Shown: positions 1 to 64,000 of the stretch, in pieces | Layout: each line of letters starts with the position of its first letter | Position numbering within the stretch: the first letter of the stretch is position 1 | Virus record (IMG/VR): IMGVR_UViG_3300028603_000001 | Coordinates: 64,001-128,000 of that record | DNA: 64,000 bases | Direction: 5' to 3' (one strand) | DNA from: a virus | Taxonomy: Duplodnaviria; Caudoviricetes | The notes under the pieces: generated by a model | Databases searched by the model: none | Told to the model about the DNA's origin: nothing | The model's input: only the letters and a program-made list of their open reading frames with translations | Position numbers and translations under genes: made by a program

Positions 1-137
1 ACATTTTCATCAACAAACGAATCAACAAATTCATACCCCATGTTTATTAGCTTTGAAATTGTTTTTTCTCTTTCATTTTTTATTTCAGTTTCAGTTTTAT
101 TGGCCATTGGCTGACTTATCATGACTTTTTTAACCAT
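1..137 (-). CDS. DUF4406-like (nucleoside deoxyribosyltransferase-fold) protein, runs off the window
   Basis: Not in ORF track. Manual translation from ATG at 137 (TAATG overlap with the upstream stop): MVKKVMISQPMANKTETEIKNEREKTISKL...EFVDSF, resembling the K-x-x-I-S-Q-P-M start of this family. Confidence 0.5.
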   Translation of the reverse strand, partial: MVKKVMISQPMANKTETEIKNEREKTISKLINMGYEFVDSFVDEN

Positions 138-322
138 TATTTATTTTCCTTTTCTTTCTCATTCTTATAATATAAAAATATTATCTTTCGCAATAAATCT
201 GATATAGACATAAATGCATCATCAGCTTCCATTTTCAGTTGATCATACATCATGTGTGAAACTTGCGTACCAACAACTTTCTTAGGTTTTCCTTTTTCTT
301 TTTCTTGAATTTTAATTTCCAT
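137..322 (-). CDS. Small ribbon-helix-helix/CopG-like DNA-binding protein
   Basis: 61 aa, VGTQVSHMMYDQLKMEA...SISDLLRKII pattern; SD GAAAGGA upstream. Confidence 0.45.
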   Translation of the reverse strand: MEIKIQEKEKGKPKKVVGTQVSHMMYDQLKMEADDAFMSISDLLRKIIFLYYKNEKEKENK

Positions 323-362
323 ATTAGTATCCTTTCATGCTATAATAGATTATGTTTTCATT

Positions 363-371
363 TAATTTAGC
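363..371 (-). promoter_or_regulatory. GCTAAATTA putative late promoter
   Basis: Recurrent intergenic motif upstream of virion genes (see findings). Confidence 0.55.
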
Positions 372-421
372 AATTTTTTATTATGGTTTGTTTTTAAAGT
401 CTTTAAAGATTTTTTACATAA

Positions 422-449
422 AAAAAATTTAGATTGCTCTAAATTTTTT
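422..449 (-). terminator. Intrinsic terminator after tail tube gene
   Basis: AAAAATTTAGA-TTGC-TCTAAATTTTT hairpin flanked by A/T runs. Confidence 0.5.
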
Positions 450-456
450 ATTTCAA

Positions 457-1041
457 TTATTCTTGTGTTCTTACAACTGTTTCTTCAGGAATAGCTCTAT
501 CATAAATGATTGTCACATCAACAGTTCTCTTATCATTTGAATCATGTGTGAAAGATCCTTCTGATAATGCTCTAACCCAACAATTTTTCAATGTCCAGGT
601 TCTAATAATTCTAGAATAATCTGGAGTATATTCTACTAACTGGCAATCAAATTTATAATTTACAGCTAAGTTAACAACATCTTTTGCAACATCATATGCT
701 AATGCTTGCCAAGCTAATAAAATAGCTTTTGTTTTAGCTCCAACATAATCATTACATTTGATTGAGTATTCATTGAAAGTTGGTGTTCCAGCAAATTTCA
801 TTGTTGAATTACCTCTTTTGATTTCAATAACACCTAAATCAAAATGTGGCACACTTGCTTCAGAAACAGATAATTTGATAACATCTTGGATTCCGGTTAA
901 CATTGTTGTATCATCTGGTAAAGTGACCCCTGCTTGAACTAATGTGTTTATTCTGCTATTAACCACAAACTCGAACGCATTATTTCTTGATGGTTCGTAT
1001 AATGCTGGATTATCACTTAAATGGTATGTTCCATAATTCAT
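457..1041 (-). CDS. Tail tube protein (T4 gp19-like)
   Basis: RGNSTMKFAG, W-x-L-x-x-C-W and terminal I-x-Y-D motifs; directly downstream of sheath. Confidence 0.85.
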   Translation of the reverse strand: MNYGTYHLSDNPALYEPSRNNAFEFVVNSRINTLVQAGVTLPDDTTMLTGIQDVIKLSVSEASVPHFDLGVIEIKRGNSTMKFAGTPTFNEYSIKCNDYVGAKTKAILLAWQALAYDVAKDVVNLAVNYKFDCQLVEYTPDYSRIIRTWTLKNCWVRALSEGSFTHDSNDKRTVDVTIIYDRAIPEETVVRTQE

Positions 1042-1063
1042 ATATTAATCTCCTCCTCTTTCT

Positions 1064-2254
1064 CTACTCGCTAACAACTGTATTTGCATCAGTCATTATT
1101 ACAGCAAGTTCAATATCTTCAACAGCTTCAATCGGTTGGATAATTATTTCAGCTTGCATTTTAGCTCTAGCGGTAGTCTTAAGTTTATTTATTGAATAAC
1201 CTAATGCACCATTTCCGTGCGTAATTCTATCAAGTGTTGGTTCTATATATGATTTGTAATTAACCCATAATATATCTGAATTTTGTTCAAATGTGAACCT
1301 ATTAGCAGCTTCAAAAGCAACCTTCTTAACTAATGATACCATATTTCTTACATTTATGAATGATGTGGCTGTTAATTCACCCTCATTCTTTTTTAATGTT
1401 CTATTTCCATAAATTACAAAACCTGCTGGTCTAATGTATGCTATTGCATTAACACCTCTTCCAACATTATCACTTGAATCATCTGCTCTGTTTTGTAATG
1501 CATTAACCTCTGCTGTTGAAAATTTATGTTTTACCCTAGTTAATTCTGGAATAACGCCTCTTTCAAATCCGGCAACTGCAAACCATTCTGGATTGTTTCT
1601 AATTGATCTAGCATAAGCAAATAGATAACCAAAAGGAGCAGGAAGTAAGACTTCAGTTTCTGGATCACTTGTGAAATCTGAATCTGCTGTATAGAAGAAT
1701 GGTGTGAAAGCAGCAGCGTAACCTCCTATATCAATATTGTCTTTAGTTAGATCTGAATCTTGCAATAAAGCTAAAATATTTGTTACCTCATAACTAAAAA
1801 CAACTTCTCCGTCTGTGTAAGTTTCATTAAAACCAACAAGAGCTGTGCAATCACCTCGATTTTTAGCACATTCAACCATCTTTTCGTCTATATCGTCTGC
1901 TGAAGATCCCTCAAAAGCACCAGTAGTTAAAAATCTAATGTCATAATTATTCTTATCTTCTAAAGCTTCCCAATCATTTGCAGTCAAAGCATCTGTAAAA
2001 CCCTGAACTAAAACTGGAAGACCTAATCTAATTAAATGCTTAGCTAACTTATAGCCTAAGTTAAGCTCATATTCTAGAACAGCTGCATCTTCTAATAACT
2101 TATCCTCAAAATTATCTTCTAATTCTTTTAATGTTTTACATAATATAGGTTCCGTCTTTTCTTTTGTTTCTATAGGAACAAAAACCGTATTAGAAGCAAT
2201 AATTTCACCTACACTGCCAGTTCTATCAATTTCTGTTATTAAATTTCTTGGCAT
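1064..2254 (-). CDS. Contractile tail sheath protein
   Basis: WFAVAGFERG, GVNAI...GFVIYGNRTL, FINVR, FTFEQN, IQPIEAVEDI sheath C-terminal motifs. Confidence 0.9.
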   Translation of the reverse strand: MPRNLITEIDRTGSVGEIIASNTVFVPIETKEKTEPILCKTLKELEDNFEDKLLEDAAVLEYELNLGYKLAKHLIRLGLPVLVQGFTDALTANDWEALEDKNNYDIRFLTTGAFEGSSADDIDEKMVECAKNRGDCTALVGFNETYTDGEVVFSYEVTNILALLQDSDLTKDNIDIGGYAAAFTPFFYTADSDFTSDPETEVLLPAPFGYLFAYARSIRNNPEWFAVAGFERGVIPELTRVKHKFSTAEVNALQNRADDSSDNVGRGVNAIAYIRPAGFVIYGNRTLKKNEGELTATSFINVRNMVSLVKKVAFEAANRFTFEQNSDILWVNYKSYIEPTLDRITHGNGALGYSINKLKTTARAKMQAEIIIQPIEAVEDIELAVIMTDANTVVSE

Positions 2255-2299
2255 ATTTATATTTTCTCCTTTTTATATATTATAATAAATATTTTCATT

Positions 2300-2308
2300 T
2301 AATTTAGC
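2300..2308 (-). promoter_or_regulatory. GCTAAATTA putative late promoter of sheath-tube operon
   Basis: Motif about 45 nt upstream of sheath ATG. Confidence 0.6.
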
Positions 2309-2358
2309 TCGATTTTTCTCTTAAAGCTACATAATCTAATCATTTTATTCAACCTCTG

Positions 2359-3000
2359 TTATCTTACCAAAATATTGGTTGATTCAAGACTAACAAATTC
2401 TTTAGTTGGTATACTAAATAAATAAGCATCTGTAATAAACACTTTCAAAGTAAATCTAACAAATTGATCTGCAAATAAATGTTCTCTTATATCACTATTA
2501 TCTGTTATACTGCTTTCTAATGATATATTTGATTCGTGTCGGACTCTTAAATCATTATAAGGTAATTCAACAATAAGTTTAGGATAGTTAATAAGATTAA
2601 ATACAAAATTTCTTATATATTCATCTGCTTCTGCCATTCCTTTTGTATATATATCTATTTGATAACCTATTTGAATTGGAATAACATTAATAGGAATAGA
2701 CATATCAGGATTTTTAGTGCTATCTAGTTGATCAAAGTTTGCATCAAGTCTGTTTAAATCAAGCTTATTTGGAAAAAATCCATCAAATGTTTTTGGCTGT
2801 TTCTGTGGCGCTAATATTTCAACGTCTCTATTTCTAGCTATAGAGATTAATGGTAGGGTAAGCACCTTATCTTTTTTGAGGTCTGCTGTTAATTCAAAAA
2901 GACGTGTCGCTTCATCTGGTTTTAGTATTTTTAAATTGGGGTCTTTTACCCAGTTAGCTATTTTATTACTTATAGCTTCATCATAAAATCTTATTCCCAT
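2359..3000 (-). CDS. Tail completion/terminator protein (T4 gp15-like)
   Basis: LPLISIAR, P-I-Q-I-G-Y-Q-I-D-I-Y-T motif; position upstream of sheath. Confidence 0.6.
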   Translation of the reverse strand: MGIRFYDEAISNKIANWVKDPNLKILKPDEATRLFELTADLKKDKVLTLPLISIARNRDVEILAPQKQPKTFDGFFPNKLDLNRLDANFDQLDSTKNPDMSIPINVIPIQIGYQIDIYTKGMAEADEYIRNFVFNLINYPKLIVELPYNDLRVRHESNISLESSITDNSDIREHLFADQFVRFTLKVFITDAYLFSIPTKEFVSLESTNILVR

Positions 3001-3395
3001 TTTTGCTCTCCTCTCATCAAGTAATACATATAAATAATTCTTATATTTGTACTTATATAAGAGATTATATTATCAAATAAATTACATCCTCTAAAGCTTA
3101 AATCACCATCATTAATATAATTAATTATTTGCTCTAACATTACGCCTTCTTTTAATGCGATTTGATTAAAACTAACAATATATTGACCATTAACCTCAGA
3201 CACATTTATATTTTTTGGATGCAATGCTTTTTTAAAAGTGTTTTTATCAATCTTATACTTTTCATTTACTTTATTTAGAATTGAATTGTACTCTTTTTTT
3301 CTTAATTCATCTGAAATTAACCTAACATATATTTTTGGAATATATTTCTTACCAAAATTTTTTCCTAATGTTTTATTGAAAGATAATGTTTTCAT
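2991..3395 (-). CDS. Hypothetical protein
   Basis: 134 aa ORF overlapping both neighbours. Confidence 0.6.
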   Translation of the reverse strand: MKTLSFNKTLGKNFGKKYIPKIYVRLISDELRKKEYNSILNKVNEKYKIDKNTFKKALHPKNINVSEVNGQYIVSFNQIALKEGVMLEQIINYINDGDLSFRGCNLFDNIISYISTNIRIIYMYYLMRGEQKWE

Positions 3396-5119
3396 TTTTC
3401 TGCTAATAATTGTTTCATTAATTTTTTGATTTTTATATTTTTAGGATCATCTAATTCTCGCTTTAGCTTCTCTATTTCTCTAGCTGCATTACTACCTTTG
3501 ATCTCTGTAAACATTCCTTTGAGCTTTTCTAAAGCAGCATCATCTATACCAATTAATTGATCACTTTCTTCTGCATCATCATCTAACTCATTATAATTAG
3601 CATTAGATCTTCCTTTTATAGCTGAAAATATTTTATTTATTTCATCAACTGGTCTTAATTTATTGTTGTTGAATATCATAAAATCAGCTAATCCACCAGC
3701 ATCTTTAATATCTCCTTTTGCTGGAATATCTATATTTTTCTGGTTAATATTAGTTAATGCAGTATCTAACATTTCTTTTTTTATAGAGGAATTTTTTATC
3801 GCGTTATATTTATTATAAATATCAGAACTTGTTACTGTATCTAAATCACTTCTCATAAATACCGCGTTATAAATCAATGAAGAATCATCAATAGAGTTTA
3901 AATTTTTTATTATTTTCTTTTTAGCTAGCAAATAAATTAAATTTTTTAACTCTTCACCAATATTTGATCCAGAAGCATCTTTATTTTTAAGATAATATTT
4001 AACAAAAATATTGAATAATGGAGCTTTCTTTACGTCGAAACTCTTAACAGCATCTATACTTTTGAATAATTCAGCAGCTTCTTCTTCAGATAATTTTAAT
4101 TTAGGATTTGTTTGTCTATAAAAATAAAGCGCTACTAAACTTGCACCTTTTTTAGCATCACCCTTTATCTGCTCTAAAGCTTTATCAAAAGTGTCTGTTA
4201 CCGGGTCGCCTAAAGCTTCATTTAAATTTTCACCGATAATATTAAGGATTTCATCACCTAAATTATCTTTTAGCTTTGTTTCAAAATCAGATCCTTTTTT
4301 TATTTGATCATCTGATGAGCCTGTTGTTTTTAATATTTTCTCATCATCTAATTTAATATCGATATTTAGTTTTTTATTTAAGAATTTGATAAAAGTATTT
4401 AAACTACAATTTATTTTGGTTATACCAAAATTAGTTACATAATTAACCACTTTGATGCGATATTGCCTATTAGCTATTTTTACTGCTTCATCTAATTCAT
4501 AACCTGCACCTAAAATAAATTTTCCATTAACCTCAAATTCAAGTAAATTATCTAAAGCTTTAGAAGACACCTTTAAATTAGTTGCTCCAATTGCTTCTAA
4601 ACTATCTTTTAATTTATCTCCACATGGTTTGATTAAATTTTTAATATCAGATATTTTTGAACTAGCTTTAATATCTCTCTTATCCTTAATGCCTTTGATA
4701 ATATTTTTTATGCTATTGAATATATTGGGTGCAAATTCATTTAATACGTTTTCTTTTAATTGGTTGATTTCGTCTTTATCAGCACCTGGAATATTTTTTA
4801 CAGCAGCAGGACAAATAGCAGTTTCCCAACTTTCCATAAATTGGTCTGCAGAAATAATAAGATCTTCATTTCCCAAAGACTCTCCAGATGCATCAAAAAT
4901 ATTTATTTTAAAATTATCTTCTTGCTTTTCTACACGTATTTTAACTAAATATCCAAACTTTGGTTTAATATAAAATCCTTTATCTTTTTCATCGTGAAAT
5001 ATATAATTTTTGCTCTCAACTATTGATTTTATTTCTTTATGTGCTGCATCTAATGTTTGTAAAAATAAACCCCTTGCAGCATCAGCCTCGTATAGATTTT
5101 GTACAAACTTTAATTTCAT
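3392..5119 (-). CDS. Hypothetical late protein, possibly an internal head protein
   Basis: 575 aa, SD GGAG, late-type motif upstream, several L-x-E-A sites. Confidence 0.5.
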   Translation of the reverse strand: MKLKFVQNLYEADAARGLFLQTLDAAHKEIKSIVESKNYIFHDEKDKGFYIKPKFGYLVKIRVEKQEDNFKINIFDASGESLGNEDLIISADQFMESWETAICPAAVKNIPGADKDEINQLKENVLNEFAPNIFNSIKNIIKGIKDKRDIKASSKISDIKNLIKPCGDKLKDSLEAIGATNLKVSSKALDNLLEFEVNGKFILGAGYELDEAVKIANRQYRIKVVNYVTNFGITKINCSLNTFIKFLNKKLNIDIKLDDEKILKTTGSSDDQIKKGSDFETKLKDNLGDEILNIIGENLNEALGDPVTDTFDKALEQIKGDAKKGASLVALYFYRQTNPKLKLSEEEAAELFKSIDAVKSFDVKKAPLFNIFVKYYLKNKDASGSNIGEELKNLIYLLAKKKIIKNLNSIDDSSLIYNAVFMRSDLDTVTSSDIYNKYNAIKNSSIKKEMLDTALTNINQKNIDIPAKGDIKDAGGLADFMIFNNNKLRPVDEINKIFSAIKGRSNANYNELDDDAEESDQLIGIDDAALEKLKGMFTEIKGSNAAREIEKLKRELDDPKNIKIKKLMKQLLAEK

Positions 5120-5161
5120 CTAATATCTCCTTCTATTATCAATTGTTATTATCTAATCATA

Positions 5162-5190
5162 TAATTTAGCAAATACTTTAATTGTATATA
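5162..5190. promoter_or_regulatory. Divergent promoter pair: GCTAAATTA (minus, 5162-5170) and ATTGTATA (plus, 5181-5188)
   Basis: Both recurrent motifs sit back to back at the strand switch between structural and replication blocks. Confidence 0.6.
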
Positions 5191-5234
5191 AATATATATA
5201 TATTAAAATATTGGTAAAGGAAATTATAGGTAAG

Positions 5235-6269
5235 ATGGAAGAAAACAAAAAAGAGAAATTTTCGTACTCAAAATTAGATACATATAACTCATGTGGGTGG
5301 AAATATAAATTAAAATATATCGATAAAAATTTTGTTGATTCAGATCTAATAGCCGCTGATTTTGGTACTTTAGTTCATTATATTGAAGAGACTATAGCAA
5401 ATGATATAATCGCAAATAATCATGAACCACATTTTATGCTCGATGATCAAAAATATATTGATTTATTTATTAATGTTGATATCGCTAACGAAAAAGAAAC
5501 AATCTTAGGAATAAAAAAAATAAAAGAAAAATACCCAAAAGATTTCTATGTAGAAGACAAAAGCGGAATGGATTATGCTGAAAAAGCTAACCATTATTTA
5601 AACTTTGGTATATATCGTTTAAGAGATTATTTAGCTGAAAATAGACATATGCAAATTATTGCTATTGAACAGCCTTTTGAAATAGAATATAATGGGTTTT
5701 TATTTCATGGGTTTATTGATAGAGTATTTAGAAATACATTGACCGGAGAAATAATTGTTGAAGATATTAAAACATGGTGGACAATTGATAAACATGAGCT
5801 AACAACACCATTGCAATTTGTTTTATACACAAAGGCAGCTCAAGAAATATATAAAACAGAAAATATTAGATGTTTCTATGACTTACCTTTAGCAAAAAAC
5901 AGATACCAAGCTGGAACTAAAGGTTTTATAAAAAGAGGTTTTAAAAAAATTGATGCGTTATTAGAATCAATTGGCGCTGATATTTTCATCCCAAAACCAA
6001 GTCCATTATGTGCATGGTGTCCATACTCACCAACAAATCCAAATCATATTGAAAAAGAAGAAGCTTTATGTCCATATCATTCTAATTATACTAAAAAACG
6101 AAGAGATTTTTCAGTTAATTATATTTGGGCAGATATTGAAAACCATGCAGTAATTCAAGAAGATTTTTTGAATAAGCGCAGAGCAATACTTCAACCGATT
6201 ATGGTTGAAAATACCAATTTAAGAGATGAGAACAGTAGTAGACGTATATTTTTAGGTCGAAGAGAATAA
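5235..6269 (+). CDS. PD-(D/E)XK exonuclease, Cas4/AddB-like with Fe-S cysteines
   Basis: SYSKLDTYNSC, GFIDRV, EDIKT, Q-x-x-x-Y, CAWCPY...C; ATG at 5235 preferred over TTG 5211. Confidence 0.85.
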   Translation: MEENKKEKFSYSKLDTYNSCGWKYKLKYIDKNFVDSDLIAADFGTLVHYIEETIANDIIANNHEPHFMLDDQKYIDLFINVDIANEKETILGIKKIKEKYPKDFYVEDKSGMDYAEKANHYLNFGIYRLRDYLAENRHMQIIAIEQPFEIEYNGFLFHGFIDRVFRNTLTGEIIVEDIKTWWTIDKHELTTPLQFVLYTKAAQEIYKTENIRCFYDLPLAKNRYQAGTKGFIKRGFKKIDALLESIGADIFIPKPSPLCAWCPYSPTNPNHIEKEEALCPYHSNYTKKRRDFSVNYIWADIENHAVIQEDFLNKRRAILQPIMVENTNLRDENSSRRIFLGRRE

Positions 6270-6300
6270 AAAGGATAGATAAAATCTAACCTTTTTTTTA
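6269..6300 (+). terminator. Intrinsic terminator followed by ATTGTATA promoter motif
   Basis: AAGG-A-TAGAT-AAA-ATCTA-A-CCTT then T run. Confidence 0.55.
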
Positions 6301-6368
6301 TTGTATATTATTATATATAATTAAAGTACAGCAAATTATAAATTTAGGTAAGGAGATAAAAAAAAATT

Positions 6369-7412
6369 ATGAAATATTTAATTTATGGAGACGTGCATTT
6401 TTGTGAATATTCATCTATAATTAGAAGTGAAGGAAAAAAATATTCCACCAGATTAGAAAATTTGATTAAATCAGTAAGTTGGGCAGAAAATTTAGCTCTT
6501 GAATATGATTGTGATGAAATAATCTGCTTAGGTGATTTTTTTAATGCTCCTGATTTAAACAGTCGAGAAATAACCGCTTTGCAAGAAATAGTTTGGGCAC
6601 CTATCCCGCATACATTCCTAGTAGGCAACCACGACGCCTCAAATAAATCATTAAAATATAATAGCATAATGGCACTTAAAAATAATGGTTTTAAAATTAT
6701 ATCCGAACCAGCGCTAACGACCATATCAGATATAAACGGGTTAAAACAATTGCTATTTTTACCATATATAACAGAAAATACAGATATTAGCTTGAAAGAT
6801 TATCCAGTGAATAATAAGTATCCATGTATTGTTTTATCTCATAATGATATAAAAGGAATTCAATATGGAATTGTAGAATCTAAACATGGATTTGATGTAA
6901 ACGAGATTGATGAATCAGGCTATTTATTTTTAAACGGACACATTCATAATAGTTCACAGTTTGGTAAAAAGGCTTTTAATTTAGGAGTTTTAACAGGTCA
7001 GAATTTTAAAGAAGATGCTTTTAGATATACACACCAACTTGCTATTTTAGATACAGTTGATAATACATTAGATTTCATTGAAAATCCTTACGCATTTAAC
7101 TTTTACAATATAGCTGTTAACACGGTATCAGATTTAATTCAACTAAGAGAGATCAAAGATAACGCAGTTTTATCAATAAAATGCAATGAGGACTTAAAAG
7201 ATATGCTAATGAAATATTTGTCAGAAACAGATAGCAAAATCGTAGCAAAAAGAGTTATGATTACGAGAAATATAAAAGGCGTATCAAACAACAACCTAGA
7301 AGATCTACAAAATTACGCCACAAATTATTTGGTGGAGTTTAGCTTGTTCTGCAAAAACATTATTGGTACTAGTGAAATATTAGATTATGAATTATCGGAG
7401 GTGTGTAAATAA
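6369..7412 (+). CDS. sbcD: SbcD/Mre11/gp47-like nuclease
   Basis: GDVH, LGDFF, GNHD, SH, GHIH metallophosphoesterase motifs; coupled to SbcC-like gene. Confidence 0.85.
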   Translation: MKYLIYGDVHFCEYSSIIRSEGKKYSTRLENLIKSVSWAENLALEYDCDEIICLGDFFNAPDLNSREITALQEIVWAPIPHTFLVGNHDASNKSLKYNSIMALKNNGFKIISEPALTTISDINGLKQLLFLPYITENTDISLKDYPVNNKYPCIVLSHNDIKGIQYGIVESKHGFDVNEIDESGYLFLNGHIHNSSQFGKKAFNLGVLTGQNFKEDAFRYTHQLAILDTVDNTLDFIENPYAFNFYNIAVNTVSDLIQLREIKDNAVLSIKCNEDLKDMLMKYLSETDSKIVAKRVMITRNIKGVSNNNLEDLQNYATNYLVEFSLFCKNIIGTSEILDYELSEVCK

Positions 7413-9286
7413 TGTTTATAAAATTTCAAAAAGTCGTTATGCATAATTTTCTTTCTTATGGACATTCAGAGATTGATTTAACCGATAAACGTTATTGTTT
7501 AGTTAGCGGAATAAATAATGATAAAAAAGATAATGCATCTTCTAATGGAGCAGGGAAATCAAGCTGGGGATCTGCAATTTGCTGGGCACTAACAGGTGAA
7601 ACAATTCAGGGAATAAGCTCTGGAATAAAAAATATTCATGTACAAGAAGATTTATGTTATGTTGAGCTCCATTTCTCTGTGGATAATAATGAGTATAAGA
7701 TAACAAGGTATAAAAATCCAAAATCAAACTTAAAAATTATTGTCAATGATCAAGATGTTTCTGGAAAAGGTATAAGAGAATCTGAAGAAATACTTAATAA
7801 CTATATACCTGATTTAACTAGTCAATTACTAGGTTCGATAATTATTTTAGGTCAAGGGCTTCCTCATAAATTTTCAAATAATACACCTAGTGGTAGAAAA
7901 GGTGTTTTAGAGAAATTATCTAAATCTGACTTCATGATTGAGGATTTAAAAGAGAGGATAAGTGAAAGATCTACCATATTGAATAAAAATCTAAGAGATG
8001 TTGAAGATAAAATACTAACAACACAATCAAATAAAACTCTCTTAGAAAAGCAAATCATAGAGCAAGAAGATATAATAAAAAAATTAAGTGAGCCTCGAGA
8101 CTTTGATTTAGAAATTTTAAATGTATCGAATAAAATAGAAGATATAATGAACAAACAAAAAAATTTTAAAACTAAATTAGCTGAATTTGAAGCAGATAAT
8201 AACACAAAAAATAATTTATTAGCTGAAAAAAATAAAGAGCGTTTACATGCATTATCTTTAGAAAATGCGGAATTTGATAGATTAAAATCAACATATTTTG
8301 AAAAAAGATCTAATCTAATGTCATCTATCTCATCTTTAACCTTGAAAATATCTGATTTAAAATCAATAAAAGATACCTGCCCAACATGTGGTCAAAACAT
8401 TCCAAATGTTGTTAAACCAACAACTGATAAAGAAGAGCAAGAATTAAAGGAAATTACAGGTGAATTAGAAAAACTCAATAACACATATACTTCTTTTGAA
8501 AAAACACATCAAGCTGAACTACAACGTCTAGATCAGCTGTTTAATGTAGAAACTGCAGAAATTTTATCTGATTTAAAAAATATAAAACAACAGATGGATT
8601 TAATAAAAGCTCAAGATGATCAATATTATAAGCAATTAGTTAATTTTAACACAGAAGTTAATAAAATTAAATTAGAAAAAGAACAATTTATAAACAACAT
8701 GAAAAACGCAGAAAAAATATTGTATAATTTAAAATCCACAGTTGAAAAATTAGAGTCAGAAATATTGTATAATAATAGTGAAAAAGAAACCCTTTCTAAA
8801 CATATCTCAGTTGTAAATCAAATGTCAACTCTAATAAAGAGAGACTTTAGAGGTTATCTTTTAAGCAATGTAATTTCATATATTGAATCAAAAGTAAAAG
8901 AATATTCTCTCGAAATCTTCGGCACAGATTCCTTAACAGTAACGTTAGAAGGAAATAATATAAATATAAGCTACTGCAATAAGCCATTTGAGAATTTAAG
9001 CGGTGGAGAGCGTCAGCGTGTTGATTTAATTCTTCAGTTCGCAATTAGAGATATGATGAGACAATATTTAAATTTCTCTTCAAATATTCTTTTATTAGAT
9101 GAGATTTTTGATTCATTAGATGTAATAGCTGTTGACGCTGTATTAAGATGTATTTGTAATAAATTAGCAGATGTTGAAAGTTTATTTATTATTTCACATC
9201 ACGCTAGAGAATTAGAAATACCATATGATTCAGAGTTGATTATTACAAAAGATGAAAATGGCATAAGCAATATTAATTGGAGATGA
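7412..9286 (+). CDS. sbcC: SbcC/Rad50/gp46-like ATPase
   Basis: NGAGKSS Walker A, coiled coil with CPTCGQ zinc hook, LSGGE signature, LLLDE, ISH. Confidence 0.92.
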   Translation: MFIKFQKVVMHNFLSYGHSEIDLTDKRYCLVSGINNDKKDNASSNGAGKSSWGSAICWALTGETIQGISSGIKNIHVQEDLCYVELHFSVDNNEYKITRYKNPKSNLKIIVNDQDVSGKGIRESEEILNNYIPDLTSQLLGSIIILGQGLPHKFSNNTPSGRKGVLEKLSKSDFMIEDLKERISERSTILNKNLRDVEDKILTTQSNKTLLEKQIIEQEDIIKKLSEPRDFDLEILNVSNKIEDIMNKQKNFKTKLAEFEADNNTKNNLLAEKNKERLHALSLENAEFDRLKSTYFEKRSNLMSSISSLTLKISDLKSIKDTCPTCGQNIPNVVKPTTDKEEQELKEITGELEKLNNTYTSFEKTHQAELQRLDQLFNVETAEILSDLKNIKQQMDLIKAQDDQYYKQLVNFNTEVNKIKLEKEQFINNMKNAEKILYNLKSTVEKLESEILYNNSEKETLSKHISVVNQMSTLIKRDFRGYLLSNVISYIESKVKEYSLEIFGTDSLTVTLEGNNINISYCNKPFENLSGGERQRVDLILQFAIRDMMRQYLNFSSNILLLDEIFDSLDVIAVDAVLRCICNKLADVESLFIISHHARELEIPYDSELIITKDENGISNINWR

Positions 9287-9301
9287 TAAGGAGAAGAACA
9301 T

Positions 9302-10189
9302 ATGGGGGTAATGTATAATAAGCCCGCACACTTAAAATATACTGACTTAGCTATATATATTGACGCAAACTCAAGAAAAATTCTCAATGAAGGTGAATAT
9401 CCTGAGGTGGAAGTAACTATTTATGAGTACTTATACCACATTTTATATGCTTTAGCATTTAAATCTGCGTATTTCAGACATTTTCATGATTATGATTCAT
9501 TTGCCTGTTATGCTGCTGGTGAGATATATATGGCAATGCGAAATAAGCTAATAAATGAAGGGAAAGAGGTTAGGGGTAAGAAAATTGTTCCTATTAAATC
9601 ATCATTAAACTTTATAAAAGCAACAATATTTCCACTAAAAATAAATTACCAAAATGAAAATTTCTCAACTGTTGTTGACCCTGCGCTGCACCCAAATACT
9701 CCAGCATTACAGGTAGATTTTACAGAATCTGTCCAGCAACAGTATCGACCACCGCTTTTAGAAGCGTATAAAGAAACAGCTAACTTGATACCTGATATTG
9801 TTAAAAAAGTTATTAATAATACACCATTTAGAAATGATAAGTTATTTTGTAAAAAGCTTTATATATCAATAACTTTAACATTATTAAATGATATAACTAT
9901 TCCTAGAAAACTGCACAAAAGATTAATGAAAAAAGTTCAGAAATTATCAAAAATAAAAGGAACAAAACATTTAATTGACACATATGTGAACAACCTTGAA
10001 CCAGCTATTTTATGGCATATTGATGATAGTTTTCAAAATTATGTTCGATTGTTAACTACAAAGGTTAAAAAAATAATATCTAAAAAATTTAATTATGCTG
10101 TCCATAGTAATGATCTATCAGATGACTTAGTCGATTGTATAATGAGAAACGTATATGAAAATTATGAAGACAGAGGAGATTTCAATTAA
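9302..10189 (+). CDS. Hypothetical protein (helical; possible transcription factor)
   Basis: 295 aa ORF with SD AGGAG. Confidence 0.55.
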   Translation: MGVMYNKPAHLKYTDLAIYIDANSRKILNEGEYPEVEVTIYEYLYHILYALAFKSAYFRHFHDYDSFACYAAGEIYMAMRNKLINEGKEVRGKKIVPIKSSLNFIKATIFPLKINYQNENFSTVVDPALHPNTPALQVDFTESVQQQYRPPLLEAYKETANLIPDIVKKVINNTPFRNDKLFCKKLYISITLTLLNDITIPRKLHKRLMKKVQKLSKIKGTKHLIDTYVNNLEPAILWHIDDSFQNYVRLLTTKVKKIISKKFNYAVHSNDLSDDLVDCIMRNVYENYEDRGDFN

Positions 10190-10581
10190 TGGCAAGAAAA
10201 AGAATAACCAAAGTAACAGAAGCGTTAAATGCATTAAATAAAGAAGATATTTATTCCTTAATGTTATTTACTTTATATAAAATGAAAGATATTCCAGATT
10301 ATTTAACATTAACTGAATTATGTTATCTTTTAGACCAAGATAATTTAAATAGATTTTTAAATTACTATGGTGGAATGACGATAACTATCCCAAAACCACA
10401 TGAGCTTAAATTAGTTCTACAAGCATTAAGTCTATACCAATATGTTAATATGGAAGACGGAGATTTAGAAGCTGGTCTTAAATCAATTGTTGAACACTCC
10501 TATGATATAGAAGAAGTTAAACAAATATACACAAAATTAATAGAGGTTTTAGCTGATTATGAATTTTCTATACAACTCTAA
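10189..10581 (+). CDS. Mor/C-family-like transcription regulator
   Basis: FLNYYGGMTITIPK resembles the GG-x-x-(I/V)-x-IP motif of Mu Mor/C. Confidence 0.4.
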   Translation: MARKRITKVTEALNALNKEDIYSLMLFTLYKMKDIPDYLTLTELCYLLDQDNLNRFLNYYGGMTITIPKPHELKLVLQALSLYQYVNMEDGDLEAGLKSIVEHSYDIEEVKQIYTKLIEVLADYEFSIQL

Positions 10582-10837
10582 ATTAGATGAAAACATTAAA
10601 ACTATACAAAACGAGCTAGGTGAATATTCAAATTTAGATCGCACAGAGATATTCAATCAGGCTATTAATAAGTTATTGATGCATACTTTGAAAAAATATA
10701 ATAACAAGATTGATGATTTATCTGGTTATTTGTTAAACCAAGAAGGGATGCGAGTACTAAAAGCTATAACAAAAATACAGAAACATGCTGATAAAAAAGT
10801 TATATATGAAAATATGAAAGGAAACACAGATGGCTAA
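10559..10837 (+). CDS. Hypothetical protein
   Basis: ORF in co-directional operon. Confidence 0.55.
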   Translation: MNFLYNSKLDENIKTIQNELGEYSNLDRTEIFNQAINKLLMHTLKKYNNKIDDLSGYLLNQEGMRVLKAITKIQKHADKKVIYENMKGNTDG

Positions 10838-11165
10838 TATAATAAGTGATGTATCTATTTTGACAACAATCCCAGAGAAAACTATAGCTAAATTTTTTAG
10901 GAAAATGATTTTTTGTATCTGTGAAGCTGTTGCTGAAAATATGTTGAATGAAAATTCTAATAGCAATATTACAGAGCTAGATATTGGAATAGGAAAATTG
11001 TATATTAAACATGTTGGAACAGATATAAAATACCGTTTCGAACCAAGTGAATTATTAGAAAAATCTATTTTAGCCACAGTGGTTAATAAGAAGAACCACC
11101 TTGAAGAGTTTCTAGATGCAACATTGGTAAAAAAATTCACTGAAGTATATAAGGATTTATGTTAA
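10830..11165 (+). CDS. Hypothetical protein
   Basis: ORF in operon with SD. Confidence 0.6.
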   Translation: MANIISDVSILTTIPEKTIAKFFRKMIFCICEAVAENMLNENSNSNITELDIGIGKLYIKHVGTDIKYRFEPSELLEKSILATVVNKKNHLEEFLDATLVKKFTEVYKDLC

Positions 11166-11806
11166 TGGAAACAAATGTTAAAGAAAATGAAACGCAAATT
11201 CTAGAAGATGAATCAGAAAAAGATGAAGAAGCAGAATTAGATGAAGCTATTGATTTTTCTTTATCTACTTTGCCTTTAGAGAATACAGAACAAAAGCTGA
11301 TGGCTAAGATAATTGAAGCACCAACAAGGGCAGAGTTACAAGCGCAGCTTGAATTATTCAATATTAATCAAAGCAAAAAAAACGCTTTAAGAATTGTTAA
11401 ATTAAGTCACCTTTTAGAAAAAGTTGAAGATCAGGCAATAGAGAGATTTGAAAGAAGACCAGATCAAGTATCTAACAAAGAATTATTAGAATATATGAAT
11501 GTGGTATCAAATCAAATTGAAAGAGCTCAAAAATCAGTAGACTCACTAAAGGATGCTCCAGCGATAAATATTACTAATCAAACTAATGAACTTAATATTA
11601 ATGTTGGACCTAAGCTTGATAGGGATAGTAAAGAAAAAGTTATGGACGTTATATCAGCATTACTAAAACAGGTTCAACAAAAAGATGTAGAAACTGTTGA
11701 GGTTGAAATTATTGAAGAAACAAAACAAAATGATGAAATCACGGATGTTGAGGGTGTTCAAGCCCAAGAAGCAATATTCGATGAATTGATTGACGAGGAG
11801 AATTAA
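11159..11806 (+). CDS. Hypothetical acidic coiled-coil protein
   Basis: 215 aa, helical with NITNQTN segment. Confidence 0.55.
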   Translation: MLMETNVKENETQILEDESEKDEEAELDEAIDFSLSTLPLENTEQKLMAKIIEAPTRAELQAQLELFNINQSKKNALRIVKLSHLLEKVEDQAIERFERRPDQVSNKELLEYMNVVSNQIERAQKSVDSLKDAPAINITNQTNELNINVGPKLDRDSKEKVMDVISALLKQVQQKDVETVEVEIIEETKQNDEITDVEGVQAQEAIFDELIDEEN

Positions 11807-11812
11807 TTAAGA

Positions 11813-13039
11813 ATGATAACAAAACATGAATTTGATGCATTTATTAAATCATTAAATAAGAAAGCTGGAGAATACACTTTAGAAGAATTATTTGACATTG
11901 GTTTAATGCATAAACAATTACCCACTGAAGATAAAAGCTGGAAAAAATTGACAGCTCGAGTAGGCTATCCTGGGCAGCCTGGTAGCTATAGAAACTTTGT
12001 TTTCCGTAGACAAAAAAGCCAGGAAATAGTTGATATCATCGCTAAAGAAGAGATTAAAAACAACCAAAAAGAAAATAATCAACCAACAAATAATGATCAA
12101 TATGAGGAACTATATCGAAAACGTGTAGAAATAAGTGATATCTACAACACTTATAGAGCCGGGTTAAGAAATGAATCAAGGTTAAATACATTCAAAGAAT
12201 TATTAGTTAAAAATATTCAAGAATTAAAAGATCTACCTGTTGTAAAATATGATGGAAAGTTTAGTGATGATGCCGAAGCAATTCTAATGTTAAGTGACCT
12301 GCATATCGGAGTTGATTGTGCTAATTTTTATAATACATATAACAGCGAGATAGCTAAAAAGAGATTGAGTAAACTTGCAAAAGATACTATTTCTTATTGT
12401 AAAAAATTTAATATTAAACAATTAAATGTATTAGGACTAGGTGATTTTATTCACGGTATCATCCATATAAACGCAAGAATTAATGCGCAAATGAATGTGG
12501 TTAAGCAAATTATTATAGCTTCTGAATACATAGCTGACCTGTTAAATGATCTGCAAGAAGCTGCACCTATAGTCACATATAGAAGCTGTACTGATAATCA
12601 TAGTAGAGTCTCACCTAATAAAGAAGAATCTGTTGAAAATGAAAATCTAAATAAGCTAATTGATTACTACTTAGGCATTAGATTATCTAGTTCAAAAGTT
12701 AATTTTATCAGTGATAATTTAGATGATACATTAGGAAGTTTCCGCCTAAAGAATGGAAAACATGTGGTTTACGCACATGGGCATTTAGACAACATAAACA
12801 GAACATTTGAGAACTTTGTTGGAGCAACAAGACAATTTGTTGATTATATGATATTAGGTCATTATCATTGTGAGAAAGCTAAATCATTTCAAGGTGCTCG
12901 AGTGTTTGTAAATGGGTCTATCTGTGGGACAGAGGAGTATGCTTTAAGCAAACGATTATTTAGCGAACCATCGCAAACATTGTTGATTTTTAATAATGAT
13001 AATTTATTAAATATTAGTATTAATTTGAATAATGTGTAA
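11813..13039 (+). CDS. Calcineurin-like metallophosphoesterase
   Basis: SDLHIG, LGDFIHG, DNH, HGH, GHYH motifs. Confidence 0.85.
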   Translation: MITKHEFDAFIKSLNKKAGEYTLEELFDIGLMHKQLPTEDKSWKKLTARVGYPGQPGSYRNFVFRRQKSQEIVDIIAKEEIKNNQKENNQPTNNDQYEELYRKRVEISDIYNTYRAGLRNESRLNTFKELLVKNIQELKDLPVVKYDGKFSDDAEAILMLSDLHIGVDCANFYNTYNSEIAKKRLSKLAKDTISYCKKFNIKQLNVLGLGDFIHGIIHINARINAQMNVVKQIIIASEYIADLLNDLQEAAPIVTYRSCTDNHSRVSPNKEESVENENLNKLIDYYLGIRLSSSKVNFISDNLDDTLGSFRLKNGKHVVYAHGHLDNINRTFENFVGATRQFVDYMILGHYHCEKAKSFQGARVFVNGSICGTEEYALSKRLFSEPSQTLLIFNNDNLLNISINLNNV

Positions 13040-13046
13040 AAATAAC

Positions 13047-13078
13047 AATCTCGCTAGCAAGGCGAGATTTTATTTTAT
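13047..13078 (+). terminator. Intrinsic terminator
   Basis: AATCTCGC...GCGAGATT stem followed by T-rich tract. Confidence 0.65.
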
Positions 13079-13132
13079 TGTATTAATTGTATAATATTAT
13101 ATAGAAAAAGATACTTTAAAGAAGGAGTTCAT

Positions 13133-13489
13133 ATGGCAAAATCACATTTAATAAAATATTTTTTAGAGGTAGAATACCAATACTTAGAGATGTTAGATAT
13201 TTTAAAAGAGTTGAAAGAATTAGTAAAAGAAGGTAGAATTTCACCCGAAGCTTACGCTGAAGAAGAGGTTAATGTTAGCAGATTAAAAGAAAACTATGAA
13301 AGATTAGCTTTTGTTATGTTCTTATTAAAACAACCTCAACGAAAAGGTAAAAAAATAAGTAAAGATGATTTAAGATGGTATGAAGAGCTAAAAAATCATT
13401 CCAAAGAAGCTATTATTGATGAAAATAATGATGTTTTATGTACAATCAAACAGTTGATAAAAGAAGGAAAATTAAAAAATGAAGAATGA
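13133..13489 (+). CDS. Hypothetical protein
   Basis: SD AAGGAG, promoter motif upstream. Confidence 0.6.
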   Translation: MAKSHLIKYFLEVEYQYLEMLDILKELKELVKEGRISPEAYAEEEVNVSRLKENYERLAFVMFLLKQPQRKGKKISKDDLRWYEELKNHSKEAIIDENNDVLCTIKQLIKEGKLKNEE

Positions 13490-14207
13490 AATCATTAAAA
13501 TAGTTACAGATTTAGATAGATTCAATGAAAGAATTGATGAGATAACTGGAGAAGTTTCCTACGCAACTATTAAACATTGCGTATCAAGGTTAAAGCAAGC
13601 ATTATACGATAACCCAAAAATATCTGCTTTATGTGCACCGCAGATAGGTGAAAATTTAAGATTATTTGTTGTAAGAACAGCGAGAACAGAAGATAGACGC
13701 TTTAAAGTATTCTTAAATCCTATGGTTGTAAAACCAGAAGGCATGCATTTGAGCAGGGAGATTAATGCAAGCATTCCAAATAAAGAGTTTATTATTCCTA
13801 GAAGAAATAGTGTTCATGTGGCTTTTCAACATGAAGATGGGCACGTTGATTCTGAAACATATGTTGGTGCTTATGCAGAAATTGTGCAACAGATGATTGA
13901 GATGTTAGATGGAATCACTTTATTTGATTATGGGTTAGATCTCGATGATGTTGGTGGCCCTGATGCCTTTGATAAATCTTCAGATAAACAAAAAACAGAG
14001 CTGTTAGCTTTGTATTTAGAACAATTAAAAAATATGTCTTCATCACTTAAAGAAGAGATAGAAAATTCTCCAACATTAAATATTTTGAATAAAAATATCG
14101 ATTTCACTGCTGGTGTTCTAGCAGGGACAATAACACCAATTGTTGAAGATAACAAGGATTCAAAAACAAATACAGAATTTGAGCAGACTCAGGATAAGCA
14201 ATTATAA
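13479..14207 (+). CDS. Peptide deformylase-like protein with degenerate active site
   Basis: ALCAPQIG-x-x-LRLFVV, FLNP, IPR, A-x-IVQ-x-x-x-x-x-LDG match the PDF fold; EGCLS and HExxH are absent. Confidence 0.7.
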   Translation: MKNEIIKIVTDLDRFNERIDEITGEVSYATIKHCVSRLKQALYDNPKISALCAPQIGENLRLFVVRTARTEDRRFKVFLNPMVVKPEGMHLSREINASIPNKEFIIPRRNSVHVAFQHEDGHVDSETYVGAYAEIVQQMIEMLDGITLFDYGLDLDDVGGPDAFDKSSDKQKTELLALYLEQLKNMSSSLKEEIENSPTLNILNKNIDFTAGVLAGTITPIVEDNKDSKTNTEFEQTQDKQL

Positions 14208-14225
14208 AAAGACGAGGATAAAAAC

Positions 14226-14600
14226 ATGGAATTTGAATTTAATAACCAACTATCACCTCAAAATGTTATAGAAATTGAAAATATAGGCCATTTCGCATTA
14301 GAAGCAACAAGTTCATCTGGTTTTATGTATTACTATATTGTTAAAACAATTATGGGACAAACATTATTAGCAGAATGCGGACCTGTAAATTCTGATTTAA
14401 ACATTATACCTTCTGGTTTCAATATACGCATTACCAAACTTCCTTATAGTGAACATAGGATCTATAAGCAAGTAGATTTATTTTTAAACGACAAGTATAA
14501 AAAAATAGTAGAAGCTAGCGAAATAGATATTTATACCGCCATAGATCAGTTTGTAGATGTACGTGAATACCTAGAAAATTTAGATGAGGATACCTTTTAA
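14226..14600 (+). CDS. Hypothetical protein
   Basis: ORF with SD GAGGA. Confidence 0.6.
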   Translation: MEFEFNNQLSPQNVIEIENIGHFALEATSSSGFMYYYIVKTIMGQTLLAECGPVNSDLNIIPSGFNIRITKLPYSEHRIYKQVDLFLNDKYKKIVEASEIDIYTAIDQFVDVREYLENLDEDTF

Positions 14601-14601
14601 T

Positions 14602-14820
14602 ATGAAAACAACACAAACAATAAGAGATTTTTATGGGAGAATTATTGGTTATATTGAGACAGATGAGCGAACAGGAGATAAAGTAGCACGAGATTTCTAT
14701 CGCAGAATTGTGGGTTATTACAGTAAAAAAGATAATACAACAAGAGATTTTTATAGAAGAATATTGGGTAAAGGAGATATATTAGCAGCTTTAATTATGG
14801 CTGAAAATAATAAGAAGTAA
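14602..14820 (+). CDS. Small beta-hairpin repeat protein
   Basis: Three RDFY(G/R)RI(I/V/L)G repeats; likely start 14602. Confidence 0.6.
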   Translation: MKTTQTIRDFYGRIIGYIETDERTGDKVARDFYRRIVGYYSKKDNTTRDFYRRILGKGDILAALIMAENNKK

Positions 14821-14823
14821 CAT

Positions 14824-15267
14824 ATGGGAATTTTTAATAGGAAAAAACAGATAACCGTCTACGCATTAATTCACACGCAAGTAAAAAATAAATTTTTAAC
14901 GATCAGTGATAACAAATATGATATTCATGAATATGCAATGGCTTTAATGCAGATTCAGCATCAAGCACATTTTGAAACATGGTGTCAAGTAAGAGCGTTA
15001 GATAAAGAAGATTTTGATAATTGGGTCACGTATTATTCATCTTGCATATCAGATGAGGAAAAAAGCAGCTTTCAGGCTATAAAGATTAAATATAACATAC
15101 GAGATGTTATAGCTATAATGCGAATGTTCGGGAATTGTTTTCCAATAGGTTGCTCCTTTGATACAGAAGCTGAATATGAATACTTCAACAGCATAATTAG
15201 CGAAAATTTCTCAGATATTTTCCAACAAGTTACTGAAAAGGATAAGAAAGCAGATGTCGATAAATAG
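14824..15267 (+). CDS. Hypothetical protein
   Basis: ORF in operon. Confidence 0.55.
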   Translation: MGIFNRKKQITVYALIHTQVKNKFLTISDNKYDIHEYAMALMQIQHQAHFETWCQVRALDKEDFDNWVTYYSSCISDEEKSSFQAIKIKYNIRDVIAIMRMFGNCFPIGCSFDTEAEYEYFNSIISENFSDIFQQVTEKDKKADVDK

Positions 15268-15727
15268 AGGAAAAAGTTTTGAAATTAAGTTTAAGAATGA
15301 TTTTAAAAAATCTTTCCCCAAGGGTACTATAGATAGATTATACGACTCAGTTTCTGGTTATATGGGTGTTAGCAACATATCAGACTTTATTGGTTATAAT
15401 TACCCTAATATATTCTATTTGGAATGTAAAACACATAAAGGTAATACTTTCCCCTGGTCAGCTCTCTCTCAATATGATAAATTGATTACCAAAGTGGGTA
15501 TAAAAGGAGTTAGAGTTGGAGTTATTTTATGGATGATTGACCATGATATCGTGGTATATCTTCCAATATCAACAGTAGCTAAAATGAAAGCGGATGGTAA
15601 GAAATCTTTTAATGTAAAAATGTTAAAGAGTGGTGAATATAGAATTATAGTTATCCCAAGTACTAAAAAGCGTGTATTTTTAGATTCTGATTATACCTGC
15701 TTGTTGGATTTAAATGAGGGGGAGTAA
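15254..15727 (+). CDS. recU: RecU-like Holliday junction resolvase
   Basis: NRGKSFE, SDF, LECKT, Q motifs. Confidence 0.75.
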   Translation: MSINRGKSFEIKFKNDFKKSFPKGTIDRLYDSVSGYMGVSNISDFIGYNYPNIFYLECKTHKGNTFPWSALSQYDKLITKVGIKGVRVGVILWMIDHDIVVYLPISTVAKMKADGKKSFNVKMLKSGEYRIIVIPSTKKRVFLDSDYTCLLDLNEGE

Positions 15728-15728
15728 A

Positions 15729-15935
15729 ATGACTTTATATCAATTTTTAAGATTTTTTCAGTCTGGTAAAGCAATAGTTATATTCGACATAGCAGGAGTT
15801 TGTATTTGCAGCGTTGATACAAAAGAAGATATTCCCTCTGACCTATATGGGTATGATTTGTTAAATATTGATTTAGGAATAATAAATAAATTTATGAGCC
15901 AAAGAGTTTGTCAATACATAACAATTCAAAAATAA
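15729..15935 (+). CDS. Hypothetical protein
   Basis: SD GGGGAG before ATG 15729. Confidence 0.5.
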   Translation: MTLYQFLRFFQSGKAIVIFDIAGVCICSVDTKEDIPSDLYGYDLLNIDLGIINKFMSQRVCQYITIQK

Positions 15936-15960
15936 TTAAAAAGAAAAGGAAAAATGAAAG

Positions 15961-16449
15961 ATGGCAAAACCAAAATTAAATAATGCTTTAGATAATGTTG
16001 AGGTAACCTATAATGATGTCATATCTATCGCTAACGATATGCTTTCACCTTTATTTGATGCAATAAATAATTTAGTAGGTGAGATTAATTCTAATATTAA
16101 TGCTCTTACTGTCGAGCAAATAAGAGATTATATGATGAGACTGCAACTAAGAGCTTATGAAATAAGTGAAACAAAAGATAAATCAGCTTTAAAAGCACAG
16201 CTTGCAGAAACTTTAAGGAAAGAAAAATACGCAATGAGGTTTAATGAAGCTCAAGGAACAGCTGGAACTAAAGATAATACTGCATTGTTAGCAGCTTCTG
16301 AAGAAATAGTTGTAGAAGCGTTGTATAATTTAGTAGCTAATTTATTGAGAACAAAATTAGACCAGCTTCATAGATTAATTGCAACACTTTCATCTATTCT
16401 TATATCTAGAATGCAAGAAGCAAAAATGTCGATGAATGGACTTGAATAG
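15961..16449 (+). CDS. Helical protein, possible UvsY-like recombination mediator
   Basis: All-alpha 162 aa directly upstream of recA. Confidence 0.35.
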   Translation: MAKPKLNNALDNVEVTYNDVISIANDMLSPLFDAINNLVGEINSNINALTVEQIRDYMMRLQLRAYEISETKDKSALKAQLAETLRKEKYAMRFNEAQGTAGTKDNTALLAASEEIVVEALYNLVANLLRTKLDQLHRLIATLSSILISRMQEAKMSMNGLE

Positions 16450-16459
16450 GGAGGTATTA

Positions 16460-17650
16460 ATGACAGATAAAAAAACAGAAACTAAAATGTTTAGCGTTGC
16501 AGACTTTGCAAAAAAATTGAATAGGGAGTATAAAGATGATACCTTATTACGAAAATCAGATATTATACCTCAGTATAGAAGATTAAAAACAGGAGCTCTA
16601 GGGTTAGATTTTACTTTATATGGTGGATTTCCTTATGGAAGAATTGGTCAATTATCTGGAATGTATCATAGTGGTAAAACATTAGCATCAACATTGTGTA
16701 TAGCCGCATACCAGAAAGAAAATCCACATCAAACATGTGTGTATGTTGATGCAGAACATGCTTTAGACTTACAATTCAATGTGTTGATGAATCACGTTGA
16801 CCAAGATAAATTATTTATTTTTACACCTCCTGTTGGAATGTCAGGTGAACAAATACTCGGAGCTGTTTTAGAACTTCAAACAACCGTAGATGATATCGGG
16901 TTAATTGTTATAGATTCAGTTCCAGCTTTAGTAACATCAGCAAACCTAAAAAGCGATTTTGAAGATGATAAAGGAATGAGGGGTACAATTGCTAAATATA
17001 TGCATAAATTTTGCCCTGAAGTTATACCATCAATTCAAGCTAAAAATAATATGATTTTATTTATAAATCAATCAAGAATTAAAGGCTATAATTCATTCAG
17101 AGGACAACAGATTCCTATTTATGGTGAATATGGCGGCGATGCATTAGGATTTTATTCTTCAGTTTCTATCAGATTTGGAACAAGAAAATTCATGAAAAAT
17201 GGGGAGCTTTTAACTGGTACAAAAGGTGATGGTGCAGATGGATTCAGGTTAGTATTTAACGTAACTAAAAATAAAACAGCAGCAACAAATAGGGGCGGTG
17301 GATTTATTACCTATAATTATGAAACAGGGATAGATTTCATCGGAGACGCTTTAGCGATAGCTTTTACATATGATTTTTTAAGGCCAGCTAGCTCAAGGAC
17401 ATATTTTTTAAGTGACCCACTAACAGGAGAAATTTATGTTGATGAAAATGGTAAAGAGATTAGGGGATATGAAAAAGACATTAAAGAATATTTACTTAAC
17501 CATGAAGATGTTTGTACCAAATTCGTTAATAATCTTCTTGAGGCTATATCAGCAAGCAATACTGTCAAATCATTGCTAAGTGAGGAAGATTTGGCTCAAA
17601 TAAATGCTGAAGAAGAGATGGTAATTAAAGAAGCTAAGGCAGCTGTGTAA
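16460..17650 (+). CDS. recA: RecA/UvsX recombinase
   Basis: TGALGLDFTLYGGFPYGRI, GMYHSGKT, DAEHALD, VIDSVPAL, INQ, GGDALGFYSS, KNK; SD GGAGG before 16460. Confidence 0.95.
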   Translation: MTDKKTETKMFSVADFAKKLNREYKDDTLLRKSDIIPQYRRLKTGALGLDFTLYGGFPYGRIGQLSGMYHSGKTLASTLCIAAYQKENPHQTCVYVDAEHALDLQFNVLMNHVDQDKLFIFTPPVGMSGEQILGAVLELQTTVDDIGLIVIDSVPALVTSANLKSDFEDDKGMRGTIAKYMHKFCPEVIPSIQAKNNMILFINQSRIKGYNSFRGQQIPIYGEYGGDALGFYSSVSIRFGTRKFMKNGELLTGTKGDGADGFRLVFNVTKNKTAATNRGGGFITYNYETGIDFIGDALAIAFTYDFLRPASSRTYFLSDPLTGEIYVDENGKEIRGYEKDIKEYLLNHEDVCTKFVNNLLEAISASNTVKSLLSEEDLAQINAEEEMVIKEAKAAV

Positions 17651-17651
17651 T

Positions 17652-18032
17652 ATGAGTAGAGTTCCTTTAGTTGTAAGAGAAAAAGATGGAGATAAGAAAC
17701 CAACCAGATATTTTTCTAAAAAGCAAGAAGATACAATAGCTAAGCAATTAGGTGGAAGAAGAGTTGCAAACAGTGGAGCTACCATGTTTCAAAAAGGTGA
17801 TATAATAACGGATTCCTTCTTATTGGAAGCTAAAACGAAAACAACTTCTTCTAAATCAATTTCTATTAAAAAAGAATGGTTAATTAAAAATAAGCGAGAA
17901 GCTCTATCGATGTCAAAACCTTATAATGCTTTAGTGTTTAATTTTGGCCCTGATGAAGAAAATTATTATGTTATTAATGAAGAATTATTTCAAGATTTAT
18001 TAGTATATTTGGAAAATAAAGCTGAAGAATAG
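17652..18032 (+). CDS. Hjc-type Holliday junction resolvase / PD-(D/E)XK nuclease
   Basis: QE, NSGA, KGD, LLEAK motifs. Confidence 0.7.
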   Translation: MSRVPLVVREKDGDKKPTRYFSKKQEDTIAKQLGGRRVANSGATMFQKGDIITDSFLLEAKTKTTSSKSISIKKEWLIKNKREALSMSKPYNALVFNFGPDEENYYVINEELFQDLLVYLENKAEE

Positions 18033-18067
18033 TTTCTTTAGCTTTTTGTTTTTTTTATCCTCTATGT

Positions 18068-18076
18068 GCTAAATTA
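18068..18076 (+). promoter_or_regulatory. GCTAAATTA putative late promoter
   Basis: Follows a terminator hairpin, precedes 18129. Confidence 0.55.
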
Positions 18077-18128
18077 TATAGTGATATAGGTCACAATAGA
18101 AAAATATAAAAAAGGAGAAACAGACAAA

Positions 18129-18356
18129 ATGGCAGAAAGAATTAATAAGCTCCATGGGATGCAAATTGAAGATAATAGAGTCCCAGATCTTATTAAAAAA
18201 ATTGAAGAATTAGAAGTTAAGTTAGCTGGTTTGCCAACCCTTCCAGAAACAGCGGGAAGTTATGCGCTTACCGTTACAGAAGAAGGTGAAAAATTAGTGT
18301 ATAGCTGGGAAGTTTCAGCAGCTGGCGGTGATTTAGATTTAGGAGCTGAATACTAA
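18129..18356 (+). CDS. Small putative virion protein
   Basis: LPTLPETAGSYALTVT...YSW fibre-type motif; late motif upstream. Confidence 0.45.
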   Translation: MAERINKLHGMQIEDNRVPDLIKKIEELEVKLAGLPTLPETAGSYALTVTEEGEKLVYSWEVSAAGGDLDLGAEY

Positions 18357-20089
18357 TGGCAGCACAAGATTTTCAAGTAGGCACTATTTTACCTAAAGGT
18401 AAAGTTATAATAACATATGGTGGAGATCTAGAGAATTTAGAGTGGATAGATGTTAGTTTTATTGAGCAATCTGGTATTTATGCTTATCAAGAGGGGATAG
18501 AGTTCAACATGGGATTTCCTATGGCTTCTACACCCGCAGTCAACCCTGGTGAAAATGATGTTATTCATTATGCAGAGATTGATTTAGGTAAATTTACTGA
18601 AGCTGAGCGTACAGTAGTTCAGATTGAATATGAAAATGAATTTGGTAATTCTTTTTTAAGATGGGAACCTGGAGATAATAACCATACAATATCTTTTGAT
18701 ACTAATGGGGGAGACGATATTGAGGAAGTAGTGTCAGATACGTTTCCAAATGACATTTTAACACCTGTAAAACCTGGATTTGCTGTTGGGGAGCACATAT
18801 ATACATATGAATTTATAGGGTGGTATGATAAATATAGTAGATTAGTTAGCCCTGGAGATCCTATTATAGACGACATGACTGTTTATGCAAAATGGGAGTT
18901 AATTGAACCAGTCGGAGGACCTCAATTATTATCACCAAAAGATAATGCGAAATACACTAAAAATCTGCTTAGATTACCTAGAGGTATTTTAAGATTTTAT
19001 TCTGTTTTTGATGAAACAAAAGAGGAATATTATTCTAATCATGGAACAAATATCAGTTTAAATAACTGGGATGGTTATATAGCTTTCTCTGTAAACGTTC
19101 AGGGAACGCCTGGAAATTTCACCTTTAATTATACAAGCGAGTACATGTTACCAAATGGGATGACTAGAGGAAGCGATCAACTTTCAAGCATTGAGGTATA
19201 TACAGCAGCATTTTTAGAACCAATATATATAACTTCGGTGGAGAGAGATTATGATCAAGTTTACCATGGATTATTTTGGGAAGTTTTAGAAGCTGAAGAA
19301 TTTACTATTGATTTCAATACAAACGGTGCTGAAATACTTTCACCTATAACAACTTCAAAAGTAACAGATGAACTACCTGTACCAACGAAAGCTGGATATA
19401 CTTTTGCGGGATGGTATTTAGATAATGATTTTGAAGAAAAAGCAGAAGAAGGAATGTATTTTTTTGAAAATACAACGTTGTATGCAAAATGGACTAATCC
19501 ACAAGATTTGTTTGAAGAAATAGCTGGTAGAATAAGAGAAAAAGATGGAACTGAGGCATTAATTAAAGGTTTCGATTTTCCAGACCGAATTAAAAAAATA
19601 TCAACTTTTGAAAATAAACCAGGGATTATCTTATCAACTAAGGCTAGGGCCGAGGTGTGGGATAACGATGCTCAAGACTATATTGAAATGGAAGAATATT
19701 TTTCACCTAGTTGCAGCATTGAAATCTGGAACTCTGATGAGGAGGAGCCCTTTGCTTATCTAGATGGATCAGATAAAGGATATGTAACAATGGATATTCC
19801 TGAAAAAATGTATGGAGTAGAGTTACGTAGTTTGAAGTTTATTATTCAGAGCAGAAGTGTCTATAGTCTTTATATTAAAGAGTTGTTATATAGACCTATT
19901 ATGATATCTATTAAGAATGGAGATGATGTTATTTATAGTAAATTACTAACACTTATTGGTAATGAACCATCTGAAGTAGGTCTTTTTGAAGAGTCCATGT
20001 TTATTTTAGATGCACTTCCAGAAATTTATATTGAACCAAATACTCAAATAAGTATCAGAGTTTTTATGCCAAAGCACGTCGGCGAATAA
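18356..20089 (+). CDS. InlB B-repeat (Flg_new) containing protein
   Basis: Two repeats: ISFDTNGG...P-x-K-x-G...F-x-GWY...T-x-YAKW; no signal peptide. Confidence 0.8.
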   Translation: MAAQDFQVGTILPKGKVIITYGGDLENLEWIDVSFIEQSGIYAYQEGIEFNMGFPMASTPAVNPGENDVIHYAEIDLGKFTEAERTVVQIEYENEFGNSFLRWEPGDNNHTISFDTNGGDDIEEVVSDTFPNDILTPVKPGFAVGEHIYTYEFIGWYDKYSRLVSPGDPIIDDMTVYAKWELIEPVGGPQLLSPKDNAKYTKNLLRLPRGILRFYSVFDETKEEYYSNHGTNISLNNWDGYIAFSVNVQGTPGNFTFNYTSEYMLPNGMTRGSDQLSSIEVYTAAFLEPIYITSVERDYDQVYHGLFWEVLEAEEFTIDFNTNGAEILSPITTSKVTDELPVPTKAGYTFAGWYLDNDFEEKAEEGMYFFENTTLYAKWTNPQDLFEEIAGRIREKDGTEALIKGFDFPDRIKKISTFENKPGIILSTKARAEVWDNDAQDYIEMEEYFSPSCSIEIWNSDEEEPFAYLDGSDKGYVTMDIPEKMYGVELRSLKFIIQSRSVYSLYIKELLYRPIMISIKNGDDVIYSKLLTLIGNEPSEVGLFEESMFILDALPEIYIEPNTQISIRVFMPKHVGE

Positions 20090-20211
20090 TTTTTATATTA
20101 AAGAAAATTTTAAACAATAATAATAAAATAATTAACAGAGAGATTGAACATTAAAATTCAATCTTTTTTATTGTATAATATAATATCAAGATGAAAGGAA
20201 ATTAATATAAT

Positions 20212-20409
20212 ATGAAATTTGAACACGCGTATATTGAAATGTTAAAAGGTAGAAAAATTAAAAGACCTCAATTTAAAGGTTATTGGTTTATCGATGCTAT
20301 ATCTGGAAAATTAATTATCCATTTAGCTAATGGTGAAGAAATAGACCAAGGTGAGCTAGATCTGACTGTTAGAAATGTTTTAGCTGAAGATTGGGAGGTT
20401 TTTGAATAA
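20212..20409 (+). CDS. DUF2829 / Tad2-like protein
   Basis: MKFEHA...KGRKIKR...VLAEDWEV matches the F-x-x-A...G-x-K-x-x-R...LAEDW family pattern. Confidence 0.65.
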   Translation: MKFEHAYIEMLKGRKIKRPQFKGYWFIDAISGKLIIHLANGEEIDQGELDLTVRNVLAEDWEVFE

Positions 20410-21044
20410 TGAGTTTATTACCAGAACAAATTGAAAAAAACAAACAGTTATTTTTAGGATTGATTCGTCAGATTAAAATTGAGGGAGCTGATATTAACGG
20501 CTTGATCGAGTTCTTAACTAACAGTGATTTTTTCACAGCTCCTGCTTCTACAATCTATCATGGAAACTTCGAAGGAGGTCTTTGCTATCACAGTTTAAAC
20601 GTATTTGATGCTTTATTAGAGTTAGCAGAAAAATATACACCTGGAAGATACGACAGAAATAGTTTATTAGTTGTTGGCTTATTACATGATTTATCAAAAA
20701 CTAACTTCTATGAGAAATATATAATGAACAAAAAAGTATACCTACCATCAGGAACTAAGCAAGATAATCAAGGAAGATTTGACTGGTTTGCAGAAGAAGC
20801 ATATAAAGTTAAAGACGCTAAAGAGCGCTTTATTGGTGGTGACCATGCTACTAATAGTATGTTTTTAATTAGCAAATATATCCCTTTAACTTATGAAGAA
20901 AGCGTAGCAGTAATTAATCACCATTTTATAACAGAAACAAATGGGTTATTAAGAGATATTACTCCAATTTATAATACATACTCATTAGCTACGTTAATAC
21001 ATTTAGCTGACATGATTGCTGTGTATTTGATTGAAAATAAATAG
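20409..21044 (+). CDS. HD-domain phosphohydrolase
   Basis: APAS..YH...GGL..HSLNV, LLHDLSK, H, HH, HLAD. Confidence 0.85.
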   Translation: MSLLPEQIEKNKQLFLGLIRQIKIEGADINGLIEFLTNSDFFTAPASTIYHGNFEGGLCYHSLNVFDALLELAEKYTPGRYDRNSLLVVGLLHDLSKTNFYEKYIMNKKVYLPSGTKQDNQGRFDWFAEEAYKVKDAKERFIGGDHATNSMFLISKYIPLTYEESVAVINHHFITETNGLLRDITPIYNTYSLATLIHLADMIAVYLIENK

Positions 21045-21050
21045 GAAAAT

Positions 21051-21413
21051 ATGTTTGTAAGTAAAATAATTGAGCAGCAGTTAAAGAAAACACAGAATGT
21101 TGATATAAGCAATTATAACCCAGAAACAAATACTTACATCATTAAAAAACGAAATGATATTAAAATAGAAGAGAACTGTATGTATTTAATTAAATTAAAA
21201 GATTCAGCTTTTTCAAACACTGTAGTTATAAATAATTGGAATAATGGGTTTTTTACATCATCAAGATATTTGAAAATTGATGTGCATACAAAAATGACAA
21301 ATATGATAAAAGTGGTAGGTATTGGTTATGATATTGAAACGCAGCAAGATCTAATCGGTCGTTGGTCTGGTTGGTTATGCATTGATAATATAGAAGTTTT
21401 AGAAAAATTATAA
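21051..21413 (+). CDS. Hypothetical protein
   Basis: ORF in operon. Confidence 0.55.
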   Translation: MFVSKIIEQQLKKTQNVDISNYNPETNTYIIKKRNDIKIEENCMYLIKLKDSAFSNTVVINNWNNGFFTSSRYLKIDVHTKMTNMIKVVGIGYDIETQQDLIGRWSGWLCIDNIEVLEKL

Positions 21414-21478
21414 TATATGTATATATATCTTATTGTATATTAGAGTATACATACAGAAAGAAAAAGGTGGTTAACTAA

Positions 21479-22501
21479 ATGGCAGAATCATTAGCTGTAA
21501 AATATAGACCTAAAAATTTTGAAAGTATTTTAGGTCAGAAATCAATAATTAGAATATTGCAAAGACAAATTGAATCAAATAACATTGCAAACTGTTATCT
21601 ATTTTCTGGACCCTCTGGGACTGGGAAAACAACTATGTGCCGCGCTCTAGCTGATATGATAAATAACAACCAAGGTAATCCCATTGAGATAGATGCTGCG
21701 AGTAACAATGGGGTTGATGCTGTGAGGGACATTATAGAAGATGCCCGACAGCGAAGTATCGATTCAGATTACAAAATATTTATTGTAGATGAATGTCATG
21801 CAATTACTACACAAGGATGGCAAGCATTTCTTAAATGTATCGAAGAGCCTCCTAAGTACACAATTTTCATGTTTTGTACAACAAACCCAGAAAAAATTCC
21901 AGAGACAATTTTAAATAGAACTATGCGCTTTAATATCTCAAAAGTTGATACAAATCTTATCAGAGAGCGATTAATATATATTTGTGAGAAAGAAGGCTTT
22001 ACAAATTATTTAGAAGCTTGCGATTATCTATCAAAATTGGGTAATGGATCTGTAAGGCAAAGTATAGCTTATTTAGAAAAATGTGCTAATTATGACCTTG
22101 ATTTATCTATTGAAAATGTTTTAGAATGTTTAGGTAATTTTTCATATGATTCATTATTCGATCTAACAGGAGCTATTTTAAACTGTGATGAAGCGTTTAT
22201 TTTAGATCTTATTGATTCATACTATAATGCTGGAAATGATTTAAAATTATTTGTTGAGCAGTATTTAGAATTCGTTTTAGATTTAACAAAATACTGTCTA
22301 TTTAGAAATATGAGGACTTTAAAAATTCCAGTAAGTTTAGAGCCTAGATGTTTAGGATACTCAAATATTCCAAATATTTTAGACTTTTCAAATAAATTAG
22401 TAGAAAAAGTTTTAGAGATAAAAAACACAATCAAATATGATACAAATCCAAAAACAACGGTTGAAGCTATGCTGATTGTATTATGCAGAACGGAGCTATA
22501 A
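21479..22501 (+). CDS. dnaX: Clamp loader gamma-like subunit
   Basis: LAVKYRP, GPSGTGKTT, EIDAASNNGVD, IVDECH, LKCIEEPP. Confidence 0.92.
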   Translation: MAESLAVKYRPKNFESILGQKSIIRILQRQIESNNIANCYLFSGPSGTGKTTMCRALADMINNNQGNPIEIDAASNNGVDAVRDIIEDARQRSIDSDYKIFIVDECHAITTQGWQAFLKCIEEPPKYTIFMFCTTNPEKIPETILNRTMRFNISKVDTNLIRERLIYICEKEGFTNYLEACDYLSKLGNGSVRQSIAYLEKCANYDLDLSIENVLECLGNFSYDSLFDLTGAILNCDEAFILDLIDSYYNAGNDLKLFVEQYLEFVLDLTKYCLFRNMRTLKIPVSLEPRCLGYSNIPNILDFSNKLVEKVLEIKNTIKYDTNPKTTVEAMLIVLCRTEL

Positions 22502-22504
22502 AAA

Positions 22505-22912
22505 ATGATGCAGAAGAACATAAGAGAGTTAGAAACTAAAATAAAAGAAAATTATGAAAAGATAAAAGAATTTAAAGAAATATGCTTTAATTATTCACAC
22601 GCAGTTTATGAATTTTTAGGAGCAATGTCTGAAGAATCAATATCAAAACTTAATCCTTTTGAGCAGATAGCCTTAAATAAATTAAAAGAAGATATTGATA
22701 GACATATATCATCAGAAAATTATAAAGAGTTTCTGAAGAGAAAATATATTGATAAGAATGTTCCTTATAATTATGTAGTTGGTCTTGCTGATATTTTTAT
22801 TGAAAAATATGAAAAACGTTTTAATAAAGATATTTTAAAAGAAAACTTTCCAGAAGATGATACAGAAACTCTTAAGATAATTGAACATAAAGATATTAAG
22901 GAAGGACATTAA
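22505..22912 (+). CDS. Hypothetical protein
   Basis: ORF with SD GGAG. Confidence 0.55.
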   Translation: MMQKNIRELETKIKENYEKIKEFKEICFNYSHAVYEFLGAMSEESISKLNPFEQIALNKLKEDIDRHISSENYKEFLKRKYIDKNVPYNYVVGLADIFIEKYEKRFNKDILKENFPEDDTETLKIIEHKDIKEGH

Positions 22913-22921
22913 AAGATAAGT

Positions 22922-23389
22922 ATGGACACTGAAAAACAACCAAGCTATATAGTAGGTAGTAGCGACTTTATAGGAACTTATATTAAAAATATAGTGATAA
23001 TGGCACCTGGATTTAAACCTCGAAAATTGGATATAATAATTGATAAACTTAAGGCTTATTTTAGAGAAGAAACTAGACAATTTGCCCTTGATATGAATAA
23101 CAACCCATCACCTGATGGTAGCATTGGCGCTAATTATCCGCATATGACAGAAGATACTATTAGTGACCTTGTAAGAAATGCCCCTAAAAAAATTGAGGAG
23201 ATAGAAGAATTAAATCTTTCTAATTATGAATTTAATAAAGGAATAACTGTTGATGATCCTAATAGAAGTATGTTTGGATTTGTTGGTAGGGATTTTAGTC
23301 TTAAAGAAGAACATGATTTTATAGATCTAGATGCTTTAACTCAAAATGTATTTTGCGAACTGATAGACCAAGTTACTCGCAGCTATTAA
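22922..23389 (+). CDS. Hypothetical protein
   Basis: ORF in operon. Confidence 0.55.
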   Translation: MDTEKQPSYIVGSSDFIGTYIKNIVIMAPGFKPRKLDIIIDKLKAYFREETRQFALDMNNNPSPDGSIGANYPHMTEDTISDLVRNAPKKIEEIEELNLSNYEFNKGITVDDPNRSMFGFVGRDFSLKEEHDFIDLDALTQNVFCELIDQVTRSY

Positions 23390-23397
23390 TATCTCTT

Positions 23398-23580
23398 ATG
23401 AAATTACGAGTTACAGTTACAACTGGAGGAAAAGCAATCTCTGGAGAAAAAGAAATTCGAGCAAAAGATCATTTAACAGCTCAAATTAAATTCCCACATT
23501 TAATTCAAAGAAATAGAGCTAAATATACGAGAAAAATAAAGCATAAAAATAGAAAAGAAATGGAGAATGAAAATGGATAA
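23398..23580 (+). CDS. Small basic protein with ArfA-like motif
   Basis: F...RNRAKYTRKIKHK resembles the ArfA Y-x-R-K-x-K-H motif. Confidence 0.35.
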   Translation: MKLRVTVTTGGKAISGEKEIRAKDHLTAQIKFPHLIQRNRAKYTRKIKHKNRKEMENENG

Positions 23581-23917
23581 TTTATGTACAAAATGCGATT
23601 ACAAACATCTCTGTAAATTTAAAGAAGATTTTATAAAAATTGAATCTAAAATAGACTTTCATTTAAAAGACTTAATAGAAGCTAATAAGCAAATATTTTT
23701 TAATATAAAACTAGAATGTCAATTTTTTAAAGAAGAGTTTCCAACGTTGGCAACTAACAAACGCCCTTTGGATTATTCCACTACTGACAGATCTTATGAT
23801 CCATGTAGAGATTGCCTAAACAAACCAGATTTGACTAAAGGCCTAACTGTTGGGGATAGAGTATGTGATTGGTGTCAACATAACCCCTATAAACTTACCT
23901 GTCTTACAGCAAAATAA
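23567..23917 (+). CDS. Cys-rich putative metal-binding protein
   Basis: CTKC..C, CRDC, CDWC. Confidence 0.55.
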   Translation: MKMDNLCTKCDYKHLCKFKEDFIKIESKIDFHLKDLIEANKQIFFNIKLECQFFKEEFPTLATNKRPLDYSTTDRSYDPCRDCLNKPDLTKGLTVGDRVCDWCQHNPYKLTCLTAK

Positions 23918-23940
23918 TAACTATATAGAAAGGCAACAAT

Positions 23941-24738
23941 ATGATAGGACAAAAAAAATTATTAGATAATATTTCTAAACTTAATATTGATACTTTTCCT
24001 AGATCGACTTTATTAATTGCTGAGAAAGGTATGGGAAAACATACTCTTGTTAATTATATAAAAGATAATATTTTAAAACTGCCTTTATTAGACATAACAG
24101 AAAATCTATCAAGTGATTTTATAGATAAAATCTACAGGAATCCTAATCCATATATTTATGTTATTAATCTATCAGACATAACAGAAAAAAATCAAAACAT
24201 AATGTTGAAACTAATCGAAGAGCCGTTAAATAACTCTTTTATAATTTTATTAGCTGAAAATCAACATTTTGTTTTAGACACAATTATAAGCAGGTGTGTT
24301 CTATTTGAATTTGATAATTATTCAAAAGAAGAATTAAAAACATTTGTTACAGATGCTGATAATGTTGATTTAATTTTATCTATACTTGAATCGCCTGGTA
24401 AAATATTAGAAACTAATACTCAAAATATTAAAGATATAATAGATACATGTGAAAAAATTGTGGCAAAATTAGGTCAAGCACATTACGCTAACGCATTATC
24501 TATAGCAAATAAAATAAATTTTAAAGACTCATATGATAAGTTTGATTTTGAAGTTTTTATAAGCTCACTAACAACTCAGTTATTCTCTGCTTTTTTAAAA
24601 ACAAACAATCATAAAATATTAAAAATGTATGAAATATTGCGAGACCAGAAAAAATTGCTGATTGATAAGAGATTAAATAAAGAGATATTTTTTAATAACT
24701 TGATTACAAAGCTATGGAAAGCGGTGAGAGGTGTCTAA
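23941..24738 (+). CDS. holB: Clamp loader delta-prime-like subunit
   Basis: MIGQ, GMGK, QNIMLKLIEEP, DTIISRC (SRC motif). Confidence 0.8.
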   Translation: MIGQKKLLDNISKLNIDTFPRSTLLIAEKGMGKHTLVNYIKDNILKLPLLDITENLSSDFIDKIYRNPNPYIYVINLSDITEKNQNIMLKLIEEPLNNSFIILLAENQHFVLDTIISRCVLFEFDNYSKEELKTFVTDADNVDLILSILESPGKILETNTQNIKDIIDTCEKIVAKLGQAHYANALSIANKINFKDSYDKFDFEVFISSLTTQLFSAFLKTNNHKILKMYEILRDQKKLLIDKRLNKEIFFNNLITKLWKAVRGV

Positions 24739-24741
24739 ATA

Positions 24742-25626
24742 ATGACTAACAAAGAATTAAAAGAAAAGATAAAGCAAAACACTTTAGATGATTCTGCATT
24801 AATTTTAATCTATCCAGATATTCCATTCGTTTGTAATCAATACGTCAATCAGATTTGTAAAAATAGGGGTCTAGAAAAAATAAAAATAAGTAAGCTATCA
24901 GAGATACAAGCTGATGATGAATTATTCGATACGAAGCAATCTTTTTTATACATGTATGAAGTAGATAAGCTAGAAGAAAAACTACCTGAAGACATAAAAA
25001 ACATTATAGTGGTGTGTAAGCAGGCAATGAACAATGAAAATATAGAAACAGTTAAAATAAATAAATTAGAAAATTGGCAGATTGAAGATTATGTTAAAGT
25101 GCGAGTTCCTGGAATAACAGATGACCAAGCAAAATGGTTATGTTCTGTAGCTAAATACAACATATACAGACTAGAAAAAGAATGTGATAAATTAAGCATA
25201 TTTAACAAAGAAGTTCAGCAGTTAGTTTTTAACCAGTTAAATCAAGAAAACGCTTATTATGATCTAAACAGCTTAACTATATTTAATTTTATAACTGCTA
25301 TAGTTAATAAAGATTATCAAACAATGAATGAAGTTTTAGAAAATATCAGATGGATAGATATAGAACCCTCTGGTTGTATAACATTATTATTAAAGCAATT
25401 TAAAACATTAATTGATGTAGCATTTTCTAGTAGTTGGAATAAATCATTGTCATGTTCAGAAAAGCAATTTTATTATTTTAAACATAATATGATGGGATTA
25501 TACACACAAAAACAATTAGTAGATATATATGAATTTTTAACCAGTTTAGATTATAAACTAAAATCAGGGTTTGTTCCAAATAATAGCCTTATAGATTACA
25601 TTTTAGTAAACATTTTAACTCTCTAA
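24742..25626 (+). CDS. holA: Clamp loader delta-like subunit
   Basis: L-x-x-E-x-x-K-L, IFNFITAI, D-Y-K-L-K-S-G C-terminal motif; adjacent to holB-like gene. Confidence 0.7.
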   Translation: MTNKELKEKIKQNTLDDSALILIYPDIPFVCNQYVNQICKNRGLEKIKISKLSEIQADDELFDTKQSFLYMYEVDKLEEKLPEDIKNIIVVCKQAMNNENIETVKINKLENWQIEDYVKVRVPGITDDQAKWLCSVAKYNIYRLEKECDKLSIFNKEVQQLVFNQLNQENAYYDLNSLTIFNFITAIVNKDYQTMNEVLENIRWIDIEPSGCITLLLKQFKTLIDVAFSSSWNKSLSCSEKQFYYFKHNMMGLYTQKQLVDIYEFLTSLDYKLKSGFVPNNSLIDYILVNILTL

Positions 25627-25677
25627 GAACACATTAATTGATTTATTTGCTAAATTTATTGTACAATATGAAAAATA

Positions 25678-25744
25678 AAGATACCTACAGCAAAACAAAA
25701 ATCCTACAAATAGTTGTTGCTTCTCGGGAGAGAGCGGGTATCTT
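25678..25744 (+). ncRNA. Putative structured RNA upstream of tRNA
   Basis: AAGATACC/GGTATCTT terminal 8-bp helix enclosing TACAGCAA and a GCT(T)CTC-GGGA-GAGAGC hairpin. Confidence 0.3.
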
Positions 25745-25764
25745 GTTCTTATTTTAATTTATTC

Positions 25765-25839
25765 TGCAGAGTAGAGCAATGGTAGCTTACCGGGCTCATA
25801 ACCCGGCGGTTGAGGGTTCGAATCCCTCCTCTGCGACCA
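25765..25839 (+). tRNA. tRNA-Met(CAT), initiator type
   Basis: Cloverleaf with encoded CCA; weak U1-G72, A11-U24, anticodon stem CCGGG/CCCGG with three G-C pairs, GTTCGAAT T-loop. Confidence 0.92.
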
Positions 25840-25949
25840 TAACATAATATTATTGGTCACCTCAGCATTGGTATTATGTTTAAATATTTATATAGGTGAA
25901 GATAGGAATTCATCTATAAATGTCACAAAAAACTAAAAGGAGAGTTATT

Positions 25950-26429
25950 ATGGACAAATCTTTAAACAGAAAAGAAAAATCAAACACATCTTTCAGCTAT
26001 TATAGTAAAGTTTTACAAAAACCATTTGACACCATCGAGGAGTTAAAAGAAGCTGAAAAAGTTTACCACTCAGAGCAAGCTAAAAAAGAAGCTGCTGCTT
26101 TAGCTAAGAAAAAAGCCGCTTCAATCGTTAACAGCGCTATTGATGCTTATGAGGAAGGAAAAGTAAAATGCAATGAGGCTATTAAACAAGCTTATAATGA
26201 ATACAAAGCAAAAGTAGCTGAAACTGAAAAAGAATTAGCTGTTTTAGAAAAAGATGCTAATGAAAAACTAAACAAATGGTTGGAAGAACATCCAGGTCAA
26301 GGTTTCCATTATACTTACAAATCAGCAGATGGAAAAGTTACAAGACAATATAATTATTACAATAGAAGATATGATGTTTTTGAAGAGTTTGAAAAATTTA
26401 GCCGCCTTCTAAAGGATATTTGGTTCTAA
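25950..26429 (+). CDS. Coiled-coil hypothetical protein
   Basis: SD AAGGAG before ATG 25950; A/E/K-rich helix. Confidence 0.65.
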   Translation: MDKSLNRKEKSNTSFSYYSKVLQKPFDTIEELKEAEKVYHSEQAKKEAAALAKKKAASIVNSAIDAYEEGKVKCNEAIKQAYNEYKAKVAETEKELAVLEKDANEKLNKWLEEHPGQGFHYTYKSADGKVTRQYNYYNRRYDVFEEFEKFSRLLKDIWF

Positions 26430-26486
26430 ACAGTACAATAAAATAATTTAATAAGTGTATATTTAAAAATTCTGAGGTGAATGCTG

Positions 26487-26514
26487 TAGCTGCAATTGAT
26501 TGCAGCTATTTTTA
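26487..26514 (+). terminator. Intrinsic terminator
   Basis: TAGCTGCAAT-TG-ATTGCAGCTA then T run. Confidence 0.7.
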
Positions 26515-26638
26515 TTGTATATTACAGTCTAAATTAAATTAATATAAGAAAGGTACCTAGATATAAAATTAAAAATCACAAAGAAAACAAAAAAAAGATA
26601 TTAATAAAGATTAGATAATAGCTGCTAAATTATAATGA

Positions 26639-26691
26639 ATAACGTATCAGGTTAACTTATCCTTTCATAGCCTGATATGTTATTTTTTTTT
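26639..26691 (+). ncRNA. Putative hairpin sRNA with anti-SD loop
   Basis: GCTAAATTA at 26624-26632, 16-bp stem, loop ACTTATCCTTTCA, then T run. Confidence 0.4.
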
Positions 26692-26753
26692 ACTTTTTTA
26701 TTGTTACATTAATAAATTATTTCATTGTATATTATAATAAGGAGGATATTATT

Positions 26754-27221
26754 ATGTTATTTAAAGATAAATATTTCTTTTTAAGTACATTTCACCAAGC
26801 AACATTTTCAATGAATATTGATGGAAAAGAATGTAAATTCTCAAATGTTGAAGCAGCATATCAAGCACAGAAAAATCCAGAGATAGCAGATAAATTCTCA
26901 CAAGTAAAAGGACTAGAAGCGAAAAGGATGGATGACAAGTTAATAATAACTGTACCTAATTGGGAAAGATACAAATTATATGCGATGGCAAATGCTTTAC
27001 ATGCAAAATTCAGCAACAAGTTAATATTCTCACAGTTAAAAGCTATTAAAGAAGACATCATCAATGATAATTATTGGGGAGATACTTATTGGGGCGTTTA
27101 TAAAGGCCGAGGAAAAAATATCCTAGGAAAAATGCTGATGAATATTCGGGATAATAATAATGATAAAGATATATTGTATAGTTATATATCAAAAGAATTG
27201 ATAGGAGAAGATGATAAATGA
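26754..27221 (+). CDS. NADAR (YbiA-like) ADP-ribosylhydrolase
   Basis: FLS, VEAAYQAQK, AKF, WGDTYWG...GKNILGKMLM. Confidence 0.85.
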   Translation: MLFKDKYFFLSTFHQATFSMNIDGKECKFSNVEAAYQAQKNPEIADKFSQVKGLEAKRMDDKLIITVPNWERYKLYAMANALHAKFSNKLIFSQLKAIKEDIINDNYWGDTYWGVYKGRGKNILGKMLMNIRDNNNDKDILYSYISKELIGEDDK

Positions 27222-27913
27222 TAGATCCAAAAGACTGCTGGTTAAAAGATAATTGCAAACAGCTTCATTGTAATGATAAAAATGGGTGCTTAATCTTATA
27301 TAAATTAAATTATTTATATAATGAAGCTAATGTTCCTTTGAAATTACGTAAAAATATTCCTTTAAGAACAGATGCGGATGGAACAGATTTAGAAGAATTT
27401 AAATTACTGAAAAACATTCAAGATAATATATCAGAATTTGTTGCAGACGGGGGTCAATTATATATTCATTCAAGACAAGCAGGAAATGGGAAAAGTAGTT
27501 GGGCGCTAAGACTGTTGCAGACATATTTTAATAAGATATGGTTAAGAACTGATTTAAGATGTAGAGCTTTATTTATTAACGTCCCATTATTTCTAATAAA
27601 ATTAAAAGAAAATATTTCAAATAAATTAGAATATATAACACACATACAAAAAAACGTATATGATTGCGACTTAGTCATTTGGGACGATATTGGGACAAAA
27701 AGCTCCACAGTATATGAAGGTGAAAATCTATTAAGTATTATCGATTATAGGATCGGTAACGGAAAAGCTAATATTTTCACTTCAAACTTAAATGATAAGG
27801 AATTGCATGAAGCTTTAGGAGATAGATTAGCAAGTAGAATCTGTAATTCTGGGATAAATATAGAATTTCGCGGTGGCGACAAACGAGGATTAGATGTTGG
27901 AGGTGACAATTAA
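27218..27913 (+). CDS. DnaC/IstB-like helicase loader
   Basis: GNGKS Walker A, IWDDIG, IFTSNL, DRLASRI. Confidence 0.85.
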   Translation: MIDPKDCWLKDNCKQLHCNDKNGCLILYKLNYLYNEANVPLKLRKNIPLRTDADGTDLEEFKLLKNIQDNISEFVADGGQLYIHSRQAGNGKSSWALRLLQTYFNKIWLRTDLRCRALFINVPLFLIKLKENISNKLEYITHIQKNVYDCDLVIWDDIGTKSSTVYEGENLLSIIDYRIGNGKANIFTSNLNDKELHEALGDRLASRICNSGINIEFRGGDKRGLDVGGDN

Positions 27914-29196
27914 TGATTCAAGCACAAATACTTAATTATCTATTAAACTCTAAAGATTCTTCAATAATAACTTTAAATGGACTTACAACTGATTATTTTT
28001 CAGATTATATTAGTGAATATAATTTTATTAAATCACATTTAGATAAATATAACACTATCCCTGATCCTGAAACTTTTTTAAATGTGTTTCCAGATTTTCA
28101 AACGATGATTGTTAACGAACCAACTGATTACTTATTAACTGAATTAATGCGAGATAAGAACAGGAGATTCTTAGCGGCAAATTATAATAAAGCTAGACAG
28201 TTAATAATGGACGGGAAAGTAGAAGATGCTTTAGCTATATTGAAGCAAGCAGGAGAAGAATCTGTTGAATTTGTCAGCTTAAATGCTATTGATTTAATGC
28301 ATGATACTAGCAGATATGATACATATGTTGATAAAATGGCGAACTTTGATAGGTACTTCATAACAACAGGTTTCAAAGAATTAGACTCTATTATTGGTGG
28401 TTGGAATGTTAATGAAGATGTAGCAACTATTGTGGCAAGAAATGGAGTTGGAAAATCATGGATTCTATATCGATGTGCATCAGCAGCTGCTTTAGCAGGA
28501 AAAAGGGTTGGTCTATATTCAGGTGAAATGTCTGAAGATTCTGTTGGTTATAGAATTGATACCTTAATTGGACATATTAGCAATGGAGCATTAGTTCATG
28601 GTGGTGCGTCTGTTAAGAATGATTATAAGAAATTTTTAGATCGATTATCATCAGAATGCAAAGGAAATCTATTTGTTTTAACACCAAAACAAATAAAAGG
28701 AAGACCAACCGTTTCTTCGTTAAGAGCTTTTGTAGAAAAGTATAAGTTAGAAGTTTTGTTTGTCGATCAACACTCTTTATTAGATGATGAACGAGGTGGA
28801 AAAACCGATGTTGCTGTAGCGTCTAATATATCAACTGATCTTAAAATGTTACAATCAATAAAAAGAATACCTATTATATGTGTTTCTCAACAAAACAGGG
28901 ACAAAACAGAGACAGGTGAGTTTGATACTAGACAGATTGCTCGTTCAGATAAGATTGGTCAAGATAGTTCTATTATCATATTTTTAGAAAGAAAAGATGA
29001 TTTGATGCGACTCCATTTAGGAAAATCAAGGGAATCAGGTTCAGGGCAAGTTTTATCTTATAGAATTGATTTAAATCGAGGTATTTTTGATTATATTCCA
29101 GGTGAAAATGATGCTTTAGTAGAATCAACAGGTGAAGATATCCCAGATATGTATGATTCAGATAACTTGCAGTATACAGATGAGGATGTGTTTTAA
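27913..29196 (+). CDS. dnaB: Replicative DnaB-like helicase
   Basis: TGFKELD, ARNGVGKS, SGEM, FVDQ, SQQNR, SDKIGQDS. Confidence 0.92.
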   Translation: MIQAQILNYLLNSKDSSIITLNGLTTDYFSDYISEYNFIKSHLDKYNTIPDPETFLNVFPDFQTMIVNEPTDYLLTELMRDKNRRFLAANYNKARQLIMDGKVEDALAILKQAGEESVEFVSLNAIDLMHDTSRYDTYVDKMANFDRYFITTGFKELDSIIGGWNVNEDVATIVARNGVGKSWILYRCASAAALAGKRVGLYSGEMSEDSVGYRIDTLIGHISNGALVHGGASVKNDYKKFLDRLSSECKGNLFVLTPKQIKGRPTVSSLRAFVEKYKLEVLFVDQHSLLDDERGGKTDVAVASNISTDLKMLQSIKRIPIICVSQQNRDKTETGEFDTRQIARSDKIGQDSSIIIFLERKDDLMRLHLGKSRESGSGQVLSYRIDLNRGIFDYIPGENDALVESTGEDIPDMYDSDNLQYTDEDVF

Positions 29197-29201
29197 TAAT
29201 T

Positions 29202-30176
29202 ATGGAATACTTAAAAGTTCGAAACGCAAAAGTATCGACACCAATAATTAACATCATTAAAGATGTTAAGATTAATCTCACCAATGGAAAATTATCGACA
29301 ATAAAACCATCAGGTCGCAATATTCGCGTATCTTGTGTTAATCCAGAGCACAAAGGTGGACATGAATCAAGAGCTTCTGCTGACGTGTATATAGGAAACT
29401 CTACTGAGAGAGTTAAGTACGGAACATATTCATGTTTTACCTGCCAATTATCTTGCTCATTTGTTCATTTTGTTGCTATGTCTTTTGAGAAATCAGATGA
29501 ATGGGCAGAAAAATGGTTAATTGATAATTATTCTGATGGTATTATAGAAGAAGAACTTTTAAACTTACCTGAAATATCACTTAATAATAAAAATCAAAAA
29601 ATTTATCTTGATGAATCTATCTTGAATAATTTTGAAAGTTTTCACCCTTATATGATTAAGCGTAAATTATCTAAAAGAATTATTGAACTTTTTAAAATAA
29701 AATATGATCCAGATACAAAATGTTTAGTTTTCCCAGTATATGATGAAAATAATAATTTAGTTATGTTAACTCGAAGAGGAGTTGAAGGTAAATTATTCAT
29801 CATTGATAAAGAAAAAGAAAAACCATTGTACCTGTATAATTATATCAAAGAAAATAATTTTGATAGAGCGATTATAACTGAGGGTCAAATAGATGCTTTA
29901 ACCGCTTATGTTTACGGTTTCCCTGCTATTGCAACCATGGGTGCCTTATCTGAACATCAAATAGATATAATAAATAAATCTAATATTAGAGTATTATATT
30001 TATTTTTTGATAATGATTATTGGGGAAAGAGGTTTAAAGATAATTTAATAGCGAGAGTAAGGAAAGATATTTTATTAATTGATGTTGATATAAGTAAAAC
30101 AAATAAAAAAGATATAAATGAATTAAGCGAAAATGAGTTTTGGCAATGTATTCATGAAGCTGAGAATAGATTTTAA
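29202..30176 (+). CDS. DNA primase (zinc-binding + TOPRIM)
   Basis: C..H/CFTC, ITEGQIDAL, FDND..G, KDINE. Confidence 0.88.
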   Translation: MEYLKVRNAKVSTPIINIIKDVKINLTNGKLSTIKPSGRNIRVSCVNPEHKGGHESRASADVYIGNSTERVKYGTYSCFTCQLSCSFVHFVAMSFEKSDEWAEKWLIDNYSDGIIEEELLNLPEISLNNKNQKIYLDESILNNFESFHPYMIKRKLSKRIIELFKIKYDPDTKCLVFPVYDENNNLVMLTRRGVEGKLFIIDKEKEKPLYLYNYIKENNFDRAIITEGQIDALTAYVYGFPAIATMGALSEHQIDIINKSNIRVLYLFFDNDYWGKRFKDNLIARVRKDILLIDVDISKTNKKDINELSENEFWQCIHEAENRF

Positions 30177-30272
30177 AATCATATATAAAAAATAAAATAT
30201 TTAAATTGTATATTTATATGTATTAAAAATAAATAATACAAAAAAAATAAAATAATAAAAGGAGAAAAAATA

Positions 30273-31163
30273 ATGGCAAGTTACACTTATGACGCTTATG
30301 CAGCACAACAAGCTGCACAAAGAAGCACAAATCCAAACGGCGGCCTAGGTCCTGAAGTACGATTTTTAAACGAATTTTTAAAAAGTGATGGAGATGTTGT
30401 GGTTGTGAGATTTCCATACCACAACATGTCAGATTTAATTTTTGAAACAACACATGCAGTATTATTCCCAGGGAAGAGATTTCCATCAAGAGTGAGATGT
30501 ACTGGTGACGCAACATGTCCGTTCTGCGCAGAAAAGGTAAAACTTGATACTAGGTTTTTTGCGAAAGCATTAGCCTATGTTATCGATGAACAAACTAATG
30601 AGGTTAAGATTATTAACACTGTATGGGACAGACCTTCAGCTTTTGCAGATATCGATATTAAAAATTTAATGCAAGAATATGGAGATATTTCTAATTTCTT
30701 ATTTAAGATTAAGAGAAATGGAACAGGAACAGCTACTCGTTACACAATTACCATTGTAACTAATACTACTGTATATAATCCAGCTATTTATAAAGCAGAT
30801 TTTAGTGAATTAGATGTAGTTGATCCAATAAGAATTCTATCAAAAAGTCTAGAGCAATATAAAGAAGCTTTAAATCCATCTGCTCCAAAACAAGCTGTTC
30901 AACCACAACCTCAACCATATGCGCAACCTCAACCATATGCACAACCTGCGCAACAACAACCTTATATGCAAGGACATGCACATCTTCCTACAGGAGCTAC
31001 AGCTATACCGCCATATGTACATGGAGAAGAATTTAATTCACAAGCACCTGCACCTCAATCTCAAACAATTCCAACAACACCATTGCAACAGCAATCAACC
31101 ACTGCGGTGCAACAAGATCAAGCAAGTGATCAACGCAGACCAACGACAAGGTATAAATTCTAA
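30273..31163 (+). CDS. Single-stranded DNA-binding protein (gp32-like)
   Basis: H...C...CPFC zinc site, KIKRNG...TRY, Q/P-rich tail with QPQPYA repeats. Confidence 0.7.
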   Translation: MASYTYDAYAAQQAAQRSTNPNGGLGPEVRFLNEFLKSDGDVVVVRFPYHNMSDLIFETTHAVLFPGKRFPSRVRCTGDATCPFCAEKVKLDTRFFAKALAYVIDEQTNEVKIINTVWDRPSAFADIDIKNLMQEYGDISNFLFKIKRNGTGTATRYTITIVTNTTVYNPAIYKADFSELDVVDPIRILSKSLEQYKEALNPSAPKQAVQPQPQPYAQPQPYAQPAQQQPYMQGHAHLPTGATAIPPYVHGEEFNSQAPAPQSQTIPTTPLQQQSTTAVQQDQASDQRRPTTRYKF

Positions 31164-31189
31164 ATATAATTAGAAAACCTATTTAAAAT

Positions 31190-31216
31190 AAAGAGCAGTG
31201 TTTACCTGCTCTTTTT
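31190..31216 (+). terminator. Intrinsic terminator
   Basis: AAAGAGCAG...CTGCTCTTT then T run. Confidence 0.65.
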
Positions 31217-31257
31217 CATATATATATAATTGTATAATAAAATAAAGGAGGTTATTT

Positions 31258-33015
31258 ATGGGTATAGATAGCTTATGGGGCGAAGAGTTTACTGTTCCAA
31301 AAGAGAAAGAAAAAGCAAAAACCATAGCCGCTAAAATAGCAAAACCATATAATGCAAAAACTTCAATCGAAAAGCAAGTGAAAAGTAAAGTTATCCCCCT
31401 AAAGGAGAAATTGGATCTTATAGAGAAGGAAGTTCGTAATAAATTGAGTAAGCAAATGAATAATGTTCTATGTATAACAAGCAAAGAAGATTTTCACGCT
31501 TATATTGATAAATGTATTAAAAAAGGACGAGTTGCTGTTGATACAGAAACTAATAATAGTTTAGATCCCATAACATGTAAGCTAATGGGTCTTTGCTTAT
31601 ATACTCCAGGTGAAAAACAAGCATATATTCCGGTAAATCACAGAGATCCAGATTCTAAAGAGCGCTTAGATAATCAATTAACAGAAAAAGATATAGCTGA
31701 AGGACTTGTAAGATTGCTTGAGTCAAAAGCTTTATTTGAAACACAAAAAGGTCAGTTTGATTATCAGGTTATTTATCATACGACAGGAGTTAAAATAAGA
31801 ATTGACTGGGATACTTTAATAGCTGAAAAGCTCATTGATGAAAATAAATATGTATATTCATTGAAAGAGCTGTATGTCAAACAGGTAGATCCAGAGCAAG
31901 AAAAATACAGCATCGACAGTCTTTTTGAAGGAATCGAGTACGCTGATGTCGATCCTGAAATATTTGCGCTTTATGCAGCAACAGATGCTATGATGACATC
32001 TAAACTAGCTGATATTCAAAGAGAAAAGTTATATTCAAAAGAACTTGGAAACGTTATACATCTAGCTAGAGAGATTGAAATTCCGCTTTTACCTGTTATA
32101 GGTGAAATGGAATCAGCCGGAATGGAAGTAGACCAAGAATATGGAAAACTTTTATCTGCAAAATACAATACACAATTAGAAGAAGTAGATTCTGAGATAA
32201 GCGTTGAATTAGAAAAATTAAAGCCTATGATTGATGCTTGGAGATTAACTCCAGATGCTAATTTCAGACCTATTATTGGAAGAACAAAAACAATAAACAA
32301 GATTCAATATAAATATTATAAAGGATCTAACCGTGATGGTGATGAACCTTATTGGTATGAAGCTAAAACATCTCGAAAATTATCTGATGCTGAAGCATAT
32401 AATCTAAATTTAGTAGCTACAGAGCAGAAATCAAAATCTGAACAGTTAATAGATCCCATTAATTTAGGATCACCGACACAGTTAGCTATATTATTCTATG
32501 ATATCTTGGGAGCACCAACAGTCAGCAAAAAATCTCCAAGAGGAACAGGTGAGATGGAGTTAATTGCTATTTCTAAAAAAATAGATAATCCTATCTGTAA
32601 ATTAGTTATAAAAAGAAGAGAATTAGTAAAACTTATATCAACGTATATCGACGTTATCCCAGAATTGGCTAAAAGGTGGCCTGATGGTAGAGTTAGAACA
32701 CATTTTAATCCTTATGGTGCTGCAACAGGTAGATTAAGTTCAAGTGATCCGATTAACTTCCAAAATATACCAGCGCATAATAAAGAAGTAAGGATGCTTT
32801 TCTGCTCTTCAAATAAACAGGAAGACATACCTATTACTAGTAATCAGATAATTGTTAAGAAGTTTACAGAAGTTAACACATCAGAAGGATTTGTTTTCGC
32901 TGAAGATTTAAAAACAGGCGAGTATTTAATCTTAGACAATGATGATGGAACAACTGAAGCAATTAAGATAATAGATATTAAAACAGAAGGATTATTTACA
33001 ACAATAATTATTTAA
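31258..33015 (+). CDS. polA: Family A DNA polymerase, N-terminal part (3'-5' exonuclease + thumb) with Hint-like tail
   Basis: VDTET, WDT, YAATDA, INLGSPTQL, TGRLSSSDPINFQNIP; stops before motif A. Confidence 0.9.
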   Translation: MGIDSLWGEEFTVPKEKEKAKTIAAKIAKPYNAKTSIEKQVKSKVIPLKEKLDLIEKEVRNKLSKQMNNVLCITSKEDFHAYIDKCIKKGRVAVDTETNNSLDPITCKLMGLCLYTPGEKQAYIPVNHRDPDSKERLDNQLTEKDIAEGLVRLLESKALFETQKGQFDYQVIYHTTGVKIRIDWDTLIAEKLIDENKYVYSLKELYVKQVDPEQEKYSIDSLFEGIEYADVDPEIFALYAATDAMMTSKLADIQREKLYSKELGNVIHLAREIEIPLLPVIGEMESAGMEVDQEYGKLLSAKYNTQLEEVDSEISVELEKLKPMIDAWRLTPDANFRPIIGRTKTINKIQYKYYKGSNRDGDEPYWYEAKTSRKLSDAEAYNLNLVATEQKSKSEQLIDPINLGSPTQLAILFYDILGAPTVSKKSPRGTGEMELIAISKKIDNPICKLVIKRRELVKLISTYIDVIPELAKRWPDGRVRTHFNPYGAATGRLSSSDPINFQNIPAHNKEVRMLFCSSNKQEDIPITSNQIIVKKFTEVNTSEGFVFAEDLKTGEYLILDNDDGTTEAIKIIDIKTEGLFTTIII

Positions 33016-33105
33016 CTTGACCGGAATAGTCTGAACCGATAATTCTTTAAAGTTTGGATATATTAAAAGAAAATCATCAAAATATGACAAAGGAGAATTC
33101 ATATA

Positions 33106-34017
33106 ATGTATGGGTATATCTATAAAACAATCAACATGATTGATGAAAAAGTTTATATTGGAAAACATACTAATGAATATGTTCGTAAAAATAATTGTAT
33201 TGATCCTAAATATTTTGGATCAGGAAAGGTTATTACTAATGCTATAGCAAAATATGGAGTAGATAAATTCAAATGTGAGATTCTTGAGTGGTGCGATTCA
33301 TTAGAAAATTTAAACAACAGAGAGAAATATTGGATTAATTATTATATGACTAATTATCCTACTACATGTTACAACTTAGCTGAAGGTGGGTCGGGGGGTA
33401 ACAATTTAAAATATAAAACCGAAAAAGAAAAATTAGAAATATTTGATCGCATTAGAAAATCAATAAATACTTATTATCAAACAGATGCTTTTAAAAATGC
33501 TAGAAAAGAGTTGCTCAATAAACCAGAATATCATCAGCGCTTAAGTGATGGTATGAAGGCCGCTAGAGCTAATACTAATAGCAAATATCATACAGATGAA
33601 TATCGACAGAAGAAATCAGAAGCTATTAAAAAGCAATGGTCAAATACGAATAGTAAATATAATAGTCAAGAATATCGTGAGCTGCTTAAGAAAAGAAATT
33701 CTGAAAAATGGGCTGAATTGAGTACTGAAAAGCTTGAAAAATTTAAAGAAAAGAAGCGACAAGAAGCTCTTAAGCGTTGGAAGAACCCAGATCATAGAGA
33801 ACTTATAAAAAAAGCAAAAGCAAAATGTATAATTATATATAACGACTCTGGTGATGAAATTATATTTGATTCTATTGGTGATTGTAACCGAACATTAAAT
33901 ATAGATTCTAGATATTTAATTAAAACAGGTGGTTATATTAAAACAAAAAAATATAAAGGTTGGCGGATAGATTACTATTGTCCAACAAAGATAGGAGGTG
34001 GTAAAGATGATTCTTGA
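33106..34017 (+). mobile_element. Free-standing GIY-YIG homing endonuclease gene inside fractured polA
   Basis: GYIYK...VYIGKH, YFGSG, E-x-Y-W-I, YNL..GG; basic helical C-terminus. Confidence 0.88.
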
Positions 34018-34096
34018 AAAAAGTAATTCTAAAAAATTACGCACTAAAACTGGGTACAAGATAATTGGCTCAGATTATAGTGGTCAAGAACCGTAA
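34007..34096 (+). CDS. polA: Family A DNA polymerase, 29-codon middle fragment carrying motif A Asp
   Basis: Not in ORF track. SD AGGAGGTG at 33993-34000; MILEKSNSKKLRTKTGYKIIGSDYSGQEP-stop. Confidence 0.85.
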   Translation: MILEKSNSKKLRTKTGYKIIGSDYSGQEP

Positions 34097-34101
34097 GGTT
34101 G

Positions 34102-35259
34102 CCTAGACTTACCGCATTTTACTCGCAAGACCAGAATATGATAAAAGCTTATGAGGAAGGAAAAGACTTATACGCTGTTATTGCATCAATGTCTTTTGAT
34201 AAACCCTATGAAGAATGTCTAGAATTCTACCCTGAAGGAACTGAAATTATTCATGAGGGAAAAAAAATAATTACTGGAAACAAAACACACCAAAATAAAG
34301 CAGGTAAAGAAAGAAGAAATTTCGCAAAGAGTATCTTGCTCGGCTTGCTCTACGGACGTGGAGCAGCATCTATTGCTGAACAAATTAAAAAATCAAGAGA
34401 AGAAGCACAAGAGATTATTGATAAATTCTTCGCAGCTTTTCCAGCTGTTAAAAATTGGATTGATAAAACAATTGAAGATGCTCATAAATATGGTTATGTT
34501 GAAGATATAGCAGGTAGACGCAGAAGATTACCTGATATACAATTACCGCAATATACTGTTGAATTTTTAGATAAAAAGAAAACAGGAACGCTATTTAATC
34601 CATTATTAGAATGTGATGATAAGATTGATGAAGCTTCAAATAAGTTAATTAAAAAATATCAAGAAAAATGTTCAAATATTAAATATGCTAGAGATTATGA
34701 AAATCTAAAAGCTGAAGCATTAAAAGAAAAAATAGTTATACATAATAATACTGGTTTTATTGCTCAAGCTGAACGTCAAGCGGTTAATAGCCGCGTTCAG
34801 GGTGGAGCTGCGTCATTAACTAAAACAGCTTTAATCAACATCCATAATGATCAAAAGCTAAGAGATATGGGAGCGTATCTAATAAATACAGTTCACGATG
34901 AAATCTTAATAGAAGCTCCTGATAAATATGCAAAAGAAGCTGCTGAACGCTTAACAGAGATAATGATAAATTCAGCTAAAAAATATGTTCCTAATGTTCC
35001 AATGAGTTGCGATGCATATATAACGAATTCATGGTATTTAGATGAGTTTGCTGTAACGGTTAGATCTGAATTTAAAAAATTAATTAGCGGAGATCCAGAT
35101 GAAAATGTATATCCTATGGACCCAATGGACGCTTTTGAATATATGTGCAAATTAAGAAAAGAATCAACTAGAAGTCAATTATATGAATTAGTAGGTAAAT
35201 TACTACCGAGAGTTCCTGAAAATGTTGATACCTCATACGTATCATTAACGGAAGATTAA
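34102..35259 (+). CDS. polA: Family A DNA polymerase, C-terminal part (fingers/palm)
   Basis: PRLTA continuation of motif A, RNFAKSILLGLLYGRG motif B, NSRVQG, TVHDEI motif C; no well-spaced SD for TTG 34099. Confidence 0.9.
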   Translation, partial: PRLTAFYSQDQNMIKAYEEGKDLYAVIASMSFDKPYEECLEFYPEGTEIIHEGKKIITGNKTHQNKAGKERRNFAKSILLGLLYGRGAASIAEQIKKSREEAQEIIDKFFAAFPAVKNWIDKTIEDAHKYGYVEDIAGRRRRLPDIQLPQYTVEFLDKKKTGTLFNPLLECDDKIDEASNKLIKKYQEKCSNIKYARDYENLKAEALKEKIVIHNNTGFIAQAERQAVNSRVQGGAASLTKTALINIHNDQKLRDMGAYLINTVHDEILIEAPDKYAKEAAERLTEIMINSAKKYVPNVPMSCDAYITNSWYLDEFAVTVRSEFKKLISGDPDENVYPMDPMDAFEYMCKLRKESTRSQLYELVGKLLPRVPENVDTSYVSLTED

Positions 35260-35319
35260 CAATAGTATTACGCTAAATTATATGATTAAAAAAAATCATA
35301 AAAAGGAGATTATAAAAGT

Positions 35320-35910
35320 ATGAAAAAAGGATTAACTTTAGAGGAAGCTTTTAAGGCTTTGAGTGGTAGAGGTAAAGTTACTGAAAGCGAAAAAAAGTTG
35401 AAAGAAGAGTTTGATGATTTTCCAAAACTTATAGACTTAGCAAAAGGTGATGTTTTTACAGCGTATTTTGGAAATCATGAAAGTTGTGATTTTTCATATG
35501 ATTCAAAAAAAGATACTTTAATACAGAAATATTATGACCCAGCTGATACTTTTAAATTTAAAAATATTAAAACACAAACAGATTTTGAGAAAGTTGTTAA
35601 AGATGAGTTAGGTGATGGTAAGATAACTTGGGAAAAAAAAGTAAGAGAAAGTGCTGCTACTGAAGTTAAAATTCCAGAACCTTATAATAAATATTATCAA
35701 GTAGCTGAAGTTGATGGTGGTTATAAAGTTGGTGACCAAATTGAAGGTTATGACATACGCATTCTTGCATATCTTGACGCTAAACCTGAATATGAAGATA
35801 TATTAAAAGAACCATTTGCAGTATTAACTGATGATGAAGATTATCCAGTTTGTGTAATTGTAGGTAGAAGACTTTTTAATGTTTCTATTAGAGATTTACC
35901 TGAAGAATAA
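35320..35910 (+). CDS. Hypothetical late protein, possibly internal head protein
   Basis: GCTAAATTA at 35272-35280; LEEAFKAL, VTES, LKEE, VRES sites. Confidence 0.5.
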   Translation: MKKGLTLEEAFKALSGRGKVTESEKKLKEEFDDFPKLIDLAKGDVFTAYFGNHESCDFSYDSKKDTLIQKYYDPADTFKFKNIKTQTDFEKVVKDELGDGKITWEKKVRESAATEVKIPEPYNKYYQVAEVDGGYKVGDQIEGYDIRILAYLDAKPEYEDILKEPFAVLTDDEDYPVCVIVGRRLFNVSIRDLPEE

Positions 35911-36130
35911 AATATAATTATAAATAAACAGAGTTCGAAAAATCCTCTGTATAATAAAAACCAAAAAATGATTAAATAGTATATAAAAAAAATAAATACT
36001 ATCGCTTATTTTTAGGTGGTAGTATTTTTTATTTTCTTAATTGTATATTAATAGCGATATTTAGAAATGGTTAAATAAATATGATTTAGAGCTCAGCATA
36101 ATTTTTTAATCATAAATCAAAAATATAAAA

Positions 36131-36195
36131 TACGTGAAAAAACACGTAAGCGCAGTTCACGTCTGAATATCCTGCGCTTAAAAAATTAAAACTTT
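36131..36195 (+). promoter_or_regulatory. Structured leader, preQ1-I riboswitch-like
   Basis: TAAGCGCAG/CTGCGCTTA stem, loop starting TTC, A-rich tail just before SD of a queuosine-precursor transporter. Confidence 0.45.
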
Positions 36196-36210
36196 AAAGG
36201 AGAAAGAAAA

Positions 36211-36993
36211 ATGAATAAAATTAAACAAGCATTAAAAAAATCATTAACCTCAACTAGAAATATAAGAACACTATCAATTTTCTTGGGGTTAGTTTCTGTC
36301 TATTGTGTTATTGTTGTTCTTTACAATATTTTCGAATATAAATTCTTTGGGTTCACAGTATTAGAAAACATAAAAGTTCTTGGTGAACCAGTAATGATTG
36401 GAATGGGCGCTGGAACGTTAATTTCATGGATATCGTTCTTAATAATGGATGTTGTCACTGAAGTTTGGGGTAAAAAAACAGCCATTAAGATATTCACATT
36501 TGCAATGATTATTAGTATCACAACATCATTCTTTGGAATGGCTATAGCAAAAATAGGTGAACCATCTTATGGAGATGCTATTGAAAATATTTTTGGGAGT
36601 CATCCTAGAGTAACGATTGCTTCAGCATTTGCATTCTGGGTAGGAAGTTATGTTAACACATTGATAATGCATGTTATGAAAACACGAGCTGAAGATAAAG
36701 GAAAAGCAAAGAACAAGAAATTATTTGCTTTTAGAGCAACAACATCGACGTTACTTGGTCAAGCTGTTGATAATGCATTATTCCAAATAATTGGATTAGC
36801 ACCATTCGGAGTTGGTTTCTGGTTAGCGTCTCCATTTGGGTGGACATGGGGAATGGTAGTTGGTTCAATCATTGTTGGAACAATTTTAGAATTAGCTATT
36901 GAAGCAGTTCTAGTTCCATTCATAACTATTCCTCTATCTAACAAGTTGATCGCTAAAAAAGAAGCTGAAGAAGCAGAATTAGTTGCAGCTTAA
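36211..36993 (+). CDS. yhhQ: Queuosine precursor transporter (YhhQ/VUT family)
   Basis: Multi-TM; FLIMDVVTEVWGKK, PR...AS..AF..G...N, R...ST..GQ.VD. Confidence 0.88.
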   Translation: MNKIKQALKKSLTSTRNIRTLSIFLGLVSVYCVIVVLYNIFEYKFFGFTVLENIKVLGEPVMIGMGAGTLISWISFLIMDVVTEVWGKKTAIKIFTFAMIISITTSFFGMAIAKIGEPSYGDAIENIFGSHPRVTIASAFAFWVGSYVNTLIMHVMKTRAEDKGKAKNKKLFAFRATTSTLLGQAVDNALFQIIGLAPFGVGFWLASPFGWTWGMVVGSIIVGTILELAIEAVLVPFITIPLSNKLIAKKEAEEAELVAA

Positions 36994-36995
36994 AA

Positions 36996-37661
36996 ATGAA
37001 AATTTTAATCACAGGTGCTAGTAACGGAATCGGTCTAGCAACAGCAAAATTATTTTTAGATCGAGGTTATGATGTAGTAGGATTAGACTTAGTTTCTAGT
37101 CCTCTACAAAACCTTAATTATGAACATTATATTTGCGATGTTTCTGAAAAAGATCAGCTACCAGACATTGATGATGTAAATATTTTATTTGTTAACGCTG
37201 GTTTTCAGAATACAGATGACGACATAAAAAACAATTTGTATTCAGCAATATATACTGTTGAAAAATATGGATTACAGAGCTCAATAAAATCTATATTATT
37301 TAACGCTTCAGTATCAGCTCACACAGGATTTGAATTTACTGAATATGTAGCAAGTAAAGCTGGTATGTTAGGTTTAATGAAAAATATAGCTGTTAAAGTT
37401 GCTAAATATGGTGCAACTTGTAATAGCTTAAGTTGTGGTGGTGTTTTAACCGATTTAAATCAACCTGTAATTGAAGATAAACAATTATGGGAAGAAATTA
37501 TGCAAGTCACACCGCTAAAGAAATGGGCAACAGCTGAAGAAGTTGCTGAATGGGTTTGGATGTTTACAGTCATTAATAAATCATGCACAGGACAAGATTT
37601 AATTATCGACAATGGAGAAAAAGATCTTAATAATAACTTTAAATGGCCTAACTACGAATAA
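36996..37661 (+). CDS. Short-chain dehydrogenase/reductase
   Basis: TGASNGIG, NAG, S, YVASK, TGQ. Confidence 0.92.
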   Translation: MKILITGASNGIGLATAKLFLDRGYDVVGLDLVSSPLQNLNYEHYICDVSEKDQLPDIDDVNILFVNAGFQNTDDDIKNNLYSAIYTVEKYGLQSSIKSILFNASVSAHTGFEFTEYVASKAGMLGLMKNIAVKVAKYGATCNSLSCGGVLTDLNQPVIEDKQLWEEIMQVTPLKKWATAEEVAEWVWMFTVINKSCTGQDLIIDNGEKDLNNNFKWPNYE

Positions 37662-37680
37662 AAAATAAATTCAATAATAA

Positions 37681-37720
37681 ATACTTCAAGAAATCAATTG
37701 TCTTGAAGTGTTTTTATTTA
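37681..37720 (+). terminator. Intrinsic terminator
   Basis: ACTTCAAGA...TCTTGAAGT then T run. Confidence 0.65.
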
Positions 37721-37828
37721 TAACATAAATACATATGTTTATATTAAAAAGTTAAGAGAACTTAAATTTTATATGTTAAATCTTAATATTAACTTGTATT
37801 ATATAATAAAGAAAGAGGTAATATAATT

Positions 37829-38119
37829 ATGGCACAAATACTAAATCAATTGATAGAACAAATAAAAGATCCGATAGAAATAATCAGTATATCAGCATCA
37901 TTTTTAGTTCTTATTTCTATGCTGGTTAAAACAACAAATTTCAAAGGAACAATATTTATGAGAATTTTCAATACTATTGGTAGTGTAATTTTTGTTTATT
38001 ATGGAATTGCAAGAATTTTACCAGCGGTTATTTTAATGAATAGTTTAATTGTGATTATTAATGTTATTTATATAATTAAGGAAACTAAAGACCACAAAAA
38101 GACTGCAAAAAATATATAG
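37829..38119 (+). CDS. YgjV-like small membrane protein
   Basis: Three hydrophobic helices; R-x-x-N-x-IGS-x-x-F-x-x-YG...N pattern. Confidence 0.6.
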   Translation: MAQILNQLIEQIKDPIEIISISASFLVLISMLVKTTNFKGTIFMRIFNTIGSVIFVYYGIARILPAVILMNSLIVIINVIYIIKETKDHKKTAKNI

Positions 38120-38165
38120 ATATAAAAAAAATTGTATATTATATAATAAAGGAGGATTCTAATTT

Positions 38166-38732
38166 ATGAAAGAAAAAATAGAAGCCAGAACTTGTATTAT
38201 TCCTGTTCCAAAAGAGGAATGTGAACTTAAAAAATGTAAATGCACAGAATGTGATCATAAACCAGGTTGTGATTATGGTTGGATAATAGAATTATGGGAA
38301 AATGAAAATAAAGTCATGGGTAAAGATTCTTTACTAGGCCCAGCTGACCCCCGAATGATAAAACCAGATATGAGAAAAGGTCATTTTATAACAATTACTG
38401 GAAAATATGATTTCTGTCGTTTCAATGTCTCTAGAAAAAAAGATCTTATTATTATATATGATATCTATGTTGATGAGAAGGGTAGAGGGCAAGGTTTAAG
38501 TAGAAAATTACTTCAATATTTAATGGATAAGTATGACCGTGATATATTTGCGAAATGTGTCCGAGGAACATCAGCGGAAGATTTCTGGCGCCATATCGGT
38601 AAACAATTGGATGCTAATTTAGGCAAACCAGAACCACATGACATGTATGAGCATAGAGATGGTAAACGGGATTTAGGTTGGTATCTTGTGGAAAATAAAA
38701 ATAAGAAAACAACGAAAGAAGAGTTGTGGTGA
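38166..38732 (+). CDS. GNAT-family acyltransferase with Cys-rich N-terminus
   Basis: IYVDEKGRGQGLSRKLL acetyl-CoA motif, A-x-x-FW-x-x-x-G. Confidence 0.8.
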   Translation: MKEKIEARTCIIPVPKEECELKKCKCTECDHKPGCDYGWIIELWENENKVMGKDSLLGPADPRMIKPDMRKGHFITITGKYDFCRFNVSRKKDLIIIYDIYVDEKGRGQGLSRKLLQYLMDKYDRDIFAKCVRGTSAEDFWRHIGKQLDANLGKPEPHDMYEHRDGKRDLGWYLVENKNKKTTKEELW

Positions 38733-38813
38733 AAATCATGAATCTTCTGTTTTATTAATTAATATATTGTATAATATATTACAACAAAATATACAGATAA
38801 ATGGAGGTATAAA

Positions 38814-39872
38814 GTGTTACCAGAATTAAAACCAGAACAACAAAATTGGACAAATCCATTTAAGGATATAAAACTAACTCCGTATCGATTAATTGCAGCA
38901 GGTGGTGGACCTAGAAATGTTGTCTTTCCTGATGGCTCAATTTTAAGTGCTGGAGATGTCAAACGTGAATTGAATTATCCTGGATTATTTGCTTGGAATG
39001 CCGAGAAAAAAGAATTGTTAGAATCGGTAGAATTTCTACATAAAAATCCTGATAGTAATTGGGATTTAGTAGTTGATAGTGGAGCTTATTCTGCTTGGTC
39101 AAAAGGTAAAATGTTTGATATGGATGAGTATATTACTTTTCTAGAATCAAATAAAATTTTAGACGTGTGTTTTTGGGCTGCTGAAGCGGATGTTATTCCT
39201 GGTTCCTTTGGAGTTGACCCGACAGAAGAACAAAGATTATCTGCGCCTGAAGAATCTTGGAATAATTACCTATACATGATTAAACGAGTTTCATGGCCTA
39301 AAAAGATAGTTCCTATTTTCCACCAAGGAGAAGATTTTAAACATTTGAGAAGAATGTTAGAGTATACATTTCCTGATGGTGATCATATTCCTTATATTGG
39401 GATTTCACCTAGAAATGATGTTCATGTAAGTGAAAAAATGAAGTGGTATGAAATGGTTTGGGGAATTATCAGAGAAAGTTCAAATCCAAATGTTTTAACT
39501 CATAACTTTGGTATGACAACAATCTCTATGATGGAACAATATCCAAGCTGTAGTTCAGATTCTACATCTTGCGTAAGAAGCGCTTCGTTTGGAAATATTA
39601 TGTTAGTAGTAAATGGTAAAGTTAAATCTATTTACGTAAGTGATCGACACATGGACAGTTCAGACCACATCTTAAATCAACCGCAGGCTATCAAAGAAGC
39701 AGTTGAGGAAGAATGTAAACGTATAGGACATGGATTAACTTTAAATGATTTAGTTTATAATGACCCAAAAGGGCAATACAGAGCTTTATTTAATTTATTT
39801 TCTTTATATGAATGGAGTTCAAATTTTGTATATGAAGGAACAAATCAATTTAAAGAATCATTATGGGATTAA
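38814..39872 (+). CDS. dpdA: DpdA-like / TGT-fold guanine transglycosylase
   Basis: VVDSGAYS, D-V-I-P, PIFHQGED, YIGIS, HNFG, SSDSTS motifs. Confidence 0.75.
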   Translation: MLPELKPEQQNWTNPFKDIKLTPYRLIAAGGGPRNVVFPDGSILSAGDVKRELNYPGLFAWNAEKKELLESVEFLHKNPDSNWDLVVDSGAYSAWSKGKMFDMDEYITFLESNKILDVCFWAAEADVIPGSFGVDPTEEQRLSAPEESWNNYLYMIKRVSWPKKIVPIFHQGEDFKHLRRMLEYTFPDGDHIPYIGISPRNDVHVSEKMKWYEMVWGIIRESSNPNVLTHNFGMTTISMMEQYPSCSSDSTSCVRSASFGNIMLVVNGKVKSIYVSDRHMDSSDHILNQPQAIKEAVEEECKRIGHGLTLNDLVYNDPKGQYRALFNLFSLYEWSSNFVYEGTNQFKESLWD

Positions 39873-39901
39873 AATGAGAAAAGAAAGGAATATAAATAAA
39901 A

Positions 39902-41032
39902 ATGATATTAAACACAAAAGAATTTAAAAATATTTGTAGTATAATTTTAAGTGCTGTCGATGGAAGTGAATTATCAAACTTAACAGAAACACTTGAATTA
40001 AAAACAATTGGAAAAACATTAACGTTATCAACAACCAATAAAGAGTATTACGCTAAAGTTTCGTTCCCTTTAGAACACGAAGAAGATTTTCACGCAGCGG
40101 TTAACGCTAATTTATTCTTAAAACTAATTGCTGCTATCACAACAGAAACAGTTGAATTGTTAGTAAAAGGAAATGTACTACATATTAAAGCGAACGGTAA
40201 TTATAAACTTCCTATTATCACTGAAAATGATAAGATGTTAGAAATTCCTGTTATTACAATCGAAAATAAAACCTTAGAAATGAATATCAATAGCTCTGTT
40301 TTAGACAGCATTGTGACTTATAATAGTAAACAATTAGCTATCGGCTCTGTTGCAAAACCAGTTCAAAAAATGTTTTATGTTGATAATAAAGGTTGTATAA
40401 CTTTTACAACAGGAGCCTGCGTAAACAGTTTTGAATTAGAAAAACCATTCTCTTTATTATTAAATAGTCGCTTAGTAAATCTATTCAAATTATTTAAAAA
40501 TACAGTTGTAAAATTCAGTTTAGGTTATGATCCAATCAGTGAAACAATTATCCAAACAAAAGTCTCTTTTGAGACTGATACAATAACTTTAACAGCTGTC
40601 ACAGGATGTGATGATAAATTATTAAGTCAAGTTCCAGTTGATGCAATTAGGGGAAGAGCTAATAAAGCTTATGATAATGTTGTTGTTCTAAATGTTATAG
40701 CAATTACAGAAGCTATTAACCGTCTACTATTATTTAGTGCTGGATATGGAAGTAAAGAAAATCTAAAACCTTATAGCTTATTTAAATTTGTAGATGATAA
40801 AGTAACTATTTATGATACTAAAGAAGAAAACACAGAGATTTTAAATTATCAAAATGGAACAACTCTTACAAATGAATATTCAATGACTTTAGATTTAATT
40901 GAATTTAAAAAAGTTTTAGATAACTGCAATGAACAGTATATGACAATGAACTTCGGAGATGGAAAAGCTTGTGTTATAACTAGAGGTTCTATTAAAAATG
41001 TATTACCTGAAGTAGTAACGAAATCTGTATAA
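39902..41032 (+). CDS. dnaN: Sliding clamp, DNA polymerase III beta-like
   Basis: 376 aa beta-clamp length and pattern (LTLSTTN, terminal V-L-P); clamp-loader genes nearby. Confidence 0.65.
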   Translation: MILNTKEFKNICSIILSAVDGSELSNLTETLELKTIGKTLTLSTTNKEYYAKVSFPLEHEEDFHAAVNANLFLKLIAAITTETVELLVKGNVLHIKANGNYKLPIITENDKMLEIPVITIENKTLEMNINSSVLDSIVTYNSKQLAIGSVAKPVQKMFYVDNKGCITFTTGACVNSFELEKPFSLLLNSRLVNLFKLFKNTVVKFSLGYDPISETIIQTKVSFETDTITLTAVTGCDDKLLSQVPVDAIRGRANKAYDNVVVLNVIAITEAINRLLLFSAGYGSKENLKPYSLFKFVDDKVTIYDTKEENTEILNYQNGTTLTNEYSMTLDLIEFKKVLDNCNEQYMTMNFGDGKACVITRGSIKNVLPEVVTKSV

Positions 41033-41058
41033 TATTATGTAGAAAGGAATAGTTTGTT

Positions 41059-41802
41059 ATGCTTATTGACTTATTAAACTCGTCTAATTATATAATGGTT
41101 AATATGGAAGCTATTCGCATTTTTGGATTAAACACAGCAGTATATTGTTCAGAATTATTGAATATATATAAAAAAGCTGTAACTAAAAATAAATTATATA
41201 ATGAAAACTACTTTAAAATTGATAGGGACTATATTAAAAAACAGACTTCACTAGAAATTGAAGATCAACTGAAATGTGATGCTAATTTACGCAAAGTTAA
41301 TATAATACAACCAGATGAAACAAATCCAGATATTATTTATTTTGATGTTGAGATTTACGCTTCTTTATTATCAAGCGAAGATGTTAAATTATTAGACAAA
41401 GTTTCAGCTAAAGTAAAAGTTGAAAACCCTAAAAACATAAAACAAGTACAGCGAGATAGAATTATTATCGCGTTAAAAGAATCTATCAGGTGTAAGACTG
41501 TCCCTGTGATGCAAAAACTTCAAGAGTGGATTGATTCTATTATGGCAGATCCTAATAAATATCTATCCAAACAGCAAGTTTCTGCTTTTAAAGACACTTT
41601 AGATGATTATTGTAATGGAGATTTACAGAAAGCTTTAGATATTATTAACATCGCTATGATACAGGGGTATATCAACTGTCAATGGGCTATTAATCTTTAT
41701 GAAAGGGATAATAAACCACGCATGTCCTCTAACCCGTCTGTAGGTGCGGTACGAGTAACACAGCAGAAAAAAACAACATCATTGGGAACAGAAGAATTTT
41801 AA
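41059..41802 (+). CDS. Replication initiator-like protein (winged helix N-terminus)
   Basis: VN...R.FGLNTAVY..EL...YF......I...TSL pattern. Confidence 0.5.
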   Translation: MLIDLLNSSNYIMVNMEAIRIFGLNTAVYCSELLNIYKKAVTKNKLYNENYFKIDRDYIKKQTSLEIEDQLKCDANLRKVNIIQPDETNPDIIYFDVEIYASLLSSEDVKLLDKVSAKVKVENPKNIKQVQRDRIIIALKESIRCKTVPVMQKLQEWIDSIMADPNKYLSKQQVSAFKDTLDDYCNGDLQKALDIINIAMIQGYINCQWAINLYERDNKPRMSSNPSVGAVRVTQQKKTTSLGTEEF

Positions 41803-41860
41803 AATAAACATAAATATTGATTATAACTACATTTGAGCTATGAAAAGGAGATTATAGAAG

Positions 41861-42139
41861 ATGGCTAAAAAAACAACGATAAGATGCCCTCACTGCAACG
41901 CAGAATATTTACCAGCGGAGATATATTACCCAAACGAATTTTTAGGTAAACCTTTTAACATCATTAAAGATGGTGCAGGAAATATTCTAGGGTATAATGG
42001 GGATGATATGAATACAGAAGAAACATATAGATGCGATAATTGTGATAAACCTTTTAATATAGATGCTTCGGTTACTTTCAGAACAACATCAGCTATAGAT
42101 ATTTTTGAGGAAGATGAGTTTGACATTCCTGAAAAATAA
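41861..42139 (+). CDS. Zinc-ribbon protein
   Basis: CPHC...CDNC. Confidence 0.6.
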   Translation: MAKKTTIRCPHCNAEYLPAEIYYPNEFLGKPFNIIKDGAGNILGYNGDDMNTEETYRCDNCDKPFNIDASVTFRTTSAIDIFEEDEFDIPEK

Positions 42140-42153
42140 GGAAGGAAAAACTA

Positions 42154-43158
42154 ATGATTAGAATAAAAGAAGACAAGTGTTTAAAACTGTCGGGGATAAC
42201 ATCATTATTTATATCTTTTGATTTTAATCTGAAAGTTATTGAAGTTATAAAATCAACAGATAAGTACGATTATAATAAAAAAACACATACATGGGAAGTT
42301 CCAATAACATCACTTGCTTATCTTTTAGATGAATTAACTTATATTGATGATATTGAGCTGCAGTTATATAATGAAACAGATAGTAAAGAACATTACTATC
42401 CAACATTGAATTATAAAATTCCACCTTTTAAGCACCAACTAGAAGGCATCGAATGGGGATTAAACATAAAAAAGGGGTTATTATTAGATGAGCCTGGAGC
42501 TGGAAAAACAACACAGATGATTTATTTAGCTGAAGAATTGAAAGCACAAAAAGGATTAGAACATTGTTTAATTATTTGTGGTATTAACGCTTTAAAATCA
42601 AACTGGAAAAAAGAAATAAATAAATTTTCTAGTTTATCTTGCAGAGTTTTAGGTGAAAAAGTAAATTCCAAAGGTAAAATTTCTTATTCAACAGTTAAGG
42701 AAAGGGTTCAAGAATTATTATCTCCAATAGATGCTTTTTTTGTCATCATCAATATAGAGACAATCAGATCAGATGAGGTTATCAAAGCAATAAAAAATGG
42801 TCCTAATAAGTTTGAAATGATAGTTGTTGATGAAGTACATAAGTGTTTTTCTGGTGATACATTAATAGCTACCGATAAAGGAAGTTTAAAAATAAAAGAT
42901 ATTGTTGAAAATAAATTAATGTGTAAAATTAAATCATATAATATCGACACTAATAAAGAAGAATATAAAGATATAGATATTTACTCATTATATAAATCTG
43001 AAAATGAAGAATCATTAATTCAATTAGAGATATTAGATGATAATAATAAGATACATATAATTAAATGTACGTTAGACCATCCAATATACACATTAAACAG
43101 AGGTTATGTAAAAGCTGAAAATTTACTAGAAACTGATGATATTTTAATCAATAATTAA
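42154..43158 (+). CDS. SNF2-family helicase N-part fused to N-intein (42844-43155)
   Basis: LDEPGAGKT, DEVHK then CFSGDTLI (block A), CTLDHPIYT (block B). Confidence 0.92.
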   Translation: MIRIKEDKCLKLSGITSLFISFDFNLKVIEVIKSTDKYDYNKKTHTWEVPITSLAYLLDELTYIDDIELQLYNETDSKEHYYPTLNYKIPPFKHQLEGIEWGLNIKKGLLLDEPGAGKTTQMIYLAEELKAQKGLEHCLIICGINALKSNWKKEINKFSSLSCRVLGEKVNSKGKISYSTVKERVQELLSPIDAFFVIINIETIRSDEVIKAIKNGPNKFEMIVVDEVHKCFSGDTLIATDKGSLKIKDIVENKLMCKIKSYNIDTNKEEYKDIDIYSLYKSENEESLIQLEILDDNNKIHIIKCTLDHPIYTLNRGYVKAENLLETDDILINN

Positions 43159-43205
43159 TTGCTAAATTAGGTGTAAAAGTACACCGAAACAACAAGGAGT
43201 TAATT

Positions 43206-44324
43206 ATGAAAAAAATTTATAAGATAGTAAATACAGTAAATGATAAGATCTATATTGGAAAAACAATTAAAAAACTAGAAGATCGATTTAATGCTCATTT
43301 ATATGAAGCTAAAAGGTATGCAAAATGCTGCTTAGAAAAGAAATCATTTGGATATAATAGCTTGTTATATCCCGCTATGATAAAATACGGATGTGAAAAT
43401 TTTAAAATAGAATTAATTTCAGATTTTCCAGATGATGTTAATTTAGAAAATCTAGAAATTGAATATATAAAAAAATTTAATACGTGTGACCCAAATATTG
43501 GTTACAATATAAGCCCTGGAGGATTAGGTGGACCTTTATTTAAAGGACATATTCATTCAGATAAAGTGCGAAAACTAGCAAGCTTAAGGACTAAAGGTAT
43601 ACCACAATCTAAAGAATTTGTCGAAAAAAGAGTTCATAAACATAGAAAAAGATATCAAAATCTAAATACCGGAGAGATTTTCGAAGGTGCGAAAGCTGCT
43701 GAACAGGTTTATGGCGGGAGTATATATTATGCTGTAAAATATAATGGTAAGGCTAATGGTTATTTTTGGATAATGCTTGATGATAATCATTTCAATGGTT
43801 ATGATGAAATCGAAAGGTCAGAAATAGTAGCAATTCGGGAACAAGACTTACATAAAAGACGAGTTGAAGCTGTAATGAAGGGGAAACAAACCCAATCAGA
43901 AGAAGCAAAAAAGAAAGCTATAGAAAAAAGAGTCTTAACCTATAAAGAGAGAGCTTCTAATAGAACAAGAGAAGAAAAACTTAGGATAGCTAGAAATATT
44001 TCTCAAAGCCTAAAAGGTAAAAAACATTCACCAGAACGAATTCAAAAATTAAAAGATTATTATAAAACAGCACCTATAGAAGAATTAGAATTAAGATGGA
44101 AACGTAATGGTGATGGTCAAAGAGGTAAAAAACGTTATGAAAATGTAGATACTGGTAAACATAAAATGTTTATTCCAGGGCAACAACCAGAAGGATGGGT
44201 GAGGGTAATATCAAAACCAAAACCTAGGGGAAAGAGAAAATTTACAAATAAAATAACAGGTGAACATAAAATGTTTTTTCCTGAAGATGTTGATACTAAT
44301 TTATGGGAAAGGACTAGAAAATAA
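43206..44324 (+). mobile_element. Free-standing GIY-YIG homing endonuclease between split-intein halves
   Basis: KIYKI...IYIGKT...RF..H, GYNI..GG, NUMOD3-like KGHIHS and KGKKHS; GCTAAATTA at 43161. Confidence 0.9.
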
Positions 44325-45415
44325 TGCTTGGAAAATTAATTAAAAAAGAAAAGCTTTTCGATAAAGAGATAGTTTATAATATTGGTGTTGCTGATAATGA
44401 TAATTATTTTGCAAATAACATATTAGTTCACAACTGTAAAAATAAATCTAGCCAGCAAGGTGATAATCTGCTTAAATTAACCGCTGATTACACTATAGGC
44501 TTAAGCGGTACTTTGATTTTAAATAATCCGATTGATGCCTTTGTTCCTTTAAAGTGGATTGGAGCAGAAAAATCTAATTTAACTAATTTTAAAGGAACTT
44601 ATTGCGTATATGGGGGATTTGGAAACAGAGAGATAATTGGGTATAAGAACTTAGATATATTAAAAGAAGTTCTACAAAAATACTCATTAAGAAGAACAAA
44701 ATCTGAATTTGCTGATTTACCTCCTAAAACAATTATTCGAGAAACTTTGGAAATGGACGCTTCTCATAAAAAGTTTTATGAAGATGTAAAAGCAGGAATT
44801 AAATCTGAGTGTGACAAAATAGAATTAAAAGCTGGAAATCTTTTATCATTAACCACGAGGTTAAGGCAAGCAACTAGCTGTCCATCTGAATTAACATCTT
44901 CTAATATAAAATCAGTTAAACTTGAACGCGCTGTTGAATTAGTAAGAGAAATTATTAGTAACGGAGATAAAGTCTTAGTGATGTCGATGTTTAAAGCTCC
45001 TATCTATGAACTCAGTAAGCTATTAGCTGAATATAAACCACTTATAGGAACTGGAGATCTTTCAGATGATGATGTATCTAAGAATAATGATTTATTTCAA
45101 GAAGATCCTAACTATAAAGTATTCTTAGGGACAGTTCAAAAAATAGGTACTGGGTTGACTTTTAATGCCGCTAATTATGCGATATTTATTGATTGTGCTT
45201 GGACAGCTGGTATGCAAGTACAATATGAAGATAGAATACACAGATTTGGAAGCACAAAACCAGTGTTTATTTATAGATTAATCTGTGAAAACACCTTTGA
45301 TGAAATTGTTGAAGAGATATTAGAAACAAAAAAAGCTTTCAGTGATTTCTTGATAGATGATGTTATTGATGAATCAACAATTCAAATACTGAGAAAATAT
45401 ATAGAAGATTTATAA
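44324..45415 (+). CDS. C-intein (44324-44434) fused to SNF2 helicase C-part
   Basis: VYNIGV..NDNYFANNILVHN|C; then LSGT...N, LRQ, GTGLTF, W......QYEDRIHRFG. Confidence 0.92.
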   Translation: MLGKLIKKEKLFDKEIVYNIGVADNDNYFANNILVHNCKNKSSQQGDNLLKLTADYTIGLSGTLILNNPIDAFVPLKWIGAEKSNLTNFKGTYCVYGGFGNREIIGYKNLDILKEVLQKYSLRRTKSEFADLPPKTIIRETLEMDASHKKFYEDVKAGIKSECDKIELKAGNLLSLTTRLRQATSCPSELTSSNIKSVKLERAVELVREIISNGDKVLVMSMFKAPIYELSKLLAEYKPLIGTGDLSDDDVSKNNDLFQEDPNYKVFLGTVQKIGTGLTFNAANYAIFIDCAWTAGMQVQYEDRIHRFGSTKPVFIYRLICENTFDEIVEEILETKKAFSDFLIDDVIDESTIQILRKYIEDL

Positions 45416-45557
45416 GATAACCCTAACCGCTAAATTAAGTGCATAAATCTAATATAGAAACAAGCCAAGATGGAATCATATGCTGTAATGTTTTCATCTT
45501 ATATTTTTTATATTAGTAAAAAATATAATTAATTAAATAATAAGAAGGAGAAGAATA

Positions 45558-45758
45558 ATGGAAGTGATATTATTTACAACACATTGCCCTAAATGCCGAG
45601 TGTTGACTATGAAATTAGAAGAGAAGAAAATAAAATATGAAACTAGAACAGATGTTGATGAAATGATTGAATTAGGAATAATGTCTGCACCTATGCTTAA
45701 AGTAAATGGAAAATTCTTTGATTTTTCAGCAGCCATGAATTGGATAAAGGAGCAGTAG
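45558..45758 (+). CDS. Glutaredoxin/NrdH-like redoxin
   Basis: CPKC, SAP motif; upstream of nrdD. Confidence 0.8.
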   Translation: MEVILFTTHCPKCRVLTMKLEEKKIKYETRTDVDEMIELGIMSAPMLKVNGKFFDFSAAMNWIKEQ

Positions 45759-45762
45759 AAAG

Positions 45763-47730
45763 ATGTTAATTTCATTGAAACTTACTAAAGATTTTGAAAA
45801 CTGTTTGGAAGATTTAAAAAAAGAATTTGGAGAAGATTTTGAGTATATAAACGGCGTACATTCAAGTCAGTTAGATTTTTCAGAATTCTTAAATAACTTT
45901 GTAGATAAAGACACTATGGCTGATGCAACTATCGACCCAAATTCTAACGCTAATCATAAAGACATCAGATCGTTTATGACTGAAAAAGCTAAATCAGAAG
46001 ATAAATTATTTGGGTTAAATAAAATATTTTTAACGATCAAAAAAATGTGGGGTTTAAAAACTGCAAAACAGTGGTTAAGACAAGAATTCAGTAAAGGTTT
46101 CTACCTTAATGATTCTGCATCAGCTAGTTATTACCCATATTGCTGGTCAAATGATCTTACCAAACTAGCGACTGAGGGGTTATTTTTCTTAAAAAACTAT
46201 AATAATAAAGCTCCAAAACATTTAACAACGTATTTTGATGATGTTATTGAATTTGTTTCTTTTTTAAGTAACAGACAGTCTGGAGCTGTTGGTTTACCGA
46301 ATGTTTTAATTTGGGCTTATTATTTCTGGAAAAAAGATGTTGAGGATAATTATTACACTAGAGATCCACAAACTTATCTAAGACAAAATCTTCAGAAATT
46401 TATATATAGATTAAATCAACCTTTTTTAAGAATTGATCAATGTGCTTTTACCAATGTTTCTATTTTTGATAGACGTTATTTAGAAGCTTTATTTGGAGGT
46501 GTTATATTTCCAGATGGAACGTTAGTTGTAGATTGCATAGAGGGATTGATTGAAATTCAAAAGATATTTATGGAAGTTGTAAGTGATATTAGAGAAGAAC
46601 AAATGTTTACGTTCCCAATCTTGACTTTTTCTTTATTATATAGCGATGGAACGTTCCAAGACGAAGAATTTGCTAAGTGGGCAAGTACACATAATATGAA
46701 ATGGTCAGACAGTAACTTCTTTATCTCAGATAACGTTGGGGTATTATCAAATTGTTGTCGTTTATTATCAGATACAGCAAAAGTAAACAAATTGGGTGGC
46801 TTTGTAAACAGTATTGGTGGAACAGCTTTATCAATAGGTTCTTGCCGTGTTTCTACTATAAACTTAGTAAGAATAGCTTATGAATCTTTAAATTATGGCT
46901 CACCTAAAAAAGAACCTTCTAAAGAAAAGGCTAAAGAAAATTATCTAAACATTTTACGTGATAGAACGCTATTAAATTGTAAAGCTTTAGCTTCAATGCG
47001 CCATATTTTAAAAAGAAATATAGAAAAAGGGTTACTTCCAAACTACCAAGAAGGAGCAGTTGAATTAGATAAACAGTACTGCACGATTGGAATTTTGGGT
47101 ATGTATGAGGTTATGGATATATTTGGTCTTATTAGCACTGATGAGTTTGGGAATAAATATTATACTGATGAGGCTATAGATTTTGCAAGTAATATATTTT
47201 ATATTTTAAATGAGGTTAAGGATAACTTCGAATGTGATTTTACCTTTAATATAGAAGCTATACCAGCAGAAAACTGTGCAGGAGTTATTTGTTCGGCTGA
47301 TAATTTAATATATGAGCAAAATAAATATTTCATATATAGTAATCAATGGATACCTTTAATGGAAAAATGTACCATCCAAGAAAAATGTAAAGTTAGTTCT
47401 ATATTAGACGCTAAATGCTCTGGTGGTGCGATAGCTCATATAAATATTGAGAGTAAGTTTGCAACTGAAGAGCAGGCATGGGATATGTTAACTTATGTTG
47501 CAAGTAAAGGTGTTATTTATTCAGCTTTTACAACAAAAATAAATGTTTGTAAATATAGACACGCTTTTATTGGTTATTCTTCTTGTCCTGATTGTGGGGA
47601 ACCTGTGGTTGATCAATATTCTCGCGTTGTGGGTTTTTACGTACCAGTTTCTAGCTATCAAAAAATAAGAAAAAGAGAATTTAATGTAAGAAAGTGGTAT
47701 AACACGCTTAATAGACCTGAGGTAATGTAA
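45763..47730 (+). CDS. nrdD: Class III anaerobic ribonucleotide reductase
   Basis: PYC, QSGA, TFP, SNCCRL, E-x-IPAE, SGG, C..H...CPDC, YSRVVGF glycyl loop. Confidence 0.93.
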   Translation: MLISLKLTKDFENCLEDLKKEFGEDFEYINGVHSSQLDFSEFLNNFVDKDTMADATIDPNSNANHKDIRSFMTEKAKSEDKLFGLNKIFLTIKKMWGLKTAKQWLRQEFSKGFYLNDSASASYYPYCWSNDLTKLATEGLFFLKNYNNKAPKHLTTYFDDVIEFVSFLSNRQSGAVGLPNVLIWAYYFWKKDVEDNYYTRDPQTYLRQNLQKFIYRLNQPFLRIDQCAFTNVSIFDRRYLEALFGGVIFPDGTLVVDCIEGLIEIQKIFMEVVSDIREEQMFTFPILTFSLLYSDGTFQDEEFAKWASTHNMKWSDSNFFISDNVGVLSNCCRLLSDTAKVNKLGGFVNSIGGTALSIGSCRVSTINLVRIAYESLNYGSPKKEPSKEKAKENYLNILRDRTLLNCKALASMRHILKRNIEKGLLPNYQEGAVELDKQYCTIGILGMYEVMDIFGLISTDEFGNKYYTDEAIDFASNIFYILNEVKDNFECDFTFNIEAIPAENCAGVICSADNLIYEQNKYFIYSNQWIPLMEKCTIQEKCKVSSILDAKCSGGAIAHINIESKFATEEQAWDMLTYVASKGVIYSAFTTKINVCKYRHAFIGYSSCPDCGEPVVDQYSRVVGFYVPVSSYQKIRKREFNVRKWYNTLNRPEVM

Positions 47731-47733
47731 TAA

Positions 47734-48213
47734 ATGATTTTAAAGAATATTATTGCAGAAGATTTTACTAATTATCATAAAGCCAGTATGTGGTTAATAT
47801 TTCCTTATTGTGATTTTAAATGTGATAAAGAGCAAGGTATAAAAATATGTCAAAATAGTTCTTTATCGCAATCTGCTAATATAAAAATATCAGTTGATTC
47901 TATAATTGAAAAATATCTAAATAATACAATAACAAAAGCTGTAGTTTGCGGGGGTTTAGAGCCTATGGATAGTTTCAATGATTTATTTGAGTTTGTATAT
48001 AAATTAAGAACTACGTATAATTGTGATGATGATATTATAATATATACCGGTTACTATAAAGAAAAAATCTTAGATAAAATAGCAGATCTAAAAAACTTTA
48101 ATAATATAATAATCAAGTTTGGAAGATATATTCCGAATCAAAAACCACATTTTGATCCGATTTTGAAAATAGAGTTAGCTAGCGATAATCAGTATGCAGA
48201 AAGAATCTCTTAG
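47734..48213 (+). CDS. nrdG: NrdD activase (radical SAM)
   Basis: CDFKC...CQN, GGLEP, YTGY, ASDNQ. Confidence 0.85.
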   Translation: MILKNIIAEDFTNYHKASMWLIFPYCDFKCDKEQGIKICQNSSLSQSANIKISVDSIIEKYLNNTITKAVVCGGLEPMDSFNDLFEFVYKLRTTYNCDDDIIIYTGYYKEKILDKIADLKNFNNIIIKFGRYIPNQKPHFDPILKIELASDNQYAERIS

Positions 48214-48347
48214 ATGCAAGTACTCTTCTTGTGTAAAAGAAATGAGTGATAATAATAATTGGAGGATTAATTAATGCTCCAATTTTTTATTTAATTGAAG
48301 AAAATTGTATATTATTATATATAAGTATAAAAATTAGGAGGCTTTTA

Positions 48348-50204
48348 ATGTCGAATTATAATGCAGAAAATATAAAAATATTAGGTGATATAGATCATAT
48401 AAGATTAAGGAAAGGTGTATATATTGGAGAAGCATCTGATCCTAGACAATTGTTATCTGAAATATTTGATAATGCAATTGATGAAGTACAATCAGGCCAT
48501 AGCCCAAAACTGCAAGTAACCATAGACACAAAATTAAACAAATACATGGTTAGAGATTGGGGTAGAGGAATCCCGCACGGTGAGAAGGTTTTAGAAAATG
48601 GTCAGAAAAAAGAAGTGTTAGAAGTATTAATTACAAAAGCTAATAGCGGTGGGAAGTTTGATAATTCTAGTTACAATTACAGTAGTGGTTTAAATGGTTT
48701 AGGATTAACTATCACAAACGCTTTGTCTAATTATATGTCAATAACATCTTTCAGATCAAGAAAATTTGTAAGAGTTGAAGCTGGTCATTCTTCAAATGTA
48801 ACGCTAACAAAAGGCGATTCTAATGAATTAGATGGAACTGTTGTTGAATTCATTCCTGATAAGACTATGTTTAAATCAGCAATTATCCCACTAGATTTTA
48901 TCAGCAATAGATGTAAGATAGCTTCAGCTTTAGGGTTTCAAGCTGATTTAGTCGTTGATGGTAAAAAAATAAATATTGATAGCGATATATTTGGATTAAT
49001 TACAGAAGAAGATGATAAAATTGTTTCTTATGTTGATATCCCTGAAATAAGTGCGACAAATAAGACTAAAGAATTGATGAAAGTAGCTTTAAGATACTCT
49101 TCTGATACCAAAGATCGATATTTTGGATATACGAATTTATTATCTAATTACCTAGGTGGAACGCATGTTCAGGTGCTATCAAAAACATTATGTAACTGTT
49201 GGGAAACATTTATAAATAAACATAAAAAATTAACTCCATCTGTTAACTTAAAGACATCTGATTATCTAGTTGGATTAAGAGCTGTCTGCGCAGTGTTTAT
49301 AAGCACACCTGAATTTTCATCACAGACAAAAGAAAAACTAGTTGTTAATAAAAATTATTTTGATGATTTGATGGCAAGTTTTAGCAAGATGTTTTTAAAA
49401 TATTTAGAATCTAATATCTTAATAGCACAACAACTGTTAAAAAGGTTTGAAGAATACAGAATAGCTCAAAATACGCTTTTATCTAGAAAAGAAATTAGCA
49501 GTTTAATTAAAATAAATGAAGATACTTCTGATAATATACGACGAAGATCTGTTGTAAGTAAATTAGTTGAATGTACATCTAAAAAAAGAGAGGGTACTGA
49601 ATTATTCATTGTTGAAGGTGATAGTGCTATGGGACCTTACCTATATGTTCGAGATAAAGAAACACAAGCTATACTCCCAATCAGGGGAAAAATTTTAAAC
49701 ACAACATATAAGGATTTAAAAGAAATTATTAAGAATAAAGAAGTTTGTGATATAGCTAACAGTATTGGATGCGGTATTGGTGCAAACTGTGATGCTAATA
49801 AATCTAGGTATGATAAAATAATTATTTCAGCTGATGCAGATCCAGATGGTTTACAAATAAATTGTTTAGTTTTGGCGCTATTTGTAAATATGTTTCCAGA
49901 TATGATTAAACAAGGAAGAGTTTATATTTCAATTCCACCTTTATATAGCTGGGGAGATAATCCTAAAAATTATGGTTGGACAAACAAAGTAGAAAATATC
50001 CCAAAAGGTGTTAAAGTGGGGAGATTTAAGGGGCTCGGAAGTATGAACCCTGACCAGCTCTATTATTATCTAGTTGACCCAAAAACAAGAAATGTGTTGC
50101 AAATTGAATATCCTTCTGATATTGAAGAATTTAATCGTATTTTAGGAACATCAGCCGGAAAAGGTAATTTATTAAGAGAGGTAGGTATTGTTATAAATGG
50201 GTAA
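48348..50204 (+). CDS. Type IIA topoisomerase B subunit (GyrB/ParE-like)
   Basis: EIFDNAIDE, DWGRGIP, VEGDSA, PIRGKILN, DADPDG, RFKGLGSM; SD AGGAGG before 48348. Confidence 0.93.
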   Translation: MSNYNAENIKILGDIDHIRLRKGVYIGEASDPRQLLSEIFDNAIDEVQSGHSPKLQVTIDTKLNKYMVRDWGRGIPHGEKVLENGQKKEVLEVLITKANSGGKFDNSSYNYSSGLNGLGLTITNALSNYMSITSFRSRKFVRVEAGHSSNVTLTKGDSNELDGTVVEFIPDKTMFKSAIIPLDFISNRCKIASALGFQADLVVDGKKINIDSDIFGLITEEDDKIVSYVDIPEISATNKTKELMKVALRYSSDTKDRYFGYTNLLSNYLGGTHVQVLSKTLCNCWETFINKHKKLTPSVNLKTSDYLVGLRAVCAVFISTPEFSSQTKEKLVVNKNYFDDLMASFSKMFLKYLESNILIAQQLLKRFEEYRIAQNTLLSRKEISSLIKINEDTSDNIRRRSVVSKLVECTSKKREGTELFIVEGDSAMGPYLYVRDKETQAILPIRGKILNTTYKDLKEIIKNKEVCDIANSIGCGIGANCDANKSRYDKIIISADADPDGLQINCLVLALFVNMFPDMIKQGRVYISIPPLYSWGDNPKNYGWTNKVENIPKGVKVGRFKGLGSMNPDQLYYYLVDPKTRNVLQIEYPSDIEEFNRILGTSAGKGNLLREVGIVING

Positions 50205-50493
50205 AAAAATGAAAATGGATCTTGAACATCTTTTATTTATGCAAGCTAAGTATATAATGGAACCCAAATATGAGGCTATTGTTAATGAAGAGGAATGGTT
50301 TGAACCTGGACCTTTGTATAAATCTCTTGGTTTTGTTTCTTTAAGATATGGCAAATATGATAAGCATAAACTTGATGGAAAAAACGAAGATGGAAGTATT
50401 ATTTATGGAATCTATCCAGTTAAAATATCGTTAGCTACTGCAGATGAAGTTTTATGTGATAAAAGCAAAGCAGAGGTAAGCATAAATGGCTAA
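50197..50493 (+). CDS. Hypothetical protein between topoisomerase subunits
   Basis: Overlaps both neighbours; SD GAGG. Confidence 0.55.
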   Translation: MGKKMKMDLEHLLFMQAKYIMEPKYEAIVNEEEWFEPGPLYKSLGFVSLRYGKYDKHKLDGKNEDGSIIYGIYPVKISLATADEVLCDKSKAEVSING

Positions 50494-51976
50494 AAAACAC
50501 AAAGAGGAAAATATTGTTAATTTGTTTGATAGTTATGAAATAGATGAACCAATAAGAAAAAATAATAAAGAAATAAAAGAAGAACCAAAAACAAAAGATG
50601 CTCTAGAATTAGCTAGAGAAAATTATAAAGAATATGGAATATATGTTGGTTCAGGAAGAGCTTATCCACAGTTATTAGATGGTGCTAAGTCTAGCTATAA
50701 AAGAGCTATTTATGGAATGTGGAAAGATGCTCCTAGAAGAGTTGCTAAAGTAGCAGAATTAGCTGCAACAGCACTTCCCTACCACCCACATCCAACCTCA
50801 GTGGCTAATGTAATAATTCAATTAGGTGAAAATGGTAATAAATTCAAATTTATGCATACTCAAGGGAATTGGGGCGATTCTTCAAAAAAGATAGCAGCTT
50901 CTGCTGAAAGATATATTGGTGGTATGTTGTCTGATACAGCTATAATGTTACTTTGTGATAGCATTGAGTATTGTAATTTTATCACAGGTGAGATTGATAA
51001 ACCAGAACCAGAGGCTTTACCAACGCTTCTACCCATATGTTTTATAAATGGACAACAAGGTATTCCATCTGGTTTGCCTAAATTAAATATACCTCCATTA
51101 GATGTGGCAAATATGTTTGATTATTATATTGATATTTTAGAACACAAAAATTTGAATTATGTCCCAAATAAACTGCCTATCCCAAATCTAAACGTTAACA
51201 TATTATCAACAAAAGAAGAATGGGAAAATATATTAAAGACTGGTAATGGTAGTATTAGAATAGCTCCAATAATGAAATTTGAGGATAATATAATCACAAT
51301 AACTAATCTCCCAAAATCAAAAGATGTTGAAAGCATCCGCAAGATTATCGAAAAAGAAATACTTTTAGATAAGGTTGATCTGAGAGATGAGTCTACATAT
51401 GATACCAGGGTTGTCATTGAAAAAGTTTATAAGAAACAATGTGATATGAAAGAGCTTTATAATAGAATTTATAAAAAATTACAAACAACAGAAACTTACA
51501 ATTTAGCTTTTTTTGATATTAATCATATATATGTTCCTTGTAGTTTTGATAAAGTTGTTAAAAGCAATCTTAAATATTTAATAGATACGCATAACAGTAG
51601 ATTATCACATCAGCTAATTGATAATAACAAAAAACTAAGCGTCTTAGAAATTATTGAGCAATTAAAGAAAAAAAATAATTGGAAAGATATGTTTGACTTA
51701 TCCTTTAAAGATGCTATTAATTATTTGATAAATAATTTTAATTGTGATAAAGAAATTGCAGAAGAAGTTTTCAAAAAGCCTATTTCATATTTAACAAAAG
51801 GTCACGAAAAAGAAATTGAAGAATTAAGAAATATCATAAAAAACCTGAATACTGATAAACATGATATTTATGACATGCTTCTTAAAAAATATAAAGCATT
51901 AAAACCAAAAATGTTGAAAGAAATGAACAAAAATACAACATCTTTTATTAAAATAAATAAAACATTAAAAAAATAA
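50486..51976 (+). CDS. Type IIA topoisomerase A subunit, no C-terminal pinwheel
   Basis: RAYP..LDG.K...KR, YHPH, QGNWG, ASAERY catalytic Tyr, NG..GI. Confidence 0.9.
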   Translation: MAKKHKEENIVNLFDSYEIDEPIRKNNKEIKEEPKTKDALELARENYKEYGIYVGSGRAYPQLLDGAKSSYKRAIYGMWKDAPRRVAKVAELAATALPYHPHPTSVANVIIQLGENGNKFKFMHTQGNWGDSSKKIAASAERYIGGMLSDTAIMLLCDSIEYCNFITGEIDKPEPEALPTLLPICFINGQQGIPSGLPKLNIPPLDVANMFDYYIDILEHKNLNYVPNKLPIPNLNVNILSTKEEWENILKTGNGSIRIAPIMKFEDNIITITNLPKSKDVESIRKIIEKEILLDKVDLRDESTYDTRVVIEKVYKKQCDMKELYNRIYKKLQTTETYNLAFFDINHIYVPCSFDKVVKSNLKYLIDTHNSRLSHQLIDNNKKLSVLEIIEQLKKKNNWKDMFDLSFKDAINYLINNFNCDKEIAEEVFKKPISYLTKGHEKEIEELRNIIKNLNTDKHDIYDMLLKKYKALKPKMLKEMNKNTTSFIKINKTLKK

Positions 51977-52039
51977 TAGCTAAAATAAAAGTAGTATTAA
52001 ATGATAGAGTTAACATATTGTAAAATTTTTTAAATAAAT

Positions 52040-52070
52040 AGAAGATATTTAACGATATCTTCTTTTTTTA
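52040..52070 (+). terminator. Intrinsic terminator followed by ATTGTATA motif
   Basis: AGAAGATAT...ATATCTTCT then T run. Confidence 0.6.
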
Positions 52071-52097
52071 TTGTATATTATATTATGAATAAGTGAG

Positions 52098-52304
52098 GTG
52101 AGAAGTTTGAAATTATTTGTTAAAATTTTAATAACTTCTATTTTAGCGATAGGGTTTGTAACAGGTCTTGCTTATGTCGCATATATTCGTAGCGATATTA
52201 GCTTTATCCAATGCGTTCTTTACGTGTTAATTGCGGCAGGCATAGCATTAGGTTTTTGTGGTTTGATTGCATTGATTTGTAAAATGTGGTTTGATTGGAA
52301 TTAA
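52098..52304 (+). CDS. Small two-TM membrane protein
   Basis: Two hydrophobic helices. Confidence 0.5.
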   Translation: MRSLKLFVKILITSILAIGFVTGLAYVAYIRSDISFIQCVLYVLIAAGIALGFCGLIALICKMWFDWN

Positions 52305-52333
52305 TAAGAACTTAAATAAAAGGAGGCACACAA

Positions 52334-52639
52334 ATGGGAGAAAACAAAAATGAAATTATAGAAAAAGAAAAGAATATAACGAAAGAAAAAACAAATCTGA
52401 TGAATAAAGAAAGAAAGCGTGATATTGACCAAGAAAAAGCGTTGTTATCTAAAATAGTTGATGCTTGGGAATGGTTTGTGAAATTACCAAGACAACACCC
52501 AAATGAACATGATGAGTTCGCTACCGGGATACATATATTGCAATATATAACAGGCATGAGGATATTACGAAAAGAACACCCTGAACTTTTTCCGATAAAA
52601 TATTTTGAAGATGATGAAAGTAATGAAAAGGAGGAATAA
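52334..52639 (+). CDS. Hypothetical protein
   Basis: SD AGGAGG. Confidence 0.6.
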   Translation: MGENKNEIIEKEKNITKEKTNLMNKERKRDIDQEKALLSKIVDAWEWFVKLPRQHPNEHDEFATGIHILQYITGMRILRKEHPELFPIKYFEDDESNEKEE

Positions 52640-52643
52640 AAAT

Positions 52644-52988
52644 ATGAGAAATAAAAATATAATGTTTGAATTAACTGATATAAGTATTCTATTACAATAT
52701 TTATATCAAAGTGAAGATCACGAGGTAAGAATTAGAAATCCTTTTGCTTATTTAAGATATAAAATGGATGAAGAATTGAATATTTTATGGTTTAATGAAA
52801 ATTTTCCTGAATTAGGTTGGGGATATGCTCAGTTATCTTTTCAAGAATTATTAGCTATTAAAAGATTTTTAGAAGAAAATGTTGAAGATATCAAATTTCC
52901 TGAACTCTTTAAAAACAAGTGGGAAGAAATAAAACAAATAACTTTAACTAATAGGATGTTAAATGATAATATTAAGGGGGTGAGTTAA
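52644..52988 (+). CDS. Hypothetical protein
   Basis: SD AGGAGG before ATG 52644. Confidence 0.6.
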   Translation: MRNKNIMFELTDISILLQYLYQSEDHEVRIRNPFAYLRYKMDEELNILWFNENFPELGWGYAQLSFQELLAIKRFLEENVEDIKFPELFKNKWEEIKQITLTNRMLNDNIKGVS

Positions 52989-52989
52989 T

Positions 52990-54636
52990 ATAAAAACATT
53001 ATATAATTTTAAAAAATTTGTAGATGAAATTCTTGCAGATAATAGTAGAAATTATAAAATATCTGTACTTGAAAAATATAAAGATGATGAAGATATTAAA
53101 TATTATTTAGATTTTATTTTCAATCCTTTTATTACTACTGGAATATCAGATAAAAAATTAAACAGATTAACTGAAACAGATTACACAACAAAGTTAAATA
53201 CTATTAAAGATATTTTAGATTATTCTAAAACACATAATACAGGTAGTGATAAAGATTTATCAATAATATTTAGTAATCGAGATACTTTATTTGAAGATTT
53301 TGATCCTAAATCATTAGTTGACATTGAATATTTTAGAGATAAATTATTTGGTAATTTAAAAGTCCCTAAACAATTTTTTGAATTCACTGATGATGCAGCT
53401 GGATTTAGTGGAGGTTCTATATTATCAAGTAGATGTGATATTGAAGATAAAACAGTTAGATTAAATAAACTTAAATCGTTACTGGGTGATGCTATAGGTA
53501 ATCCAGAAGTTATTAGTTATATTCAACAATATATTGATGGGTTATTAGCAGAAAAAGAAAGAAAGCAAGAACAAGATTTTCAAGATTTAGATGCATCGCT
53601 ATATAATTTATTTAATAAAATTTTAATTAAAAATTTGCAACTAGGTGTTGATGTAAAAACTATAAATAAAGTAATTCCTAATTTAATACCGACATTTAAT
53701 GTTATGTTAGCAAATAAATATTTTGATGATGTAAAATTCGTAGAAGGAAAAGAATTTGCTTTAACTACTAAAATTGATGGTGGACGTATTGTTGCAATTA
53801 AGAAAAATGGCGATGTTAAATTCTATACTCGCTCTGGTCAATTATACGAAGGTCTAGTTGATTTAGAAGAAGAAATGAAATTATATATGCCTGATAACAT
53901 TATGTTAGATGGGGAAATTACTTTATTAAATGATTATGAAGTATTATATGATTTAAAATATAATGAACCCTGTATTGGTCATAAATTAACATCAAAAGAG
54001 CAATATAAAGAAACTATGAAAATCACTAGAAAAGATGGTGAAAAACATGGTGTTAAAATGTTAGTGTTTGATGGAATGTCTGTTGAAGATTTTGAAAATC
54101 AAACTAATAGTGTTCCATATATCAACAGAAGGGGTAAGCTTGAAGAGTTTTGGAACCATGCGGAAAACTGTGGACATAAAATGATTTACTTTGAATTACT
54201 TCCTATTCTGTATCGAGGAACCGACTCATCTGAAATCACTAAATGGCTCAACTACAGCATTGAACATGGTGAAGAAGGCGTTATGATCAACATATGTGAT
54301 GCTCCTTATGAGTTTAAGCGAACTAAAAACTTATTAAAAGTTAAAAAGATGGATACATTAGATTTACGTGTCATAGATTTAGAATGCGGGACAAATGCAA
54401 ATAGCGACAGACTAGGAGCTTTCATTTGTGAATATAAAGATGGTAATATTGTAAAAGTTGGAACTGGTATTTCCCAAGAGCTGCGAATTGAAATATGGAA
54501 CAATAAAAAAGACTGGTTAAATACTATTATTGAAGTACAATTTTTTGAAGAGACTGAAAATGCTAACGGTGGAAAATCACTTAGATTCCCGGTATATAAA
54601 GGTAGACGATTAGATAAAAATATTCCAGATTATTAA
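52990..54636 (+). CDS. ATP-dependent DNA ligase (extends 215 codons upstream of the track ORF; ATA start)
   Basis: Open frame from ATA 52990 after SD AAGGGGGTGA; KIDGGR adenylation motif, LDGE, EGVM, LLKVK, SLRFP. Confidence 0.88.
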   Translation: MKTLYNFKKFVDEILADNSRNYKISVLEKYKDDEDIKYYLDFIFNPFITTGISDKKLNRLTETDYTTKLNTIKDILDYSKTHNTGSDKDLSIIFSNRDTLFEDFDPKSLVDIEYFRDKLFGNLKVPKQFFEFTDDAAGFSGGSILSSRCDIEDKTVRLNKLKSLLGDAIGNPEVISYIQQYIDGLLAEKERKQEQDFQDLDASLYNLFNKILIKNLQLGVDVKTINKVIPNLIPTFNVMLANKYFDDVKFVEGKEFALTTKIDGGRIVAIKKNGDVKFYTRSGQLYEGLVDLEEEMKLYMPDNIMLDGEITLLNDYEVLYDLKYNEPCIGHKLTSKEQYKETMKITRKDGEKHGVKMLVFDGMSVEDFENQTNSVPYINRRGKLEEFWNHAENCGHKMIYFELLPILYRGTDSSEITKWLNYSIEHGEEGVMINICDAPYEFKRTKNLLKVKKMDTLDLRVIDLECGTNANSDRLGAFICEYKDGNIVKVGTGISQELRIEIWNNKKDWLNTIIEVQFFEETENANGGKSLRFPVYKGRRLDKNIPDY

Positions 54637-54884
54637 TGCATATATACATTTAACCCTTGATTCTCCAATAGAATTTTAAGTTCTCTTAACGTTTACTAAA
54701 TGGTTAATAACTTAACATCTAATAAGAATTATTAGCAAGACAACTGAAATTTACAAAATTAAAAAAATAAATTGTATATTATTATATATAATTAAAAATA
54801 TAAAAAATCTTAGCGATAAGGTTTTTTATTAGCTAAATTATACACATCAGGTTATTATAATATGTACCTGTAAACTATTTTATA

Positions 54885-54958
54885 ATTAAAAGCCACACCA
54901 CAGGCAACTGTGGGCCGGAAAGCCAGAGGGACTCTCAGTAGTCAGCCGTGCTGCAGAA
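54885..54958 (+). promoter_or_regulatory. c-di-GMP-I (GEMM) riboswitch
   Basis: GCCACAC-CACAG-GCAA-CTGTG-GGCCGGAAAGCC...GGGACT...AGTCAGCCG-TGCTGCA; GNRA-capped P2, AAAGC junction, CAGCC; GC-rich island in AT-rich DNA. Confidence 0.75.
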
Positions 54959-54968
54959 AGAGGTAATT

Positions 54969-55538
54969 ATGAAAAACAAAAAAGAAAAAATTAATTTAAG
55001 AAAATTTTTATTTGTACTACCCTTGCTTTTATTAGCTCTAATCACAACAGTAGTAGCTACTTTTGCTTGGTGGAATACGTTAACAGTTGAAAAAGATTTT
55101 GATGGAACAATTGGTGACTCAGTCGTATTAAAATTAACAGCTGCTGATTTCAGTGGTGTTCTGGTTCCTGAAGATGTATATGATAATGACGAAGATATTT
55201 TAAATCAAGGTTGGGTAAAAGTATGGTCAACAAACTTAAACTTTACTGTCGATAGAACAGATACAACAGGTGATTCTTTTGTATTAACTATCACACCTGT
55301 TAAAATTTTTGTTGATGGAGTTGATCGAAGTTCTTATTTTGATTTGAAAATTTTAGATGGTGAAGATGATGACCTAAGCTATGATATTAATACTGCTAAA
55401 ACTTTAACGTTAAAATTAAGTTTTAGAGATATATTAGAAGAAGAACAAGAGGAGGTTAGAACAACATTCGCAGGATTCGCAGGGGAACAGTTAACTATAA
55501 CAATTGAAGCAAAAATCACAGCACAACCACAACCCTAA
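54969..55538 (+). CDS. Secreted protein with SipW-class signal peptide (TasA/CalY-like)
   Basis: Basic N-region, hydrophobic core, ATFAWW cleavage motif; beta-rich mature part. Confidence 0.65.
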   Translation: MKNKKEKINLRKFLFVLPLLLLALITTVVATFAWWNTLTVEKDFDGTIGDSVVLKLTAADFSGVLVPEDVYDNDEDILNQGWVKVWSTNLNFTVDRTDTTGDSFVLTITPVKIFVDGVDRSSYFDLKILDGEDDDLSYDINTAKTLTLKLSFRDILEEEQEEVRTTFAGFAGEQLTITIEAKITAQPQP

Positions 55539-55637
55539 GCTTCCCCTTTTACTAATTTATTTATCATCAATGTTACTAATATCACATAGTTCACTATTGT
55601 TGATCAATGTATTTTTAAAGAGAAAGAAGGGGATATT

Positions 55638-56216
55638 ATGAGTAAAATCTTATCAACAATTCTTGCTGTATTTATTTTTATATCTTTTCTCTCAAGTACG
55701 GACATATACGCTTATTGGAATAATTTAGAAATAACATATACAGTTACCGCACAAATAGGTGTATGGGATTACAAAATAATCCCTGACGAATGGAATCTTA
55801 ATATCTGGGAAGATGAAGATAATTTAAATCAGACAATTCCTGAAAACCAGTTATTCTCCTATAATGGTTTATTATATGTTGTAAGAGAGGGTGAGGTATA
55901 TAACCCACATTGGCATGGATTACCAGGTGAACCAAATACACAATGGGCTTATGTATCCCTTGAATTAGAATGGAGACCAAATATGAATTATCGAACATTA
56001 TCAGTTGTTGTCAGAGAAGGAAGATATTTTATAGCTAATCCAGCTTATAACGATAATTGGTTTGTTGGAGACCCATTAAATTCAGCGAATAAAGCATGGT
56101 CAGAATGGAGAGAAATAGAACAACTTCCAGAATCATATTTTGGCTTCTTATTAGATTATCCAATGGTAAAAGATTATCGCGCTAATATAGCTGATGTTAT
56201 CTTTATAACTAATTAA
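55638..56216 (+). CDS. Secreted protein with SipW-class signal and CBM5/12-like aromatic repeats
   Basis: IYAYW...IGVW; FSYNGLLY and WRPNMNY....VVREGRYF motifs. Confidence 0.55.
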   Translation: MSKILSTILAVFIFISFLSSTDIYAYWNNLEITYTVTAQIGVWDYKIIPDEWNLNIWEDEDNLNQTIPENQLFSYNGLLYVVREGEVYNPHWHGLPGEPNTQWAYVSLELEWRPNMNYRTLSVVVREGRYFIANPAYNDNWFVGDPLNSANKAWSEWREIEQLPESYFGFLLDYPMVKDYRANIADVIFITN

Positions 56217-56232
56217 ACAAATTCAAATTATA

Positions 56233-56257
56233 AATCTTGGGAAACCAAGGTTTTTTA
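56233..56257 (+). terminator. Intrinsic terminator
   Basis: CTTGG-GAAA-CCAAG then T run. Confidence 0.7.
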
Positions 56258-56321
56258 ATTTAATTAATTGTATATTATTATGAATGAATAAATCATAAAA
56301 TATAAATTTTTGGAGGTTAAA

Positions 56322-58619
56322 ATGAGAGTATTATTATTAATGAGAGGTGCTCCTGGTTGTGGTAAAACGACATGGATTAAAAACCATAATTTAGAAGATT
56401 ATACGTTATCACCAGATGAATTAAGAATTAAATGTAGTTCTCTAGAATTACAACCAACAGGTGAATTAAAAGTTTCACAAAATCAAGAAAATGAAAGTGC
56501 TGTTTGGAGTATTTTATTTAAACTTCTAGAACATAGAATGTCTCGTGGAGAGTTTACTGTTATAGACGCCACATGTTCTAAAACGAAAGATATTAAACAA
56601 TATAAAGAATTAGCTGATCAATATAGATATAGAATGTATATAGTTGATTTCACAAAAGTATCTTTAGAAACATGCCTAAAACAAAATAAAATGAGACCAG
56701 AACATAAATGGGTTCCAGAGAGAGCTATTGAAAATATCTATGCTAGATTTGCAACACAACAAATTCCCAGTGGTGTAACCATTATTCAACCAGATGATTT
56801 TGATGCAGTATTAGAAAAACCATTTGATGTTTCTGAATATAAAAGAATAGTATTTATTGGAGATATTCATGGATGTTATGATACACTAATGCAATATCCA
56901 GATTTTAAAAATGGTTTAAGAGATGATACAGAATATATTTTCTTAGGAGATTATATTGATAGAGGCAATCAAAATGCAGAAGTGTTGCATTGGTTATTCT
57001 CTATTATGAATAAACCAAATGTATGTTTATTAGAAGGAAATCATGAGAAGTGGATCAGGGATTATGGAAATAGTGTTCCTGCTAAATCAAGGGAGTTTGA
57101 ACATAAAACAAAACAGCAATTAATGAGCGGTGGTTTTGATGAAAAAATGGCAAGGATGTTATACAGGAAAGTAAGACAATTCTCTCATATTACATGGAAT
57201 GGAATTGAAATTTTAGCTTGCCACGCAGGAATCCCACATTTACAACATAATCTATTGTATGTTCCATCTATTGATTTTATTCAAGGTGTTGGAAAATATG
57301 CTGATTATTTAGCAGTTGCTGAAACATGGATGGGCAAAACAAACTTAAATCAATATCTAATTCATGGTCATAGAAATGTTGAAGGTGACGAAACACAAAT
57401 TGCCGATAGAGTATTCAATTTAGAAGGTAGAGTTGAATTTGGAGGTAAGTTAAGAATTGTTGAATTATCAATGGAATATTTAATGCCTGAATATGGTTAT
57501 ACTGCTGATGGAGGAAGAATCCCAATAGGTGTTATCACAACTCCAAGCTGGAATGTTGTTGAGTTAGATGATTGCCAACCAATTACAAAAGAGTTAAATA
57601 CAGAGGAACGAAAAGTTGAAACAGTAGCAGATGCAATTACATATTTACAAAATAATAAATATGTTCAAGAAAAAGCACTAGGCGATGGAATATCTTCATT
57701 TAATTTTACTAGAGAAGCTTTTTTTAAAGGTAACTGGAATAGACAGACTGTTCTAGCTAGAGGTTTATTTATAGACACGAAGAATAAAAAAATTATGGCT
57801 AGATCATATAAAAAGTTCTTTAATATTAATGAAGTTAGAGAAACTGAATTAGTATCACTAAGAGAAAAATTGCAATTTCCTGTAACTGCATACGTTAAAG
57901 AAAATGGATTTTTAGCTATTGTTTCTTATGATTATATTAACGATGATTTATTTATAGCTTCTAAATCAACCAATAAAGGTCCTTATGTGGAGTATATTAA
58001 AAAAGCTATTGAACCTTATCGAGAAAGGTTATTAGAATACTTTAGAGAATTATATAAGAGAGCTAACGACATTAACGGTCAAATAGCTACATTTGTATTT
58101 GAATGTATAGATGTTGAAAATGACCCACATATAATCAAGTACAATGAAAGTAAATTAATTCTATTAGATGTTATATTAAATAGCTTAGATTATAAAGCAC
58201 TTAATTACAAAGAATTAAACCTTGTTGCAAAATTAATACCAGATTGTCCTGTAAAAGAAAAAGCTTTTGAAATAAAAGACTGGGATGCGTTTAGAGACCT
58301 TTATAATGAAATTCAATCAGAAGAGTATCAATATAATGGAAAATATATTGAAGGATTTGTATTTGTTGACGAAGCTGGTTTTATGACTAAGTGTAAAACA
58401 GGTTATTATAATCAATGGAAGAAATTAAGGGGAATTACAGATCAAACTTTAAGACGTGGATATATCACTAAAACTGGTATGCTAACAACTTCTTTAGAAA
58501 ATATGTATTATGGATTTTTAAAAGACTTATATAAAAATGATTATAATAAAGAAACAAAAATTTATCCATATAAAACAGATATTATATCATTAAGAGAAAA
58601 GTTCTTAAAGGAGAATTAA
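56322..58619 (+). CDS. Pnkp-like RNA repair enzyme: kinase + metallophosphoesterase + RNA ligase
   Basis: GAPGCGKT, GDIHG/GDYIDRG/GNHE/HGH, ARGLF, KFFN, KENGFL, EGFV. Confidence 0.88.
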   Translation: MRVLLLMRGAPGCGKTTWIKNHNLEDYTLSPDELRIKCSSLELQPTGELKVSQNQENESAVWSILFKLLEHRMSRGEFTVIDATCSKTKDIKQYKELADQYRYRMYIVDFTKVSLETCLKQNKMRPEHKWVPERAIENIYARFATQQIPSGVTIIQPDDFDAVLEKPFDVSEYKRIVFIGDIHGCYDTLMQYPDFKNGLRDDTEYIFLGDYIDRGNQNAEVLHWLFSIMNKPNVCLLEGNHEKWIRDYGNSVPAKSREFEHKTKQQLMSGGFDEKMARMLYRKVRQFSHITWNGIEILACHAGIPHLQHNLLYVPSIDFIQGVGKYADYLAVAETWMGKTNLNQYLIHGHRNVEGDETQIADRVFNLEGRVEFGGKLRIVELSMEYLMPEYGYTADGGRIPIGVITTPSWNVVELDDCQPITKELNTEERKVETVADAITYLQNNKYVQEKALGDGISSFNFTREAFFKGNWNRQTVLARGLFIDTKNKKIMARSYKKFFNINEVRETELVSLREKLQFPVTAYVKENGFLAIVSYDYINDDLFIASKSTNKGPYVEYIKKAIEPYRERLLEYFRELYKRANDINGQIATFVFECIDVENDPHIIKYNESKLILLDVILNSLDYKALNYKELNLVAKLIPDCPVKEKAFEIKDWDAFRDLYNEIQSEEYQYNGKYIEGFVFVDEAGFMTKCKTGYYNQWKKLRGITDQTLRRGYITKTGMLTTSLENMYYGFLKDLYKNDYNKETKIYPYKTDIISLREKFLKEN

Positions 58620-58620
58620 T

Positions 58621-58872
58621 ATGAGCCCACGAGAACATTATCCTGAATTAACAACTGAACAATATTTGAATCTTAAAATAGGAGATTCAATTAAATATTT
58701 ATATTATGTTTTAGGTAATTACATTGAGCGCGGTGACGGAAAAATTGCAAAATTAATAATTAAAGGTAGTTCAGTCGACGATGGTTTTTATGAATATAAA
58801 TATGATAATCAGGTTATTTTAAGTAATGGAGCTAAAGTAACTTATTGTGATATAACTGAAGTGATTGAATAA
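58621..58872 (+). CDS. Hypothetical protein
   Basis: SD AGGAG. Confidence 0.55.
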   Translation: MSPREHYPELTTEQYLNLKIGDSIKYLYYVLGNYIERGDGKIAKLIIKGSSVDDGFYEYKYDNQVILSNGAKVTYCDITEVIE

Positions 58873-59080
58873 AAACCAGAGGCAATATTTAATAATTACT
58901 TGAATAGAAGAATAGAAGTAGGAGCTATGTTGACATAAAAAATTATGTAATTAATTATGAGATATAAATATCAAACCTGCTGGAAGCTAAATATATGATA
59001 AAAATATGTCTATAGTGTCAAGTTGAAGAATTTAAATTGTAAATAAATATATAATAATGATTAAGGAGAGAAGAAAATAA

Positions 59081-59389
59081 ATGAAGAAATCGAGTTATAA
59101 ATTAAAAGACTTTGATATAGATTATTCTAAAGTTGTTAAATTAATTTGGAATGATATTGTTTTATATGATGATACATTAAGTTATTATGACCCAACTTTA
59201 GCTAGTGTTGAAACATTGAAAGAAATAAAAGTACAGTATATGGATAAAAATATTTATAATATCAATATGAATATAAAAAATGGTCGTGATATCGTGTTGA
59301 CTATTTTAGGAGAAAATGTGTTGACTGCTTTGTCAAAGAGTAGAATAAATATGAAACATTCTATTGATTCTATTGGAGGAGAAAATTAA
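59081..59389 (+). CDS. Hypothetical protein
   Basis: SD AGGAG. Confidence 0.55.
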   Translation: MKKSSYKLKDFDIDYSKVVKLIWNDIVLYDDTLSYYDPTLASVETLKEIKVQYMDKNIYNINMNIKNGRDIVLTILGENVLTALSKSRINMKHSIDSIGGEN

Positions 59390-59820
59390 TGTTTAATGTA
59401 TTCGGTGTTATTTTAGATGAAGGTGCTACAAAGCCTAGAAGAGCTCATGATAGTGATGCTGGTTTTGATTTGTTTAGTAGAGAAGATGCTGTGATAAAAG
59501 CTAGAAGTTATAAGATATTTGATACTGGTGTGCATATAAATATATTACCTGGATATGTTGGATTTATTAAGTCAAAGAGTGGGCTAAACGTGAAACATTC
59601 TATTGTAGGTGAAGGTGTTGTTGATGCTGGGTATACAGGTTCTATTATTGTAAAATTATATAATCATGGGACTGATGATTATGTAGTAATGAAGGGTGAT
59701 AAAATATCTCAGATTGTATTCTTAGAGTTACCTGTAATTGAATTAAGACAAGTATTCGAAGAAAATTTTGGTGTATATACTGAGCGGGGTACTGCTGGAT
59801 TTGGTTCGACAGGAAGATAA
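59389..59820 (+). CDS. dut: Trimeric dUTPase
   Basis: AGFDL, KSGL, GVVDAGYTG, GDKISQ, RGTAGFGSTG. Confidence 0.95.
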   Translation: MFNVFGVILDEGATKPRRAHDSDAGFDLFSREDAVIKARSYKIFDTGVHINILPGYVGFIKSKSGLNVKHSIVGEGVVDAGYTGSIIVKLYNHGTDDYVVMKGDKISQIVFLELPVIELRQVFEENFGVYTERGTAGFGSTGR

Positions 59821-59830
59821 TGACAAAACA

Positions 59831-59862
59831 AAAAAGGCTATTTAAAATAACCTTTTTTTTTA
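59831..59862. terminator. Bidirectional terminator at convergent junction
   Basis: AAAAAGGCTATTT-AAAATAACCTTTTT with A and T runs. Confidence 0.6.
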
Positions 59863-59886
59863 TAATTTAACTAATAATGCGAAGGT

Positions 59887-60123
59887 TTATTCTTCTTCAT
59901 CTTCGCTTTCTTCTAAATTAGGTTTCTCTAAATCAGATATATCTTCTTTAGTTTCTTCAATATTTGGTATTTCTGTTTCTTCATATTCATAATCAATAAT
60001 ACTATTTACATCAGTATATAAGATACCAGTTGTCTTGTTTCTTATATATACATTCTTATCACTATAATTTCTGTATATTATATCACCTAAAATATGTACA
60101 ACTTCTCTAACTATCATTTTCAA
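59887..60123 (-). CDS. Small hypothetical protein (fibre-assembly-type position)
   Basis: YSD...YIR...TGILY......YEETE pattern downstream of fibre-like genes. Confidence 0.5.
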   Translation of the reverse strand: MKMIVREVVHILGDIIYRNYSDKNVYIRNKTTGILYTDVNSIIDYEYEETEIPNIEETKEDISDLEKPNLEESEDEEE

Positions 60124-61466
60124 TAACCTCCATCAATTAATCTTCTATATGGAGAACTTGTACTGTTTGGTAAAGCAGATATTAATTCTAATCTCTTACT
60201 ACCATATACTATTATACCTGCACCATTATCTATACGGGTTTTAGAATTGATACTTTGGGATAATGAATTACCATCAGTAGGATATACACTAGCATTCCAA
60301 GTAATAGTTGATAATGAGTAACAGTTGTAAAGAAAATAATTTCCTATACTTGTTATGTTACTTAAATCTAAAGGTTGGTTGAATGAAAAACATTGTCTAA
60401 AGAAATTATTTCCAATACTTGTTATGTTACTTAAATCTAACGGTTGGTTGAATGAATAACAGTTGTAAAGAAAAAAATTTCCTATACTTGTTATGTTACT
60501 TAAATCCAGTGGTTGGTTGAATGAGTAACAATAACTCAAAAAATAATCACTAATACTTGTTATGTTGCTTAAATCCAGTGGTTGATTAAATGAATGACAA
60601 TAATACATAAAATTAACACCAATACTTGTTATGTTACTTAAATCTAACGGTTGATTAAATGAATGACAATAATACATAAAATTATTACCAATGCTGGTTA
60701 TGTTGCTTAAATCCAGTGGTTGATTAAATGAATAACAATAATTCATAAAAAGACCACCAATGCTGGTTATGTTACTTAAATCCAGTGGTTGATTAAATGA
60801 ATAACAATAATACATAAAATTAGCACCAACGCCGGTTATGTTACCAACTAAAGTATTTAGCACTTGATAACTATAAATTGTATTCCACGAATTTGAATTA
60901 GAAGAAAAAATAGGTGGACCAGCAGTTTCAATGAATTTATAATTTATGTCAATAGTTCCTTCACTACCATCAGGCATAATATTAGTATAAGCAAAAGTTA
61001 AACAGTTTGTGCCTGTTATATTTTCACCATAGTGTGCGTGTAGACCTTTGTATGTTAGTGTTTGATTTCCTTTAGTAAGAGTAATAGTAAAGTTTTTTAA
61101 AGATGATACATCACTAGATACATCAAATTCAACTAATACTTCTTTTGTTCCATTATTGGTAATAGTTGCTCTTCCTTCTAATCCTGAAATAGTAATATCA
61201 TAATCATTAGATTTGTAAATATGATTTACTTCTTTTTCGTTAACATTATCTTTATACGTTAATGGGATAGTAGCACCTGTAAATAATCCACTTGCTGAAG
61301 TTGTAGGAAATTCACCACTACCATTTCCACCACCTGATATTTCTAAAATTTTTGTGTGATAATCAGTAAACGGAACATCTTCCATCGCAACACCTTTATC
61401 AACTATCGCCTGTTTAATATTTTGTTTAACAGTATTTAATACTAATAACTTATCACTTATTGCCAT
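60120..61466 (-). CDS. BspA/DUF285-type leucine-rich repeat virion protein
   Basis: N-terminal KQNIKQAIVDKGV...F..Y...I fibre-attachment motif; seven 23-aa C-x-SFNQPLDLSNITSI repeats. Confidence 0.8.
   Translation of the reverse strand: MAISDKLLVLNTVKQNIKQAIVDKGVAMEDVPFTDYHTKILEISGGGNGSGEFPTTSASGLFTGATIPLTYKDNVNEKEVNHIYKSNDYDITISGLEGRATITNNGTKEVLVEFDVSSDVSSLKNFTITLTKGNQTLTYKGLHAHYGENITGTNCLTFAYTNIMPDGSEGTIDINYKFIETAGPPIFSSNSNSWNTIYSYQVLNTLVGNITGVGANFMYYCYSFNQPLDLSNITSIGGLFMNYCYSFNQPLDLSNITSIGNNFMYYCHSFNQPLDLSNITSIGVNFMYYCHSFNQPLDLSNITSISDYFLSYCYSFNQPLDLSNITSIGNFFLYNCYSFNQPLDLSNITSIGNNFFRQCFSFNQPLDLSNITSIGNYFLYNCYSLSTITWNASVYPTDGNSLSQSINSKTRIDNGAGIIVYGSKRLELISALPNSTSSPYRRLIDGGY
60317..60843 (-). 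repeat. Coding tandem repeat, 69-bp unit, about 7.5 copies
   Basis: Near-identical units encoding the LRR array. Confidence 0.9.
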
Positions 61467-61467
61467 A

Positions 61468-64000
61468 TTACACTCCTAATATTGCGTCTAACGCACTTTC
61501 TATATCGCCCAGCATTAAGTCTATCTCAGTCTTATTATATAACGCTGGTTTATTTTCAATATCTTGCCAATCAACTGTTCCTCCAATACCACCACTTGCA
61601 CTAATCACATTAGTAGTAGGGTTAATAGTAATATTATCACCTGCAACTAACTTATCTTGTTTTTCAGCTAATTCTTCATCAACATAATTTTTATTTACTA
61701 AATCTTCTTCATCAGTAGGTATTGCATTTGACTTAACTTTTTTATCTTCTTCTAAATACACATCGCCTTTAAGGTACGTTTTTTCAATTTCATCATTTCC
61801 CACTGTAATAGTATTATCACCATTTCCAATGGCTCTATTTCCAATAACGATTTCATTATTACTTGTTGAATTCTTAGCTCTTGTTCTTCCTCCTAAGAAT
61901 ACACCTTTATTAACAGTCGTTACGAATGAACCACCCTCTGTTCTTAATCCAGCTTGATAACCAAATGCAACATTTTCAGACCCTTGTGACGCTTGACCAA
62001 ATGCTTGGTATCCGATTGCGACACCTTCTATCATTTGGTTTATTGCTGAAAAGAATGCTGAATCTCCTATAGCAATTAAATGCTTTCCAGTACTATTTTT
62101 TATTAATGCTGCCCTACCTATTGCAATATTAAAATCGCCTTCAGTATTCGCATTTAAAGCAGTTGGACCTACAGCAATATTAAACTTACCTAACGATAAA
62201 GATTTTAATGCATCTGCCCCAAAAGCATAATTTCCTGTTCCTTGATAAGCCCATACTTTACCTTGTCCTACATTAACATTGCCTGCATTAGGACCTATAA
62301 ATATGTTATCACCATTTACAACATTAACTTCAACCCATTGACCTCCAGCTGCTATACATTTTTCTTCTGTATCATTTCCAGGTGCATTAATTGTACATCC
62401 CATACCTTCAAGAGCTTTTACAATTTTAAGCGCTTCTTCACCTTCATAATACATCACACCTGTAAAATCTGGGTTTTCTATATTAAGTTTATTAGATATA
62501 TCTAAAGTATGGTCTTCCCATTCTCCCCATACTTCTTCTCCAACTTGAACCCTTGAATATGTCTTACCTCCATGTGGGTCAAATAGCATTTGTGCTTTTC
62601 TTTCTTGGCCTGTTCCCCGCCATGTTTGAAGTAGAAAACCACCATCAATATAACCAGACGGGAATGTCCCTAAACCTACAGTACTAATATTGATGTAAAT
62701 AGTCCTTTCATCGCAGTCTGTGTCTATATTGAAATCATCCATACCCTCAAAGAAGTCAACAAAGTTATACTTACTTTCTAAATCTTTTGGACTAACAGTA
62801 TTTACTTCTGCACCCTCTTCTATACTACTCAACTTAGCTTTCTCTGCATCTGTGAATACATTAGTATCTGGATTTGCTTCATATAACTGCTTCACCTTCT
62901 CGGCTGTTATCTCTTCACTAATTTTATCATCAGTATATTCTTTCGCTTTATCAAAAATGACAATCAAATCTTTTTCATTTTTAAATCCCTCAATAAATAC
63001 ATACCAATTAGCGAATTGATTTTCAATATTAGTTTCTGGCCCATAAATGTTTTCATCTTTACCTGTTCCACCATATGTAACTAATCTACCTTCCCAAACT
63101 ACTGCCATTAAATACGCGATACCCATACCATAATCGTTATTCAAAAGTAAATCGACATCTTCTTCCCATTCATTCAATACGGGGTCGTAAACGTAAGTTT
63201 TACCACTCGTCCTTACTGGTGAAGAACTGCTAATATACCCACCAATAAGATAAATAAGTCCATCCCTAACAGCCATTGATGTATGACTTCTACTTTCTAT
63301 ATTAGCAACGCTTAATGGCTCAGACCAAGTTTCAGTATCAATATCATAAGCATAAAAAGTGTTTCTGTAAACATAGAGCTTCCTATTAACTATTTTAGAA
63401 CTTCCACCATCATTTGACATTGGTGGTGTAGGACCGAATGTCCAAGTGTCAGTTGCTATATCATAAATTGCAAGTCTTGGGGCGGTAAGCACACCTGCGG
63501 CACCAGTAGATTTTTCTTTTCTGGACCAATATCTTCCTGATATGTATATTTTACCATCTAAATGGTCTGCTCCACTTGATTGCATAGATGTATATAGATA
63601 ATCATCATCTTGTAAAGAGCTTAGTTCTTCATAAGTATTAGTTAAAGTATCATATTTATAATCGGGAGCAAATACAGAATCGAAAGGATAGAACTTATTT
63701 GTTCTACCAATACCTCCCAATATATAGATATCAGTTCCAACAGCAACGAGTGTTGGAGCATCTTTCCTATAAGGTAAGTCAAGATTTTCTTTCCAAGTGT
63801 TTGTTCTTAAATTATATGAAATATTTTTATTAGAAGCGCCATATAACGGTGGTGTTGCAGTAACATGAGATGTTCTTAACGTTCCACCTATCCAAAAAAT
63901 CTCATCGCCGACAATAGCACTACCTTGAATACGATTTGTTCCTATTTCATCTTTTCTTAAATAAATTGGGACTTCTCCTAATGCTTCCCAACCACGTTTT
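61468..64000 (-). CDS. Kelch-repeat plus beta-helix/YadA-like tail fibre protein, start outside window
   Basis: Frame stays open from 63720 to the window edge (GDEIFWIGG...NTW, GTDIYILGG); NIAVG/NIAIG repeats; KQDKLVAGDNITI fibre motif. Confidence 0.8.
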   Translation of the reverse strand, partial: KRGWEALGEVPIYLRKDEIGTNRIQGSAIVGDEIFWIGGTLRTSHVTATPPLYGASNKNISYNLRTNTWKENLDLPYRKDAPTLVAVGTDIYILGGIGRTNKFYPFDSVFAPDYKYDTLTNTYEELSSLQDDDYLYTSMQSSGADHLDGKIYISGRYWSRKEKSTGAAGVLTAPRLAIYDIATDTWTFGPTPPMSNDGGSSKIVNRKLYVYRNTFYAYDIDTETWSEPLSVANIESRSHTSMAVRDGLIYLIGGYISSSSPVRTSGKTYVYDPVLNEWEEDVDLLLNNDYGMGIAYLMAVVWEGRLVTYGGTGKDENIYGPETNIENQFANWYVFIEGFKNEKDLIVIFDKAKEYTDDKISEEITAEKVKQLYEANPDTNVFTDAEKAKLSSIEEGAEVNTVSPKDLESKYNFVDFFEGMDDFNIDTDCDERTIYINISTVGLGTFPSGYIDGGFLLQTWRGTGQERKAQMLFDPHGGKTYSRVQVGEEVWGEWEDHTLDISNKLNIENPDFTGVMYYEGEEALKIVKALEGMGCTINAPGNDTEEKCIAAGGQWVEVNVVNGDNIFIGPNAGNVNVGQGKVWAYQGTGNYAFGADALKSLSLGKFNIAVGPTALNANTEGDFNIAIGRAALIKNSTGKHLIAIGDSAFFSAINQMIEGVAIGYQAFGQASQGSENVAFGYQAGLRTEGGSFVTTVNKGVFLGGRTRAKNSTSNNEIVIGNRAIGNGDNTITVGNDEIEKTYLKGDVYLEEDKKVKSNAIPTDEEDLVNKNYVDEELAEKQDKLVAGDNITINPTTNVISASGGIGGTVDWQDIENKPALYNKTEIDLMLGDIESALDAILGV

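Follow-up and report, generated by a model that had tools for sequence, protein, structure and literature searches.

The module considered here lies in a 64,000-nucleotide stretch of DNA (the window; positions 64,001 to 128,000 of IMG/VR record IMGVR_UViG_3300028603_000001) from an uncultured phage whose genome is complete (180.8 kb, direct terminal repeats, 100% complete). Five plus-strand genes at 36211-39872 encode a YhhQ/Vut_1 transporter, a classical SDR, a small membrane protein with three transmembrane segments, a Cys-rich GNAT, and DpdA (Table 1). All five were found where the first-pass annotation had put them, on the plus strand, with identities checked by profile matches, and profile annotation likewise agrees with it in placing the module between a split polA and the sliding clamp gene dnaN. 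The leader that it described is present, but its start had been set too far downstream and lies instead near 35889.

Table 1. Features of the locus, in window coordinates.
Feature	Position	Strand	Basis or remarks
polA, split by a GIY-YIG gene	31258-35259		5' flank of the module
Sigma-70-like promoter, TAGAGA-18-TATAAT	35889..35918	+	Consensus scan, 10/12 matches; just 5' of aptamer A
Aptamer A, preQ1-I-like	35924..35970	+	P1 (A)CAGAG/CTCTG(T), loop UUCGAAAAAUC, A-rich tail
Intrinsic terminator 3' of aptamer A	35994..36037	+	15-pair stem, then T-run
Hairpin TACGTG-AAAAAA-CACGTA, abutting aptamer B	36131..36148	+	Read from sequence
Aptamer B, preQ1-I-like	36150..36202	+	P1 GCGCAG/CUGCGC, 16-nt loop UUC...C; read from sequence
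YhhQ/QPTR (COG1738, Vut_1)	36211..36993	+	PF02592 100.1 bits (cut-off 27.2)
Classical SDR, NAD-type, YhhQ partner	36996..37661	+	adh_short_C2 77.5 bits
96-aa membrane protein, SemiSWEET/PnuC/YgjV-half-like, accessory	37829..38119	+	Three hydrophobic segments
GNAT acyl-CoA N-acyltransferase, N-terminal five-Cys element	38166..38732	+	Acetyltransf_1 24.7 bits (cut-off 20.7)
DpdA, 7-deazaguanine DNA transglycosylase (Dp-1-like)	38814-39872	+	phrog_887 E 7e-43
dnaN	39902-41032		3' flank of the module

The leader holds two preQ1-I-like aptamers, riboswitch elements that had escaped the first-pass annotation. The region is no richer in promoter-like sites than shuffles of it, and the one preceding aptamer A is a consensus match only. 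Elements built on the plan of aptamer A occupy the same place in related contigs (L006, L008, L009, L010/11, L099, L101, and L103), and terminators also follow them in L006, L008, L009, L010, and L011; in the present phage the terminator is predicted to be an expression platform acting as a transcriptional OFF switch. The tail of aptamer B (AAAAC..AAAGGAG) contains the yhhQ Shine-Dalgarno sequence, and the hairpin abutting this aptamer offers a possible alternative fold in which its 5' arm, ACGTGAA, could pair with the aptamer loop UUCACGU.

The gathering threshold of Rfam RF00522 (39 bits) is reached neither by the window aptamers nor by their best relatives: aptamer A scores 17.7 bits, the model makes no call in the window for aptamer B, the aptamer B homologue of L009 and a bacterial element (L084) score 30.1 and 26.8, and bacterial variants with 15-nt loops only 10.2 (L016). 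For aptamer B, 90% of P1 cells across the alignment are paired (43-56% in slid controls), double changes occur in four of the six pairs, the covariation score is reached by none of 500 shuffles, and the UUC at the start of the loop is invariant. The gene that follows is yhhQ, or queF in the relative L012, where the same element precedes QueF. Known preQ1-I riboswitches precede yhhQ, queT, and queCDEF (PMC11625349), and the present elements resemble them in a P1 of 5-6 bp, a UUC...C loop, an A-rich tail running into the Shine-Dalgarno AAGGAG, and a queuosine-related gene (yhhQ or queF) downstream. They differ in having loops mostly of 15-16 rather than 12 nt, in falling below the gathering score, in being phage-borne, and in their tandem arrangement, terminator type followed by Shine-Dalgarno type.

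The first gene behind the leader passes the TIGR00697 'queuosine precursor transporter' model (60.9 bits; cut-off 50.95), whereas the E. coli-type equivalog NF008406 gives only 17 bits against a cut-off of 252. Its prediction as a preQ0/preQ1/queuine transporter is supported by context, with a preQ1-type aptamer on its 5' side and dpdA on its 3' side. That the window lacks que genes had been noted before, and profile searches extend the absence to the complete genome: the 180.8 kb contain no candidate for FolE, PTPS/QueD, or QueF, and no genuine copy of QueC or QueE. Two proteins encoded outside the window were considered and rejected, namely a 202-aa PP-loop ATPase as QueC (70 bits to the 'QueC-like' phrog_1550; 19 bits to TIGR00364, cut-off 150) and an intein-split radical-SAM 'Fe-S oxidoreductase' as QueE (SPASM/twitch maturase-like, with no QueE-family match). 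In L012, whose DpdA is 64% identical, QueE, a bimodular QueF, QueC, and FolE lie directly 5' of DpdA; que genes, dpdA, and dnaN follow in the same order in phages Flasso, Dp-1, and MS1. Because L012 holds its que genes in the same slot and behind the same aptamer, salvage has replaced preQ1 synthesis in the present phage. The earlier proposal that the base precursor is imported rather than made is thus well supported, as the pathway genes are absent and a queuosine-precursor transporter occupies the slot that holds the pathway in relatives.

The SDR motifs of the YhhQ partner (ITGxSxGIG at 5-13, (V/N)NAG at 66-69, S105, and Y117-x3-K121) are kept in 19 orthologues, and the nearest solved structures are NAD-linked secondary-alcohol dehydrogenases acting on 4-hydroxyisoleucine and borneol. 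An Asp at the end of β2 confers NAD preference by an established SDR coenzyme rule, and the Asp31 found there, invariant among orthologues, fits an NAD+-linked dehydrogenase. Among 80 bacterial species examined, orthologues are 46-64% identical and have Vut_1 directly 5' in at least 69; the same aptamer usually precedes this cassette, in at least 42 of the 69 loci by a strict pattern, and no other neighbouring family is common to more than 12 loci. All 40 cassette-bearing genomes surveyed encode TGT and QueA and 37 encode QueH; a genuine QueC occurs in none of them. The phage acquired its YhhQ-SDR cassette from gut or rumen bacteria, an origin that the first reading of this DNA had missed.

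That many preQ1-dependent bacteria keep it in one operon with YhhQ, preceded by a preQ1-type aptamer, strengthens the view that the SDR belongs to deazaguanine salvage. Since a YhhQ importing preQ1 itself would need no enzyme, a role for the SDR follows from that operon linkage only; we lean slightly towards some preQ1-producing role. The preferred chemistry, in which imported queuine would be oxidised at its cyclopentenediol and preQ1 then released, is a tentative choice and carries distinctly less confidence. A full-text literature search, including YhhQ together with 'short-chain dehydrogenase', found no SDR described in queuosine-precursor salvage. Bacterial queuine salvage is known to run through a radical-SAM lyase, QueL, and a hydrolase, QueK (Yuan et al. 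2019, as summarised in PMC11130926). That route likewise turns salvaged Q-family compounds into preQ1, so that organisms without queCDEF can supply a canonical bacterial TGT, whereas the candidate here is an NAD-type SDR in an operon with YhhQ.

The next two genes appear to go with the salvage form of the module. The membrane protein matches the YgjV and POPDC profiles weakly, below cut-off, and its structural neighbours in the Atlas are SemiSWEET, PnuC, YgjV-half, and CBU_0592; homologues occur in L006, L008, L010, L011, and L103, and none was found in L009, L099, L101, or L106. The GNAT carries an acyl-CoA motif at 107-112, RGQG(L/I)S, in which R107 and G108 never vary, and invariant cysteines at positions 10, 19, 26, 29, 35, 84, and 131; its AF2 model (pLDDT 88.7) matches hundreds of GNAT structures at E<1e-3, which top the PDB search. 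It is confined to the present phage lineage and always adjoins dpdA. No copy exists anywhere in the genome of a 166-kb relative with a de novo preQ1 pathway, and Dp-1, MS1, and Flasso lack it too. The GNAT consequently tracks the salvage version rather than DpdA as such, and its absence from the de novo relative makes a general role in tailoring the base after insertion less likely. The most likely reaction of this enzyme would be N-acylation of the preQ1 aminomethyl group, free or in DNA. The idea had been put forward before; an intact acyl-CoA motif and a place beside dpdA speak for it, the absence from the preQ1-making relative speaks against it, and it remains a weak proposal, so that acylation of preQ1 is best regarded as doubtful. 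Phage enzymes that tailor the preQ1 amine are known, with DpdM (methyl, mdPreQ1) and DpdN (formyl, fdPreQ1) described by Cui/Hutinet et al. 2023 (10.1101/2023.04.13.536721). Like them, the GNAT lies beside dpdA and could derivatise the aminomethyl group, here with acyl-CoA; unlike them, it comes from another enzyme family, and it is missing from the relative with de novo preQ1 synthesis. Acylated preQ1 beyond the formyl form, acetylated preQ1 included, was not found in the literature examined.

The arrangement is conserved among related contigs, with GNAT, DpdA, and DnaN adjacent in all 12, and YhhQ, accompanied by an SDR and/or an amidase, 5' of them in each of the 10 having upstream sequence. 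Co-occurrence with dpdA, which had been offered as a test, holds for the GNAT in every related contig that has the flanks, and for the SDR likewise except that L008 has an amidase in its place. L099 and L101 have both enzymes, each behind its own YhhQ, and from these cases the partner enzyme is evidently not fixed. Alternative partners in relatives (amidase, GDSL hydrolase) had gone unremarked in the first-pass annotation. All module-bearing phage contigs form one lineage (DpdA 57-89% identical), so that co-occurrence among phages is not independent evidence.

Several explanations compete with the one preferred here. The one that survives best, though we consider it unlikely, is that YhhQ imports preQ1 directly for DpdA and that none of the other three, SDR, GNAT, and membrane protein, acts on deazaguanines: the SDR may have come along with a transporter captured as a cassette, and the GNAT may have some unconnected auxiliary or anti-defence function. 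DpdA and a transporter are sufficient in principle, MS1 has Vut_1 directly 5' of dpdA with neither SDR nor GNAT, both enzymes are generic folds without a specific match, and several relatives do without the membrane protein. Yet the YhhQ-SDR pair has been kept across several phyla while its flanks vary, repeated replacement of YhhQ among the phages (26-38% identity) has left the SDR in place (45-87%), and the constant place of the GNAT beside dpdA sits poorly with an unrelated passenger. Less probable again is that the SDR replaces QueF non-orthologously, YhhQ importing preQ0 and the SDR reducing its nitrile, so that TGT in the bacteria and DpdA in the phage would be supplied with preQ1. Transport of preQ0 is known for E. 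coli YhhQ (PMC5372724, as cited in PMC6884629). A preQ1-repressed operon suits a preQ1-producing enzyme, and QueF gives no match in 36 of the 40 genomes with the cassette (the other four are borderline at 28-31 bits), yet all have TGT and QueA, which need preQ1. Against this, the SDR would have to carry out a four-electron nitrile reduction, which to our knowledge is not known for SDRs; QueF works through a thioimide on a catalytic Cys and uses NADPH, whereas the SDR family has no invariant Cys and its Asp31 predicts NAD.

Phage Dp-1 gp7 is the best characterised relative of DpdA (39% identity, E 5e-53), and tblastn finds 172 phage records, Dp-1 best, including the CAjan-type '7-deazaguanosine inserting enzyme'. 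The AF2 model (pLDDT 94.5) is a TGT-type TIM barrel, and every Foldseek match listed from the PDB (ranks 1-50) is a TGT or ArcTGT (E ~1e-7, TM 0.40-0.55). No solved TGT is matched by sequence. D88 (DSGAYS), D249 (SSDSTS), D126, H170, and H230 are invariant in 62 homologues, and by motif likeness D88 and D249 would be the two TGT catalytic aspartates. A module serving mainly tRNA, with imported preQ1 feeding the host TGT so that tRNA-Asp and tRNA-His of both host and phage stay queuosine-modified during infection, and with the TGT-fold protein acting on tRNA, would account for these structural neighbours, for the phage-encoded tRNA-Asp(GTC) and tRNA-His(GTG), and for the tRNA modification served by the bacterial cassette, but it is very improbable, as the sequence groups with DpdA proteins of phages (Dp-1, CAjan, and 170 other phage records), misses Pfam TGT (PF01702) in the profile search, and is only 11-16% identical to solved tRNA TGTs, and as replication genes surround its gene here just as they do in Dp-1, MS1, and Flasso. 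The earlier grouping with phage DpdA rather than tRNA enzymes is upheld by the phrog_887 match as well. Given that the phage encodes these two tRNAs, imported preQ1 could also serve tRNA.

The closest known systems are the Dp-1 and MS1 clusters (queCDE(F), folE, transporter, dpdA, dnaN), with DpdA 39% and 35% identical, respectively, dpdA directly 5' of dnaN, and a queuosine-precursor transporter (QueT in Dp-1, Vut_1 in MS1) directly 5' of dpdA. Those phages make preQ0/preQ1 themselves, whereas the present one lacks the pathway genes. Its additions (SDR, GNAT, small membrane protein, and riboswitches) were not found in any of 50,697 GenBank phage records. DpdA without preQ0 genes is known from Salmonella 7-11 and the Mycobacterium Orion group, for which use of host preQ0 or uptake was proposed, and some phages encode YhhQ (Hutinet et al. 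2019, PMC6884629); Orion DNA has no detectable modification and 7-11 DNA only ~50 dADG per 10^6 nucleotides (PMC6884629). The present phage differs from these in having uptake within the dpdA operon, preQ1-type aptamers, and dedicated enzymes.

Taken together, the interpretation first placed on this DNA is partly supported, and a preQ1-sensing, salvage-fed DNA-modification operon is the probable explanation of the whole. Transcription would start near 35920 and run through the two aptamers, A coupled to the terminator and B folding over the yhhQ ribosome-binding site, and abundant free preQ1 (or preQ0) would therefore switch the operon off. YhhQ would import a 7-deazaguanine compound from the medium and the co-translated SDR would convert it to preQ1. 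Dp-1 DNA carries 3389 dPreQ1 per 10^6 nucleotides (PMC6884629), and preQ1 is likewise the likelier base for the present DpdA, which may exchange it for guanine in phage DNA as inferred for its Dp-1 relative. The phage probably inserts a modified guanine into its own DNA, where preQ1 would provide protection from restriction, while in bacteria the YhhQ-SDR pair seems to represent a step in queuosine salvage that has not been described before.

The module lies in a series of plus-strand genes, running from polA to dnaN, within a virus record of 180.8 kb that is complete and carries direct terminal repeats; the window covers its bases 64001-128000 (see table). The first-pass annotation had described it as a salvage-type operon that imports a precursor instead of making the base, and gene calls and family searches agree with its gene list and coordinates. 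When the 4-kb module was compared with GenBank phages by a distant DNA search, a single 100-bp match came up, in the dpdA of Flasso.

Features of the module, of its surroundings and of related contigs (window positions unless marked; C1, whole phage genome; L001-L003, stretches of the same genome outside the window; L006-L101, related phage contigs)
Feature	Position	Strand	Remark
tRNA-Met	25765
tRNA genes (12)	C1:29-659, 179711-180748		at genome ends
polA	31258-35259	+	two ORFs; first gene in series reaching to 41032
GIY-YIG endonuclease gene	33106-34017		free-standing; parts the polA ORFs
ORF, 196 aa	between polA and yhhQ	+	function not assigned
Promoter-like site	35889-35918
Aptamer A	35924-35970
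Terminator, 15 pairs	35994-36037		3' of aptamer A
Aptamer B	36150-36202
YhhQ/Vut_1	36211-36993	+
Classical SDR, 221 aa	36996-37661	+	starts 3 nt past yhhQ stop
Membrane protein, 96 aa	37829-38119	+
GNAT, 188 aa	38166-38732	+
DpdA, 352 aa	38814-39872	+	matches phrog_887 'queuine tRNA-ribosyltransferase'
dnaN	after dpdA; series ends 41032	+
SNF2 helicase fragment	42154-43158		Hint-like segment at its end
c-di-GMP-I riboswitch aptamer	54882-54958	+	45.8 bits; gathering score 35
Two ORFs	54948-55538, 55638-56216		no family match for either
Kinase-phosphatase-RNA ligase (Pnkp-Rnl) fusion, 769 aa	56310-58619
PP-loop ATPase, 202 aa	C1:151614-152222 (L001 1069-1677)	-	outside window; PHROGs 'QueC-like'
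Radical-SAM/SPASM-like 'Fe-S oxidoreductase'	C1 ~4.0-6.3 kb (L002, L003)	-	outside window; two pieces, split intein
Vut_1-amidase	L008 2338-4725
GNAT gene of L008	L008 5015-5500		in-frame TGA
Vut_1-amidase-Vut_1-SDR	L099 1441-5345; L101 3090-6914
Methyltransferase and GIY-YIG insertions	L006 6385-6936; L011 4704-6403; L099 5467-7007		between SDR and dpdA
dpdA of L012	L012 7001-8071		TGA where six closest homologues have Trp

The protein encoded last before dnaN is, as had been proposed, a DpdA: its sequence matches are phage DpdAs, the Pfam TGT family is not hit, and its model has the TGT fold. By tblastn, DpdA is found in 172 phage records. Its best match is in Streptococcus phage Dp-1 (39%, E 5e-53), ahead of Bacillus phage Flasso (36%) and MS1 (35%); CAjan-type '7-deazaguanosine inserting enzymes' come next. 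Kinship to solved TGTs is visible by fold search only. Searches of PDB chains by sequence, with DpdA itself and with a nine-sequence DpdA profile, found no TGT or DpdA, and among the PDB matches listed for the AlphaFold model (pLDDT 94.5, built on 62 homologues) all are tRNA-guanine or archaeosine transglycosylases, at 11-16% identity. Both D88 (DSGAYS) and D249 (SSDSTS) are invariant across the 62 homologues. The gene also occupies the same position as in Dp-1, MS1 and Flasso, where the deazaguanine genes precede dpdA and dnaN comes right after it. The DNA of Dp-1 contains dPreQ1 at 3389 per 10^6 nucleotides (PMC6884629), and preQ1 is likely the base inserted in the DNA of the present phage.

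That this phage imports rather than makes its base is well supported, given that que genes are absent from window and genome alike and that a relative carries synthesis genes in the YhhQ slot. Whole-genome searches for FolE, QueD and QueF found none. The weak QueC hit, a PP-loop ATPase (phrog_1550 'QueC-like', 70 bits; TIGR00364, 19 bits where the cut-off is 150), is not a credible QueC; it could have some part in deazaguanine chemistry. Nor is the weak radical-SAM hit, a SPASM/twitch-like protein split by an intein, a credible QueE; one of its pieces ends and the other begins with an intein N- or C-terminal half, and a 318-aa ORF with no assigned function lies between them. In the 166-kb relative L012, whose DpdA is 64% identical in alignment, QueE, a bimodular QueF, QueC and FolE stand directly upstream of dpdA in a stretch with no YhhQ, SDR or GNAT, and GNAT is absent from the entire L012 record.

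The salvage form recurs in 11 further related contigs (DpdA 57-89% identical), and the gene associations drawn for this phage hold among them: GNAT, DpdA and DnaN are adjacent in 12 of 12 contigs, window included, and YhhQ is present in all ten contigs with upstream sequence, accompanied by the SDR in nine. In L008 a Vut_1-amidase pair stands alone, the amidase (amidase-signature family, PF01425) taking the SDR's place; L099 and L101 carry both pairs, and L009 and L103 an additional GDSL hydrolase. DNA methyltransferase (MT-A70, N6_Mtase-like) and GIY-YIG genes are variously inserted between SDR and dpdA, a slot that gathers DNA-modification genes.

The leader before yhhQ holds two elements that, on their sequence and pairing, we read as putative variant preQ1-I riboswitches. 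Aptamer A, which follows the promoter-like site, has a CAGAG/CTCTG P1, the loop UUCGAAAAAUC and an A-rich tail, and scores 17.7 bits against RF00522. Aptamer B has a GCGCAG/CUGCGC P1 and a 16-nt loop with UUC at its start and C at its end, and its tail extends into the yhhQ Shine-Dalgarno. An Rfam scan of the leader at gathering thresholds returned nothing; forms with 15-16-nt loops score poorly against RF00522, and the scores of the L009 element (30.1 bits) and that of the bacterial locus L084 (26.8 bits), like the others, fall below the gathering score of 39. In 26 aligned elements, 90% of P1 cells are paired, with double changes in four of six pairs; the covariation score was reached by none of 500 shuffles, and shifted registers were 43-56% paired. 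The tandem plan is found upstream of yhhQ in every relative, and in L012 a B-type aptamer precedes queF. In L099 and L101 the amidase-paired Vut_1 follows the tandem aptamers, and a separate short preQ1-like aptamer belongs to the SDR-paired second Vut_1.

The YhhQ-SDR pair is of bacterial origin. Homologues of the SDR at 60-65% identity number in the hundreds, and a protein search with it of 50,697 GenBank phage records found nothing. Eighty bacterial SDR loci, one genome per species, came from Erysipelotrichaceae, other Bacilli, Clostridia, Spirochaetales, Bacteroidales, Eggerthellaceae and Kiritimatiellae MAGs, most of them from rumen and gut sources. In at least 69 of the 80, a Vut_1 gene runs up to or into the start of the SDR, and a B-type aptamer lies about 55 nt upstream of yhhQ in at least 42 of 69 loci under a strict pattern, a looser scan adding more. 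Long 'SDR' ORFs at three loci (L054, L081, L084) proved not to be YhhQ-SDR fusions. Clustering of neighbours across the 80 loci yielded no further Q gene and no other family in more than 12 loci, the next being an ABC ATPase (12) and ProRS (9); dpdA, GNAT, polA and dnaN occur at none. All 40 cassette genomes examined have TGT and QueA and 37 have QueH, with QueF borderline in at most four and genuine QueC in none, every QueC hit being at most 28 bits and in another PP-loop enzyme. With TGT and QueA throughout and no genuine QueC, these bacteria must take up preQ1 or derive it from some other salvaged compound, and the SDR is linked to this bacterial preQ1 supply. Dozens of gut and rumen species that possess TGT, QueA and QueH but are unable to make preQ1 share this pair and aptamer, which makes the SDR a candidate for the missing enzyme of queuosine-precursor salvage. 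A full-text literature search found no description of an SDR in such salvage, and a 2024 survey of Q-precursor transporters makes no mention of a dehydrogenase, SDR or oxidoreductase.

Both the glycine motif and the Ser-Tyr-Lys catalytic residues of the SDR are intact, and an Asp at the end of beta2 is invariant in the family. In SDRs such an Asp marks use of NAD, not NADP, and NAD is the coenzyme predicted here. The closest solved enzymes are NAD-linked secondary-alcohol dehydrogenases, one of which acts on the cyclic alcohol borneol, and queuine is, to our knowledge, the sole Q-family base having secondary alcohols. The proposal that the SDR converts queuine to preQ1 is strengthened by the genomic context: the enzyme would oxidise the allylic diol of queuine, after which isomerisation and hydrolysis would free preQ1. 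The main rival, that the SDR performs a QueF-like reduction of preQ0, agrees with the absence of QueF but is at odds with SDR chemistry, finds no conserved Cys in the protein and does not match the NAD signature. One might also speculate that the GDSL hydrolase and the amidase that relatives carry strip ester- or amide-linked groups off Q-family conjugates.

The GNAT family is tight (63 clusters, all at least 51% identical) and known solely from metagenomic contigs of this phage lineage. Family searching gave close relatives alone and no characterised homologue, a protein search of 50,697 GenBank phage records gave none, scanning IMG/VR with the GNAT profile brought in a single new contig, and an Atlas search returned just generic viral GNAT clusters. 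The protein has the GNAT fold, keeps the acyl-CoA motif RGQG and has five invariant N-terminal cysteines. Its constant place beside dpdA fits the suggestion that it may N-acylate the preQ1 amine, and tailoring of this same amine is already known from DpdM (methyl) and DpdN (formyl) in other phages; that it goes with the salvage form of the module and is missing from the de novo relative L012 counts against N-acylation, and the suggestion is weakened here. A 137-aa ORF in the GNAT position of L012 showed no relation to the GNAT profile by hhalign. The 96-aa protein, absent from several relatives, has three hydrophobic segments and SemiSWEET, PnuC and YgjV-half-like Atlas neighbours, a likeness that suggests a small dimeric transporter.

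Among relatives, YhhQ is only 26-38% identical and SDR, GNAT and DpdA 45-89% (28% for YhhQ and 87% for SDR between window and L006); the transporter gene thus seems to have been replaced repeatedly within a stable operon. A sorting of YhhQ paralogues by partner enzyme, amidase or SDR, was considered, and pairwise identities show no such partition. Several relatives (L012, L008, L010/L011) seem to use TGA as a Trp codon (code 4): besides the TGA codons in the table, L012 has nine within one 248-aa ORF, and its ORF coverage is 1.68-fold higher when TGA is read through. The window itself is consistent with code 11, and the lineage thus spans hosts of both codes. Separately, the two ORFs before the Pnkp-Rnl gene follow the c-di-GMP-I aptamer. 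The tRNA genes of the phage include Asp(GTC) and His(GTG), which belong to the four tRNAs receiving queuosine, so that imported preQ1 could also supply tRNA modification via the host TGT.

Phage 7-deazaguanine DNA modification is already known, as is the suggestion of precursor uptake; what has not been described before, so far as the literature search shows, is a dedicated, regulated salvage operon. The most far-reaching scheme would have the SDR be an NAD-dependent, non-radical enzyme making preQ1 from queuine, or a related Q-family compound, in many preQ1-dependent gut and rumen bacteria, captured by phages, and would have the GNAT make N-acyl-preQ1, a base not yet described, for DpdA to put in DNA; taken whole, we consider it improbable. 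Queuosine precursors are micronutrients traded among gut microbes, and queuine is required by the animal host too. The interest of the module extends beyond phage as a lead on bacterial queuosine salvage. If the GNAT does tailor preQ1, its product would be a new modified base among those that block restriction enzymes.

Follow-up and report, generated by a model that had tools for sequence, protein, structure and literature searches.

A portal-derived segment in frame within the T4-type DNA ligase gene of an uncultured phage: a probable recombination scar

Introduction

Illegitimate recombination at short homologies gives rise to mosaic phage genes, and the repair of double-strand breaks to templated insertions. 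Such recombination usually joins whole genes or modules at gene borders. The gene described here combines sequence of two well-described protein families. The closest characterized ligases are T4 DNA ligase (gp30, PDB 6DT1) and Pmar-Lig of the Prochlorococcus phage type (PDB 6RAR, 6RAS and 6RAU), and the reference for the portal family is the T4-type portal protein gp20 (PF07230; PDB 3JA7; PMC4493910). In T4 gp20 the clip comprises residues 279–358 and is the docking site of terminase, neck and tail, and the wing provides the main capsid contacts (PMC4493910).

The phage is known from an uncultured record of 180.8 kb with 29% G+C and a 50-base terminal overlap. The window, i.e. the whole 64,000-base stretch of DNA that was analysed, corresponds to record bases 64001–128000, and coordinates are those of the window unless another contig is named. 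We report here the structure of its ligase gene, the origin and boundaries of the segment inserted in it, and the explanations that may account for the insertion.

The ligase gene

The genome contains one ATP-dependent DNA ligase gene, which is located in the window and carries the following features.

52990..54636, plus strand: ATP-dependent DNA ligase gene of the T4/Pmar-Lig type, 548 codons plus stop, matched in Pfam, PHROGs, profile and fold searches
53707..54345, plus strand: nucleotidyltransferase (adenylation) domain with the motif I lysine intact, Pfam PF01068 (DNA_ligase_A_M), E 1.8e-16
54388..54606, plus strand: OB-fold domain, Pfam PF14743 (DNA_ligase_OB_2), E 1.8e-10

From 52984 to the stop codon at 54634–54636, the ligase reading frame runs uninterrupted over 550 codons. 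In the list of open reading frames the first 217 codons of the gene were lacking and the start was set at TTG 53635, because ATG, GTG and TTG start codons are all absent 5′ of that position. The initial annotation had pointed to a region missing from this list, and the region is indeed an open part of the ligase frame, yet one with no standard start before 53635.

On the basis of an alignment with 41 homologues, motif I (KxDGxR) is present, with K261, D263, G264 and R266 in invariant columns, and in the motif VI region of the OB fold R532, F533, P534, R540 and D542 are invariant. All family-invariant ligase residues are kept. The N-terminal helical DNA-binding domain was identified by matches of phrog_12420 and phrog_114 to residues 4–106, and it is this domain that is interrupted by the insert; the PHROGs ligase match is split into residues 8–91 and 202–549, with a portal family between the two parts. 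The profile match to 6RAU and 6DT1 begins at about residue 9. The AlphaFold model of the protein had a mean pLDDT of 84.9 with confident ligase domains, and in a fold search with this model the best matches were Pmar-Lig (6RAR) and T4 ligase (6DT1). By every sequence and fold feature tested the gene belongs to the T4/Pmar-Lig ligase family, and the corresponding activity is predicted for its product.

The neighbouring genes encode topoisomerase II subunits, small unknown ORFs, and a kinase/phosphatase/RNA-ligase fusion. Inspection of the ligase neighbourhood revealed no adjoining homing nuclease, and a promoter and terminator scan of 51900–55000 returned nothing exceeding the shuffled background.

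Origin and boundaries of the inserted segment

The interrupting segment consists of two pieces of portal-gene sequence, which are delimited as follows.

53305..53567, plus strand: replaced segment, 263 bases in place of 35 bases (12 codons) of the insert-free allele, net gain 76 codons, defined by contigs of runs X2 and X6 and by protein alignment
53296..53304, plus strand: left junction, a 9-base microhomology GATTTTGAT (codons D-F-D), present in the insert-free ligase and in the portal gene alike
53296..53434, plus strand: portal piece A, comprising the channel-loop end, stem helix alpha7, tunnel loop and first alpha8 residues; residues 394–441 of the genome's own portal, ca. 353–401 of T4 gp20
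53435..53575, plus strand: portal piece B, comprising a helix of the crown domain and the beginning of the charged tail; residues 513 to ca. 557 of the own portal

When the ligase region was compared with the whole genome by blastn, exactly two further matches were obtained, both in the genome's own portal gene, which lies outside the window at a distance of ca. 80 kb from the ligase (G000:C1:36125-38002, minus strand). The first match covered 53296–53407 with 87.5% identity (E 7e-35), and the second covered 53435–53575 with 76.6% identity (E 1e-24). In a self-comparison of the genome this portal/ligase pair was the sole long-range repeat between unrelated genes. The Pfam domain Portal_T4 (PF07230) was found at ligase residues 100–142 with an E-value of 4e-5 for the whole protein and 2.4e-5 for the segment of 95 amino acids alone, a match that is just over the curated cut-off and spans profile positions 272–316 of 433. 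The database matches of the insert alone were PF07230 portals in all 140 cases out of 140.

These results from Pfam, PHROGs and blastn confirm the initial annotation, in which a portal-like segment of about 95 amino acids had been noticed in frame within the ligase N-terminal domain and its comparison with the own portal and with portal profiles had been proposed. The guess that the second half represents a more C-terminal portal piece was borne out by the position of piece B, and the capture is internally deleted as supposed, with ca. 70 portal residues missing between pieces A and B and 3 more inside piece A. Only the end coordinate, given as 53580, needs a small adjustment, as it lies within a few bases of the measured ends: portal similarity extends to about 53575, and ligase homology is back at 53568.

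At the internal junction the codon TGT (53434–53436) may be read as one base of piece A and two bases of piece B, and the right junction is located within an A/G-rich stretch of low complexity. All three insert junctions are in frame. According to the portal domain limits of PMC4493910, mapped to the two pieces via alignment to T4 gp20, the clip and the wing are absent from the insert, which retains one of the two stem helices. The portal share amounts to about 85 of 625 residues, i.e. ca. 14% of a portal, and on this sequence content the ligase gene is not a member of the portal family.

An intein or intron was considered as the identity of the segment and rejected; the insert starts with Pro-Lys-Ser and ends with Lys-Gln, followed by Glu, and neither splicing residues nor an intein/Hint Pfam match are present.

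Occurrence of the insert-bearing allele in independent assemblies

Contigs that carry the insert were recovered from three sequencing runs, each belonging to a different study.

Run X1, landfill, likely source sample: 53086–53721, a 636-base Logan contig with 0 differences
Run X5, wastewater, another study: contigs over 53161–53393 (left junction, 4 differences) and 53373–53523 (internal junction, 3 differences)
Run X6, landfill, another study: 53214–53678, a 468-base contig across all junctions with 30 substitutions and no gap

The 636-base X1 contig had a depth of 37; the adjoining 68-kb contig had 33.5 and the portal contig 32. Support at the junctions, on which the initial annotation had made its reading depend, is provided by the X1 contig, which spans both ends of the insert, and by the X5 and X6 contigs from the other studies, which cross junctions as well. 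Of the 20 listed sites that separate portal contigs from the window, the X6 contig has the base of the window at 17, which indicates the same insertion event at a divergence of 6.5%. The insert-bearing allele is present in three studies and has acquired no indel over 6.5% divergence, and this persistence shows that at least the frame is kept. The evidence on habitat comes from runs whose contigs were compared with the window, and other runs holding a small share were left out of it. Protein fragments of the diverged insert-bearing allele were searched for, and none were found.

Insertion site and insert-free ligases

The closest ligases without the segment are P0001 (89% identical), P0002, P0003 and others. 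In insert-free contigs of runs X2 and X6, position 53304 is joined to 53568 by 35 other bases, which code for the 12 residues found in P0001, and the 5′ part of the ligase region (52900–53304) is 97.5% identical to this P0001-type allele. Alignment with related ligases, as the initial annotation had advised, thus defined the insert as 53305–53567 replacing 35 bases.

The distance between two conserved anchors on either side of the site is 38–62 amino acids in 101 homologues versus 138 amino acids here, and the length of the loop at the insertion site varies even between close relatives. Judged from these alignments, the insertion site is a permissive, length-variable surface loop of the DNA-binding domain. 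In the AlphaFold model the insert forms short helices, residues 121–152 have a pLDDT of <50, and a long last helix runs on without interruption into the ligase helix that follows; the insert is probably a helical arm that stands out from the domain and includes a disordered loop.

Additionally, a second irregularity was identified towards the 3′-end of the gene.

54367..54476, plus strand: mosaic patch of ca. 108 bases in the OB domain, of the same length as in the closest relative and strongly diverged from it, resembling P0009 and P0003

The patch is indicative of homologous exchange among co-circulating phages.

Start codon

The 5′-end of the gene was assigned from the following elements.

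52974..52983, plus strand: Shine-Dalgarno-like purine run AAGGGGGTGA 5′ of the ligase, from direct reading of the sequence
52990..52992, plus strand: probable ligase start codon ATA, with ATG in relatives at the same codon and near-identical bases thereafter

In the protein alignment the relatives P0001–P0042 have M at the ATA column, and at the nucleotide level L007 carries ATG at the matching codon followed by near-identical bases. The P0001-type allele has the upstream gene in common with the window and begins with a Met start. The ATA itself was verified in a Logan contig of the source run, which matches 52900–53098 with 0 differences. Both the change to ATA and the insertion date from after the divergence of this gene from the P0001-type allele, on one short branch.

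Bacteria initiate translation at ATA very poorly. Here, a strong ribosome-binding site, rich in purines, is located 6–9 bases 5′ of the codon, and the stop codon of the upstream gene ends 1 base before it; with both elements so near, coupled initiation at a low level is plausible. The initial annotation had described the frame as intact, which holds in that it is open throughout, with the correction that the start is the non-standard ATA. Two other routes into the frame were rejected. For a frameshift from the upstream gene there is no room, as TGA 52981–52983 closes the ligase frame upstream. The internal start TTG 53635, which was chosen by gene callers (P0004), is without a ribosome-binding site, and its use would lose the entire DNA-binding domain.

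Donor lineage

Among the 140 portal hits the best match of the insert was P0121, a portal from another metagenome, and not the own portal P0122. Over the first 33 crown residues P0121 is identical to the insert at 30 and the own portal at 26, and the Ser after the tunnel-loop Gly-Gly is common to P0121 and the insert. In a maximum-likelihood tree of 103 portals (83 columns) the insert was sister to P0121 (UFBoot 99/SH-aLRT 92), and the pair was in turn sister to the own-portal group (84/61). The DNA of the P0121 portal was not found in IMG/VR or JGI contigs, and the portal DNA closest to the insert among the fetched sequences reached ≤88% identity for piece A and ≤80% for piece B.

The tree and the residue matches identify the donor as a P0121-like portal, which belonged either to a co-infecting relative or to this mosaic lineage at an earlier stage. 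The blastn matches, the alignments and the contigs across the junctions give strong support to the view that portal-gene sequence was captured by recombination and that an internal part of it was deleted. The initial annotation had named the portal gene of this genome as the source, and it was right as to the portal family; as to the gene itself a correction is needed, as on the tree the insert is sister to P0121 and not to the copy that the phage carries today.

Sequence change since capture

When the insert was compared with the own portal copy, as had been suggested at the outset, dN/dS was 0.02 for piece A (first 40 codons, with 15 synonymous and 3 non-synonymous differences) and 0.15–0.35 for piece B. 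These values are very low; as a sign of selection on the insert they were rejected, since the tree places the donor in a different lineage and the ratio mostly measures portal-versus-portal divergence. The synonymous divergence between the insert and the own portal arose, on the same tree, mostly between portals.

The tip branches had lengths of 0.16 for the insert, 0.062 for P0121 and 0.038 for the own portal, the insert branch being 2.6 times longer than that of its sister. Private changes of the insert at sites that are invariant or near-invariant in portals, as judged from 12 aligned portal genes and 14 portal proteins, were FFG to FFE, DDG to DDA and GFN to GFS; the two Gly changes lie where the tunnel loop begins, and the Asn to Ser change is within it. 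Further private changes at such sites were Ile to Lys in the crown helix and a loss of 3 codons in the tunnel loop. Changes at portal-invariant sites are what relaxed portal constraint predicts. We estimate that about 6–7 changes in 83 codons would be close to the neutral expectation over the 2.5–6.5% nucleotide divergence of the ligase alleles. In the stem-helix part, all 28 residues match the portal, in contrast to the remainder of the insert, which has changed; by our own estimate this would occur under neutrality with P ca. 0.1, which is weakly unexpected and, although no evidence of selection, leaves room for constraint.

Occurrence in other ligases

No other ligase with a portal insert was found in peptide-pattern scans of IMG/VR and JGI contigs, nor in the set of 1.84 billion representatives, the set of 5.8 billion proteins, and GenBank phages. 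Among the best 120 of 2431 ligase homologues the portal Pfam domain occurred in 0, and a degenerate left-junction pattern returned in IMG/VR only a GC-rich chance match (L070). Both the kind of enzyme and the kind of process are known. The documentation of this case is unusually good, since public data include the allele without the insert, the lineage of the donor and a descendant that has diverged.

Discussion

The reading that we regard as rather likely is that microhomology-mediated recombination in a loop of variable length has left a scar, the insert, which the enzyme tolerates. From the anatomy of the junctions we infer a break-and-copy mechanism, in which the ligase gene of a recent ancestor would have been interrupted, by a break or a stalled fork, within the surface loop of the DNA-binding domain. 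Repair would have proceeded by copying from a P0121-like portal gene, primed at the 9-base microhomology, with one template jump over ca. 70 codons inside the portal gene, and copying would have returned to the ligase in the A/G-rich stretch. All junctions may be in frame because any other product would have cost the phage its one working ligase. The captured stem helix, tunnel loop and crown helix would have no portal function and would have drifted since, apparently in a neutral manner, and the ligase would still be made, probably at a low level, from the ATA behind a good ribosome-binding site. The unchanged stem helix and the persistence of the allele in three environments speak to some degree against this reading. 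In related portals an intein with an HNH nuclease is located exactly at the start of the tunnel loop, so that breaks and repair in mixed infections should be common in this phage group.

It is rather unlikely, in our judgement, that the ligase is instead decaying, the change from ATG to ATA and the 76-codon insertion being two recent hits under relaxed selection, for example where the host ligase suffices, and the frame being open only because these changes are young. The location of both changes on the same short branch since the P0001-type split keeps this idea alive, as do the poor performance of ATA as a bacterial initiator and the several amino-acid differences from P0001 that occur in the DNA-binding domain among few nucleotide differences. 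However, 548 codons remain open at 29% G+C, every family-invariant residue is kept, and the genome is without a backup ATP-dependent ligase. Moreover, the 6.5%-diverged X6 allele is without an indel in 465 bases, and the strong ribosome-binding site 6–9 bases before the ATA makes coupled initiation plausible.

Another possibility is that the captured stem and crown helices have been co-opted, either as a docking module for packaging-coupled ligation or for engagement of a host portal sensor, ideas close to those that the initial annotation had raised as speculation; this we consider unlikely, and none of the results lends support to either form. In the first form, which is improbable, the insert would be a portal mimic whose stem and crown helices dock the ligase on portal rings or proheads, so that nicks are sealed at packaging. 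The unchanged 28-residue stem helix and the persistence of the allele in three studies are compatible with this, and in the model of a related portal all four portal subdomains take part in inter-subunit contacts (PMC12847820). T4 is stated to need ligase for full heads (Zachary and Black 1981, as cited in PMC10893049). Against such docking, the insert holds no more than ca. 85 of the 625 portal residues and is devoid of both the wing, the main capsid contact, and the clip, to which terminase and neck bind (PMC4493910). Residues invariant in portals have been replaced, among them a core Ile of the crown helix by Lys; the insert has a branch 2.6 times as long as its sister's and is partly predicted to be disordered, and nothing similar occurs in any other ligase among thousands.

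In the second form the insert would act as a decoy: the early-made ligase would show a portal epitope and thereby soak up or prematurely occupy a sensor of the Avs4, Avs11 or SpbK-like type. Several defence systems do sense portal proteins, but the clip and the wing, where most known interfaces are located, are absent, and SpbK docks on the clip only. An early portal-like epitope could equally trigger the sensor, and the changes at conserved portal sites argue against faithful mimicry; a decoy is very improbable. The initial annotation had named Avs2 as the portal-sensing defence, which was mistaken: Avs2 senses terminase, and the portal sensors are Avs4 and Avs11 (bioRxiv 10.64898/2026.08.25.746987).

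Finally, a chimera between ligase and portal genes, conceivable because the record is a metagenome assembly in which both genes hold similar sequence, is almost certainly not the explanation, as the insert is only 77–88% identical to the portal copy of the same genome, a difference of 12–23% that repeat collapse cannot have made, as the three junctions are all in frame, and as the insert was reproduced at matching depth by an independent assembly of the source run and its junctions were crossed by contigs in two other studies.

The locus offers a clean and datable case of how new protein segments arise in phages, in that an essential early enzyme has received, in frame, a copied fragment of a late structural gene. 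Taken as a scar, the insert documents template copying between unrelated genes that is microhomology-mediated and involves multiple jumps. It also suggests, from the gene sequence, that the helical DNA-binding domain of a T4-type ligase tolerates a 76-residue insertion at this loop, which would be useful for engineering. If the insert were functional, a physical link of ligation to packaging, or evasion of portal sensing, would be new biology, and a true docking module would represent a natural case of a replication enzyme gaining a structural-protein epitope for localisation or immune evasion; the evidence favours the ordinary reading.

Comparison with known systems

The phage ligase has the three-part layout in common with T4 gp30 and Pmar-Lig, and its catalytic motifs are intact as in these enzymes. 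Unlike them, it is enlarged by a net 76 residues of foreign origin, placed in a loop of the DNA-binding domain, and has an ATA start. In comparison with the T4-type portal gp20, the insert has the sequence of the channel-loop end, stem helix alpha7, tunnel loop and crown helix, and its protein sequence is 80–90% identical to the portals of the phage group, whereas it is without the clip, the wing and the bent helix alpha8, has invariant tunnel-loop residues replaced and three deleted, and sits inside another enzyme. Inteins are likewise extra segments in frame within essential phage genes, but the ligase insert carries no nuclease and derives from portal coding sequence. In mode of origin the insert resembles the mosaics formed by illegitimate recombination and templated insertions, with which it has in common the 9-base microhomology at one junction and the two template pieces; in contrast to the usual mosaics, a fragment of a structural gene is here placed in frame inside an essential enzyme, where it persists.

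Mosaic structure of the ligase gene

The OB domain of the ligase, the only ATP-dependent DNA ligase gene of the phage, contained a 108-base patch (54367-54476) strongly diverged from the allele type of P0001, the closest insert-free ligase, and outside this patch the gene was 95-97% identical to that allele. The patch was similar to the ligases P0009 and P0003 of other relatives, pointing to homologous exchange inside the ligase gene.

In the landfill run X1, the likely source sample, a relative was also present that was 4- to 5-fold more common (depth 147-165 vs. 33-37), as seen at 53086-53157 and 53620-53721. Its ligase carried a different 183-base loop and was preceded by a different upstream gene, as in locus L007 of a relative.

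Eight bases of the portal-derived insert (GATGATGC, 53392-53399, encoding Asp-Asp-Ala) also occurred in the 35-base loop of the ancestral ligase; portals have Asp-Asp-Gly at this place. The match may be either a coincidence or the remnant of a more complex patchwork.

Start codon and neighbouring genes

The probable start codon of the ligase was ATA, versus ATG in all close relatives. It was located one base past the TAA of the upstream gene, with a strong ribosome-binding site ahead, and ATA was also read in an independent contig from the source run.

Features around the ligase gene
52334-52639, small ORF, separated from the ligase by one gene on its upstream side; hit to phrog_13916, a PHROG of 67 positions labelled "DNA ligase", E 4e-11
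52990-52992, probable ATA start codon of the ligase, + strand
56310-58619, polynucleotide kinase/phosphatase/RNA ligase fusion of 769 aa downstream of the ligase; phrog_8238, E 3e-196

The small ORF probably encodes a protein accompanying phage ligase genes, and the 769-aa fusion is an RNA-repair enzyme.

Ends of the record

The "direct terminal repeat" of the phage record was an exact 50-base overlap (G000:C1:1-50 and 180751-180800), which looks like a signature of circular assembly, not a physical terminal repeat.

Inteins in related portals

Neither the portal of this genome nor P0121, the portal sister to the insert, contained an intein. Inteins with an HNH nuclease were present in six portals of related phages (P0272, P0291, P0294, P0301, P0312 and P0340; 800-1100 aa), in which the intein site was the exact start of the tunnel loop, behind the conserved VPKQ-aromatic-Phe motif, and fell within the stretch that gave piece A of the ligase insert.
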